Source: Stegostoma tigrinum (lineage: Eukaryota). From it: 64,000 bases of DNA. Below, in pieces: positions 1 through 64,000 of this stretch. The notes beneath the pieces are model-generated. The model made no database searches, was not told the origin of the DNA, and worked only from the letters and a program-made list of their open reading frames with translations. Positions within the stretch are counted from its first letter, which is position 1. Each line of letters starts with the position of its first letter. Made by a program: the position numbers and the translations under genes. The DNA is taken from positions 13,230,421 to 13,294,420 of the forward strand of contig NC_081397.1 of assembly GCF_030684315.1 (NCBI RefSeq), given 5' to 3'.

Positions 1-257
1 CAGTTTGCTGTGTGAATATGAGCGTGGTTATTAATGTGTGCATGCCAGTTCTGACTGTGGGAATATTTTCATCAATCTTTACCTGTCAGTTTATGCAAAC
101 TCAACATGTGAGTTTCATTATCAATCTTTTTTGGTCTGTTTCAGTAAATATGAATCTGAAGGGTTAGGTATCAATCCATACTTGTTGCTTTCTACTTCTA
201 AAAGTGGCTTAATGGTCAGCAATCAATTATTTTATGGGTTGACGTGTGATTCATAAC

Positions 258-466
258 GTTCTGGATGTGAGTTTGCTCGCTGAGCTGGAAGGTTAGTTTT
301 CACACGTTTCGTCACCAGTCTAGGTAACATCATCAGTGAGCCTCCGACGAAGCGCTGGTGTTATGTCCCACTTTCTGTTTATCTGTTTAGGTTTCCTTCC
401 AGCTCAGCGAGCAAACTCACATCCAGAACCTCAAACTGACCTATAAATCTTCTCAAAACTCGCTAC
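258..466 (-). mobile_element. Short Penelope-like element remnant (inverted pLTR) with hammerhead-type core
   Basis: 35-bp inverted repeat 258-292/395-429. 9-bp TSD ATTCATAAC at 249-257 and 467-475. Minus strand reads CTGATGA-TGTTACC-TAGACT-GGTGAC-GAAAC-GTG at ~300-336. The paralogous site near 33740 is empty. Confidence 0.7.
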
Positions 467-742
467 ATTCATAACATGATAGATGTTATTAGAGTAATGT
501 TATGTGGATTTCCTTCAATTTCTGAGAGTATACTTTGTACAAAAATGGTGTAAATGTCAATGGGCTGTGAATAATGAAACTTGTCGGAACTGGGCATTTT
601 GAATGGAGAGAAAAGAAAAATAAAATTGCATTTTACTGTTGGTTTGAATATATCTGTTGGAAATTAAGCTCAGTGTGTGACTGACTCAATCTGCTCTGTG
701 ACTGTGGAAAGGATGTTCTCTGCTCTGACAGTGGGAACATAC

Positions 743-823
743 CTGCTGTTTATTAGGATGAGCTGGTCACACTGGCTTTGATCTGAAGCAATGTTACATT
801 GTCCTGGTCCTTCCAGTGTTTGT
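743..823 (-). other. Candidate 81-nt cassette exon of the repeated spliced unit A
   Basis: Minus strand: ttttctgtcttcctacAG|ACAAACACTGG...AACAGCAG|GTatgt. Homologous to six other copies in the window. Confidence 0.5.
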
Positions 824-1199
824 CTGTAGGAAGACAGAAAAGATAGCTCCTGTAAACCAACATCAGTTGGATTTGACAATACTTAACCGATCAATACAAC
901 ATTTTGCTAATAGTCATTTGGATATTTTACTTAACACCAGGGATTCGAGCAGAACTATGGGTCTGATTCCAGACTTGTCCTGAGATACTTCTTGTCTGAT
1001 CATTTTTAAAGACTTCAAGACCATTTGAGTGAGGTCCAAAAAGTACAAACCTGTCTGTGGATACGCGTTTAGTTATTGATCTATTCATGTCAATTTACTA
1101 CTTGATGAATGTGAGAGTGTCATTGTCAAATTTGGTAAATTATTTGTGTATTACACAGCAGAGACTGACAAGGACAGAATGATGCTGATCTACAGACCA

Positions 1200-2400
1200 A
1201 CTCAAACGATCCAGCACAGAAGGCATCCATTTGGGTCATCATGTCCATGCTGATCCAAACAACACCAGATAGCCATCTTCATCCCATTTTCCTGCACACA
1301 TCCCATAGCCCTGCAGCTTACAGAACTTACGGGGGAGGTTCAGGTATGCTCTTAAAAGAGTTTAGAGTCTCTGCCTCCACCACCAACTCAGGCATGGTAT
1401 TGGAGATACACACCTTCTTGTAAAAATGATTTTCCTCCCATCACCTCTAATCCTTCTGTCACTTCACTTTAATCTATGACCAATGTTTTTTTTAAAATTC
1501 CCTACCAAGGGAAACATGTTCCTCCTATTTACTGTCTCTCGCTCCCCTTCCCAATTTCATACGCCTCAATCATGGCACTGCTCAGTTAATGCTGTTCCAA
1601 GGAATACAACTCCAACCTCTCCAATCACACCTCGTAGCTGCAGCTCTCCAACCCTGGCAACGTTCTTGTAAAACTTCTCCACACTCTCTCCCCAGCAATA
1701 ACATCCTTCCTGTAATATGATGTCCAGAACAGCACACAATACCCCAGTTCCAGCTTCACCAGGGTCTTCTGCAGTTTCATCATTATCGCCCTACTTTTGT
1801 GTTCCAAACCTCTGCCAAAGTAGGACAGCATTATATACACCTTTTTAACAACCTTATCTATCTGTACTGCTACCTTCATATTCCAGTGCACTTGCACACC
1901 AAGATGACTTGCTTCATCCGCCACACCACTGCCCCGCCACCTCTTGTCTTCCTATTTATTGTTTCACCTCCAGAAATGCATTACCTCACACTTATCAACG
2001 TTGAACTCCATGTGCCACTTACCTGCCCACGCCACAAAACCACTGATATCATTTCAGAGTTGATCGCTATCCTCTACACTACCCAAAACATGGTTATTTT
2101 TTGTGTTGTCTGCAAATTTCCAAATTGTGTCCCTCATGCTCAAGTCCAATTGTTAATGAATAAAACAAACAGAGATTCCAATAGCAAGCTGTGTGGAACA
2201 CCACTTGAAACAGCTTTCCATTCATAAGGGCAGTCATTGACCATTACCATTTGATTCCTGTTGCTAAGCCAACTTTGGTTCCAATTTAAACACATTGCTC
2301 TGTATCCCATGTGCTTTTCTATTTTTGATTAGTCTGCCATGTGGTACTAAGTCAAATGACTCACTAAAATCCATGTAGTCAACACCCATTACACTGCCCT
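1200..2400 (-). mobile_element. Old CR1-type LINE 3' fragment
   Basis: ORF 1625-1924 reads ...LQKTLVKLELGYCVLFWTSYYRKD...RSFTRTLPGL, a degraded match to the C-terminus of the intact CR1 ORF2 (LYKTLVRPHLEYCVQFW). Boundaries approximate. Confidence 0.75.
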
Positions 2401-2459
2401 CACACATTCACGTGGCATTTACTGACAGGGGCAGATTGTGAAATACAACTGCGTCTTCA

Positions 2460-3000
2460 CAAAGCAATCAGTGTCTGTTCCTGCTGTATAGATTTGTAAG
2501 CTTTGTTATTAACCTGTTTATGTTAATGTATGAACACACAACATGAATATTGGAGTGCTGTTATTAACCTGTACCTGTCTTTTTCTGCTGTGAGAGTCTA
2601 AGAATTTGGTTATTCATCCTTAACTATCAGTTTCTGCGATGTGAATATCCAATGATTGCTGTTAATGTGTAACTGTCAGTTTCCTCTACATGAATATGTG
2701 AATGTAGTTATCCATTTCGACCTGTCCTTCTTGACTATATGGATATACAAACATGATCAAACTGTTCCTATCAATATCCACAGTGTGAATGTTTAAGTGC
2801 ATTTATAAACCTTTTCCAGTCAGTTTCTATGTTGTGAGAATGGAAATATAATTATTAATCTCAGTGTTAGATTCTGTTCTGTGAATATGAGTATAGTTAT
2901 CAAACTGTACCTGTCAGTTTATGTCATATGAAACTGGGCGTGTTATACAAATCTCTTTGTATCAGCTTTGGCTTTATGAACATGAGAGTGTAGTTAAACA
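2460..3000. repeat. Degenerate ~49-bp tandem repeat array
   Basis: Recurring GTTATCAATCTGTACCTGTCAGTTTCTGCTGTGTGAATATGAGAGTGTA-like units. Confidence 0.75.
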
Positions 3001-3079
3001 GTCATAGAGTGATACAGATGGAAAACAGACCCTTTTGTTCCAACAGTCCATGCTGACCACAGGTATCAATTTCATTCTT

Positions 3080-4300
3080 TTCCTTTTAACATCTACTCCT
3101 TGCATGTGAATGAGATTTCTAATGTGCTGCCAATCTAAATTAAAGGCAGGTACTGGTCTGAGTCACACTGTCCTTTTGTATATGTCTACTTGTCTTTCCA
3201 GCTCTGCATGTATGATCTGATAGCCTTTAGGAGGTGGGATTAATGTATGACAAATTTTCTTATGTTAAGTAAGTGTGGACATGCTTCTGCAATAGTCAGT
3301 CTCTCAACAAGATTGAGAGTGTGGTTAAAGTTGGTTTTCATCAACATCAGGCTAGCAGTCAGCATGGGATCCATTCAGTCTCTGGTATTGTGTGCAAAGT
3401 GCTCCTCATTCATTGTCATTGTCTTTCACAGTACGGGTTTCATGTTATGTTCAACATGTACATTGCAAGAACTGCTGGAGTTTTATTTTTTTGCTCTGGA
3501 TTGGTCAGTTTCTCATCTGAATGTGTATTTCAAATCTATCCCTTCTGTAACAAGATCATTATGAGTGTTTCTTCAATCTATTTCCAATAATCTCTGGTTT
3601 TCTGTCTTGATCTGGGTCTGCTCATGTCACTGTTTGATCTCCTTTTTGGTCCATTTAACAACAACATTTTTATTCAGTTTGTTTGTATGAGATTGTGCTG
3701 CTTTTTAATTTGTACTTTCTCCAACAGAAATTGATACATGAGTTACACGTCCAAGTCTAAGACATGATGAGATATTTGGAGGCACATTTCATCTGGATTT
3801 CAATTTACCTCTTGGGCTGTTTCAGTAGAGTCCATCGTGGATCATGCAATAGCTTCAATATTTTCTAACGTAGAGAACAAGACTAATTTGCTTTCGACCA
3901 AGCTGATACCACATACTTTATCTAAAAGGAATGCACTCACGTACTGGGATTGAAGTTCTTCACTCTCACCCTGTCCTGTTAACAGTTCATGAAAAGCGAG
4001 CTCTCCCCACCAATGTGATCTTCGACAGTGAATATATTTTGGTGTTTTTGTATGGACATCTACTGACGTGGCAGCATCTCTGTGCTTTGTCAATTATTGT
4101 GTGCACATTGTGTATTGGCACCATCTCACTGCATTCGTTGTTGTGTCAGAAAATCAGTTTCCTCAAGTCCTTAATTGCATGAATAAGGAGAATACCTGGT
4201 GCATCCTATTTGGTCTTCTCTGTTACTTGTTTCTTCCATTCACAGGTACAATTAATGTATTTACGAATTACTTCTCTACCTGTCAGAATGTGCTATTCAA
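3080..4300 (-). mobile_element. Highly decayed LINE-like RT remnant
   Basis: ORF 3842-4093 contains SAFLLDKVCGISLVESKL, reminiscent of the LINE RT motif D.SKAFDKV.H..L..KL. The segment is absent from the paralogous unit near 34670-34700. Confidence 0.35.
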
Positions 4301-6249
4301 TGGGACTGCAGGCTTCACTCCGTTGCCCTTAAAAATTAGACAGACAGTCAACACAGACCAGCGTGATTATTTTGTGAAGAACTTGGAAACTAAAAATTAA
4401 CACACAGGACTGGGGCTGCTCTCTGATGCGCAAATTCTCAGAATTCATATGAGTTTTTTGAAAAGAGCTGTTGTGATGAAACAAGATAGACAGCCACAAT
4501 CGATGGACCCTGTTTCAATCTTCCTGCATTGTGTTACTGAGCAGTTTAAATGTTTCCTGGAAATTGGAAAACCATTTATCACAGTTGGAGAGGAGAGAGT
4601 TTTCAAGTCATCTCTCCTGTAGTGAATGGGAAAGAGCTGAAATTCTTCAGTTGTTTGTGCCTGTAGCATTCACAGGCAGATGAACACACAGGACATTGCA
4701 ATAGTAATGAGTCTGTGCTTTTCTTCAGAGTTGAGTAGGGAAACATAAGAGACCTTTGCAACTGCTATATTGCAGAGTCTAAACAGCAGTGGTGATATCA
4801 AGGGACATCTTCAAGATGATAGGAGTATTGTTTCATATTGCATAGTGACATTCATTTTGGAATACTGAAGTAAATGCATTAATTTAATGTGTAATTGCTA
4901 AAGGGAAAGTGCCATGAACAAATCAACTGCACTGCAGCTGACTGATCACAATATTCCTTGTGCAGGAAAGAAAATTGGCTTATTTACTTCAATTTTATTT
5001 TGTGGCTCGGACATTACCCTCTCTGTGTGGGGAGGAAGAAGACAGAAGTTTTGTCTTCTGTCATGCTTTGGAGTAAACTGGAACAGTCAAACTAAATTTA
5101 CTGAAGAATAAACATTGTTGAACTCTCCTGGCAAACAAAAAAAAACGTTTACTGTCTACCTGATTTGGCCAAATCCTTCTTTCTCCATTGTTTTGAAAAA
5201 AATGACTTTTTATTATGTTCCACATTTGAGAAAATGGCATCTAATTTTCTAGTGTGTGTGATGTAATACTTCAAAGGGAGTGTCATGTGGAACACAGGGC
5301 TATTTGAATAAAATTTAAGCTAATTGGGAAAAAAACGGTTCACAATTATAAAGTCCTCTTGCTGAGGACAGAACAAAAGAAAAATCTATTCCCGCTCAGT
5401 GAAAAAATTGACAACTATTCGGTGATCAAGGTAGGGATGGTAGTTCCTCTGCCACCATGATATATTGATGGAAATTGAATGCTGGCTGAATGGACGTAGA
5501 ATTGTTGCCTGGTTGTTTCTAACCAGTACAGGCTCAGTGAGAAACAGAACTGTTTGCTGTGCCGCAGATGTCTATGACTACATATGTGAGAGTGATAATT
5601 ATTCACATTTTCTGTTAGCTGGAGTTTAAATGGAACTCCATAGCTGTTAGTCCTTGCATCATATCTGTCGTTATGGTGTTTGCATTTTGAACTAATTCTG
5701 AATCAGTCAGTACCTATGGCTGTCAGTCCATCCACATGGAGACAAAGCAAAGTTAATATCACACGTCCTGTGACATTTCTTCAGAACAGAGGTTGAACTT
5801 CTGAACACTCGTTTCTCTTCACAGGTGCTGACAGGCCTGCTGAGTTTTTGCAGCAATTTCTACTTCTGTCTCTGATTTCTATCATCTGCAGTTCCTTGAT
5901 TTTCCATTTGCCAGACTTTGACACTGAAAATTCACATCATTTATTTGTCGTGTTTATGTATGGGATTAATACTTATCAAAGGAGCAATTCTGTCCCGATC
6001 AGTTATTGGTCAACTAAACTTAAATATCATTCGTCATTTATTTTGGTGACTCATGACTGTTAGTGACTGCAGTATTTTCTACATCTGCATTAAACATCTA
6101 CCTCTACTAAGATTGTTGATACAGTGTAACAGAGTGATCATCTGGATTGTAACTTGAAAAATATGCTTAATAACCGTAGATTTAATTCAGTTCCTGACTG
6201 ATTTCAGTTGCTGTAACTGACAGAGACTGATTGATAATGACATTTATAT

Positions 6250-6720
6250 GTTCATAAAAGCCATCCATCCCTGTCTGTTTCTGCAATGTCAATATGTGAG
6301 TTTAGTCATCAATCTGTTCATGTTAGTTTCTGCCATGTGAATGTTTGAGTGCAGTTATCAGTTTGTTGGTTTTGACAATGTGAATGTGTGAATGTAATGA
6401 GCAATCTGTATCTGTCACTTTCTGCTGTGTGAATATTTAAACATAGGCATCAGTTTGCACCTGTCAGTTTCTTCCATGTGAAAGTAGTTATCAATCTTTG
6501 CCTGTCAGTTCAGCTTTTGTCAATATGAGAGAGTAGTTATCAAGTTTTACCTGTCAGTTTCTGCAAAGGGAATGTGAGAGCACATTTGTCAATCCATGTA
6601 GGTCAGTTGCTGCTTTTCAATGTGTGTAATTATCAATTTTTACCCATCCAATTCTGATTTGTAAAAAAAAAACTAAGATAGTTATCAAACTGTACCTGTC
6701 AGTTTTTGGTAGATGGAACT
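6250..6720. repeat. Degenerate ~49-bp tandem repeat array
   Basis: Example unit gttatcaatctttgcctgtcagttcagcttttgtcaatatgagagagta (49 nt), repeated with variation. Interrupted by the PLE at 6739. Confidence 0.8.
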
Positions 6721-6801
6721 GGTATCATCATGGTTCCAAGATAATAAAATGTGAGGCTGGATGAACACAGCAGGCCAAGCAGCATCTCAGGAGCACAAAA
6801 G

Positions 6802-6831
6802 CTGACGTTTCGGGCCTAGACCCTTCATCAG
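6802..6831 (-). ncRNA. Minimal hammerhead ribozyme core in PLE terminal repeat
   Basis: CTGATGA-A-GGGTCTAGGCCC-GAAAC-GTC-AG: catalytic boxes CUGAUGA and GAAA, a GC stem II and a GUC cleavage triplet. Confidence 0.7.
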
Positions 6832-8504
6832 AGAAGGGGATGGGGAGAGGGAACTGGAATAAATAGGGAGAGAGGGGGAGGCGGACCGAAGATGGAGAGT
6901 AAAGAAGATAGGTGGAGAGAGTGTAGGTGGGGAGGTAGGGAGGGGATAGGTCAGTCCAGGGAAGACGGACAGGTCAAGGAGGTGGGATGAGGTTAGTAGG
7001 TAGCTGGGGGTGCGGCTTGGGGCGGGAGGAAGGGATGGGTGAGAGGAAGAGCCGGTTAGGGAGGCAGAGACAGGTTGGACTGGTTTTGGGATGCAGTGGG
7101 TGGGGGGGAAGAGCTGGGCTGGTTGTGTGGTGCAGTGGGGAGAGGCGACGAACTAGGCTGGTTTAGGGATGCAGTAGGGGAAGGGGAGATTTTGAAACTG
7201 GTGAAGTCCACATTGATACCATATGGCTGCAGGGTTCCCAGGCAGAATATGAGTTGCTGTTCCTGCAACCTTCGGGTGGCATCATTGTGGCAATGCAGGA
7301 GGCCCATGATGGACATGTCATCTAGAGAATGGGAGGGGGAGTGGAAATGGTTTGCAACTGGGAGGTGCAGTTGTTTGTTGCGAACTGAGCGGAGGTGTTC
7401 TGCAAAGCGGTCCCCAAGTCTCTACTTGGTTTCCCCAATGTAGAGGAAGCCGCACCGGGTACAGTGGATGCAATATACCACATTGGCAGATGTGCAGGTG
7501 AACCTCTGCTTAATGTGCAATGTCATCTTGGGGTCTGGGATAGGGGTGAGGGAGGAGGTGTGGGGACAAGTGTAGCATTTCCTGCGGTTGCAGCGGAAGG
7601 TGCCGGGTGTGGTGGGTTTGGAGGGCAGTGTGGACCGAACAAGGGAGTCACGGAGAGAGTGGTCTCTCCGGAAAGCAGACAGGGGAGGGGATGGAAAAAT
7701 GTCTTGGGTGGTCGGGTCGGATTGTAAATGGCGGAAGTGTCGGAGGATGATGCGTTGTATCCGGAGGTTGGTGGGGTGGTGTGTGAGAACGAGGGGGATC
7801 CTCTTGGGGCGGTTGTGGCGGGGGCGGGGTGTGAGGGATGTGTTGCGGGAAATACGGGAGACGCGGTCAAGGGCATTCTCGATCACTGTGGGGGGAAAGT
7901 TGCGGTCCTTAAAGAACTTGGACATCTGGGATGTGCGGGAGTGGAATGTCTGATCATGGGAGCAGATGCGGTGGAGGCGGAGGAATTGGGAGTAGGGGAT
8001 GGAATTTTTGCAGGAGGGTGGGTGGGAGGAGGTGTATTGGGCCTCCTGCACTGCCACAATGATGCCACCCAAAGCTTGCAGGAACAGCAACTCATATTCC
8101 GCCTGGGGACCCTGCAGCCATATGGTATCAATGTGGACTTCACCAGTTTCAAAATCTCCCCTTCCCCTACTGCATCCCTAAACCAGCCTAGTTCGTCCCC
8201 TCTCCCCACTGCACCACACAACCAGCCCAGCTCTTCCCCCCCACCCACTGCATCCCAAAACCAGTCCAACCTGTCTCTGCCTCCCTAACCGGCTCTTCCT
8301 CTCACCCATCCCTTCCTCCCACCCCAAGCCGCACCCCCAGCAACCTCATCCCACCTCCTTGACCTGTCCATCTTCCCTGGACTGACCTATCCCCTCCCTA
8401 CCTCCTCACCTATACTCTCTCCACCTATCTTCTTTACTCTCCATCTTCGGTCCGCCTCCCCCTCTCTCCCTATTTATTCCAGTTCCCTCTCCCCATCCCC
8501 CTCT

Positions 8505-8534
8505 CTGATGAAGGGTCTAGGCCCGAAACGTCAG
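8505..8534 (+). ncRNA. Minimal hammerhead ribozyme core in PLE terminal repeat
   Basis: ctgatgaagggtctaggcccgaaacgtcag, with intact CUGAUGA, GAAA and GUC. Confidence 0.7.
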
Positions 8535-8646
8535 CTTTTGTGCTCCTGAGATGCTGCTTGGCCTGCTGTGTTCATCCAGCCTCACATTTTATTATCTTGG
8601 AATTCTCCAGCATCTGCAGTTCCCATTATGTCTCATCATGGTTCCA

Positions 8647-9770
8647 GTCAGTTTCTGCTATGTGCTGGCTTGAGCATATTTACTAATCTGTCACTTTCAG
8701 TTTCTCCTGTATATCTGACAGTGGAGTTACTGATCTCTACCCGTTTCTGCTTTATGAATGCGTGAAAGCATTTATCATTCTCTCCCCATCAGTTTAAGCT
8801 ATGTGAACGAATGCATTTATCATTCTGTCCCTGTCAGTGTCTGTAATGAGAATATTCAAACGTGTTTGTGCAATTATTATTCTATCCCTGATAGTTTCTG
8901 CTCTGTGAATATGTGCTTCAGTTATCAAAAAATACCTGTCAGTTTCTACTTAGGGAATGTGTGAACACTGTTTTTCATTTGTACCTGTCAGCTTTGGTTT
9001 TGTGAATAATTGTCTGCAGTAATTAATCTGTACCTGCCAGAGCTTTCACGTGAAGATGTGAATATGATCATTAATCTGTCCCTCTCAGTTTCTGCTCAGT
9101 AATATGTGTGTTTAGTCATCAATCTGCAGCCATCACTTCCTGCCTCGTGAATGCGGGACTGTATTATGAATATGTCTAAGGTTCCTGAGTATATTTGTAG
9201 GTTAGGTCGTGGATACTGTGGTTGGTTCGCTTGCCGAGCTGGTTCATTCATTTGCAGATGTTTCATGACCCCGATGGGTAATATCATCGGAAGCTGCAAT
9301 GAAATGTTTGCAAGGTAATGAACCAGCTCAGCAAGCAGTCCAATTACGTGTTACGAAAATATGCCTGTCAAATTCATCTATGAATATCCAAGTGTCGCTA
9401 TCAGTCTCTCAATGTTTATGCTTTTTCCTTCTATAACGTGTGCATGCATTTCTCAATTTTTCCCAGTTTTTTGTGGTCTGAATGTGTCCAATTATAATTC
9501 TGTCCTGATCATTTTCTGATATGCGAATATGAGAGTGTACTTATCACTATGTGCGTGTCAGTTTCTTCCCTATGGCTGTGAGAGTGTATTTACCCACTTG
9601 TCCCAGTCAGATCCTGCTCTGTAAATCTGAGTGACTAGTTATTAACCTCTTCCTGTCGCTATCTGATTAGTGAATGTGTGAATGCACTTGTCATTCTCTC
9701 CCTGTCAAGTTTCTGCTGTGTGAATGTGCAAGTGAAGTTCTCAACCTGTGACTGTCAGTTTCAATCAAAT
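8647..9770. repeat. Degenerate ~49-bp tandem repeat array, interrupted by a small PLE-like remnant at ~9200-9345
   Basis: About 20 degenerate ttatcaatctgtacctgtcagtttctgc... units. Confidence 0.8.
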
Positions 9771-9875
9771 ATTCTACTTTTAGAAGTTAGAACATAGAAC
9801 ATAGAACAGTACAGCACCAAACAGGCCCTTCAGCCCACAATGTTGTGCCGACCATTGATCCTCATGGATGCACCC

Positions 9876-12800
9876 TCAAATTTCTGTGACCATATGCATG
9901 TCCAGCAGTCTCTTAAATGACCCCAATGACCTTGCTTCCACAACTGCTGCTGGCAACGCATTCCATGCTCTCACAACTCTCTGCGTAAAGAACCTGCCTC
10001 TGACATCCCCTCTATACTTTCCACCAACCAGCTTAAAACTATGACCCCTCGTGCTAGCCATTTCTGCCCTGGGAAATAGTCTCTGGCTATCGACTCTATC
10101 TATGCCTCTCATTATCTTGTATACCTCAATTAGGTCCCCTCTCCTCCTCCTTTTCTCCAATGAAAAGAGACCGAGCTCAGTCAACCTCTCTTCATAAGAT
10201 AAGCCCTCCAGTCCAGGCAGCATCCTGGTAAACCTCCTCTGAACCCTCTCCAAAGCATCCACATCTTTCCTATAATAGGGCGCCCAGAACTGGACGCAGT
10301 ATTCCAAGTGCGGTCTAACCAAAGTTTTATAGAGCTGCAACAAGATCTCACGACTCTTAAACTCAATCCCCCTGTTAATGAAAGCCAAAACACCATATGC
10401 TTTCTTAACAACCCTGTCCACTTGGGTGGCCATTTTAAGGGATCTATGTATCTGCACACCAAGATCCCTCTGTTCCTCCACGCTGCCAAGAATCCTATCC
10501 TTAATCCTGTACTCAGCTTTCAAATTCGACCTTCCAAAATGCATCACCTCGCATTTATCCAGGTTGAACTCCATCTGCCACCTCTCAGCCCATCTCTGCA
10601 TCCTGTCAATGTCCCGCTGCAGCCTACAACAGCCCTCTACACTGTCAACGACACCTCCGACCTTTGTGTCGTCTGCAAACTTGCTGACCCATCCTTCAAT
10701 TCCCTCGTCCAAGTCATTAATAAAAATTACAAACAGTAGAGGCCCAAGGACAGAGCCCTGTGGAACCCCACTCACCACTGACTTCCAGGCAGAATATTTT
10801 CCTTCTACTACCACTCGCTGTCTTCTGTTGGCCAGCCAATTCTGTATCCAAGCAGCTAAGTTCCCCTGTATCCCATTCCTCCTGACCTTCTGAATGAGCC
10901 TTCCATGGGGAACCTTATCAAATGCCTTACTGAAGTCCATATACACCACATCCACAGCTTGACCCTCATCAACCTTACTAGTCACATCCTCAAAAAACTC
11001 GATAAGGTTTGTAAGGCATGACCTACCCCTCACAAAGCCGTGTTGACTGTATTTGATCAAGCCATGCTCTTCCAGATGGTCATAAATCTTATCCCTCAGA
11101 ATCCTTTCTAACACCTTGCAGACGACAGACGTGAGACTTACCGGTCTATAATTGCCGGGGATTTCCCTATTTCCTTTCTTGAAGAGAGGAATTACATTTG
11201 CCTCTTTCCAGTCCTCAGGTACGACTCCAGTGGAGAGCGAGGATGCAAAGATCTTCGCAAGTGGCGAAGCAATTGCATTTCTCGCTTCCCAAAGCAGCCG
11301 AGGACAAATCTGATCCGGGCCTGGCGACTTGTCAATCTTAATGTTTGACAAAATTTTCAGTACATCAGCTTCCTCTATCTCTATCCATTCCAGCATGCAC
11401 ACCTGCTCTTCAAAGGTTTCATTCACTACACAGGTCGTTTCTTTCGTAAAGACAGAAGCAAAAAACTCATTTAGGGCTTCCCCTACCTCCTCAGGCTCCA
11501 CACACAAGTTCCCTATGCTATCCCTGATCGGCCCTACTCTTTCTTTGACCATTCTCTTATTCCTCACGTAAGTGTAAAATGCCTTTGTGTTTTCCCGGAT
11601 TCCTTCTGCCAAGCCTTTCTCGTGCCCCCTCCTGGCTCTCCTCAGACCATTTTTGAGCTCCTTCCTTGCCTGCATGTAATCCTCTCTAGCTGAACTTGAC
11701 CCTAGCTTCCTCCACCTTATGTAAGCTACCTTCTTACTTTGCACTAGAAGCTCCACCGCTCTCGTCATCCAAGGTTCCTTTATCTTACCCCGTCTTGCCT
11801 GTCTCAGAGGGACATATTTACTCATCACTCCCAACAACTGTTCCTTAAACCATCTCCACATGTCTATAGTTCCCTTACCATGGAACAACTGCTCCCAGTC
11901 CATGCTTCCTAACTCGTGTCTAATCGCATCATAGTTTCCTCTTCCCCAATTAAATATCCTCCCATTCTGCCTAATCCTCTCCTTCTCCATAGCTATGTAG
12001 AATGAGAGAGTGTTATGGTCACTATCACCAAAATGCTCTCCCACCACAAGATCTGATACCTGCCCCGGCTCGTTTCCGAGCACCAAGTCTAGAATGGCCT
12101 CTCCCCTCGTCGGCCTGTCAACGTACTGCGTTAGGAAACCCTCCTGAACACACCTTACAAAAACAGCTCCATTCAAATCTTCTGCTCGAAGGAGGTTCCA
12201 ATCAATATTAGGAAAGTTAAAGTCACCCATTACAACAACCCTACTGCGTCCACACTTTTCCAAAATCTGTCGACCTATGCTTTCTACAATCTCCCTGCTG
12301 CTATTGGGGGGCCTGTAGTAAACCCCTAACGAGGTGACTACTCCCTTGCTGCTCCTAATTTCCACCCATACTGACTCAGTAGGCAGATCTTCCTCGACAA
12401 TGGAAGCTTCTGTAGCTGTGATACCCTCTCTGATTAGTAGTGCTACACCCCCTCCTCTTTTTCCCCCCTCCCTATTCTTTTTAAATGTTCTAAACCCTGG
12501 AATATCCAGCAACCATTCCAGCCCATGAGAAACCCATGTCTCTGTTATGGCCACAACATCATAGCACCAGGTACTGATCCATGCTCTAAGTTCATCACTT
12601 TTATTCCTGATACTCCTTGCATTAAAGCAAACACACTTTAACCGATCCCTTGGTTCCTTCCCAGGAAAATCCTTCCCACTAGCTGGTCTACCTCTTGCTA
12701 CTGCCTCACCTGCATCAACGCTCACCTCTGGTATACAGCTCAGGTTCCCACCCCCCTGCCATACTAGTTTAAACCCTCTCGAACTACTCGAGCAAACCTT

Positions 12801-12884
12801 CCACCCAGGACATTGGTCCCCTTCCAGTTCAGATGCAACCCGTCCTTCTTGTACAGGTCCCACCTTCCCCAGAAGGCATCCCAA
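9876..12884 (-). CDS. CR1 ORF2: APE endonuclease + reverse transcriptase (open frame; the listed start is TTG, true entry probably via the ORF1 junction at ~12770)
   Basis: 1002 uninterrupted codons. APE motifs FNARSI, AITETW, GDFNFP and SDH. RT motifs YRPVSL, DFSKAFD, GVPQGSVLGPLLF and FADD. Confidence 0.93.
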   Translation of the reverse strand: MGCLLGKVGPVQEGRVASELEGDQCPGWKVCSSSSRGFKLVWQGGGNLSCIPEVSVDAGEAVARGRPASGKDFPGKEPRDRLKCVCFNARSIRNKSDELRAWISTWCYDVVAITETWVSHGLEWLLDIPGFRTFKKNREGGKRGGGVALLIREGITATEASIVEEDLPTESVWVEIRSSKGVVTSLGVYYRPPNSSREIVESIGRQILEKCGRSRVVVMGDFNFPNIDWNLLRAEDLNGAVFVRCVQEGFLTQYVDRPTRGEAILDLVLGNEPGQVSDLVVGEHFGDSDHNTLSFYIAMEKERIRQNGRIFNWGRGNYDAIRHELGSMDWEQLFHGKGTIDMWRWFKEQLLGVMSKYVPLRQARRGKIKEPWMTRAVELLVQSKKVAYIRWRKLGSSSAREDYMQARKELKNGLRRARRGHEKGLAEGIRENTKAFYTYVRNKRMVKERVGPIRDSIGNLCVEPEEVGEALNEFFASVFTKETTCVVNETFEEQVCMLEWIEIEEADVLKILSNIKIDKSPGPDQICPRLLWEARNAIASPLAKIFASSLSTGVVPEDWKEANVIPLFKKGNREIPGNYRPVSLTSVVCKVLERILRDKIYDHLEEHGLIKYSQHGFVRGRSCLTNLIEFFEDVTSKVDEGQAVDVVYMDFSKAFDKVPHGRLIQKVRRNGIQGNLAAWIQNWLANRRQRVVVEGKYSAWKSVVSGVPQGSVLGPLLFVIFINDLDEGIEGWVSKFADDTKVGGVVDSVEGCCRLQRDIDRMQRWAERWQMEFNLDKCEVMHFGRSNLKAEYRIKDRILGSVEEQRDLGVQIHRSLKMATQVDRVVKKAYGVLAFINRGIEFKSREILLQLYKTLVRPHLEYCVQFWAPYYRKDVDALERVQRRFTRMLPGLEGLSYEERLTELGLFSLEKRRRRGDLIEVYKIMRGIDRVDSQRLFPRAEMASTRGHSFKLVGGKYRGDVRGRFFTQRVVRAWNALPAAVVEARSLGSFKRLLDMHMVTEI

Positions 12885-13663
12885 TTATCAACATATCTGA
12901 AACCCTCCCTCCTACACCAGCTGCGTAGCCACGTGTTCAGCTGCGCCCGCTCCCTGTTCCTCACCTCGCTATCTCGTGGCACCGGTAGTAAACCAGAGAA
13001 CACTACTCTGTTCGTCCTGCTCTGCAGCTTCCATCCTAACTCCCTGAAATCACTTTTTATATCCTCAAACCTATTTCTGGCTATATCATTTGTGCCAATA
13101 TGTAACACGATTTCTGGCTGTTCACCCTCCCCTTTCAGAACTTTATACACCCGATCGGAGACGTCCCGGACCCTGGCACCAGGGAGGCAACATACCTTCC
13201 GGGAATCCCGATCTTGCCCACAAAATCTCCTGTCGATTCCCCTAACTATCGAGTCCCCTACCACGAGTACTTTTCTATTCTGCCCCCTTCCCTTCTTTGC
13301 CACAGTGTCAGGCTCAGTGCCAGAGAACTGACTACTATGGCTTTCCTCTGGTAGGTCAACCCCCCCAGCAGTATCCAAAACGGTATACTTATTGCTGAGG
13401 GGAATGCCCACAGGGGATCTCTGCACTGTCTGTCTGTCCCCTTTCCTCCCCCTAACTGTAACCCATCTATCCTCGTCCTGAGCCTTAGGAGTGACCAACT
13501 CCCGATAACTCCTCTCAATTACCCCCTCTGCCTCCCGAATGATCCGTAGTTCATCCAGCTCCAGCTCCATTTCCCTAACACGGTTTTCAAGGAGCTGTAG
13601 CTGGGTGCACTTCCCGCAGATGTAGCCAGCGGAGACGTGTGCCACATCTCCCAACTGCCACAT
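12764..13663 (-). CDS. CR1 ORF1p: zinc finger/coiled coil + SGNH esterase domain (N-terminus truncated)
   Basis: YICGKC and an acidic coiled coil, then SGNH blocks VVGDSIVRG, LHIGTND and DGLHLN. Ends REGLN*. Confidence 0.9.
   Translation of the reverse strand: MWQLGDVAHVSAGYICGKCTQLQLLENRVREMELELDELRIIREAEGVIERSYRELVTPKAQDEDRWVTVRGRKGDRQTVQRSPVGIPLSNKYTVLDTAGGVDLPEESHSSQFSGTEPDTVAKKGRGQNRKVLVVGDSIVRGIDRRFCGQDRDSRKVCCLPGARVRDVSDRVYKVLKGEGEQPEIVLHIGTNDIARNRFEDIKSDFRELGWKLQSRTNRVVFSGLLPVPRDSEVRNRERAQLNTWLRSWCRREGFRYVDNWDAFWGRWDLYKKDGLHLNWKGTNVLGGRFARVVREGLN
12767..12776 (-). promoter_or_regulatory. Candidate -1 ribosomal frameshift site (tandem slippery heptamers G_GGU_UUA and U_UUA_AAC)
   Basis: ORF1 ends GAG GGT TTA AAC TAG. 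The -1 frame reads TTT AAA CTA GTA TGG (FKLVW) and is the ORF2 frame. Confidence 0.6.
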
Positions 13664-14253
13664 TTTGCAGGTTTTCTTTGATGTTCAAGTATCTGCTCCA
13701 CAACACAAATCAGATTTTACTTGTTGCCAAATGTGTAAAGTGCTAGAAATGAAACTGTTAGAGCTTTTAGCATTGAATGTCTCTGGCAGAGTGCCTGAGG
13801 GCTGAGGATATTCCACAATATTCAGGCTGTGGTACAGTTGAAATTTTATTCTGGGATTGGTCACTGTCTTGTCTAAATGTGCTCAGAGTTTAATATTCAT
13901 TTTCTTTGAAAGTTCACCATACAATATCCTCTTCAATTTATTGGAACAGTTCATGAGAATTCTGCTAGAAAAGTCAACAGCTTTTTTTTCTCTGATGGAG
14001 CGACCAAATGATATTTAGTTTATGATCACAGCAATTACCATGGATTTAAATGCATGGGAATTGGACTCCTTAGCTCAAATTCTGTTCTGTTTATCTCTTA
14101 TCATGAAAAGCTAGCTCTCTGATCTGAAATCCATGACAAGAAATCATTTTGAATGTTACATGTTCTGAGGCTTGCAGTGTATGTGATTTTCATGGCTGTT
14201 ACATGTTGTAGCACGTGTTGGGATTGTGCAGGTATTTGCAACTCATTGTAAAT

Positions 14254-14255
<2 letters not shown>

Positions 14256-14288
<33 letters not shown>
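14256..14288. repeat. (TG)n microsatellite
   Basis: About 16 TG units. Confidence 0.95.
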
Positions 14289-14289
<1 letters not shown>

Positions 14290-15124
14290 TGAGAGTGTGT
14301 TGTTTATGTTCATGCGAGCACGAGATTGTGACAGCGAAAAATCACGTGCACTCAGTAGCATTCTCTGTCAGGTGTTGGCACAGGACATGGGCATTTAAAA
14401 GTCATGTTACTTAATTGTTCTGTCTCTGCCTGGGACACGTGTTGGGCAAACGATCAAGACTGTCCCTGCTCAGTTACTGATGTGAATGTTTCCACCCATA
14501 TCTGTACTCATTACCTACCTCACATATGGTTGGTGTAACTATGCAATGGCATGAACTAATTATTCACCTTAACAAGGTGCACTAAGTATTCCTTTTGTGA
14601 TACAGGAAAGCCTCCGGAGACTAATTAATATCTCCATATGAAGCTTTTTCCCTAATGCTTTTAGTGATCTTTGTATTTTATTAAGTACATATATTTCGAG
14701 ATTTCAACATAATTATATGAAGAATCTTTAAATAAAAGTATTTCTTAATACCATGAATAATTTCAAAGAAACAACGAATTGCTTCATATGTTTTTTTTCT
14801 GCAGTTTTTATGAAATTCTAGGCTGACTGTCATCTGGGATCATTCACGTCACTTTCCCGAACTGACTCTGTTCACCTAAAGGGACAACTTCCATTCATTA
14901 ATGAGATTGGAATTAATTATAACTGTAATTGAATGAACGTGTTTGATCCTCTGGTACTTATGTGAGCCATAATCCCATTAGTTCATCTGTTTGTTATTGC
15001 AGGAGTTTACCGTCCCCTTCAATGTTTGTTCCAAATCTTCAAACAGTCTCGCACAAACCTTCTTGCAGTTGTTTATGCAAATGCTCCCTTTTGTGTCAGA
15101 ATAACATCTTCTCTTCTAATAGTA

Positions 15125-15495
15125 ACACCTCTAATTTTTTATTCATTCACAGCATGATGGTGTTGCTGACTCGGCTTGCATTTATTGCCTGCACCTAATT
15201 GCCCAGAGAGCAGTTCAGAGTCAACCTCATTGCTGTGGGTCTGGAGTCACACGTAGGCCAGACCAGGTAAGCATGCCAGTTTCCTTCGCTCAAGGACACA
15301 AGTGAGCCAGATGGATTCTTTTTCCTGACAACAGACAATGGATTCATTGTCATCATTACATTCTTAATTCCAGATGTTTTTTTAATTCAAATTCCACCAT
15401 CTGCTGTGGCAGTGATTGAAGCCATGTCCCCAGAATGTTGTCTGGTCTCTGCATTAACAGTCCAGTGATACGACCACTAAGTCAATGCCTCCCAG
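15125..15495 (-). mobile_element. tRNA-derived SINE (decayed)
   Basis: Minus strand begins gggaggcattgacttagtggtcgtatcactggactg (tRNA-like A box). The core cattgctgtgggtctggagtcacacgtaggccagac recurs at 56625-56660. Confidence 0.6.
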
Positions 15496-15994
15496 ATCTG
15501 GTGGCCTTTGTTCAGAACTGAGGAAGCATACCAGGCCTGAAACGTTAACTCTGATTTCTCATCACAGATGCTGCCAGACCTGCTGTGCTTTTCCAGAATC
15601 TTCTGTTTATTAATTGTCTTCCTTAGTCACTGATAACATCTAAAGTTTCCTTCCATGTCTGTACCCAATATCCACTCCATACATGGTTATATTGTAACAG
15701 TGACAACTTGATCTATTTATATACCTTGACTGTAACTTTAAAAATGCCCTTCCTCACCAAGCATTCAATGCAGTTAGTGAGCATATATTTGTGATGAAGA
15801 TTCAATTAATCCCTCTTCAAATGCTAAAAATGGCAATGGGCTTTCAAAGACGAACTTTACTGGAATTGCACTGGGTTTTGTTGATGTTGTTTGGCCCTTG
15901 GATTGAATGTAGATATCTGGAATTTGAGTTCAATGCAAGTCTTACCCCTATGACTGTGGAAAGTAAATTCTCCACTCTGACAGTGCTAACATAC

Positions 15995-16073
15995 CTGCTG
16001 TTTGGTTGGAGCAGCTGGTCACACATGCTGTACCAAGTAAATATGAAATTGCCTTGGCCCATCAAGTATTTGC
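15995..16073 (-). other. Candidate exon 2 (79 nt) of spliced unit A
   Basis: Minus strand: ttctgttcttcctccAG|GCAAATACTTG...AAACAGCAG|GTatgt. Confidence 0.55.
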
Positions 16074-16386
16074 CTGGAGGAAGAACAGAATTCTCCTGTA
16101 AATCAACATCCAACGAGTTTGCAAATATTAAAACTGATCAAGGCAAAATTGAATTAATACTCATAACACTTCGTTGTTTTAAAGCCAACAATTCAAACAG
16201 AGAAGAGGCTGGCTCCATAATTTACCTGAGCTCCTACTCGTCTCTTTCTTTACGCGAAATTCTGAAACAATTTATTAAGATGCAATGAATTGAATGCTTA
16301 CACAGTTCAATACCCAGCTCCCAATACACTACCCATTTAAAGGAAGGACAACAGACACTATTTAAAACGAAACACACTACGAGTGC

Positions 16387-17091
16387 AGGTGCAGAACACC
16401 TCCGCTCAGTTCGCAACAAACAACTGCACCTCCCAGTCGCAAACCATTTCCACTCCCCCTCCCATTCTCTTGATGACATGTCCATCATGGGCCTCCTGCA
16501 CTGCCACAATGATGCCACCCGAAGGTTGCAGGAACAGCAACTCATATTCCGCCTGGGAACCCTGAAGCCATATGGTATCAATGTGGACTTCACCAGTTTC
16601 AAAATCTCCCCTTCCCCCACTGCATCCCTAAACCAGCCCAGTTCATCCCCTCCCCCCACTGCACCACACAACCAGCCCAGCTCTTCCCCCCCACCCACTG
16701 CATCCCAAAACCAGTCCAACCTGTCTCTGCCTCCCTAACCGGTTCTTCCTCTCACCCATCCCTTCCTCCCACCCCAAGCCGCACCCCCAGCTACCTACGA
16801 ACCTCATCCCACCTCCTTGACCTGTCCGTCTTCCCTGGACTGACCTATCCCCTCCCTACCTCCCCACCTACACCCTCTCCACCTATCTTCTTTACTCTCC
16901 ATCTTCGGTCCGCCTCCCCCTCTCTCCCTATTTATTCCAGTTCCCTCCCCCCATCCCCCTCTGTGATGAAGGGTCTAGGCCCGAAACGTCAGCTTTTGTG
17001 CTCCTGAGATGCTGCTTGGCCTGCTGTGTTCATCCAGCCTCACATTTTATTATCTTGGAATCTCCAGCATCTGCAGTTCCCATTATCTCTC
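16387..17091 (+). mobile_element. 5'-truncated Penelope-like element (same family as 6739-8632)
   Basis: C-terminal GIY-YIG sequence (AEHLRSVRNKQLHLPVANHF...) followed by the pLTR. 15-bp TSD ACACACTACGAGTGC at 16372-16386 and 17092-17106. Hammerhead core mutated (GTGATGA at 16963). Confidence 0.9.
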
Positions 17092-17463
17092 ACACACTAC
17101 GAGTGCTGCGTTTATCCTTTACATGATTAACACATTTGTCTGTACTGTGACTTCTTTACGATTCAATGCCAATTCGCAACAAACAACGTGAAACAGAAGC
17201 TAAACGAGGAATTACCATCAGCGTTCGGAGAATTAAATATCACAAGCCTGACCCCCAGCAGCAGCTTCTTGCCGCTGTGTCTCCCTCCGCAGGACCACAC
17301 ACAGCCCGAGAAAGGCCTCTCTCTCCCCGCCCTCAGGCCGCTCACTCCAAGTTCCGGGACCAGTTCCTGCTCCGCTCGGCCTCTTACCTACAGTCCCCGG
17401 TTCTCCCTGAACTGAGCCCGAATCAATGCCGGTCTCGGAGCCCCCTCTGTGTCCCAGACTCAC

Positions 17464-17527
17464 ATCTCGATGCGCTGCTGGAAGGAGCCTGCTGTTCCCT
17501 CGCTTCCCTGGGCGCTGGTCTCTCCAT
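17464..17527 (-). CDS. Candidate first coding segment of unannotated spliced gene, copy A (MERPAPREAREQQAPSSSASR+1 nt)
   Basis: Kozak GCCGCGATGG, then 64 nt, then GTGAGT donor. Identical in three copies. Coding status unproven. Confidence 0.4.
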
Positions 17528-17554
17528 CGCGGCCTGTTTCAAACAAACCGCTTC

Positions 17555-17690
17555 CACTCACTGAGTCAATGCTCCTCAATGGCAGCGCTGGGGGAAGGCC
17601 TCACGCATGCGCTCCTCCAGTCACAACATGCCTCTTTTTTGGTTGTTTTGGGGCGGGGGAGTGAAAAATTATCGCGCATGCGCTGCTTTT
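17555..17690 (-). promoter_or_regulatory. CpG-island promoter A: two NRF1-type motifs, GC box, AP-1 site
   Basis: ACGCATGCGC 17603-17612, GCGCATGCGC 17674-17683, GGGGCGGGG ~17650-17658, TGAGTCA 17562-17568. Confidence 0.6.
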
Positions 17691-17727
17691 CACAAAGATT
17701 CCCATAAACAAACATCAATTGGTCATT

Positions 17728-17941
17728 GACAGTAGGAACTGCAGATGCTGGAGAATCTGAGACAATAAGGTTAGAGCTGGATAAACACGGCAGGCCCAGC
17801 AGCGTCAGAAGATCAGGGAGGCTGACCTTTCGATCCTCGGCCCTTCTTCAGAAAAGACTCCCGGCCCGAAACATCCTCCTTCCTGCTCCTCTGATGCTGC
17901 TGGGCCTGCTGTGTCCATCCAGCTCCAAACCTTGTTATCCA
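17728..17941. mobile_element. Short hairpin element derived from PLE terminal repeats
   Basis: ggaactgcagatgctggagaatc... followed by its inverted copy ...ctgctgtgtccatccagctc. Absent in paralog B at ~46420. Confidence 0.65.
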
Positions 17942-19149
17942 ATGGTCTTTTCCGTAATTCCCTTTACTCCCAGTGTGAGCAAAGCAAGTGGGGCTGTTGG
18001 GGAAAGGGCAGGGAACGTTTCAAGCTGGGGCTTTGGCTCTTTCTGAACCTTCAATGGAGATTATTCCGGATCATGTTAATAACTGCCTCCCTCCGGCTCT
18101 CTTACAATCTGATGGGGAAGCACTGATGCTGACGGCCATTCCATTCATTTAATGCGCTTCACCATTCTATAACATCACGTCGGATCTCATGTCAACTGCA
18201 GTTTTCATTCCTGCTGACCTTCGCCTCATTTTAACTCTGTCAAACTAACATACAGAGCGATGGAATAAATGGGACATTTGAAGGAAGGCAGAATACAACT
18301 GTTGGATGGAGTCTTGCGGCGCAGGGGTAATGTCACCATTTATGGGTCAGGTGGACCCTGCTGAAGTTACACACGAACGAAAGTTTTTCAATATCATATC
18401 TGAATGCCTCCAGATGCAAATACCAGTTTCGAATAGATGACTGATTTTGTATGCTGCAGACAGAAACCTTCTGATGAAAGGGATACCTCAACCACAGACC
18501 CTAAATGTTCTTGTTTACTCACTCCTGGGACGTGGATGTCGCTGGCTGGGCCGAAATTGTTTGCCCGTCCCGAGTCGCCCCCCGCGCCACCCCCCCGCCC
18601 CGAGAAGGTGCTGCCGAGCCGCCTTCCAGAACAATTGTCGTCCGTGTACTGCTCACATTGCCGTTAGTAGGGAGTTCCAGGGTCTTGATCCAACGACAGT
18701 GAAGCAAAGGGGATATATTTCTAAGTTAGTATAGTGGGTGGCTTGGAGGAGAACTTGCCCTCGATCTTGCCCAGTGTTCCTAAACATCAGCCGCCCAAAT
18801 TCTTTATACTGATGTATTCGTGAGTATGGAAGGTGCTCTTTTTACAGTTTACAAAACTGTCTTTTCAGAGGGCAATTTAACACCGTTTTTGATCCACGGT
18901 GGAGGCGTACAAATGGAGAAGAAAATGAACTTGAAAGAAAATAAAAGTCCCTGAACTTGGGGAACATTTCAAAATCTGGAATGAAGGAACAAACAAATGC
19001 ATTGATTATGAATGAGAAAATGAGGAAAAGTTTTTTACAATTGCAGAAATCTTTAAAAAAATAACTGTTAATGTCTTGATAAATATGTAAAAGGAGAATG
19101 GAAATAAATCTAGGTTGGTAAACACAAATGCACATCACTTACAATCAAA

Positions 19150-21320
19150 AAGAGGGGAGTCCATTGTGAGGAATAAAAAAAATGGCTATCCAACTGACTA
19201 CTTACTGTTGTTCTATGTTCACACAGGGTGACACACATAACACGTCAGGAATGTTGTGGAAAACAGAGTTTAGTGAGAGGGAGACTCTGAATCAAGCCAG
19301 TATTATTCAGTAAATTGTGTTGGGAAAATTGGTAGTACTGAAGGCTTGGAAGTACCGGGGACTGATAACTTATGTGCCAGAGCTCTTAGTGGCCATATTG
19401 GTGATGATGTTCCAAACCTTCATAGGTGCTACAATAATTTCCAAAGATTGGAGGGTAGCTAATGTCAACAATCTATTTGTAAAGGGAGTGTTGAGGTAAA
19501 ACTTGTAATTTTAGACCATTCAGCCTGCAGGAAAAAAATGCAGATAATTGGAATGAAATGTCAGGATCAGACAGAGTCAGCATGGATTTGAAAGAACTGT
19601 TCCTCTGCTGTACTATTCAATGTTCCCAGCCTGATTAATCTACTGGATTAGGGATGTTAAAGCAGAGCTGTTCATTTTAATTTACCAAAAAGCTTTTTTA
19701 ACAAAATCCCACAAAAGATGTTATCGTGTTAACACCAAGGAACTGTGATTGGTGCAAAGCATTCAGAATGATTCAAAAAAAACTCTAGCTGGATAACAAG
19801 AGATATGGAGAGGGAAGAAATGATTTTTTTTTTCCTCAATGACAAGAATCAGTTTTAGGATCAAACGTCTTCACAACATGTTCACAGTAATTTAGATATT
19901 TGTAACAAGACCCGGGTGTCTCCTACGCTAATCACTGAAAGTAAGCATGCAGATGCACCAGGCAATGAGGAAGGCGAGAGGTATGTTGGCCTTTGTGGAA
20001 AGTGAATTTGAGTACAGGAGAAACAGTGAATTGTGACAATTTATCAGGGCATCTGTGAGGCAACACATAGAATACTGAGAGCAGATTTGGCCTCCTTACT
20101 GAGGAAGGATGGTGTTGCTGTGAAGGTAATTTTAACAGGCAGATTGCTGGGATGGAAGGAGAGGTTGAATTAGTTGTGAATATATGTGCTGAAAGTTAGA
20201 AGAATGAGGGATTCTCTTAGAAATCTGTAAGACACTGTCAGACCGAGAAAGTGTAAATGCAGAAAAATATTCCTGTTGGTAGGAGTCATATTTTTAGGAG
20301 AAAGGATAACCCTTTCATGACTGAGAAGCCGAGAGTCTACTTAATTCAGAAAGTGGTGATCTTGTGAAATTCCCTGCCACAGAAATCAGCCACGTTCAAC
20401 ACATTGTATGAGTTCAGTATGGTGCAGGTGTAGCACTTGTGGCCAAAGGGAAGCAAGGTATAATTGGCTGAATGGCAAGTGACAGAGAGTGAAGATGGAG
20501 GGTTGTTTTTTCGACTGTAGGCCTGTCATCCAGAGGTGTTCCCCAGGGATTGGGACTGAGTCCTCTTTCGCTTGTCATTATATAAATGATATGAATGAGA
20601 AGAGAGAAGTCATGGCAAACACGTTTGTAGATGATAACAAACTCAGCAGCATAGTATTCAGAGGAGAATGAGTCCTAAGATATCAAATGGATCTCGATCC
20701 TTTACCTCGATGGGCTGCAAAATGACAGATAGAATTCAATCTGGATGAATGCAACATTTTGCATTTTGGAGCAACTTACAGAAGTAGGCCTTGAATGATT
20801 AATGGTAGGTCCTTGGTAGTGTTGTAGGACCTATCCTGTTGAAGTCTGCATCACTTCTAAATGGGTTGTTTATGAAGGCATGCTTACCTTCATTGCACAG
20901 TCCTTTGAGATTATGAGGTGGGTAGTCACATTGAGGTTGAGAGGTCACCTTATAGAAGTGTTTAAAATAATGAGGGGATGAGACAGTGTTGACTGACGTT
21001 GTTCTTTTCCTGAGTTGTGGGTGGCGGCTGGGGAGGAATTGAAGACTAGGGCGAACATTTTTCATGTGACGGGAGAGAAATTTTTAAAAAGACACTTGCG
21101 TTTTGTTTTTGAACAGAGCATGGGCGCATGTGGAATGAAGCTCCTGACGAAATCGTCTCTATGCCTACAACTATAACATTAAAACGACATTTGGATAAGT
21201 ACATAAATAAGAAAGGAAATAGGCCAAGGACAGATCGGTGGAATTAGTTCAGTCTGGCATTATATTCGCCATGTTATGGTCGGACTGAAGGTTATGCATC
21301 CTTGTTGAATGTCTCCATGT
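19150..21320 (+). mobile_element. Old CR1 LINE fragments (two or more)
   Basis: Degraded ORF2 motifs DWRVANV..LF.KG (19317-19499) and WRPV..GVPQG-like / FVDD (20489-20671). CR1 3' UTR-like end near 21320. Confidence 0.7.
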
Positions 21321-21396
21321 GAGAGAAAAACGGGCACAGGCTATTGAGTTGGATGATCTGCCATTCTCATGATGAGTTGGAGGGGAGGTTTGAAGG

Positions 21397-21496
21397 AGCT
21401 GTCTGATGAAGGGTCTAGGCCCGAAACGTCAGCTTTTGTGCTGCTGAGATGCTGCTTGGCCTGCTGTGTTCATCCAGCTTCACAATTTGTTATCTT
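21397..21496 (+). mobile_element. 100-bp solo hammerhead/pLTR insertion
   Basis: Intact core at 21403-21432. 10-bp TSD GGTTTGAAGG at 21387-21396 and 21497-21506. Empty paralogous site at 47985-47994. Confidence 0.85.
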
Positions 21497-22229
21497 GGTT
21501 TGAAGGGCTGATTGGTTAGGTCCAGTTGACATTATTTATGTTTCTATTTCTGTTTATTCCCAGAACCGATGTTGAGTATTGTCAGCGAAATTAAAAATAC
21601 TGATCTGGGTGATCAATATAAGTTCAAACCAGATGATTGACTTTTGGAGCTGAATCTGGAGAAGAGCGAATCTCCGGCGCACAGTCCTCAGAGAGTTTAA
21701 CACTTACTGAGGAGAAAAACTGCAACTAACTCCCTGGATGTCGGAGCAAAAGCTGAAAGGAAAAGAAAATATATCCTTCCACATTTACATTTGGCGATAT
21801 TTCTGGCATGTGACTGTGTGGATGTGAATATTGAATCAGAGAGACAGTGCGAAAAGGGCGGGCGGGTTAGGCACACGTAACTGTGCTTGTCTGTCCGCTC
21901 ATATCATGATATTTCCGAATTTCTCTTAATCAGATCGAAAATAATTTCAATTCAAGTTATCCTCCTGCTCCCCCACTAAACCCCAAAGCTAGAATTCAAA
22001 GCTGTGTAATTGTTAATTTTAAGATTTCAGTCTGAAAGTGATGATAATGCCAGCGTTCAGCTCAGAGAGCGCGATGAGTGCAGCAGCAAAATGCGTTTAA
22101 CTCGAGAACGGAGCCGTCAATTCGAGTGAAAACGCTTCGGCCGCAAACCTTCCCGTGTCAGGGTCAGGAACGATCGAGCCTGGCTCTCTGGAGATGCGGA
22201 ATTGCAGAGGAATTGGAGAGTTTCTGCCG

Positions 22230-22310
22230 AGAGAGAAACACAGACAGGCAGCAGGAGCAGGGAGCTGAGGGCAGGTTGTCTCCGCGCCGTCCGCTCGCTG
22301 CCTTTAAGTT
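22230..22310 (+). promoter_or_regulatory. Histone H1 promoter (H1 AC box, GC-rich element, TATA-like TTTAAG)
   Basis: AAACACA at 22236-22242, GAGGGCAGG, and CTTTAAG at ~22302-22308. Confidence 0.6.
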
Positions 22311-22388
22311 GCTCAGTGCCGCCACCAGCAGCTTCATTGCTGACCCAGTTCAGTTTGACAGAGAGAGATTCAGCGCAGAGTTCCCGAC

Positions 22389-23027
22389 ATGAGCGACAGT
22401 ACAGCCGCCGAAACGGCTCCTCCAGCCTCCGCTAGCACCAAACCCAAGTCTCCCAAGAAGAAGAAGGCGGCGGCTTCCAGGAAGAAACCAGCCGGTCCCG
22501 GGTTGGGCGAGCGGATTGTGAAGATTGTCGGGGAGAACAGCGATCGGAAGGGGACGTCTCTGGTCGCTATAAAGAAGGCGCTGCAGAGAAGCGGGGTCAA
22601 TGTGGAGAAGCAAAATGCACAGATCAGGATGGCTGCCAAGAGGTGCCTGGCGAAAGGCTCCCTGGTTCTGGTGAAGGGCCAGGGCGTCTCCGGCTCCTTC
22701 AAACTCGCAAAGAATCCAGTCAAGGCAAAAGTGGGAAAGAGGGCGAGACCAGCAGCAGCCGCCAAGAAAGCAGCCGTGAAGAAAACAACGAGCAAGAAGG
22801 TGGCAGCGAAAAAATCCCCAGCCAAGAAAGCAACAGGCAAGAAAGCGGGCGGCAAGAAGGCAGCAACGCCAAAGAAAGCGGCGAAGAAAGCAGCGCCGAA
22901 GAAAAAGACTCCCGTGAAGAAGGTGATAAAGACCAAGAGCCCCAAGGCCGCAAAGCCGGCCCCGAAATCGAGGAAACCGAAGGCCAAGCCCAAAGCGAAA
23001 GTGACCAAGAAAGCAGCAAAGAAATGA
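22389..23027 (+). CDS. H1: Linker histone H1 (212 aa)
   Basis: Winged-helix globular domain ...DRKGTSLVAIKKAL...KGQGVSGSFKL and a K/A/P-rich tail. Intronless, with a 3' stem-loop. Confidence 0.97.
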   Translation: MSDSTAAETAPPASASTKPKSPKKKKAAASRKKPAGPGLGERIVKIVGENSDRKGTSLVAIKKALQRSGVNVEKQNAQIRMAAKRCLAKGSLVLVKGQGVSGSFKLAKNPVKAKVGKRARPAAAAKKAAVKKTTSKKVAAKKSPAKKATGKKAGGKKAATPKKAAKKAAPKKKTPVKKVIKTKSPKAAKPAPKSRKPKAKPKAKVTKKAAKK

Positions 23028-23063
23028 AGCAGTCCGTGCAACGTGTAACGACCTGAACCCAAA

Positions 23064-23079
23064 GGCTCTTCTCAGAGCC
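23064..23079 (+). terminator. Histone 3' stem-loop (H1)
   Basis: CCAAA-GGCTCTTCTCAGAGCC-ACCA, then purine-rich HDE caggagagagctg. Confidence 0.95.
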
Positions 23080-23429
23080 ACCACATCTTTCAGGAGAGAG
23101 CTGAGCCCGGATCAAATGATCCCTGTCCTAGCTCCGAGTGCAGGAATAAATTAGACACTAATTTATGTGAATAACCGTTCCGTATTTACCCACCGGATTT
23201 ACACTCAGCCCCTCTTCCATACTCTACAATGTGTGAGTGTGAGGTCCTGCTCACATGGACCATAGGCTCTCGTGCTTTGTCAGTTCATGTCAGTCTGCTT
23301 TTCACACATGTAGGGAGAGAGTCTCAAAGAGACTAACACGCCCTGAAACTCCTCTTCACCACACAATCCCCATCAAATGATTTTGTCTCATTCAACTGGG
23401 GGAATAGAAACTGACGTGGAAATTGAAGC

Positions 23430-23900
23430 AAGACAAAATTTGAGGCTGGATGAACACAGCAGGCCCAGCAGCATCTCAGGAGCACGAAAGCTGACGTTTT
23501 GGGCCTAGACCCTTCATCAGAGAGGGGATGGGGAGAGGGAACTGGAATAAATAGGGAGAGAGGGGGAGGCGGACCGAAGATGGAGAGAAAAGAAGATAGG
23601 TGGAGAGGAGAGTACAGGTGGGGAGGTAGGGAGGGGAAAGGTCAGTCCAGGGAAGACGGACAGGTCAAGGAGGTGGGATGAGGTTAGTAGGAGATGGAGG
23701 TGCGGCTTGATGTGGGAAGAAGGGATGGGTGAGAGGAAGAACAGGTTAGGGAGGCATAGACAGGTTGGACTGGTTTTGGGATACAGTGGGTGGAGGGAAG
23801 AGCTGGGCTGGTGGTGTGGTGCAGTGGGGGGAGGGAAGAACTGGAATGGTTTTGGGATGCAGTTGGGGAAGGGGAGATTTTGAAGCTGGTATAGCCCACA
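23430..23900 (-). mobile_element. Penelope-like element 3' fragment
   Basis: Same pLTR and FKISPSPTAS sequence as 6739-7210. The GAAA box of the hammerhead is mutated. Confidence 0.85.
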
Positions 23901-23915
23901 TTGATAATGGAAGCA

Positions 23916-24137
23916 GAGGTAATGGGAACTGCAGATGTTGGAGAATTCCAAGATCATAAAATGTGAGGCTGGATGAACACAGCAGGCCAAGCAGCATCTC
24001 AGGAGCACAAAAGCTGACGTTTCGGGCCTAGACCCTTCATCAGAGAGGGCGAAGGGTCTAGGCCCGAAACGTCAGCTTTTGTGCTCCCGAGATGCTGCTT
24101 GGCCTGCTGTGTTCATCCAGCCTCACATTTTATTATC
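23916..24137. mobile_element. Palindromic pLTR doublet with hammerhead core
   Basis: Near-perfect ~90-bp inverted arms 23949-24038/24051-24140. Intact core on the minus strand at 24014-24043. 15-bp TSD TTGATAATGGAAGCA at 23901-23915 and 24138-24152. Confidence 0.85.
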
Positions 24138-24838
24138 TTGATAATGGAAGCAACCGTGTTGTCTTGTTAAGAAAGGCCGGATCATGGGCGTTCAATTGTA
24201 TCGCAACTGCTTAGAAAAAAATCCTGTTTTTGTCTGCTTCGAACATGAAGCTCGAGACCGCAGTTTTTTAATCCCGAAAGTTGTGTTCACTGCCGTTGTG
24301 GAGAATAGTTTTATTTACAGATCTAGTTGGGGGCTGGAGTTAACATATATTGCTGTATTTGTATTTCATTAACCGTTACAGGAATGATATTTCGTTCAGT
24401 TTTGATTCTGGGACACCCGTGGAAGTTTTAATTTACTTTCCATCTGCCTGTTGCAGGAAGCAATGCCAAACGCCCTCCCCCTTTCCTCACGCCTGTTACA
24501 GACAGATGAGGCAGTCCTGTCGTCCTGTCTCCGCTGATGTAGATTTTATTCAAAAAATTTAGTTTGCAAAGTACACGATTTGATCGGAGTCGGAGTTTAT
24601 TTTCCTTTTAAATATTTACCTTAAACTCAGGATCGCGAGGGTAAAATCGGCGGGCTTTTTGGAAGTGACCAACTGTCATTTCAATTTAAACCAAAAAATA
24701 TTTTTCTGCCTTTTCAGAACCTTCCGGAGCTGTTTCTCATGGGGTTGAGGGACGGGACTCTAACAAATCCCAGCTCTAGGGCGAGCTCTCCATTCCCTTA
24801 AATAGGCAGCGCCGCCACAGGTTCAGCATTGAGAGTAG

Positions 24839-25273
<435 letters not shown>

Positions 25274-25317
25274 ACGGAGCGTGCCCGGCCCTGCACATTC
25301 ACCCCGAGAAACACAAC

Positions 25318-25333
25318 GGCTCTTTTCAGAGCC
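25318..25333 (+). terminator. Histone 3' stem-loop (H3)
   Basis: GGCTCTTTTCAGAGCC followed by a purine-rich HDE. Confidence 0.97.
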
Positions 25334-26041
25334 ACGACACTATCCAGAGAGAGAGAGAACAGCAATCATTAGACACGATGGACTGTAGTTAATATAAACC
25401 CACAGCATACTATTGATGTTATGTCTCAATGTCACCGCTGTTACAGAAACTTAGTGCATCTCTCAGGCCCAATAATTCCCCCGAGTTGTGAAACAGGTTT
25501 ATAAGTGCTCAGTAATCACAACACAGTTCAAGTACTGTACCTAACATTTTATAAATTTCCGATTCAAACGCCTTTGCTTGCCAATTGCTTCCCTTGGCGT
25601 TTCCCCAGCTGCAACTGAAGTTGACGAATGAGGATGTTGGGAAACAGTGGCCAATTCGAAAAGCCCACCAAAATATACAAACGATTTTTATATTTCTGAT
25701 CGTGCAATTGAAATTTTGCCTCATCTCACACGAGTGTATTCATTCGATCCTCTGAGGAGGCTCGGTTTAGTCTCGAACGGCCCCTTTCTTGCGGGGAGTT
25801 AGCGCATGTCTTTTGTTCCCTGTCGGCATAGTGATAGGGAAACCGCTGTGAGTTACTATTTAAAGTCGCTGTCCCTGCAGTAAAACTTTATTACTCCCCT
25901 CCGACAGCTGTTCTAGTTTTCTTTAGGTTAAGGCAAAAAGGAAACGGATATTTTTGCGCATTTAGTCCCGTGTTTGCACATAAAATTAAAGTAAACCAAC
26001 CAGCAGTGACAGTCTAGCTGCTTTTCACTGACTTTGTGGGT

Positions 26042-26057
26042 GGCTCTTAAAAGAGCC
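26042..26057 (-). terminator. Histone 3' stem-loop (H2A)
   Basis: Minus strand CCAAA-GGCTCTTTTAAGAGCC-ACCCA. Confidence 0.97.
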
Positions 26058-26087
26058 TTTGGGTTGTCAGGTTACAGAACGGTCTCT

Positions 26088-26740
<653 letters not shown>

Positions 26741-27726
26741 AAACGGGTAGAAGTTTTACAAAGAAGAATGCGTTCATTCTTGAGATAATTTACTTTTAGA
26801 ATACGCCTGTATACTTCACACAATCTCTCTCTGATTCCCAGGCCTAAGTGAATCGATGTGATTATGATTTTGCTTTTTACCCTGATCCTTAAGAATAAAC
26901 AGATGGCAGAAAAAGAGCCCGGCGTAATTTACTCTCTGAACAGATTCATTTTATTTCACATCAGCACCCGGATACATTGATAAAAGTATCACACAGCTGT
27001 TTCTTTGCCGTTGAACTCAATACTGCTTTAAACAATATTTTACAATCGCGCTCCCTATTGCACAAGATCAACAATATTTCTACTTTTGCGATGCCAGTCC
27101 GGCAGCTGTTCTGCTTTCATCTCGGTTCACTTTGAAATTTTCCCACCGACAGCAGAAAGCCTCATTTATAGCTTTCTGCAAAACCCGGGGAGATTTGAAA
27201 ATAAAACAAAATTCCTCGGCGCGGCAAACGTAGGAAAATACCGGCGCCAAATCATCAACCGTTTTCTTACCGATTTGAAAAGCCCGCCAATATGGGCAAT
27301 ACGAGGAAGACGTTTTACATGAATGCGCATGATTTAATTTCCTTTTAGATTACAAATTGATCCTTGACATAACCTCTCTCGTTCTCATTCAAAACATCAG
27401 CGTCTTCCGAAAATTTTGTGATTATTGTGTGAGATCAGACTTCCCTGTTAATCTCGGTTCATTTTGAAAGACTCTACCCGACAACGGGGAACCCCACAGA
27501 CTGCATTCTGAAAATAAATTCACGTAGAGATTTGGAAATTGAAAAACACAAATCGCACGATACTTCTGTTCGTATGTCTCAAATACGGGCTTATTGGTTT
27601 TGGTTACCACGAGAGAGAGTTGGGGTCGTTACCCACAGGGACAAAATCCTACAACGTGTACGAAATTGTAAAACTTAGTTTTTTTTTCCTAAGAGGAATG
27701 AATAATTTAATTTTTCGCCGAACTTA

Positions 27727-28440
27727 GTTAGAACATAGAACATAACAGCACAGTACAGACCCTTCGGCCCTCGATGTTGTGCCGACCTGTCATACCGATT
27801 TCAAGCCCATCTAACCTACACTATTCCATGTACGTCCATATGCTTATCCAAAGACGATTTAAAAGATACCTAAAGCTGGAGAATCTACTACCGTTGCAGG
27901 CAAAGCGTTCCATTCCCTTACTACTCTGAGTAAAGAAACTACCTCTGACATCTGTCCTGTATCTTTCACCCCTCAATTTAAAGCTATGCCCCCTCGTGCT
28001 CGCTGTCACCATCCTATGAAAAAGGCTCTCCCTATCCACCCTATCTAATCCTCTGATTATTTTATATGTTTCAATTCAGTCACCAGCCTCAAGTCCCTCA
28101 GCCTTTCCTCGTAAAACGTTCCCTCCATACCAGGCAACATCCCAGTAAATCTCTGCACCCTTTCCTCAGCTTCCACATCCTTCTTATAATGCGGTGACCA
28201 GAACTGTGCACAATACTCCAAGTGCGACCGCACCAGAGTTGTGTCCAGCTTCACCATAACCTCTTGGTTCCAGAACTCGATCCCTCTATTAATAAAAGCT
28301 AAAACACTGTATGCCTTCTTAACAGCCCTGTCAACCTGGGTGGCAACTTTCAAGGATCTGTATACATGGACACCGAGATCTCTCTGCTCATCTACACTGC
28401 CATGAATCTTACCATAAGCCCAGTACTTTGCCTTCCGGTT
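27727..28440 (-). mobile_element. CR1 LINE 3' fragment
   Basis: ORFs 28057-28479 and 27821-28039 match the ORF2 C-terminus (LVRSHLEYCAQFWSP; TRGHSFKL). agaacatagaacata tail. Confidence 0.9.
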
Positions 28441-29193
28441 CATTTTCATATTGCAAGTGCACCCTGAAATATTTATCAAAAACTCAACGCTCCTGCGGGT
28501 GAGAACGGTGAAACTTCAGTTTAAAGTTGCCGTCCCTCTTGTCGTTGATCAGACTTCACACCTGATATGGCAATCCAGCAGCTATACTAGCTTTATCTCA
28601 GTTCATTTTGAAAGCCTCTTATCGACAGCTGAGAGCCTCATTTACAGTGTTCTGCAAAAATCAGACGACGTCAGTGGCGTTTTGAAAATTTAATTTAAAA
28701 AAAGAACAAATAAATTTCAAAATCTATTCGTGGGACGACAACAGTTACTTTTCTTTCCGGGAGTGAAACTCGTGTTTCATACCCCACGGGGCACTGTACC
28801 TTCTGCCCTGATCAAGGGTTAAAGAATAACTGGAAAATATAGAATTTGCTGAAAAGTGACTCGGTGTCGATAAATATGCTCTCTATACAGGCCGGGAAAA
28901 GAGACTGGGAAATACGCAACCGACAATAAAGGGCAGAGGGTCTGGGATCAAACGAAATTATTTTTATAATTAAAAACAAAGCTTAGCGACATTCATTATC
29001 CAGACCCAGAATCAATTGTAAAGCTAAAACTTCATTTGAAAAGAAGGGTCTCGCCCCGAAACGTCAATTTACCTGCTTCTCTGATGCTGTTTGGTTTGCT
29101 GTGGTCATCCAGCTCCACATCTTGTCGTCTCAGATTCTCCAGCATCGGCTATCCAAGTTAATACGGTTCAGCTGTTTCAGTGAGGTAGTGGGT

Positions 29194-29209
29194 GGCTCTT
29201 AAAAGAGCC
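29194..29209 (-). terminator. Histone 3' stem-loop (H2B copy 1)
   Basis: Minus strand CCAAA-GGCTCTTTTAAGAGCC-ACCCA. Confidence 0.97.
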
Positions 29210-29249
29210 TTTGGGTTTTGGATGTGTTTTTTCAACACAATGTGGGGTC

Positions 29250-29630
29250 TCACTTGGAGCTGGTGTACTTGGTCACCGCCTTTGTACCCTCCGACACGGC
29301 GTGTTTGGCCAGCTCCCCGGGCAGCAGCAGCCGCACCGCGGTCTGGATCTCCCGGGAGCTGATGGTCCTGCGCTTGTTGTAATGGGCCAGGCGGGAAGCC
29401 TCCCCTGCGATACGCTCGAAAATATCCTTGACGAACGAGTTCATGATGCTCATCGCCTTGGAGGAGATGCCGGTGTCGGGGTGAACCTGCTTCATCACTT
29501 TGTAGATGTAGATAGAGTAACTTTCTTTCCTGGATCGTTTCCTTTTCTTGCCGGCTTTGCCCGGCGCCTTCTTGATGATTTTCTTGGCGCCCTTCTTGGA
29601 GGCTTGCTGCGCTTTCTTCTCATCTGGCAT
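29250..29630 (-). CDS. H2B: Histone H2B (126 aa)
   Basis: MPDEKK...[27 protein letters not shown]...VTKYTSSK. Confidence 0.98.
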
Positions 29631-29682
29631 AGCGTCAGTCACTTTCAGACACAAAATAAGCGAAAGCCGTCTCGGAGCTCGC

Positions 29683-29800
29683 TTTTTATAGCCTGATCGC
29701 GTCAGCAATGCTAATGAGGGATGAGGGAAATCCTTGTTCCTGATTGGGTACTTTACAAGAATGTCACACCATGAGATTAGCCTTTCTGTGATTGGTTAGT
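29683..29800 (-). promoter_or_regulatory. H2B promoter: TATA, CRE half-site, octamer variant, two CCAAT boxes
   Basis: TATAAAA (-) ~29684-29690, TGACG 29700-29704, ATTAGCAT 29708-29715, CCAAT ~29743 and ~29791. Confidence 0.8.
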
Positions 29801-30299
29801 GTCAAACACAAAGTGGATCTCTACGGTTCTGCAACGAAATGTGAAACACAAACCGAAATTTTGTACACGGATCAAATTCCTATCTCCCTTGCAGTTGAAC
29901 TGGTTGTCAATATTTTGAACACAGTCCTGCGAGATTTTAATTGTGACAAGGTGTTTTATTCCGCTCAGTGATCTTTTGTGAGTAAAATGTTACCTTGTTT
30001 CATCACCAGCTGAGATTTCCTTATTAAGCTGTGGGGAGTATTGTTTTGTGAAGACTTTCGGGTTTCTTGAGCGACAATTTGCCGAATATCTGTCATTCTC
30101 TGCATTGTGGAAATGGGAGTGCGGTTCTCGATCTGTCCCTAGAGTTGCAGTGGGGTAGAGATCGCCTGAGGTTTGTCTGGATTCTCCAGCATCTGCAGTC
30201 ACCATTATCTCTGATACAATTTTAACTTCACTGCAAAGCTTCTTCCAGGGATGCCTGACTTGAAGAAGTTACCATCCTCCCTCCAGAATAAAAGCAGAC

Positions 30300-31210
30300 T
30301 CTTTACTAAATGGGCAGAAAATTCAGAAGTCTTGCATGCAAAGAGACTTGGGAGTTCTACTCCAGGAATGTCTCACGGTAAACTCGCAGGTTGAGTCAGT
30401 AGTCAGGAAGGCAACTACAATACTGGCATTTATTTTGCCAGGACTTCAAGGCAGAGATTGACAAATTCTTGATCTCACAAGGAATCAAGGGCTACGGGGA
30501 GAGTGCAGGGAAGTGGAGTTGAAATGCCCAGCCGTGACTTAAATAGTGGAGTGGACTTGATGGGCCGAATGGCCTCACTTCCACTCCCATGTCTTATGGT
30601 CTTACGGACTTGAATATGTAAAAAAAGGATGTACTTATGAGGCTTTAGAAGACTCGAGTCAGGCCACGTTTGAAGTAGCATGTGCAGTTTTGGGCCCCAT
30701 ATCTCAGGAAGGATGTACTGCCCCTGGAGCAGGTTCAGAGGAGGTTCACGAGAATGGTCCCAGGAATGAAAAGCTGAACATATGAGCAATGTTTGAGGAT
30801 TCTGGGACTGTACTCTTTGGAGTTTAGAAGGATGATAATCAAAACTTAGACTACTGAATGCCTGGACAGAGTGGATGTAGGGAAGATGCTTCCATTGGTA
30901 GGAGAGACTAGGACCCAAGGGCACAGCCTTCAAGTAAAGGGCAGGCCTTTTAGAACAGAGATAAGGAGAAACTTCTTCAGCCAGAGAGCGGTGAATCTAT
31001 GGAATTCACTGCCACAGAAGGCTGTGGAGGCCAGGTTATTGAGTGCATTTAAGGGTGAGATAGATAGGTTTTTGATTGTCAAGGGGATCAAGGTTATGGG
31101 GAGAAGGAAGGAGAATTGGCTGAAGGAACTTCTCAGCCATGATTTAATGGTGGAGCAGACTTGATGGGCCAAATAGCCTGATTTCTGCTCCTATGTCTTA
31201 TGGTCTTATA
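30300..31210 (+). mobile_element. CR1 LINE 3' fragment with a nested CR1 3'-UTR piece (~30450-30604)
   Basis: ORF 30871-31164 has TRTQGHSLQVKG...RRNFFSQRAVNLWNSLP. tcttatggtctta tails at ~30592 and ~31197. Confidence 0.85.
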
Positions 31211-31214
31211 GTAA

Positions 31215-32257
31215 CACAGTATGGACATGGGCCCTTCCGCTCAAACTGGTTCATGATGACCATGGTGCCCACTCAGCTGGATCCAATTGCCCACATTATA
31301 TCCCTCGAAATCCTTCCCTTCCATGTACCTGTTCAAATGTTTTTTTTTTAAGTGTTGATATTGTGCCTGCCTCAACAACTTTCTCTGGCAGCTGATTCCA
31401 CACGTGCTCCACTCTCTCTGTGAAGTTGGCACCCCTCAGGTCCTTCTTAAATTCTTGCCCTCTCACCCGAAACCTATGCCCTCCAGTTTTCAATTCCTCA
31501 TCTGTGGGGAAAAAAAAACAAACATGATTTGCATTTATCTGACCTATGGGCCTCATGATTTTATACATCTGAATAAGGTCACACTTCATTCTCCTACGGT
31601 CCAAGAAATAAAGTCCTACCCTGGCCAACATCTCGCTATAACTCAGGCCCACTAGTCCTGCATAAATCTTCTTTGAACACTTTCTAGTTGAACTAGGTCT
31701 TTTTTACAACAGGGTGACCAAAACTCTACACAATAGTCTGAGTCTATTCTAAATGCCTCGATCAATGAAGGCCAGCATGCTGAATTCCTTCTTCAGCACC
31801 CTACCCACCTGCGACACTGCTTTAACCAAACGACTTATCTGTACTCCTTGGTCCCTCTGTACCACATCACTAATCAGGGACCTTACCATTTACTATACAA
31901 GGCTTACTATAGTTTGACATTCCAAAGTGCAACACCTCACACCTATCTGCATTGAATTGCATTTTCCAATCCTTGGCCCACTTCCCCATCTGATTAAGAT
32001 CCCTCTGTAATTTTCGATAACCTTCCCCACTATGAACGATACCGCCTAACATTGCATCATCTGTAAACTGACTAATCATGCTTTGCACATTCACATCCAG
32101 ATCATTTATGTTAATAACAAATAACAAAGGTCCCAGCACCAATCCCTGTGGCACACCACAAGTCACAGGCCTCCAGTCCGAGAAACAATCTTCAACTGTC
32201 ACCCTCTGCTTTGTACCATCAAGCCAATTTTGAATCCAATGAGCTAGCTTTCCCTGT
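31215..32257 (-). mobile_element. CR1 LINE fragment
   Basis: ORF 31870-32316 has WIQNWL...GVPQGLVLGPLLF...FTDD. ORF 31296-31652 matches the ORF2 C-terminus. Confidence 0.9.
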
Positions 32258-32985
32258 TCAAGTGAGCCACAACACACTGCAGCATCCCGGAGTTTCATAA
32301 AGCCAAGGAAGAACACAGATAGTGTCTTTAGAAATGACAGTTACTCAAAATGCATTGTTCGCAGATGCCACACAACTGATGACAACAGGAAGACACAACA
32401 CATCCAGTGATAGTAGTCACCAGACTATGCACTGAGGGTGTGAAATAACCACCAGGTTACTCTACCCCGTAAGAATCATGATAGCCCACGAACTGACAGC
32501 CGCTGTTGAGAATGAAGGATCCAACATTCACAATTAGCAGAACCAATGCGATTTACAAGATACCATGCAAATACTGCCACAAACCTTACCCAAGGCAAAC
32601 CGGTAGGAAACCCGCCATCAGGATTCATGGACATCAACTCGCTGCCAAAAGTCATGGCCAACTACCACTCACCTTAATGCACGTGGATAAAGAGGGACAC
32701 CTGTTTGACTGGGACAAGGTAGCCATCAGAGGACATCCCAAACAAAGACATGCACAAGAATTCAAACTAGAACTCCATTAACAAACATGTCCAGCTGGAC
32801 ACCACACACCAACCACTAAGAAACCAATCTGGAAGTGTTGCTCACCACCCCAGCAAACTGAGGCACATAAATAGCAAGAAGGACAGAATACCAACGTTTC
32901 ATTCACGGTGCACTGATGATGTTGTGTAGTATGGTGATGAAATGTCTGTGAACAAACTTACAAGCTCAGTGAGCAAGTCAACAGC
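32258..32985 (+). mobile_element. Decayed Penelope-like element, second family (GIY-YIG remnant + degenerate hammerhead)
   Basis: ORF 32506-32781 AIYKIPCKYCHKPYPRQTGR resembles a GIY-YIG domain. cactgatgatgttgtgtagtatggtgatgaaatgtc at ~32911-32946. The 3' end resembles element 258-466. Confidence 0.7.
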
Positions 32986-33009
32986 AGCATATTTAATGAA
33001 CTGACCCTG

Positions 33010-33660
33010 ACATTTCAGTGAAAGCGATTATCAACATGTATCTGTCAATTTCCACAATTTGACTGTCACTGTGATCAAACTCTGTCAGTTTCTGCTTGGT
33101 GGCCATGTGAGTGCAGTTATCAATAAGGACGTTTCAGATTCCGCTCTGTGAATGAGAGTAATTATCAAACTGTACATGTCAGTTAGTTTATGCTGCGTAT
33201 AACTGGGAAGGCTGATTCCAGAATTTGCAGTTCTTGCTATGTCCAAGGTTGTTATCAATCTGTTCCTGTCAAGTTCGTCCATTGGATATGTGCGTGAAAG
33301 CAATGTGCACCTATCATTTGCTTCTCTGTCAATTTGCAAGTCCTGTTACCAAGATGTACCTGTGAGAACCTACTCTGAATATTTGAGTACAGTCAGCAAT
33401 CCGTGCCTGTCTGTCTGTCGATTTGTGATTGCAGTTCTAAGTTTGTAGCTGTCACTTTGCTCTGTGAAATTGGGAGTGTTATCATCAATATATTCCTGCC
33501 AGTTTCAGTCTCTGTGAATGCGAGTACAGCAATGAATATGTGCATAATAGTTTCTATTATGTGACTATGTGAACATTTTTCATCAACCTTTTACTTGCAG
33601 TTTCTGAAGTATTAATATGGTCAAATACCATTTTTTTCCTGTCTGACCCTGCAATATGAA
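33010..33660. repeat. Degenerate ~49-bp tandem repeat array
   Basis: ttatcaa...ctgtcagtttctgc...gtgaat units. Confidence 0.7.
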
Positions 33661-35704
33661 TGCTTGAGTTTAGGTAGTACTACTCCTAAAAGTGGATCAG
33701 TTGTCAGGCAGCCAATAATATTATCGGTGGACGTGTGATTCATTATGTGAAGTTGATATTTGAGTAATTCTATGCAGATTTCCTTCAATTCCTGATGGTA
33801 TACTTTGGACAAGGATTCAGTCTACCAATCTTCAAAACTGGTGTAAATGTCAATGGGTTATTTTAGGTGAAACCTGTTCAAACTGGGTATTTTGAATGGA
33901 GAGAGAAGCAAAATAAAGTGGCATTCCTCTGTCTTGTTTTATTGTCGGCTTTGACGTGTCTGACTGGAAATTAAAGCTCAACGTGTGTCTGATTCAATCT
34001 GCTCCGTGACTGGGGAAAGGATGTTCTCATGCTGTGATAGTGGGAACATATCTGCTGTTTGTTAGGAGGAGCTTTGTACTGAAGAAATGATACATTGTCT
34101 TGTTCCTTCAAGTGTTTGTCTGCAGGAAGGAAAACACAGATAGCTCCTGTAAACCGTCATCAGATGGGTGTGAAAACATTTAACTGATCAATTCAACATT
34201 TTGCTAATAAACATTCAGATATTTAAATTATCACTAGGAATTCTAACAGAACTGTGGGTCTGATTGCACTCTTGCCCTGAGCTGCACTACATTTGATCAA
34301 TTTTTAAAACTTCAACTCTATTTGAGTGATGCACAGAAAGTAACCAACTCCCGTACAGCTCCATGACTGGAACTACCTAATGCAAGCTTGTCTGTGCGTA
34401 TGAGTTTAGTTACTGATCCATTCATGTCAGTTGCTACCTGTTGAATGTGTGAGTGTAGTTATCAATGTGTCCCTCTAAATCTTTGGCAAATTACTTCTGT
34501 ATTACACAGCAGAGACTGACAGGGAAACATTGGTCCAGACCAATCATTGTAAAAATGGTACAGAACAGAAGGAGGTCATTTGGTGCATCATGTCCATGCT
34601 GACCCAAACACCCCCAGATGGCCATCACAATCACACCTTCCTGCACACATCCCATAGCCCTGCAGGTTTCATTCGATTATCCTTCAGAACTTGGTCCATA
34701 TGTGACAGACCATCAAAAGAGGAGAGCCAGATTATTTTGTGAAGAATTTGGAAACTAAAATTTAATACTGAGGACCATTGGGTAAGTACCCAGGTTTTAG
34801 ATAATGAGATTTTTTTGAAAAGAACCGTTGTTATGGAACAAGATGGACAGCCACACTCCATTGATCCTTCAATCTTCCTGCATTCGAAAACTGAGCATTT
34901 TAAATGTTTCATGTAAAGTGGAGAGCCAGTTACCATTTAAATTATTATTTTTTAAAAAATAAATGTCCATGATTATAAAATCTTCTGGCTTACAACAGAA
35001 CAAAAAAAATCTAGCTCCACAAGATGAAGAATTTGAGAACAATCCTGCGATAAAGGTGGAGATGGTAGTTCCCCTGCCACCGTGAAACATTTATGGAAAT
35101 TGAATGCTGGCTGAATGGATGTAATTATTGGCTTGTTGTTTCTAATCATTGCAGGCTTGGAGAGACAGGACTGTTTGCTGTGCTGTCGTTGTCTATGACT
35201 AGATATGTGTGAGTGATAATCATTTTGTATAGATCATGTTTCTGTTAGCTGGAGTTTAAATGGACTGTTAGTCCTTGGATCACATCTTTAGTTATGATGA
35301 TTGTATTTTGAACTAGTTCTGAGTCAGTCAGTACCTGTATCTGTCAGTCCATCCACATGGAAACAAAGCTGAGTATTATTACAGGTCGCGTCGCACTACC
35401 TCAGAACAGAGGTTCAACTTCAGAACACTCATTTCCATACTCATATGCTGATAGACTTGCTGAGATTTTGCAGCAATTTCTACTTTTGTTTCTGATTTCC
35501 AGCATCTGCAGTTCCTTGGTTTTTCTATTTGTCAGGAAAATGTGTTTGAAGTTCTCATGATTTATTTGTTATGTTTATATATGGGATAAATATTTATCAA
35601 AAGGAACAATTCTGTCCAAATCAGTTACTGGTAAACTAAAATGAAGCGTCACTCTCAACACAAAACCAAAGTTGTTGGAAAAGTTCAGCAGCCCTGGAGG
35701 CATC

Positions 35705-37548
35705 TGTACATGCAGTTATCAATTTATACTTGCTGGTTTCTATGATGTGAATATATGAATGTAATAACCAATTTATATCTGACAGTTTCTGTGGCATGAA
35801 TATTTAAATACAGTTATCATTCTGCCCCTGTCAGTTTCTTCTATGCGAATGTAATCATCAATCCTTACCTGTCAATTTCAGCTTTTGTCAATTTGTGAGC
35901 ATAGCTATCATTCTGTCCTTGTCAGATTCTGCTCTGCAAATGACAGTAATTATCACATTTTACACAGTTCTGAGGAAGCATCACCAGACCTGAAACATTA
36001 ACTGATTTTCTCTTCGTAGATGCTACCAGACCTGCTGAGCTTTTCCTGCATGTTCTCTTTTTGCTCCTGATTTACAGCATCAACAATTCTTTTGTCTTTT
36101 TATGTTAGATTTTACCTTTCAGTTTCTGCAAATTGAATGTGTGAATCCAGTTGTCAATCTATGTCAGTTTCTGCTCTTCAATGAGTGTAGTTATCAATTT
36201 TCTCTGTCAAATTCTGCTTTGTAAATAACTAAGTATAGTTATCTCTTTGTTCTTTGTATATCAATAACTACACTCTTGTATTCACGTATCAGAAAATGAC
36301 ACGGATAATGACAATTAGGCACACATTCAGAATGCAAAAAAACTGACAGGTACAGATTGATAAATGTATGCACACATTATAAACATGTCGAGATTGAGAT
36401 GAATGAAATGACATAAATGGATCAGAAACTAAACTCATATGCACAGACAAGCTTGCATTAGGTAGTTCCAGTCATGGAGCTGTATGGGTATCGGTTACTT
36501 TCTGTGCATCAATCAGTTGGAGTTGGAGTTTTTAAAATTGATCAAATGTAGTGCAGCTCAGGGCTAGAGTGCAATCAGACCCACAGTTCTGTTTGAATTC
36601 CTGGTGATAATTTAAGTATCTGAATGTTTATTAGCTAGATGTTGAATTGATCAGTTAAATGGTTTCACACCCATCTGATGACAGTTTACAGGAGCTGTTT
36701 TTTTTGTGTCAGTTTCTGCTACATGCTAGCATGAGCATATTTACCAATCTGTAACTTTCAGTTTCTCCTGTGTGTATCTGACAGTGTAGTTATAAATCTG
36801 TTATAACAAGGCACAGAGCTGGATGAACACAGCACGCTAAGGAGCATCAGGGGAACATGAAAGCTGATGTTTTGTGCCTGGGCCCTTCTTCAGAAAATTG
36901 AGAGTGTGTGAATACATTTATCATACTCTCCCCATCAGTTTCAGCTGTACGAATGAATGAATGTAGTTGTCAATCTGTCCCTGTCAGTATCTGAAATCAG
37001 AATATTCAAGCATGTTTGTGTAATTGTCAGTCTATCCCTGATAGTTTTTGCTCCATGAACGTGAGGTTTTGTTTTTAATATATTCCTGTCAGTTTCTGCT
37101 TGGGGAATGTGTGAGCATTTTTATAAACCTGTACCTATCAGATTCTGTGTCATCAAGACAGGAATTTAGTTATTAATCTGTACCTGTTATCTATGGTTTT
37201 GTGAAGAACTGGGTGTAGTTATTGATCTGCATTTGTCAGGAGCTGGCACGTGAAGATGTGAGTGTAATTATCAATCTGTCCCTCTCAGTTTCTGCTGTGT
37301 CATATGTGAGTTTAGTTGTCAATCAATACCCATCCATTCCTGCTTCATGAATGTGGGAGTGCATTGCAAAAAAAAAAATCAAATTTCTGTGAATGTGCAA
37401 ATGCAGATCACAATCTCTACATTTTTATAATGTGTGCATACGTTTATCAATCCGTACCTGTCAGTTGTTTGGCATTCGGAACGTGTGCAGAACTGTCATT
37501 GTCCTTGCCGTTTTCTGATACGTGAAGACAAGAGTGTAGTTATCGATA
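35705..37548. repeat. Degenerate ~49-bp tandem repeat array, interrupted by an inverted insert and short elements
   Basis: Paralogous to arrays 6250-6720 and 8647-9130. Confidence 0.75.
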
Positions 37549-38612
37549 TACAAAGAATAAAGAGAACAAAGAAAATTACAGCAGAGGAAAATGCCCTTCC
37601 GCCCTCCAAGCCTGTGCCGATCGAGATCCTCTGTCTAACCTGTCATCTATTTTCTAAGGGTCTGTGTCCCTTTGCTCCCTGCCCATCCATGTACCTGTCC
37701 AAATATATCTTAAAAGATGCTAATGTGTCTGCATCTACTACCTCCACTGGCAACGCATTCGAGGCACCCACCACCCTCTATGTAAAGAACTTTCCACGCA
37801 TATCTCCCTTAACCTTTCATCCTCTCACTTTGAACTCAGGACCCATAGTAATTGAGTCCCCGACTCTGGGAAAAAGCTTCTTGCTATCCACCCTGTCGAT
37901 ATCCCTCATGATTTTGAAGACCTCAATCAGATCCCGAACCACACTCTCCATCTTTCTAATGAAAATAATCCTAATCTACTCAACCTCTCTTCATAGCCAG
38001 CACCCTCCATACCAGGCAACATCCTGGTAAACCTCTCCTGCACCCTCTCCAAACCGTCCACATCCTTTTGGTAATGTGGCGACCAGAACTGTACACAGTA
38101 TTCTAAATGTGGCCGAACTAAAGTCTTATACAACTGTAACATGACCTGCCAACTCTTGTACTCAATACCCCGTCCGATGAAGGAAAGCATGCTATATGCC
38201 TTCTTGACCACGCTATTGACCTACGTTGCCACCTTCAGGGAACAAAGGACCTGAACACCCAGATCTCTCTGTTCATCAATTTTCCCTAGGACTCTTCCAT
38301 TTACTGTATAGTACGCCCTTGAATTAGATCTTCCAAAATGCATCACCTCGCATTTGCACGGATTGAACTCCATCTGCCCAACTCTCCAGTCTATTTATAT
38401 TCTGCTGTCATCTCTGACAGTCTCCTTCACTATCTGCTACTCCACCAATCTTAGTGTCATCTGCAAACTTGCTGATCAGACCACCTACACCTTCCTCCAG
38501 ATCATTTACGTATATCACGAACAACAGTGGTCCCAGCACAGATCCCTGTGGAACACGACCGGTCACAGGTCTCCAATTTGAGAAACTCCCTTCTACTACT
38601 ACTCTCTGCTTC
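37549..38612 (-). mobile_element. CR1 LINE 3' fragment
   Basis: ORFs 38408-38665 (VPQGSVLGPLLF...FADDTK) and 37927-38211 (LVRPHLEYCVQFWSP). acaaagaataaagagaacaaagaa tail. Confidence 0.9.
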
Positions 38613-40006
38613 AATGATATGTGATTGTCACTTTCTTCTCTATGGCTGTGAGTGTATTTTCTCATTTCTGCCAGTCAGATCCTGCCCTGTAAAGTTTGAG
38701 TATGTTCCACAATATTCATTCTATGGTACAGTTTAAGTTTTATTCCAATATTGGTCAGTCTCTGGTTTGAATGTGTTGAGTTTAATGTGCACATTTTTGT
38801 TGCAAGTTCGCTGTACGAATCATTCTTAATTGAAAGTCAAAAAACTTGGTATCTGCTTGAATATATGTTGTTTTCTGTCTGTTTTCAGGTCAATATTTAA
38901 TTTCCTTCAGGTAGATTTAAAACTTTATATTCGGCAGTGGGTTCTGCTATCCTGTTTGTGGGACAAACAAAGTCAATGGCAATATAGGTTTCAATCTGAC
39001 ACTTGTCCTGATGTGCAATTCCTCCAGTTTGTACAAAAGGAAAAAAAAACTTCAGTTACCTCTCTCAGTCTAAGACACGGTGAGATATTTGGAGGTACAT
39101 TGAATGTCTTGTTCAATCTACTACTTCATGGGAAGTAATTATGTCAAAAAATTCATACAATTTTTTTGATGATGTCGCAAACAATTGATACTTAATTTAT
39201 GACCATGGCCATTACCATGTAGTTAAATCCTACAGGGAGTGCATGGAGATTGGAGAACTGAGCTCACTTTTTGTTCTGTTTGTCTCTTTCATAGAAGGCT
39301 AGCTCTCTGACCTGAAATCTGAGAGTAGAAATCATTTTTAGTGTTACATGTGCTGAGGCTTGAAGTGTACATGGTCTTCATGGCTATTAGATGTTGAGGA
39401 ATGTGTGTTGGAACGGTGCATGTATGTATTTGGAATACATTGTAAATCACTCAGTAGGGGGTGTGTATGTGTGCGTGTGTGCGCACTTGTGCAGTTTATG
39501 TTATGTGCTCTCAGTAACCATTTTATGTCACACATTTGGAAGTCACATTATTTCATTCTTCTCTCTATGCCTGGGACATCAATTTGTCAAAACATAGACA
39601 CAGCCCTGATCAGTTACTGATAATGTGAATGTTTTCTTCCATATCTGTACTCACACTGTGCGAAGTAACTGTGTAACTGCATGAACTATTTCTTCACCTT
39701 GACAGTAACTTGAAAAACATGCTTACTAAATGCAGATTTACTGCAGTTCCTCGGTGTCCGTCTCAGATGAAGATTCAGTCTGTGACTTCACAAAAATGTC
39801 ATAAATGTCAGGAGGCTATGAATGAAGAAAATTATAGCAACTGTGGAGGTGTGCATTGGAAAGAGAGAAAACAAACCACTTGTATTTTGTTGCTTGTATT
39901 TGACTGTTGGCTTGAATGCATTTTTCTGGAAATTAAGTTCAACGTGTCTCTGAATCAAACTGCTCTTTGCCTGTCGAAATGATGCATTCTGACAGCGGTA
40001 ACATAC

Positions 40007-40088
40007 CTGCTGTTTGTGAGAAGCAGCTGCTCACACTTGGCTTTGCACCAAAGAAATGATACACTGTCTTGGTCCTTCATGTATTTGC
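40007..40088 (-). other. Candidate 82-nt cassette exon (repeated unit)
   Basis: Minus strand tctcttctgttttcatccAG|GCAAATAC...AACAGCAG|GTatgt. Confidence 0.5.
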
Positions 40089-40559
40089 CTGGATGAAAAC
40101 AGAAGAGAAACATTCTGTAAATCAGCATCAGCCAAGTTTGACAATCTCAAACAGATTAACGTACATTCAGTTGATAATTATTAGGATGTTTCTTTTCTTC
40201 AACTTCACCTGACAATGTAGCAGAGCTCCAAAAGCTTGAGATTTTAAAATAAACCTATTGGACTATAACACAAATCATGAGACTTCTGCCTTTTCTTTGA
40301 AGCCATCAATTCAAACACAGGTCTAACTCAGCGAGGTCCAGAAACTGAACAATTGCACAGCTGCATCTAAAGGTGCTACCTGAGGATGCTGTAATATTGA
40401 CACAGTTTGTGTCACCAGATCCCAACACACTAACTGTTGTAAAGAAGAACAACAGACACTATTTCGAATGTTTTTGCTCGAGACATATAATCTGTTGACT
40501 CCAATCTGCGTCCTTTACAGGATTCTTATATTTCCACCATCTTGCCTGTGTTTCCACTA

Positions 40560-40850
40560 TTCTTTGCACAATGACGATAAACAGTGTGAAACAGTAGCCA
40601 AACAAGCAGCATTTGGGGCAGGGCCACCAATGGCATGGACTGCTTTTCCCAATAATTCCCAACAACAAACATCAATGGGTCATTCCCTAATTCCCTTCTC
40701 TCCCACTGTGAAGAAAGCAACTGCGGCTGTGGGGAAAAGGGCAGATAATGCTTCAAGCTGAGGCATCGGCCCTTTGTGGAGCGATAATAGAGCTCTTTCC
40801 CAGGTCATGTTAATAACTCCCTGTCTCCAGCTCTCTCAGAATTGAATGAG
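40560..40850 (-). pseudogene. Copy of the spliced-unit 5' region with exon 1 and the CpG island deleted
   Basis: gtgaaacagtagccAAACAAgcagc joins sequences that are ~415 bp apart in copy B (45905-45924 and 46337-46346). Confidence 0.6.
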
Positions 40851-43004
40851 CAATGTTCGGGCTGCCCAAGTCTAAGAGACACCGAATGGCTGGCAGCTAA
40901 GCTGTTCCTCTAGCCCTGCTGCATATGACTGACACGTGGTTAAACAGAACGAATGAAAAAAGCCTGCTCCAGCATTTAACAAAGACACAATGGTACTTTT
41001 GAGAAGAGGTTATTCCGAGGCAAAAGGGAGCATTGCACAAACAACAGCTGCAAGATTTGTTGGAGACAGTTTGAAGGTTTGCAACAAAGATTGAAGGGGA
41101 CAGTAAGTTCTGCAATAAACAAACAGTTGAACTCATGGGATTATGGCTCATAAAAAAAATCTACAGAATCAAACAAGTTCATTAAAATTGATAAGCAATT
41201 GATTTCAGTCCCTTTAATGAAAGGATGTTGTCCCATTAGATGAATATAGTTAGTTAGGACAAGGGGTGTCAATCATCCCAAAGACAGCTGGCCTAGCTCA
41301 TCATGAAAACAGCAGATAACTCCATCTTGCAGCAATATTCACAATATTAAGAAATTGGTTCCAGTTAAAGATCCTTCAGATAGATTTCAATGTAATTCTA
41401 AATCTATATATATAAAATAAAATACAAATATCACTAAAAGCATCAGGGGAGAAGATTCAAACATGGGTATGAAAGTTAAATTCGTCTCCAGAAGGTTTCC
41501 TATGTCACTAAAGGAATGCCTGGTGCATCCTGTAAGAAGCAAATGGCTCACAATTCATTAGCTATAACAGAGCTAAGAGTATGGGTATGCATAAAGCGTT
41601 ACATATAACTCACTTTATAATACAATTAATATCATGAATCTTATAGCAACTTGTAAGAATAAACTCAGCAATAGTAAGCCCTGCCAATGCTGCAGTTAGA
41701 GATAACACAATGTGGAGCTGGAGGAACACAGCAGGCCAGGCAGCATCAGAGGTGCAGGAAAGTTTAAGTTGTGGGTCAGGATTCTTCTTCAGAAGCATCA
41801 ACTTTCTTGCTACTCTGATGCGGCCTGGCCTCCTAGTAGGAGTCAACTGTCTGTTTTATTATAATTCAGACAGTGGGAAAATAAGAGGAGTAACAGAATT
41901 TAATAGAGACACAAAATTAATACAATTGACAGCAGAATTCAAGCTAGCCTGATAGGTAAGCGATTCTGGGGCATGACTGAAGGTGTACGGCCAGTAACTT
42001 TTTAAAGCGAATTGATAGATGTATGGAAAGATCCCATGGCCTGGTGATTACACTGTCTGATAATGTTTAACAGACATTGTGGTGAACCTTGGCCTGGCTA
42101 ATAGAGGGTCCAGCTTCAGTTAGGAGTTTCAAAGGATTGGTTGTATAGGATAAGGGGAAAGGCACAGTGATCCAGTTGCATTGGATCACTGTAACAAAAC
42201 GTATAATAGTGTATTCCACTGTGAGAATCAGAGTGTCATCAATCTCTCTTTCCAATCTGAGATAAAGATTAATGATGTAACTGCATCTTCAAGAGGGGTG
42301 GCTGTGGCCCTCTCCCCGCATGATCCGGTGAATGGTTGACGAAATACTGCGATGGGCCTGAATTCTGCCTGCCCCGAGTCTTTGTCCTAGGTCTGGAGTT
42401 TCAGTCCTGCAGGGAATCAAAGAAGTGGATTGAAAATTTGGCCCATTCAATTTGCTCCACTGTACAAGGACAATATCTGATCCAAGTGAGCTGTTAACTA
42501 TCGTATTCATTCACCTTGACCGTTATCCCATAAATATTAATTCAATGTTGAAAGAACATACAGAGAAATGAAAGAAATGGGACATTCTCACTGAAGCAAC
42601 ACGTAAGTATTGGATGGCACCCTGTGTCACAGTGGTATCTAGATGGAAGTGGTCGTGGGCTTGGAAGGCACTGTCTATGGAGCATTGGTGAATTCCAGCT
42701 GTGCATCTTCTGGAAGGTACACATTGCTGCTTGAGCATTGGTATTTGAGGGAATGGACGTTTGCGGATGTGGAGCCAATCAAGTGTTTCTCTCCTGGATG
42801 GTATCTTGCTTCTGGTGTGTTTGTGGAGCTGCACTCATCCGTGTAAGTGGGGCTAAACCATCACATTCCTGACTTGATCACATTAGATGTTGGACAGGAT
42901 TTGTGGAAGCAGGAGACCAGACACTCACTGCAGGATACCCAGACTCTGAACTGTCCTTGCAGTATCTGTATTTATGTACAGAATCAGCTCGAGCATCACA
43001 GCGT

Positions 43005-43720
43005 CCATGAGTGAAACAGAATGGAAACAGACCCTTTCATCCAACTGGTCTGCAATAGATTAACATCCCAATCTGACCTCGTCCCATTTGCCTGCATTTT
43101 GCACATATCCCTCTCATGTCGACCTGTTCATCTACCCATCCAATGGTGTTTAAAACTTATCATTGTACCCTCCACTAGGCGTACTCTGTCAGCTTGTTCC
43201 AGACATGCCCCACACTCTGCACTAAAGAAATCTCCCTCAGGTCTCTTTTAACATTGACCCTCTCACTGTAAACCTATGCCCTTAAGGTTTGGGCTCCTCC
43301 ACCCGAGAAAAAGAGACCATGGCTATTCACCCTATCCATGCTCCTCATGACTTTATAAACCTCTACAAGGTCACTCCTCAGTCTCTGATGCTGCAGGGTA
43401 GAAAGCCCGAACCTGTTCACCCTCTCCAAACAGTTCACACCATCTAGTCCAGCTAACATCTCTAAATATTTACTGCGCCCTCTCCAGTTCAACAACTTCC
43501 TTCCGACAGCAGGTTGGCCAGAACTTTAAGCAGTAAAAAAGCACATTTCCTGTACAGCCACAACATGACATCTCAACTCCTATTCTCAATACACTGACCA
43601 AAGAAGGAAAACACTTGCTTCACCACCTTATCTACTTGCGACTCCACTTTCAGTGAACTACGCACACAAACACCTTGGTGTCTTTGTTGGGGAACACTTC
43701 CCATGGCCCTCCCATTCACT
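43005..43720 (-). mobile_element. Old CR1 LINE 3' fragment
   Basis: ORF 43274-43495 RLRSDLVEVYKVMRSMDRV matches the ORF2 C-terminus. Confidence 0.75.
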
Positions 43721-44884
43721 GTCGAACCCCTCTCCTGTTTTGAACAATGAGAATGTGTGTGTTATTATCATTCTCTTCTTGTCAGTTTCTGCAACATGAA
43801 CAAGAGCAACTATTAACGTATGCCTTTCTGTTTCTGTTATGTCTATTTGTGAGTTGAGTAATTGTTGCAAACATACCAGTTTTTGCTGTGTGACTGAGAG
43901 AGTGAAGTTCTCAATCCAAAATAATCAATTTCTACTCTTGTGCATCAAAATAGTTTTATTCTCTGGCCACCAGTGATATTCTGTGACTGTGCTTCAATCT
44001 GACAGAATAGTTATGAGGGTGTAGAGAGAGAGCCTTAATCCCATTTCCATTTGCGGTTTATGAGCTTTCTGTCAGTCTGAGGGGGTAAGGAGGTGGAGAG
44101 CAGATCATATTCCCAACAATCTGTGGAAACAGTTGAAGAGTACAAATGTTCTAGAGCAAGTACAATGGGCTGAACGGCCTGCTTCTGACATGTACTTGAT
44201 CTGTATTTCTGAGGCATTTTCATGAATCCAAGTGTTGGATAGTGCGTCAGTGTAAAGATATCATGTAGAAATGGACAGACAAGCTTATTTTTCTTTTAAA
44301 AAAGCTGGCCTTGTAAGTCAGTGTAGGTTGTTTCCAGTTTTACTGAGATACTTAGTTTCACTTTGTACTGGGATATTGAATTTTTTTTTCATTTATTTAT
44401 TTGGAGAATTTTATTCTGTATCTGACAGACCATGCTGCATTCTCTACTTGTCAGGCTTTGGCAGAGAAAGTGCATTTGCAATTCACATTATTTAATTTCT
44501 GTGTCTTTGTATGGGACATCATTCATCAAAAGATAATTTTAGTCCTAAATAAAAACTCAAAAAACTTCAGGTGCTGCAAGTCAGAAACAAACATGGAATT
44601 TGCAGGAAACGCAAAGCAGGTCTGGCAGCACGTGAAGAGAAATCATGGTTAACTTTTCAAACACTTCCTCAGTTCTGCGCAAAGGTCACTGGATCCGAAA
44701 CATTAATTCTGATTTCTCTTCACGCATGCTGCCAGGCCTGCTGAGCTTTTCCAGAAAATTCTGTTTTTGTTTACTATTTCTGTCCTCAGTCACTGATCAA
44801 CATCAAAAGTTTCCTTCCATATTTGTACTCAATACCTACTCCATATAATGGTCATTGTAACAACTTGATCTGTTTGTATCAGAC

Positions 44885-45078
44885 TTAAATGGAACTGCAG
44901 ATGCTGGAGAATCCGAGATAACAAGGTGTGGAGCTGGATGAAGACAGCAGGCCAAGCAGCATCTCAGGGGCAGGAAAGCTGACATTTTGGGCCTAAACTT
45001 TTCATCAGAAACATCAGCTTTCCTGCTCCTATGATGCTGCTTGGCCTGTTGTGTTCATCCAGCTCTAAACCTTGTGAT
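44885..45078. mobile_element. pLTR-derived hairpin element
   Basis: Inverted copies of gctggatgaa.acagcaggccaagcagcatc. Absent in paralog A at ~15720. Confidence 0.7.
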
Positions 45079-45397
45079 CAGGTTGTATACCTGGATTATA
45101 ACTATAAAAATACCCTCGCTTAATGTGAATTCAATGTAGTTATTGAGAGTATATTTGTGACATAAATTCAATCTATTCTCTTCAAATGCTGTGAATGACA
45201 ATGGGCTGTCAAAGATAAACTTGACTGGAACTGGGCTAGTTTATATTGAGAAGAGAAAAAAAGGTTACATTTGTATTTATTTGGTGGCATTTGATTGCTG
45301 GTTTGATTGTTGCTTTCTGGAAATTGCGTTCAATGCGAGTCTTACTTAAACCGCGACTGTGGAAAGGACAGTCTCCGCTCTGACAGTGGGAACATAC

Positions 45398-45478
45398 CTG
45401 CTGTTAGTAGGAGCAGCTAGTCACACTTGGTGTTGCACCACGGAAACGTGACATTGTCTTGGCACATCAGATAATTGC
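45398..45478 (-). other. Candidate exon 2 (81 nt) of spliced unit B
   Basis: Minus strand ttctcttttgcctttctccAG|GCAATTATC...AACAGCAG|GTatgt. Confidence 0.55.
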
Positions 45479-46175
45479 CTGGAGAAAGGCAAAAGAGAAT
45501 TCTCCCGTAAATCGACATCCACCGAGTTTCAAAATATCAAAGCTCATCAATAGAAAATTTCGTGAATACTCATGATAATTCCTTGTTTTAAAGCCAACGA
45601 GTCGAACAGAAAAGGGTCCGGTTACACAACTAACCCGGGTTCCTCCTCTTTCTTTTAGCGAAATTCTAAAACAATTTACTGAGATACAAAAACTAACCAG
45701 ATCCACGAATGGAATGCTTACACGGTTCAATATCCAGCTCCCAATACACGAACTATTGAAGGGAAGCACAACAGGCACGATTTCAAATATTTTGCTGGAA
45801 ACTCTTAATCCGGTGACTGCTATATTTCTCCTTCGCGGGATGAGCCCGTTTGCACACACTGCTTTGTTTTATTCACGGTTCAATGCAAACTCGCAACTAA
45901 CAGCGTGAAACAGCAGCCAAACAATGAATTTCCATCAGTGTTTAGAAGACTAAAAGCTACAAGCCTGACCCCCAGCAGCAGCTTCTTGCCGCTGCGTCTC
46001 CCTCAGCAGGCCCACACACAGCCCGAGAAAGGCCTCTCTCTCCCCGCCCCCAGGCCGCTCACTCCAAGTTCCGGGACCAGTTCCTGCTCCGCCTCTTACC
46101 AACAGCCCACGGTTCTCCCTGAACTGAGCCCGAATCAATGCCAGTCTCGGAGCCCCCTCTGTGTCCCAGACTCAC

Positions 46176-46239
46176 ATCTCGATGCGCTGCTGGAAGGAGC
46201 CTGCTGTTCCCTCGCTTCCCTGGGCGCTGGTCTCTCCAT
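46176..46239 (-). CDS. Candidate first coding segment of unannotated spliced gene, copy B
   Basis: GCCGCAATGG Kozak, 64 nt identical to copies A and C, GTGAGT donor. Confidence 0.4.
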
Positions 46240-46264
46240 TGCGGCCTGTTTCAAACAAACCTCT

Positions 46265-46390
46265 TCTACTCACTGAGTCAATGCCACTCAAAGGCAGGTC
46301 AACGGAGAACTTCACGCATGCGCTCCTCTGGTCAGCAACAAGCAGCTTTTTGGGGTTTGGGGATGGCAAGGATCACGCATGCGCTGCTTT
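46265..46390 (-). promoter_or_regulatory. CpG promoter B with two NRF1-type motifs and an AP-1 site
   Basis: ACGCATGCGC at 46314-46323 and 46375-46384. TGAGTCA ~46274. Confidence 0.6.
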
Positions 46391-48884
46391 CCCCGCTGAG
46401 TCCCAGAAACAAACATCAATTGGTTACTTCCCCAATTCCCTTTCCTCCCAGTTTCAGCAAAGCGAATGGAGGCTGTGGGGGGAATGGCATAAAATGTTTC
46501 AAACTGGGGCATTGGCCCTTTGTGAAGCTCCAATGGAGCTCTTTCCCGGGTCATGTTAATATCTGCCTCCCCCCGGCTTTCTCACAATCTGGTGGGGAAG
46601 CGGAGAAGCTGGCAGCCGTTCGGCCCATTTAATATTCTCTACTATTCAATAAAATCACGCCTGATCTCATGTTAACTGTGATATTTAATTCTGCTGGCCT
46701 TCGTCCCATATTGACTCTGTCAAGGTAACACAGAGCGATGGAATAAATGCGACATTATGACGAAGGCAGAATGGAACTGCTGTGGGGTGTCTTGCAGCGC
46801 AGAGGTAGTTTCCCTATTTCTGGGTCAGGTGGGCCGTGCTAAAGCCACACCCGGACCAGGGGTGAGTAATAATATCCCTGGGCCCGATGCAAATACCAGT
46901 TTGGAATTGATGACTGATTTTATTCTCAGTATGCTGCAGGCAGAAAACTTGTGATGAATGGGTTCCCGCAACGAATGACCCAGCTGTTTTTTCTTGTTTG
47001 CGCATTCCTGGGAAGAGGACGTCTCTGCCTTTGTCCAGCATTTATTGCGGGCCCCTAGTTGCCCCCAATTTGAAGTTGGTGCTGAGCCACCTTCTAAAAT
47101 AGTTCTGGTCCATGTGCTGCCCACATTGCAGTTCGCAGGTAGTTCCAGGGTCTTGATTCAGAGACAGTGAAGGCAAGGGGACGTATTTCCAAGTTAGGAT
47201 TGTGGGTGATTGGAGGGGAACGTATCAAGGTGGTGTTCCTCCACATCAGCTGCCCAAGCCCTTTTAAATGGATATATTCGTCAGGATGGATGGTGGTCTT
47301 TCTACAAAACTGTCATTTTAGATGGCTATTTAACACCGTTTTTGAAATTTGAGAAGAGATTCACTAGTATTTGCAGAGTATGTAAGGCTCGAGTCATATA
47401 GAAAGGATGGATAGGTGTCAAGATCCAAAACGTCAGCTTTCCTGTGCCTAAGATGCTGCTTGACCTGCTGTGTTCATTCATTTCCACACCGTGTTTTCAT
47501 GGATAGGCTGGGACTTTTTTTCACTGGAGAGTAGGATGTTGAGAAGTCACCTTCTCAAAGTTTGTAAAATACTGATGGAGTGAGACAGAGTTAATGGTCG
47601 TTGAACTTTGCTTGGGATGGAGGGAATAGAAAACCAGGGCGGACACTTAAATGTTACAGGCGAGAGATTTAAATGAAAAGACACGAGGGGCGTTTTTTAA
47701 ACATAGAACACGGAAGAATGTGGAATAAACGAGCTGTCGAAATGGCCTACGTGGCTATAATTACATTAAAACGACATTTGGAGAAGTGCATAAACACGAC
47801 AATTTTGAAAAGAAATAGGTCAGGGACAGGTAGATGGAACTAATTCAATTTGGTATTATACTCGGCATCTACTGATTGGACTGAAGGGTCTGTATCCTCA
47901 CTGTATGACTCTGTATGAGAGAAAAAAACAGAGACAGACCATTGCGTTGGATGATCTGCCATTTTCATGGTGAGTGGGAGGAGAGGTTTGAAGGGCTGAT
48001 GGGTGTTATTTGCCCAGTTGCTATTCTTTACGTTTCTATGAGTGTGATTCCCAGAAACGATGTTGAGTATTGTCACTGCAATTGAAAAAAAAACTGATCT
48101 CAGTGATCAATGTAACTTCAAACCAGATGAGTGGTTCTTGCAGCTGAATATGCAGGAGAGCGAATCTCCGGCGCACAGACCTCGGAGAGTTTCACAATGA
48201 CTGAGGAGAAAAAAACTACAAAAAGTTCCCTGGGTACCGGAGCAAAGGCTAAAAGGGGGAGAAAGTACATCCTCCCGCAGGTACATTTAGAGATATTTCT
48301 GGCCTGTGACTGTATGGATGTGAATATTGAGTCAGAGAGACTGTAGGAAAAGGGCGGGCGGGTTATTCACACGTAAATGTGCTTGTGTGTCCGCTCATAT
48401 CATGATATTTCCGCGTCGCTCTTGTGCAAATCAAAAAGATTTTCATTTCAAATCATCCCCCTGCTCCTCCACTAAACCTTAAAGATAGACTTCAAGGCAA
48501 TATATTTGTTGATTTCAAGATTTCAGTCTAAAAATGATGACAATGCCAGCGCTCAGCTCAGAGAGCGCGATCAGTGCAGCAGCAAAATGCGGTAAAATCG
48601 ACTACGGAGCCGTCAATTCGAGTGAAAACCTTTCAGCCGCAAACCTTCCTGTGTCAGGGTCAGGAACGATCGAGCCTGGCTCTCTGGAGATGCGGAATTG
48701 CAGAGGAATTGGAGAGTTTCTGCCGAGAGAGAAACACAGAGAGGCAGCAGGAGCAGGGAGCTGAGGGCAGGTTGTCTCCGCGCCGTCCGCTCGCTGCCTT
48801 TTAGTTGCTCAGTGCCGCCACCAGCAGCTTCATTGCTGACCCAGTTCAGTTTGACAGAGAGAGATTCAGCGCCGAGTTCCCGAC

Positions 48885-49523
48885 ATGAGCGACAGTGCAG
48901 CCGCCGAAACGGCTCCTCCAGCCTCCGCCAGCACCAAACCCAAGTCTCCCAAGAAGAAGGCGGCGGCGGCTCCCAGGAAGAAACCAGCCGGTCCCGGGTT
49001 GGGCGAGCGGATTGTGAAGATTGTCGGGCAGAACAGCGATCGGAAGGGGACGTCTCTGGTCGCTATAAAGAAGGCGCTGCAGAGAAGCGGGGTCAATGTG
49101 GAGAAGCAAAATGCACAGATCAGGATGGCTGCCAAGAGGTGCCTGGCGAAAGGCTCCCTGGTTCTGGTGAAGGGCCAGGGCGTCTCCGGCTCCTTCAAAC
49201 TCGCAAAGAATCCAGTCAAGGCAAAAGTGGGAAAGAAGGCGAGACCAGCAGCAGCCGCCAAGAAAGCAGCCGTGAAGAAAACAACGGCCAAGAAGGTGGC
49301 AGCGAAGAAGTCCCCAGCCAAGAAAGCAACAGGCAAGAAAGCGGGCGGCAAGAAGGCAGCAACGCCAAAGAAAGCGGCGAAGAAAGCAGCGCCGAAGAAA
49401 AAGACTCCCGTGAAGAAGGTGATAAAGACCAAGAGCCCCAAGGCCGCAAAGCCGGCCCCGAAATCGAGGAAACCGAAGGCCAAGCCCAAAGCGAAAGTGA
49501 CCAAGAAAGCAGCAAAGAAATGA
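48885..49523 (+). CDS. H1: Linker histone H1 (212 aa), paralog of 22389-23027
   Basis: Same protein with six amino-acid differences. AAACACA box upstream, stem-loop downstream. Confidence 0.97.
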   Translation: MSDSAAAETAPPASASTKPKSPKKKAAAAPRKKPAGPGLGERIVKIVGQNSDRKGTSLVAIKKALQRSGVNVEKQNAQIRMAAKRCLAKGSLVLVKGQGVSGSFKLAKNPVKAKVGKKARPAAAAKKAAVKKTTAKKVAAKKSPAKKATGKKAGGKKAATPKKAAKKAAPKKKTPVKKVIKTKSPKAAKPAPKSRKPKAKPKAKVTKKAAKK

Positions 49524-49559
49524 AGCATTCGGTGTAACATGTAACAACCTGAATCCAAA

Positions 49560-49575
49560 GGCTCTTCTCAGAGCC
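49560..49575 (+). terminator. Histone 3' stem-loop (H1 copy 2)
   Basis: CCAAA-GGCTCTTCTCAGAGCC-GCCCA, then HDE caggaaggagctg. Confidence 0.93.
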
Positions 49576-49623
49576 GCCCACATCTCTCAGGAAGGAGCTG
49601 AGCCTGGATCGAATGATCCCTGT

Positions 49624-49805
49624 GATAACATGGTGTAGAGCTGGATGACCATAACAGGCCAAGCAGCATCAGAGGAGCAGGAAAGCTGACGTTTCGGGCC
49701 CAGATCCTTCTTCCTGCTTCTCTGGTGCTGCTCGGCTTGCTCTGTCCATCCGACTCTACCCCTTGTTATTTCAGATTGTCCAGCATCTGTAATTCCGTCT
49801 GTGTC
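49624..49805. mobile_element. pLTR-derived hairpin element inserted just past the H1 HDE
   Basis: TSD TCGAATGAT(C/G)CCTGT at 49609-49623 and 49806-49820. Empty site at ~23112-23126. Confidence 0.75.
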
Positions 49806-50389
49806 TCGAATGATGCCTGTCCCGGTTCCGAGTGCAGACACAGCATAAACTTGAATTGATTCGAGTAACTTAAATATCACATTTCCGAGAGCAGAGACTG
49901 AGAATGGGGAAAGTATCACATGGGGAGGGTCACTGGAACTGCATCTGGCTATTTCATACCGCGACTTGTAATTCTGCCCAGACACAAATCTTACATAATG
50001 CAGTATATGCATCTCATTAACCCTTCTAGGAATGTTAACTTGTTTAATTTTGATGACAGGACCACTGGCGATGTTTTAATGGTGTATTCCTCCCATTTAC
50101 CTGCGAAAGACATTTCAGGCAGTAATTACAAATTGTGTTCGGAATGCTTACAATCTGGGCGAAATAAACATGTCCCGAAAAAAGGGGATTTTGCAATTAA
50201 TCGCTTTGAAGAAGTTTAATTCGGCGTGTTTGATAAGATTGATGAACCACGGTTCCACGGCCGGTTGATCAGTTTGCCTGGACTGTCTCAAACTCCGCGC
50301 TTCCCTCCTGCCTGTTCCAGACAGATCAGGCAATGATCCCGTGTTCTGTCCGCGCTCTGGGCAAAATCGGTTTGAAACAAATTGATGTT

Positions 50390-50505
50390 AGCAGCGCATG
50401 CGCGTTCCTGCCTCCCAAACCAATGACGCCGGCAACCGACGAGAGAAGCGCATGCGTGAGGCCCACCCGCAGCGCTGCCATTGAGGAGCATTGACTCAGT
50501 GAGTG
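50390..50505 (+). promoter_or_regulatory. CpG promoter C with two NRF1-type motifs, CCAAT/CRE and an AP-1 site
   Basis: GCGCATGCGC 50394-50403, CCAATGACG ~50420, GCGCATGCGT 50448-50457, TGACTCA ~50492. Confidence 0.6.
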
Positions 50506-50532
50506 GAAGAGGTTTGTTTGAAACAGGCCGCA

Positions 50533-50596
50533 ATGGAGAGACCAGCGCCCAGGGAAGCGAGGGAACAGCAGGCTCCTTCCAGCAGCGCATCGAGAT
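50533..50596 (+). CDS. Candidate first coding segment of unannotated spliced gene, copy C
   Basis: GCCGCAATGG...TCGAGAT|GTGAGT. Identical to copies A and B. Confidence 0.4.
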
Positions 50597-51374
50597 GTGA
50601 GTCTGGGACACAGAGGGGGCTCCGTTCAGGGAGAACCGGGGGCTGTTGTTACGATGCGGAGCGGAGCAGGAACTGATCCCGGAACTTGGAGTGAGCGGCC
50701 TGTGGGTGGGGAGAGAGAGGCCTTTCTCGGGCAGTGTGTGGGCCTGCGGAGGGAGACACAACGGCAAGAAGTTGCTGGGGGGTTAGTCTTGTGGCTTTCA
50801 TCCTCTAAACTGGGATGGAAATGCATTGTTTGGTGTTTCACGCTGTTAGCTGCCAGTTGTGGGGGGTTCCTGTGAAGGACGTAGATTGGAGTTAACAGAT
50901 TATACGTCTCGGGGGGAGGTGGGAAAACACACTTGAAATCGCGGCTCCTGTTCTTTTCAACAGTCAGTGTGTTGGGATCTGGTAACACGAGCTGTGTCAA
51001 CAGTGTAGCATCTTCAGGTCGCACCTTAGATGGAGCTGTGCAATTATTGCTCAGTTTCTGTATCTCACTCCGTTGGTATTGAATTACATATTTTAAAATT
51101 CCTCAGACAAGGAGCAGCTCGATGTAAGAATGGAATCAGACTTGTGTTTGAATTGATTCCTTTAAAGAAAAGACTGTGTCAAGAGAATTCTATGTTGTGG
51201 TCCATCAGGACTACTTAAAATCATTAAGCTTTTGGAGTTCTGTTGCTTTGGGAGGTCAAGTTCAAGAAATGAAACGCCCTAATGACTGTTCACTGAATAT
51301 ATGTTAATCTGATTGATATTGTCAAATTTGGCTGATGTTGATTTACAGGAGATAACTCTTCTGTCTTCCTCCAG

Positions 51375-51446
51375 GCAAATTCTCAAAGAAACAACATTTC
51401 CTTGTTAGAAAGCCAAGTGTGAGCAGTTGCTTCTAACTAACACCAG
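51375..51446 (+). other. Candidate exon 2 (72 nt) of spliced unit C, GC-type donor
   Basis: ctcttctgtcttcctccAG|GCAAATTC...ACACCAG|GCatgt. Confidence 0.4.
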
Positions 51447-51719
51447 GCATGTTCCTGCAATCAGAATGGAGAACATCTTTTCCATAGTCAGAGTGGATTG
51501 GATCAGACTTGTATTGAGCTCAATTTCCAGAGACTTGTCTGAGGAAAGGCAAGTTTTTTTTTGTTTTTCATTGTCAATTGGAACTAGCATGATGTGAATT
51601 AATATCATTTGTAGCCCATTAACATTTAAATCATGTTTGAAAGGTTAACATCTGACTCCTTGTTGAAAGTACTGAAAACAGGAACTGGATCAAGTTTGCA
51701 TTTAGAAAAGGTATTTTAT

Positions 51720-53650
51720 AATATCTCAAACCGGATAGAGAGAGTGTCCTCCTACCACCCCTTTGATCATGACCCTGCCCCAATCGCCAAAACATCATCA
51801 TCTCACAGACCATCCACAACCTCAGCACCTCAGGCACTCTCCCGCCAACAGCCTCTGACCTCATCTTTCCCCAACGCCATATTAACTGTTTCTGCATCAA
51901 TCTCAAAATCCACAAACCCAACTGCCCCTGTTGACCCGTTTCCTCTGTGACCCTGTCCCACCGAACTCATCTCCAATTATCTCAACTCCATTTTCTCTCG
52001 CTCTCCGTGCCCCTGCCCCTGGACCAGGAACTCCCCACCTAAATCTGTGACACCACCAACATCATCTCCTTCAAATCCTCCCACTTTCTGCAGTCAAAGT
52101 GGGTGGCCATGGGTACCCGCGTGGGCCCAAGCTATTCCTGCCTCTTGTAGGATTCATGGACCAGCCCCTCTTCTGCAGCTGTACTGGCCCCATCCCCACC
52201 TCTTCCTCCGTTATTTTGATGACTGTATCGGTGCCACCTCGTGCTCCCACAAGGAACTCACAGTTCATCCACTTTACTGACACCTTCCACCCCAAGTTTA
52301 ACTTCACCTGAACCATCTTAAATATATCTCTCTCCTTCCTGGACCACTCCGTTTGAATTTCTGGCAACCACCTGGAAACTGGTAACTAATTCAATCCGAC
52401 CGATTCCCACAGCTACCTAGAATACACTTCCCCTCCCCTCCCCTACCTGGCTGCAAAAATGCCATCCCCCATTCCCAATTCCTTCCTCTGTGTCATCTGC
52501 TCCTGAGATGAGGCATTCCACTCCAGGCCATTGCAGATGTCCTTGTTTTTCAAGGACTGCCAAATTCCCCTCCTCAGTGGCTGAATATGCCCTTGACCTC
52601 ATCGCTCTCATTTCTGCAACTTGTCCCTTGCACCCCCTCTCCACAATAACAACAAAGTCAGAATCTCCTTTGTCATCACGTATCACTCCATCAAACTCTG
52701 GGTTCAATGCACCTTCCTCTGCCACCTTCAATCTCACCCCAATCCCAAGGACATTTTCCCAACCCCACCCTTATATGCCTTCCAGAGGGACTGCTCTCTC
52801 TGACTCCCTCGTCCGCTCCACGCTCCACACTAGCCCCACCGCCCCTGTCACATTTCACTGGAACCACAGGAAGTGCTACACCTGCCCCGACATCTCTCCC
52901 CTTGTCCCAAGAAAACCTTCCATGTTAAACAGATGTTCATCTGTATGTCCGCTAATACATTTTGTTGTGTCCACTGTTCCTGATGTGGCCCCCTCTACAT
53001 TGGGGAAACCAAGCGGAGGCTTGGAAACCACTTTGTTGAACACCTACGCTCACATCGTGACAAACGACTGCACCTCCCCAGTCATGACCCACTTCAACAC
53101 CCCCTCCCACCCCTTGGACAACATATCCATCCTAGGCCGCCTCCAGTGCCACAACGTTGCCTCCGGAAGGCTGCACGATCTGCAGCTCATATTTCACTTG
53201 GGAGCCCTGCAGCACAATGTTCTCAACGTGGGCTTCAAAATCTCTCCACACCAAACTCATCCAGCACATCCCTGCCTCCTTGACCTGTCCATCTTTTCTC
53301 CGACCAATCTGCTTCTCCCACCTCACTGATCAACCCCCACCGGCACTTCATCCTCCTAAACTTATCCCTGCCTCCTTGACCTGTCAGCCTTCCCTCAACC
53401 CATATCCGAACTCCCTCCCTACACTTACCGTTACTGGCTCCAGCCCTGCCTCCTTGACTGGCCATCTTCTCTCCACCTATCTGGTCCTTTATCCACCTTT
53501 TGTCATCATCTCCTCACTTCTCTCTATTCATTGCAGAGTCCCTTTCTCTTCCCCCATTTCTGACAAAAGGGTCCAGTCCAGAAATGTCAGCTCTCCTGCT
53601 CCTCTGCTGCCTGACCTGCTGTGTTCATCCAGCTCTACACCATGTTACCC
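51720..53650 (+). mobile_element. Older, longer Penelope-like element (RT + GIY-YIG remnants)
   Basis: Frameshifted RT motifs GVAMGTRVGPSY and LFLRYFDDCIG (~52100-52235). DSLVRSTL...RKCYTCP and a YIGETK-like segment. Degenerate pLTR at ~53555-53650. Confidence 0.85.
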
Positions 53651-54779
53651 CCTCAAAGAAAAACATCATGTTACATAGTTTGAACAACCATGTCTGACAA
53701 GTAGCAAATCACTACTGAGCACGTGCAGACACATAGACAAAGCTGCTGACTGAGTCCCAGATATGCTCATTGTATCAACACATAACATACAAAGACTGGG
53801 TATACATTGTTGTCATACACACTGCAGGTAACAGAAGCAAATACATAAGAAATGTTTAGAGCTCTTTTTTTAAGAAAAGCAAGAGAGTCTACCAGACAGA
53901 AAAAAATACCTTTCAGCCCATCGGGGCAATAGTAGACAAAAACAAGCACCTGACAATTCTGATCCCATTCAGCCAGCATTCCATTTCAATAAGTGTGTCA
54001 TGGCAGTATACGATTTGCCAACCCCAACCTTATCACAATGTGATTCTCAACGTGTTCACCTTCAGGAATAGAAACTATATTTTCCATCTGTCTTGCAAAG
54101 CTTCTTTTTTTTTGGGCGGGAGGAAGCATTGAAGTGAATTTGGCAACTAAGTTAAACAGTTGTTTACAGTGTCACTTACTCCTCCGAATGAAATATCGCA
54201 GAAGTGAGCAGGAAAACAGAATGCTGTTTCTACACATGAATGATGTAATCACCATTTAAAGCAATGAAGAATGATCCATTTAACTGAATCTTGTAATTGT
54301 CAAATTTTTACTTTTTTCACAAAGAGTTCGACCATGTTCAATAAGTTTAAATCTTCTCCACTGTAAGACAGAAAATACAAGTCCTTTTTCTTTCTTCATC
54401 CCCACCACAGTGCATTGTAAGAGTATTGCTAATGCCATGTGCCATCACACAACAGAGCAGGGTTCTGTAATATCCGTGGTAGTATAATTAAGTGAATTAG
54501 CCGATCCCCTTCCCTGTAGAAGGAACCTCGTGGTCATTCAGCTGAATACAGTTGATTTGTTCATTGCCTTTTTCCTTTAGACTCAAAGAAAGGAATGCCA
54601 CATCAATCTATTCCTTCAGCATTATTCACAAAATTATGTTACTGTGCACTCAGAAAAGCTGATGCCATCTTGAAGAACAGCCCTTGATATAATTTCTGTC
54701 GGTTAGACTCTGCACTTTTGGAGTTACAAAACCTTTTGCTTTTACATTACACAACCCATTGCACAAAACAAATGCATGG

Positions 54780-57560
54780 AGCAATAACTGACAGGTACAG
54801 GCTGATAACTGCACTCCTACGTTCTTAAAGCAGAAACTGACAGGCTTGGGTTGATAACTAAACTCAGAGATTCACAAAGCAGCAGCTGACATGTACAGAT
54901 TGATAACTGTACTTTGATATTCACAGAGCAGAAACAGACAGCGAAAGATTGACATCTGTACTCTTATTCATGTGGTGGAAAAATTATATGTACAGATTTC
55001 TAGCTCCACTCATTGATACATACAGTAGAAACTGACAAGGATAAATTATTTATATTTCTATACCAGGACTGGCAAATCCCAATTGTTAAGCACATTCACA
55101 GAACACTCACTGGCTGATAGGGCATTTATCAATCTTTCCCGGAAATAGTCATGTAACAGAGACTACCAGTTACAGATTTATAACTGCACACTCAGACACA
55201 CAGAGCGGAAACTGACAGGGACTGACTGGTAAATGGACTCAGACATTCACATGGCATTTACTGACAGAACTTTTGATTACAAATCTATCATATCTACACA
55301 GCAAAAACTGACAGAAACAGATTAATAATAAAACTCCCAGTTTCATATTTGTTTAAACTGACAGGTACAGTTTGATAACTATCAGATTTTCACAGCAGAA
55401 TCTGACAATAACTGATCGATTACTAAACTCAGATTGACAAGCAAATACAAAACAGGTATAGAAGTGACAACTACACTCATGCATTGACCACCAGCAACTG
55501 ATGTGTAGGTGCACAACTACACTCATTCACATGGCAGTAACAGAGAGCTACAGCTTAATAACTACAGTCACCCACCTGCATTACAGTAACTGTCAGGGGC
55601 AGGTTGATAACACTCACACATTGATGTGACAGAAACTGACATGTACTGATAATAACTAAACCCATCTATGGATACAGCAGAAACTGATGGAGACTGATAA
55701 TTGCACTTCCATTATCATTGCAGAAACTGAGATTTATAACTGCACCCTCTCATTCACATGGCAAAAACTGAGTGTACAGATTTGATAACCATAGCCACAC
55801 ATTTGCTTTGCAATATGTGACAGGGATGGGATAATCCTTCCTGCAAAATGTTACAAGAAAGCAAGAGAACAATGTCATTTGTTCAAATGATCAACATAGC
55901 TTCCCGCAAAATCCCGATATCCTGAAAATCTACAATAATCTGATTAGGTCCTGCCAATTTAGCCACCTTTTGGGTTTTTTTGTCCCTGACTCTAACACCA
56001 CCTGTTAGGTCATGTGGACTGTTTTCAAGACATCCATATTTATTTCCCCAAGTTCCCGAGCCTCCACAAGGACAGAATGATAACTAAACTCATGTTCACG
56101 TAAAAGAAACATGGGGAGAGAATGCTAATTACTCACATTCACAAAGTTGAAACTGACAAGTGCAGATGAATAACTGCGCTCAGATTTGCAGAGCAGACGT
56201 TGATGGTGTCAGCACGATATCTGCTCTCGATACTTTGAGAGCAGAATGTGACAGTGTATGTTCATAACAGAACTCTTACTTTCACCTTGCAGAAACTGAC
56301 AGGTATTGATTAACTGCACTCAGATTGACAAAGCAAAAACTGACAGGAACAATTTGATAAATACACTCTTAGCAGAAACTGACAGATCAGTTGTCTCATG
56401 GTGACATTGTAAAGCAAGAAAAATTGGTAACTGCCATTATATACGGCATTGCAGAAATTGACAGATACAGGATGATAACTTTTAACACGTTAACAAAACA
56501 GTGACTGGAAGAGACAGATTGATAACTGCATTCTGACATTTTTTTTGTTTTGAAAATATATTGATGGGATGTGTGTGTTATGGACTATCCTTAATTGTGC
56601 ACAGAAGGCAGTTCAGTGCCAACCACATTGCTGTGGGTCTGGGATCACATGTAGGCCAGACGAGGGAAGGATGGGAGACTTGGTTCCCAAAAGGCTGTGA
56701 GAGGACCAGATTTATTTTTGTGGAGAATTGTCACTCAACTTTTTTCTTAGTTTATTGTTGAATTTTAATTCAATAATCTGCTATGATGGGACTTGAACTG
56801 CGGTCGCAGAATAATATCTAGCTCTGGAATAATAGTCCAACGACAATGCTAGTAGACTATTACCTTTTCTCCTCACATTCACAGAGTTGAACCTGACAGT
56901 TATGGATTGGTAACTACACTCTCAAATTCACTGAGCTAAACGTGACAGAATAGATTGGTGACCGCACCCTCATAAACAGAGGATGCTGACAGGAGCGGAT
57001 TGATAACTGTATGCACAAATACACATTGCAAAATTTGGCACAGACAAATTGATAGATGCACTCCCACATTAGAAACCGGAAACTGATGGACGGAAGGTAA
57101 TAACAAATTAATTAATAATTCACAGCAGAAACTTACCGGTATAATCCTGATAATTACACAAGAATATTCACTGGGGAGACACTGACAAGGTTCAGATTGA
57201 TAATGACAATCATATTCACACAACAGAAATTGATTGGTGTGCACTGAAAAGCACACTCACATAATTACAGAACAGAAACTGACAATCACAGATGGATAAC
57301 TACATTTTCATATGCACATGTCTGAAAATGACTGTTACGATTCAATGAATATGGTTGCATTTTTACAAGCAGAAACATTGAGGGTTACGTTAACAACTGC
57401 ACCCACACATTCAAAGCTCGGAACTGACAGGTAAACATGAAAAACCAAGCTCGTGTTGACATAGCAGAAACTGAGAAGCACAGTCTGAATCCTACTGTCT
57501 TCCATTCAGATAGCAGAAAACGACTGGCACAGATGGATAAGTATACTCACATTGCAGACA
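54780..57560. repeat. Long degenerate ~49-bp tandem repeat array, reverse orientation
   Basis: gcagaaactgacaggtacagattgataactgcactc... units, the reverse complement of the arrays in units A and B. Contains a SINE at ~56555-56870. Confidence 0.85.
56555..56870 (-). mobile_element. tRNA-derived SINE (decayed), same family as 15125-15495
   Basis: Core ccacattgctgtgggtctgggatcacatgtaggccagac. Confidence 0.6.
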
Positions 57561-58073
57561 CTGACACGAACATTCCCACAACACAAACAATCAGGTAAAG
57601 ACTTACAATGGCATTCTCATATTTACAAAGGGGGAAAAAAAATCACAGTCAAGTCCAATTTGATAACTTCTCAAATAAACACAGGGCAGAATCTCACAGG
57701 TCCCCGTCAGTCTCTGCTGTGTGAATACATAAGTAATCTAACAAAGGCTCACTAATGTGTGAGACATGAATAGATCAACAAATAAACTCATATCTACAGA
57801 CCCACTCACATTGTGTAGTCCATTCATGGATCTGGACACTTAGTTTGTTTCTGGACTTCACTCAATTGGTATGGAATTAACAAAAAGAAAAATCACAAGA
57901 CAAAGAAGCAGCTCAGAGCAAGAGTGGAATCAAACACCTAAATTCTGTCCAGATTCCTGGCTTGAAATTAAATATTGTAATGATTATTAACTGAATATTG
58001 CATTGATCAATGAAATATTATTAAACTTGGCTGATGATGATTTACAGGAGAGTTCTCTTCTGTCTTCCTCCAG

Positions 58074-58155
58074 GCAAATACTTGAGGGACTAAGAGAAAG
58101 TAATATTCCCTCGGTACAAAGCCAAGTGTGACCAGCTGCTTCTAACAAACAGAAG
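58074..58155 (+). other. Candidate 82-nt cassette exon of unit C
   Basis: ttctcttctgtcttcctccAG|GCAAATAC...ACAGAAG|GTatgt. Confidence 0.55.
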
Positions 58156-58379
58156 GTATGTTACCGCTGTTAGAGCAGAGAGCATCTTCTCCACAGTCAC
58201 AGAGTAGATTGAGTCAGACACACATTGAGGACAATTTCCAGTGAGATTTGTTCAAACAGCACAAAGGAAATACAAGTTTATTGTTTTTTTTTCCACCATT
58301 CACAATGCACACCTGCCCAGTTGGAACAGATTTCAGCATTTAAAGTGTTTTGCAAGATCTGCAGCTCAGATAGTTGATA

Positions 58380-59210
58380 ATGTTAACTTGCTTGTTGAGC
58401 TGGCTTGCTTTTCTTCATACAAGTCATTGCCATGCTTGGTGGCATCATCAGTGGAGCCTCCAATGACTCAATGTTATTCCACTCCCCATGGAATTTATAC
58501 TGTATGGTCCATTATGGTGAGTACTGTCACTTCTGGTTTTGATCTGTCTGAGTTTTCATATATGGGATCCGATTCTATAATCTTGTTGATTGAAGTATGC
58601 ATGGAAAACCATGCCTCTCGGAATTCCTGCGTCTGTGTTTGGCTTGGGCTACCATGGTTACTTTGTCACATGTTAACCTGATGGCCTTTATTGTCTGAAT
58701 ATGTGATACATTCAGACAACCAAGGCCATCAGTTAAAATAGGACAAAGTAACCGTATTAAAAACAAAGAACTGTGGATGCTGTAAATCAGGAACAAAAGA
58801 CAACCTTGCTGGAAAAGCTCTGCAGCTCAGCAGTAACTGGTTCTGAGGAAAGGTTACTGGACCCGAAAGGCTAAGTCTCTGTTTTTCCCTTCACCGATGC
58901 TGCCTGACCTGCTGAGCTTTTCCAGCACCTTTTTGTTTTTGTTGGATAAAGTAACCATAGCAGCCTAAGCCAAACATGTACAGGAATTCCTAGAGACATT
59001 GTTCTCCACACAAACATAGAATTGGACCACATGTATAAACCTGTATAGATCAAATCTTTCATGACAGTATTCAGCATAACAGGCCTGACAGTGTAAATTC
59101 CAAGCAGAGGAGAATAATGTTGCATCATCAGAGGCTCTACTGATGATGACACCTCGCATGCTGGCAAAACGTCTGAACAAAAACAAGCCAGCTCGTCAAT
59201 AACGTCACAT
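58380..59210. mobile_element. Old inverted-arm Penelope-like insertion with a nested hairpin element
   Basis: 58395-58670 is an inverted copy of 58945-59195. Degenerate core ctgatgatgacacctcgcatgctggcaaaacgtc at ~59140-59173. Confidence 0.6.
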
Positions 59211-59389
59211 TTCTGCATTCATAGCCCTTTGACATTTACACCATTTTTGAAGATGGATAGACTGAATACTCGTCCAAAATATACACTTAAACTGAATCTA
59301 ATCTGCATTAGATCACTCTAATAACAGCTACCACATAATAAATTGCATCCTCACAGAGAATATTACTGGCTGCCAAAGTTCAGCCACGT

Positions 59390-60085
59390 TGACAGATAGA
59401 AACTGACAAGCATGCGTTGATATGTCTGCTTAATCATTCACCCTGTAGAAACAGGCAAAAACAGATTGATGACATTCACATATTGACATACGTTTTGCAA
59501 AAACCATTCTTAACTTAACATTATAAAAACCTATGTACAAATTAATATCTATGCTCATGTATCAAACTACACGTACCCAAATGATAACTACACTTACATA
59601 TCCACATCGTAGCAACAGGGAAGAACAGATTGTTGATAACACTCCAGTTTCACAGCATAACTTCACAGGTCCAATTTTATAAATGCATTTAAATATCCAC
59701 AGACTTAAAAAAAAACTGTTAGGTGCAGTGTGATAACTACACTCCAGTTTTCACAAGCAGATTCTCACAGGGACATATTGATTACTAACTTCAAGTATCC
59801 ATGAAGCAGAAACTGACAGGAACAGCTTGGTAATAACGCTCCCAATGTCATCCAGCTTGAACTGACAGGTACACTTTGATAAGTACATGCATATCAACAG
59901 TGCAGTATCTGACACCTATGTATTGGTCACTGCACACATACACACTCTCTCACACACACTCACTGAGCAGAAAATGAGAAATATAAATGGATGACTAAAC
60001 AGACAAGTTGACATTGCAGAAATTGACAGGCTAGATGGATAACTACACTCATATCTTGCAGCAGAAACTGACAGTGACACTGATT
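59390..60085. repeat. Degenerate ~49-bp tandem repeat array, reverse orientation
   Basis: agaaactgacagg...gataactacactc units. Confidence 0.7.
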
Positions 60086-60623
60086 GAAGAGCCTCAGTGG
60101 GAGAGAGAGTAAAATGTGTCTAATCAATAGAAAGCAAAAGGCACTGGTCAAAGTACATCAGTGCTCGTCTGTGACCGAGGTAATCCGAGTAAAACTGATA
60201 CCGAGACACGCTGGCAGGTGTCTGAGGAATGTATGAATAGTTTGGGTCTAGACATATTGGAGATTTGAAGAAGGACGTCAAACCTTTCGAGGAAACAACA
60301 AGTAAAGGGTCTTGACAGAACAGATGCTGGTATAAAGTCCTTAACAAGAAACACAAGCAAGAGAGAACATTCCCGAAGTCCCATGCTCATCAAGTTACGT
60401 CATTTCCAGGAGTGAAACACACCACTGTCTGATTTCAGTGCATTTTGTCACTGGCAATTAACGTGATGACATTTTTAAACAGAGGAGAAAAGAAAAACAT
60501 TATCAAAGATGCAGAAAAAATCGCGATTAGGATCTCACTATTTAGAGAAAGTTCGGAGTTTGATCCGTGTACAAAATTTCTGTTTGCGTTTGAAATTTCA
60601 CTGCAGTTCCTGGCAGATCCACG

Positions 60624-60817
60624 ATAACAAAGTGTGGAGCTGGATGAACGCAACAGGCCAAGCAGCATCTCAGGAGCGCAAAAGCTGACCTAGACCCTTA
60701 GGTCTAGATCCGAAACATCGGCTTTTGCGCTCCTGAGATGCTGCTTGGCGAGCTGTGTTCATCCGGCTCCACACTTTGTTGTCTCGGATTCTCCAGCATC
60801 TGCAGTTCCCACTATCT
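60624..60817. mobile_element. pLTR-derived hairpin element in the H2B upstream region
   Basis: Inverted arms. 14-bp TSD CTGGCAGATCCACG at 60610-60623 and 60818-60831. Confidence 0.85.
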
Positions 60818-60844
60818 CTGGCAGATCCACGTTGTGTCCCGCAC

Positions 60845-60955
60845 TAACCAATCACAGAGAAGTAGATTTGTCTGAAACTCTTAATCGAACCAATCAGTAA
60901 CAAGGCTTTCCCCCATCCCTCATTAGCATTGCTGACGCAATCAGGCTACAAAAGG
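60845..60955 (+). promoter_or_regulatory. H2B copy 2 promoter (two CCAAT boxes, octamer variant, CRE half-site, altered TATA)
   Basis: CCAAT ~60849 and ~60890, ATTAGCAT ~60922, TGACG ~60933, and TACAAAA ~60947 in place of TATAAAA. Confidence 0.75.
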
Positions 60956-61006
60956 CGAGCCCCGAGCCCGCTTTCCCTTATTCTGTGTCTGACAGTGAGC
61001 GCAGCG

Positions 61007-61384
61007 ATGGTGGAGGAGAAGAAAGGACAAGTTGCCAAGAAGGGCGCGAAGAAAGTGGTGAAGAGGGCGCCAGCGAAAGGCGGTAAGAAACGGAGAAGAT
61101 GTAGGAAAGAAAGTTACTGCATCTACATCTACAAAGTGATGAAGCAGGTTCACCCCGACACCGGCATCTCTTCCAAGGCGATGAGCATCATGAACTCGTT
61201 CGTCAACGATATTTTCGAGCGTATCGCGGGGGAGGCTTCCCGCCTGGCCCATTACAACAAGCGCAGCACCATCAGCTCCCGGGAGATCCAGACCGCGGTG
61301 CGGCTGCTGCTGCCCGGGGAGCTGGCCAAGCACGCCGTGTCGGAGGGTACAAAGGCGGTGACCAAGTACACCAGCTCCAAGTGA
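61007..61384 (+). CDS. H2B: Histone H2B variant (125 aa, two cysteines)
   Basis: MVEEKK...[25 protein letters not shown]...VTKYTSSK. Confidence 0.97.
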
Positions 61385-61425
61385 GACCCCACATTGTGCA
61401 GAGAAAAACACATCCAAAACCCAAC

Positions 61426-61441
61426 GGCTCTTTTCAGAGCC
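61426..61441 (+). terminator. Histone 3' stem-loop (H2B copy 2)
   Basis: GGCTCTTTTCAGAGCC-ACCCA. Confidence 0.97.
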
Positions 61442-63004
61442 ACCCACAATTTCAATGAAGCAGTTGAACCATTTTTCGTTTGTAAATGATTCTCGGTATC
61501 TATAATTAATGTCCCTAATCTTTATCTTTGTTTACACAAACGTTCTAAAAATTAATGTGCTGGTCCCTGTCCCTTTCTCCGTTACTTTCGGTTGCCTTCC
61601 TACCCAGTCTCTCCTCCCTCCCTGCACAGATGCATATTTATCGTCACTCAGTCATTTTTTCCAGCACCTACTTTATGTTCCAGTTATTATTTACCCCATG
61701 ATCAGGAATTTCACCCCCTGGAAAGAAAACTAACTGCTCGAGTCCCACGAACATATTTTGCAGAATACTTGTCATTGAGGATTTCAGCTGTGGGTGAGAG
61801 GCTTTCAAAATGAACTGAGATAAAGCCCGAGCCAGGATTGCAGTCGCAAGTGTGAAACTGTGTTCAAGGACAATATGGGAGGGCAACTTCAAACTATTGT
61901 TTCAAGTTTTAACCCGCTCACCCGGAAGAAAAACGTTGTGTACGTTTTTATAAATACATCAATGTTAAAGTGAATTAAATTCAAAGAAAAATTAAACTGT
62001 TCATTCCTCTTTGTGAAACTCCCCCCACCCCACCACATATCCTACATGTTGGTTTTTTTTTCAAATTTGTCCCAATAGGGTATGAACGCTGGATTTCACC
62101 CGCGAAAAATTATGATCTCTTATTTGAGTCCCATTAGTAGAAATGTCGTGCGATTCCTTTTTCAATTTCCAAATCTGTCAGGGAATTTATCCGATTTTTT
62201 TTCAGTTTGCAGTGTGTGGGGCTTTCTGCTGTCGGTGAGAGGCTTTCAAAATGAACCGAGACCGTCCGGAAAGACTGATCCAGCCCAATAAGTGAGGGCT
62301 ATTTTACAATGTTTTCGGAAAACGGTGTTGCTTAGGGAGTGGCAGAGAGAGATTATGTGAAGTGAACATTTTTAACTGAAAGGAAATTAAATCGTGGCCA
62401 TTAATGCAAAAATACTTGTAAAACCTCTTCCTCGTATTGCCCATGTTGGCGGGCTTTTTAAATCGCAAAGAAAACGGTTGAATATTGGCGCCGGTATTTT
62501 TCTACGGTTTCCACGCAGAGGAATTTTGTTTTATTTTTAAAATCTCCCCGCGGGTTCTATCCAGTTTTGCAGAAAGCTATAAATGAGGCTTTCTGCTGTC
62601 GGCGGGAAAATTTCCAAGTGAACCGAGATAAAAGCAGAACAGCTGCCGGACTGGCATCGCAAAAGTAGAAATATTGTTGATCTTGTGCAACAGGGAGCGC
62701 GATTGTAAAATATTGTTTAAAGCAGTATTGAGTTCAACGAGAAAGAAAAAGTTGTGTGATACTTTTATCATTATATCCGGGTGCTGATGTGAATTAAATT
62801 AAATTAAAGCTGTGCAGAGAATAACTTTCGGCGGGCTTTTCTTTCCCCCTTCCGCTTAATCTTGTTTTTTGGGGGGCGGGGTAACTTCAAGATTGAAAAC
62901 AGACGGATTTAACAAGGCCGGGGAATCAGACAGAGATGGTGTGAAGTGTACAAGTGTATTCTAAAAGTATATTATCTGAAGTATGAACGCATTTTTCCTT
63001 GTTT

Positions 63005-64000
63005 AAGATAGTAAAATGTGAGGCTGGATGAACACAGCAGGCCAAGCAGCATCTCAGGAGCACAAAAGCTGACGTTTCGGGCCGAGACCCTTCATCAGAG
63101 AGGGGGATGGGGTGAGGGGGACCTGGAATAAATAGGGAGAGAGGGGGAGGCGGACCGAAGATGGAGAGAAAAGAAGATAGGTGGAGAGAGTGTAGGTGGG
63201 GAGGTAGGGAGGGGATAGGTCCGTCCAGGGAAGACGGACAGGTCAAGGAGTTGGGATGAGGTTGGAGGTAGCTGGGGGTGCGGCTTGGGGTGGGAGGAAG
63301 GGATGGGTGAGAGGAAGAGCCGGTTAGGGAGGCAGAGACAGGTTGGACTGGTTTTGGGATGCAGTGTGGGCGGGAAGAGCTGGGCTGGTTGTGTGGTGCA
63401 GTAGGGGGAGGGGACGAACTGGGCTGGTTTAGGGATGCAGTAGGGGAAGGGGAGATTTTGAAACTGGTGAAGTCCACATTGATACCATTAGGCTGCAGGG
63501 TTCCCAGGCGGAATATGAGTTGCTGTTCCTGCAACCTTCGGGTGGCATCATTGTGGCAGTGCAGGAGGCCCATGATGGACATGTCATCTAGAGAATGGGA
63601 GGGGGAGTGGAAATGGTTTGCGACTGGGAGGTGCAGTTGTTTGTTGCGAACTGAGCAGAGGTGTTCTGCAAAGCGGTCTCCAAGCCTCCGCTTGGTTTCC
63701 CCAATGTAGAGGAAGCCACACCGGGTACAGTGGATGCAGTATACCACATTGGCAGATGTGCAGGTGAACCTCTGCTTAATGTGGAATGTCATCTTGGGGC
63801 CTGGGATTGGGGTGAGGGAGGAGGTGTGGGTCAAGTGTAGCATTTCCTGCGGTTGCAGGGGAAGGTGCCGGGTGTGGTGGGGTTGGAGGGCAGTGTGGAG
63901 CGAACAAGGGAGTCATGGAGAGAGTGGTCTCTCCGGAAAGCAGACAGGGGTGGGGATGGAAAAATGTCTTGGGTGGTGGGGTTGGATTGTAAATGGCGAA
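63005..64000 (-). mobile_element. Young Penelope-like element running off the window end
   Basis: ORF 62926-63843 has NVVYCIHCTRCGFLYIGETKRRLGDRFAEH (GIY-YIG). pLTR present. Confidence 0.92.
63069..63098 (-). ncRNA. Minimal hammerhead ribozyme core in PLE terminal repeat
   Basis: ctgatgaagggtctcggcccgaaacgtcag. Only the stem-II loop differs from the other intact copies. Confidence 0.7.

Follow-up and report, generated by a model that had tools for sequence, protein, structure and literature searches.

The 64,000-nucleotide stretch of the Stegostoma tigrinum genome analysed here (the window) contains a CR1 LINE whose ORF1 ends on the heptamer U_UUA_AAC and a stop codon, with ORF2 open one base back. 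This raises the question of how ORF2 is translated. How LINEs in general translate ORF2 is regarded as unsettled (PMC3894237), and the studied cases point to reinitiation. From the sequence we consider it likely that −1 programmed frameshifting at U_UUA_AAC yields an ORF1-endonuclease-reverse transcriptase fusion. If this is true, CR1 LINEs share the retroviral solution, their reverse transcriptase bears the esterase ORF1 at its N-terminus, and the start of CR1 ORF2 belongs at the heptamer and not at a downstream Met. In sharks and rays CR1-group elements make up 22-34% of the genome, and in most vertebrates they are described as the dominant retrotransposons (PMC13343379).

Layout of the element and its junction

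The element has the features of an esterase-type CR1. ORF2 combines an APE endonuclease with a reverse transcriptase, and ORF1 is an SGNH esterase as judged by its domain match, its match to PDB 4C1B and its homologs. A (TGTTCTA)3 tail replaces poly(A), the 5' ends vary and thousands of copies are dispersed over the genome. The rows labelled CR1 in Table S2 of PMC13343379 hold near-identical junctions. A domain search found no protease domain in ORF1 or ORF2. The window copy is 5'-truncated at 13671, so that about 10 ORF1 codons are missing; its identity to sister copies reaches 99.9%, and in full-length sister copies ORF1 comprises 311 aa from Met.

Table 1. Features of the CR1 copy (positions in the window)
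Feature	Position	Strand	Basis
ORF1, SGNH/GDSL esterase type, ending ...EGLN*	12764..13671	minus	Lipase_GDSL_2 1.4e-13; PDB 4C1B E 6e-29
Slippery heptamer T_TTA_AAC in ORF1 phase, conserved element	12767..12773	minus	sequence and genome comparison
G_GGT_TTA overlapping T_TTA_AAC, not conserved by the lineages	12770..12776	minus	55/97 copies
ORF1 stop, TAG in the window and TAA in other lineages	12764..12766	minus	adjoins heptamer
G-run GGGGGGTGGG (GGGGGATGGG in most lineages), candidate unstructured stimulator	12747..12756	minus	
AUG-less linker, 49 codons, −1 frame (FKLVWQGGG...), runs into endonuclease	12627..12773	minus	
APE-type endonuclease domain, ORF2 codons 87-290	12015..12626	minus	Pfam match
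Reverse transcriptase domain, ORF2 codons 569-810	10455..11180	minus	
ORF2 frame, stop-to-stop open, 1002 codons	9876..12884	minus	
3' tail of three TGTTCTA units, preceded by a short 3' UTR	9788..9808	minus	sequence reading

The original prediction had read the end of ORF1 as GAG GGT TTA AAC TAG and placed ORF2 in the −1 frame (TTT AAA CTA GTA TGG, FKLVW). Both were borne out on the minus strand, the ORF2 frame running from 12773 and the first two bases of the ORF1 stop finishing a Leu codon of that frame. The absence of an early ORF2 AUG also held: the first ATG is codon 219 (12230), within the Pfam endonuclease match, and the TTG given as start is indeed the first codon past the upstream stop. 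The junction thus has a heptamer of the type X_XXY_YYZ in the phase of the upstream ORF (Y = A/U, Z not G; PMC7618472) and a downstream ORF that is open in the −1 frame from the heptamer onward, as expected for canonical −1 frameshifting. On mammalian ribosomes U_UUA_AAC is reported to be one of the most shift-prone heptamers (PMC5009743). A lone TTTAAAC says little, because we counted 18 on the two strands of the window.

The heptamer is under nucleotide-level selection

The genomic copies were collected with a pattern anchored on the ORF1 end and independent of the heptamer, for which reversed-pattern controls gave 0 and 11 matches. T_TTA_AAY_TAR was found at exactly this place in 4810 of 5741 matches. 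An earlier pattern (2922 matches) demanded the heptamer and was left out as a conservation test. From a sample of 100 copies we removed three that were out of register (L082, L102 and L144). TTTAAAC/T was present in 89 of the remaining 97, and the other eight differed by one or two bases. All eight multi-copy lineages kept the heptamer. Across them codon 24 always ended in T although the encoded residue differs (G, D, L, C or A), codon 25 was TTA throughout and codon 26 was AAC or AAT. None of the 26 other Leu codons in the same stretch was TTA, and codons for the same residue elsewhere in the stretch were identical in 196 of 382 lineage pairs. As judged by these comparisons between copies, the heptamer is under nucleotide-level selection beyond protein constraint.

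We also looked at the copies that depart from it. Synonymous Leu variants numbered 42 genome-wide (TTG 25, CTA 17), compared with 55 missense controls of the same classes (15 for TTG and 40 for CTA). As they are scattered over the lineages and no commoner than the controls, no amplified lineage used them. There was no amplified lineage with the equally slippery U_UUA_AAA either (31 copies with AAA versus 33 with AAG, seven of the latter being near-identical copies on a single contig), so the constraint on Asn may be partly at the protein level. A 1-nt insertion of T or A in the heptamer was observed in 23 genomic copies. Such copies speak for a reading in which polymerase or reverse transcriptase stutter, on DNA or on RNA, would create templates with ORF1 and ORF2 in frame that act as the true masters. 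However, 23 copies set against 4810 and spread over many lineages show no excess over other single changes (15-40 each), and no fused lineage has been amplified. We rejected fused DNA masters on these grounds and regard the reading as scarcely credible.

A second, overlapping heptamer, G_GGU_UUA, had been proposed at the same site. It is present and in phase, but it is not conserved (Table 1); whole lineages have GAT, TGT, GCT or CTT there and we rejected it as a second conserved site. Among aligned contigs no variant or indel is listed at 12764-12773, although downstream positions known to be variable are also unlisted, so we gave this observation no weight.

Conservation is not confined to this genome. 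The suggestion that other CR1 ORF1 proteins end in LN proved correct in 81 of the 86 homologs that reach the C-terminus, which come from sharks, rays, coelacanth, frogs, turtles, lizards, a hummingbird and a mormyrid. In only 3 of the 81 is the residue before LN one that no T-ending codon encodes (E, Q, K, M or W). FKL was found ahead of the endonuclease start motif in a tortoise (P0115), a shorebird (P0155) and stingray (P0121, P0033) protein, and overall in 8 of 71 proteins (1.3 expected), four of the eight being near-identical. Of 516 candidates only one, the gene model P0121, was a longer protein with both esterase and endonuclease.

At the DNA level we used the first 400 nt of the consensus rows in PMC13343379 Table S2, which contain indel errors. 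By eye, 18 of the 28 heptamer-plus-stop matches lie at an ORF1 end. They include alligator, crocodile, bearded dragon, bullfrog, coelacanth, bowfin and halosaur as well as elephant shark (a chimaera), stingray, sawfish, catshark and dogfish. A search with only the G-run retrieved seven CR1 rows, and in each the junction lies immediately upstream; in one it is clipped at the start of the row and in another the spacing has collapsed. The junction alignment called for by the original prediction came out in its favour among the lineages of this genome, where the heptamer holds at synonymous positions with ORF2 in the −1 frame; the consensus rows show the heptamer and stop. The heptamer is absent from distant esterase LINEs. 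The metagenome scan returned only distant relatives (23-39% identity), and there was no vertebrate CR1 DNA in the viral contigs, prokaryote genomes and plasmids scanned.

An open linker and the routes to ORF2

The linkers between heptamer and endonuclease span 41-66 codons, open in the −1 frame and with stops in the others. We located the endonuclease motif in all but 12 of the 97 copies. Of these 85 copies, 68 have it in the −1 frame and 17, scattered over lineages, are shifted; the frame offset was identical in all lineages for which we could place the endonuclease start. No in-frame AUG precedes the endonuclease in 21 of 22 in-frame copies of the window's lineage and in 16 of 18 of lineage A. 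An in-frame AUG at this place had been named as evidence against frameshifting, and lineages B, E and F do have one, at unrelated sites: at the stop in E (UAAUG), at linker codon 26 in B and at 36/39 in F. Comparison of the lineages thus establishes that the linker is open in the −1 frame and that no start codon in it is conserved.

These linker AUGs could be used by internal initiation (through an IRES, by leaky scanning or from an RNA that is shorter or spliced), the heptamer being kept for some other RNA-level reason. Near-cognate starts are also at hand, as TTG, CTG and GTG codons occur in the linker of the window's lineage and in the 37 codons over which its ORF2 is open upstream, and for LINEs an IRES has been suggested (PMC3894237). 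However, no start codon is common to the lineages, and with Met at 19 of 966 ORF2 codons a linker of 50 codons has about a 6 in 10 chance of containing one. The −1 frame of lineages A, B, C and E is closed 5 codons upstream. The TAA lineages have no AG at the stop and there is no pyrimidine tract at the junction. We consider internal initiation very improbable.

Termination-reinitiation would produce a separate ORF2p: ribosomes would resume in the −1 frame, either at the ORF1 stop or immediately past it, on the AUG where there is UAAUG and independently of AUG elsewhere. According to reviews SART1 uses UAAUG, and the L1 route is unconventional and AUG-independent. Lineage E has UAAUG in 10 of its 11 copies (10 of 97 overall, all E), and so do three of the 18 consensus junctions, one from catshark and two from dogfish. 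At the codon that overlaps the stop, lineages A and C read ATT, corresponding to near-cognate AUU, and two consensus rows read GTG. In distant esterase LINEs of the metagenomes an in-frame stop is often followed by an AUG two or three codons later. Reinitiation also accounts equally well for an open, variable linker. It leaves unexplained the selection on T_TTA_AA upstream of the stop, even in lineage E, where TTTAAAC is kept in 11 of 11 copies despite UAAUG. The overlapping codon varies (ATT, GCT, GTA, ATG, GAT, AGT, AAT), so that in five of eight lineages the restart would fall on GTA, GCT, GAT, AGT or AAT; the window itself reads TAG TAT. The frame offset is moreover constant, which reinitiation would not require. 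We judge this route unlikely.

Under frameshifting a minority of ribosomes would slip by −1 at the heptamer and produce a single ORF1(esterase)-linker-endonuclease-reverse transcriptase protein of ∼1270 aa, beside an excess of ORF1p. The fusion would stay whole, since no protease domain was found in either ORF. Its junction would probably read ...EGLN-LVWQ.... The peptides first put forward, REGLKLVWQ and REGFKLVWQ, have to be corrected: under the X_XXY_YYZ model (PMC7618472) tandem slippage predicts ...EGLN-LVWQ, with EGLK-LVWQ as a minor product and EGFK-LVWQ unexpected. The adjacent stop and the G-run may act as the pause signal.

The downstream signal and known systems

The G-rich tract noted downstream of the stop exists (GG at 12760, G6-T-G3 at 12756-12747). 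The G-run begins 10 nt past the heptamer and 7 nt past the ORF1 stop and is conserved, yet weaker in older lineages. The structures attributed to it fared less well. Folding of lineage representatives gave no conserved CAGG/CCUG stem. A three-tier G-quadruplex pattern was found in 0 of 10 representatives and a two-tier pattern in 6 of 10, lineage A having none; fewer quartets mean less frameshifting (PMC3919603). There was no conserved downstream fold, with z-scores from −1.5 to +2.1 for the 10 representatives and +0.25 for the window, an RNAalifold consensus of −0.48 kcal/mol with 2 pairs and no Rfam match. A stable stem-loop or pseudoknot 5-9 nt downstream, as in canonical −1 frameshifting, was not found, pseudoknots being probed indirectly, and a duplex search yielded no complementary C-rich partner common to the lineages. 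We thus rejected hairpin, G-quadruplex and long-range partner alike. As no hairpin, pseudoknot or G-quadruplex is conserved, a classical RNA structure is probably not what stimulates the slip, which hints at an unusual stimulator.

A wider proposal is that the whole jawed-vertebrate CR1 clade, from chimaeras to crocodiles, makes a gag-pol-like ORF1-endonuclease-reverse transcriptase replicase by −1 frameshifting with a structure-free signal. The slip would be driven by the adjacent stop and by a G-run that is unstructured, fixed in its spacing and probably bound by ORF1p or a host G-tract protein. We offer this tentatively and regard it as doubtful in its full extent.

In the literature searched we found no account of a CR1 frameshift, though one may have been suggested in the 1997 chicken and turtle CR1 papers. 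In the main text of PMC13343379 the terms frameshift, overlap, start codon and translation do not occur and ORF2 expression is not addressed. The canonical vertebrate CR1 elements of that study likewise have an esterase ORF1 (compare ZfL2-1, PDB 4C1B; PMC3905857), an APE and reverse transcriptase ORF2, a short tandem-repeat tail, frequent 5' truncation and the same junction in consensus rows. SART1 with its UAAUG coupling and mammalian L1 with unconventional reinitiation are also bicistronic LINE RNAs, and CR1 lineage E has the UAAUG; they have an ORF2 AUG and a separate ORF2p, whereas most CR1 lineages have no junction AUG. Among APE-type non-LTR elements, Dictyostelium TRE5-A and TRE3-A need a −1 frameshift for ORF2 according to a figure legend in PMC5911963. 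Neither a heptamer nor an experiment was found for them, and the word 'frameshift' is absent from PMC3159450; they belong to a different clade and have a different ORF1. At the −2/−1 site of PRRSV nsp2, PCBP and nsp1-beta stimulate through an unstructured C-rich motif (PMC4937337). This site and CR1 both have a short unstructured run at a 10-nt spacer, a parallel in spacing only, as the CR1 run is G-rich and has no known binding protein.

A further comparison is with viral −1 frameshifting at U_UUA_AAC (IBV; PMC5009743) and retroviral gag-pol. CR1 differs from the viral sites in that no stem-loop or pseudoknot is conserved at 5-9 nt, no protease domain was found and the stop adjoins the heptamer in every lineage. 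It shares with these systems the in-phase X_XXY_YYZ heptamer, the downstream ORF in the −1 frame and the order of a structural protein upstream and a polymerase downstream.

The CR1 element and its ORF1/ORF2 junction

The ORF1 of the element shows similarity to GDSL/SGNH esterase families and to the solved LINE ORF1 esterase 4C1B. ORF2 contains APE endonuclease and RT domains and the 3' tail consists of three TGTTCTA units. The closest named match among ORF1 homologs in the database protein search was 99% identical and belongs to the zebra shark annotation. Sister loci are up to 99.9% identical to the window's copy; 18 of 30 align as far as the window's 5' end and in 15 of 30 ORF1 is complete from its Met (311 aa). 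Elsewhere in the window, a weak GIY-YIG match and a similar fragment point to pieces of a Penelope-like element.

Positions of features in the window
Feature	Position	Strand	Content
Young 5'-truncated CR1 LINE	13671 to ~9788	-	ORF1 and ORF2 domains, tail
Heptamer T_TTA_AAC	12773-12767	-	end of ORF1
Weak GIY-YIG match	62926-63912	-	
Similar fragment	16234-16738		

As originally noted, ORF1 ends GAG GGT TTA AAC TAG and ORF2 lies in the -1 frame (FKLVWQGGG...), with its first ATG at codon 219, within the endonuclease. A -1 frameshift at the heptamer giving an ORF1-EN-RT fusion is in our judgement the probable explanation. ORF1 would be translated cap-dependently and most ribosomes would terminate after Asn. 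A minority would slip by -1: tRNA-Leu would re-pair with UUU and tRNA-Asn with AAA, and CUA would be read next. The predicted junction product is ...EGLN-LVWQ... within a fusion of ~311 + 963 = 1274 aa, and, as in gag-pol, the slip would keep the ratio of ORF1p to RT high.

Conservation of the heptamer in the zebra shark genome

The first search pattern included the heptamer (2922 matches) and was thus unsuited as a conservation test. The heptamer-free anchor required DGLHL of the esterase, Gly four codons further on and, at codon 27, a triplet resembling a stop. It gave 5741 genome matches versus 11 for the reversed control, and 4810 of the 5741 carried T_TTA_AAY_TAR. The first 100 anchor matches served as copy sample; three were out of register and dropped, and the remaining 97 were grouped by similarity and by eye into eight multi-copy lineages and five singletons. 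TTTAAAC was found in 87 copies and TTTAAAT in 2, and 8 differed by one or two bases.

In all eight lineages the heptamer Leu was TTA and the preceding codon ended in T, though its residue was G, D, L, C or A. TTA occurred at 0 of 26 other Leu positions in the same ORF1 stretch and in 6 of 83 ORF2 Leu codons; elsewhere, codons for the same residue agreed in 196 of 382 pairs across lineages. The expected conservation at synonymous positions was borne out genome-wide: TTG (25) and CTA (17) were no more frequent than missense changes of matching mutation class, used as controls (15 and 40). Both variants are scattered across lineages. They are post-insertion decay, and no lineage with a broken heptamer amplified. 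Copies in which a 1-nt insertion fuses ORF1 and ORF2 (n=23) formed no lineage, and template slippage as the route to ORF2, a poor fit, is the least probable explanation. The overlapping G_GGT_TTA, proposed as a second site, is kept in only 55 of 97 copies and is not conserved. The window's own contig also carries seven nearly identical ORF1 ends of old CR1 copies (G000:C56, 202120-3598488), which were likely spread by local segmental duplications.

Of the 97 copies, 85 yielded the endonuclease motif: 68 have it in the -1 frame, and 17, spread over lineages, are frame-shifted. The linkers between heptamer and endonuclease start (41-66 codons) vary in sequence and are open in the -1 frame, with stops in the other frames. 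Lineages A, B, C and E have the -1 frame closed ~5 codons 5' of the heptamer. The proposed AUG-less start of ORF2 holds for lineage A, where 16 of 18 in-frame copies lack a Met 5' of the endonuclease, and for the window's lineage (21 of 22), but lineages E, B and F carry an AUG upstream of this domain. In lineage G the sole Met before or at the endonuclease is at its first motif. Internal initiation also fits poorly and is very unlikely.

Reinitiation at the ORF1 stop is an unlikely general explanation, though it may run in parallel in lineages with UAAUG, which 10 of 11 lineage E copies show. Lineages A and C have ATT in place of this ATG; linker Met occurs at codon 26 in lineage B and at codons 36 and 39 in lineage F. 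Met accounts for 19 of 966 codons, so linker AUGs are expected here and there by chance. The heptamer is present in 11 of 11 lineage E copies and thus the AUG has not released it even there. UAAUG and heptamer occur together in lineage E copies (e.g. L061, L105) and in consensus rows ScyCan_CR1-1a, SquAca_CR1-17a and SquAca_CR1-6c, covering two different ORF1 lineages. Frameshifting and stop/start coupling might both be in use in such elements.

Depth of conservation

Among the best 120 of 145 ORF1 homologs found, 81 of the 86 reaching the C-terminus end in LN, in agreement with the LN* ending originally suggested for amniotes. Their hosts are sharks, rays, coelacanth, frogs, turtles, lizards, a hummingbird and a mormyrid, with identity down to 31%. 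The residue before LN is one that no T-ending codon encodes in 3 of 81 cases, versus 40 and 24 at the two preceding positions, which is only suggestive of a T-ending codon as three other nearby positions are equally low (3-5 of 81). FKL precedes the endonuclease start in gene models of a tortoise (P0115), a shorebird (P0155) and a stingray (P0121, P0033); LN* in one frame and FKL in the other would force T_TTA_AAY.

Within the first 400 nt of each consensus row in Table S2 of PMC13343379, 18 of 28 heptamer-plus-stop matches lie by eye at an ORF1 end (12 species, elephant shark to alligator), 3 of the 18 with UAAUG. Searching Table S2 by the G-rich tract shortly 3' of the stop (G-run) alone gave nine matches to GGGGGATGGG: seven CR1 rows, all with the junction directly upstream, and two tuatara L2 rows. 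The junction feature is real and selected at the nucleotide level across jawed vertebrates. The ray-teleost split is placed at ~462 Ma in a passage of PMC13343379; horizontal transfer could shorten the ages of some shared junctions. Shark-type ORF1 and ORF2 proteins of CR1 (P0006, P0123) are filed as bacterial (Pseudomonas aeruginosa, Carnobacterium) on short contigs and are likely host DNA contamination.

The heptamer was absent from distant esterase LINEs at 79 metagenome loci (endonuclease match in 29), several with ORF2 in ORF1's frame after one stop; the signal thus characterises the vertebrate CR1 clade. A single TGA separates same-frame ORFs in L178, L179, L185, L204, L213, L222 and L245, with C as the next base in most cases (TGA CTA/CCA/CCT); we take this to resemble a readthrough context. 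Several single-TGA metagenome LINEs have an ATG two or three codons further, which fits reinitiation. In another esterase LINE family (L189, L207) ORF1 ends TAG GTC TTT; L189, with ORF2 in frame and its first Met just before the endonuclease, is a readthrough candidate.

The G-run and comparison with known systems

The G-run is conserved and starts 8 nt after the stop (distances of 7 nt from the stop and 10 nt from the heptamer). Lineages A, B, C and E read GGGGGATGGG there, as do alligator, chimaera, sawfish and catshark rows; lineages D, F and G have close variants and older lineages weaker forms. It encodes Gly as GGG twice, versus 24 of 79 ORF2 Gly codons, which suggests RNA-level constraint. 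Folding of 45-100 nt 3' of the stop was no better than shuffles (z -1.5 to +2.1 for 10 lineage representatives, +0.25 for the window), the consensus fold of 12 junctions reached -0.48 kcal/mol with two pairs, and Rfam gave no match at the junction. The suggested G-quadruplex fared no better: the three-tier pattern is absent in the 10 representatives and a two-tier form is possible in 6, including the window and excluding lineage A.

Chicken and turtle CR1 were reportedly described in 1997. Our literature search found no paper reporting a CR1 frameshift; subscription papers (1997 chicken and turtle CR1, Kojima 2005, Alisch 2006, Kapitonov 2003) could hold an earlier proposal. The accessible portions of PMC13343379, PMC3905857 and PMC11835228 do not mention one. 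Sections of reviews (PMC3894237, PMC5972666, PMC2881922, PMC5009743) describe UAAUG coupling for SART1 and unconventional reinitiation for L1, and ORF2 initiation as an open question. A review legend (PMC5911963) describes TRE5-A and TRE3-A of Dictyostelium as dependent on a -1 frameshift, to which the accessible part of PMC3159450 adds nothing.

The usual distance between slippery site and stimulator is given as 5-9 nt in part of PMC7618472, and the G-run, 7 nt from the stop, would match it provided that slippage takes place with the ribosome stalled at the stop codon. In PRRSV, according to a passage of PMC4937337, PCBP/nsp1-beta binds a C-rich motif at a 10-nt spacer, and the CR1 G-run lies at the same spacing from its heptamer. 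Although the canonical folded stimulator is missing, the CR1 site would work like a -1 programmed frameshift site.
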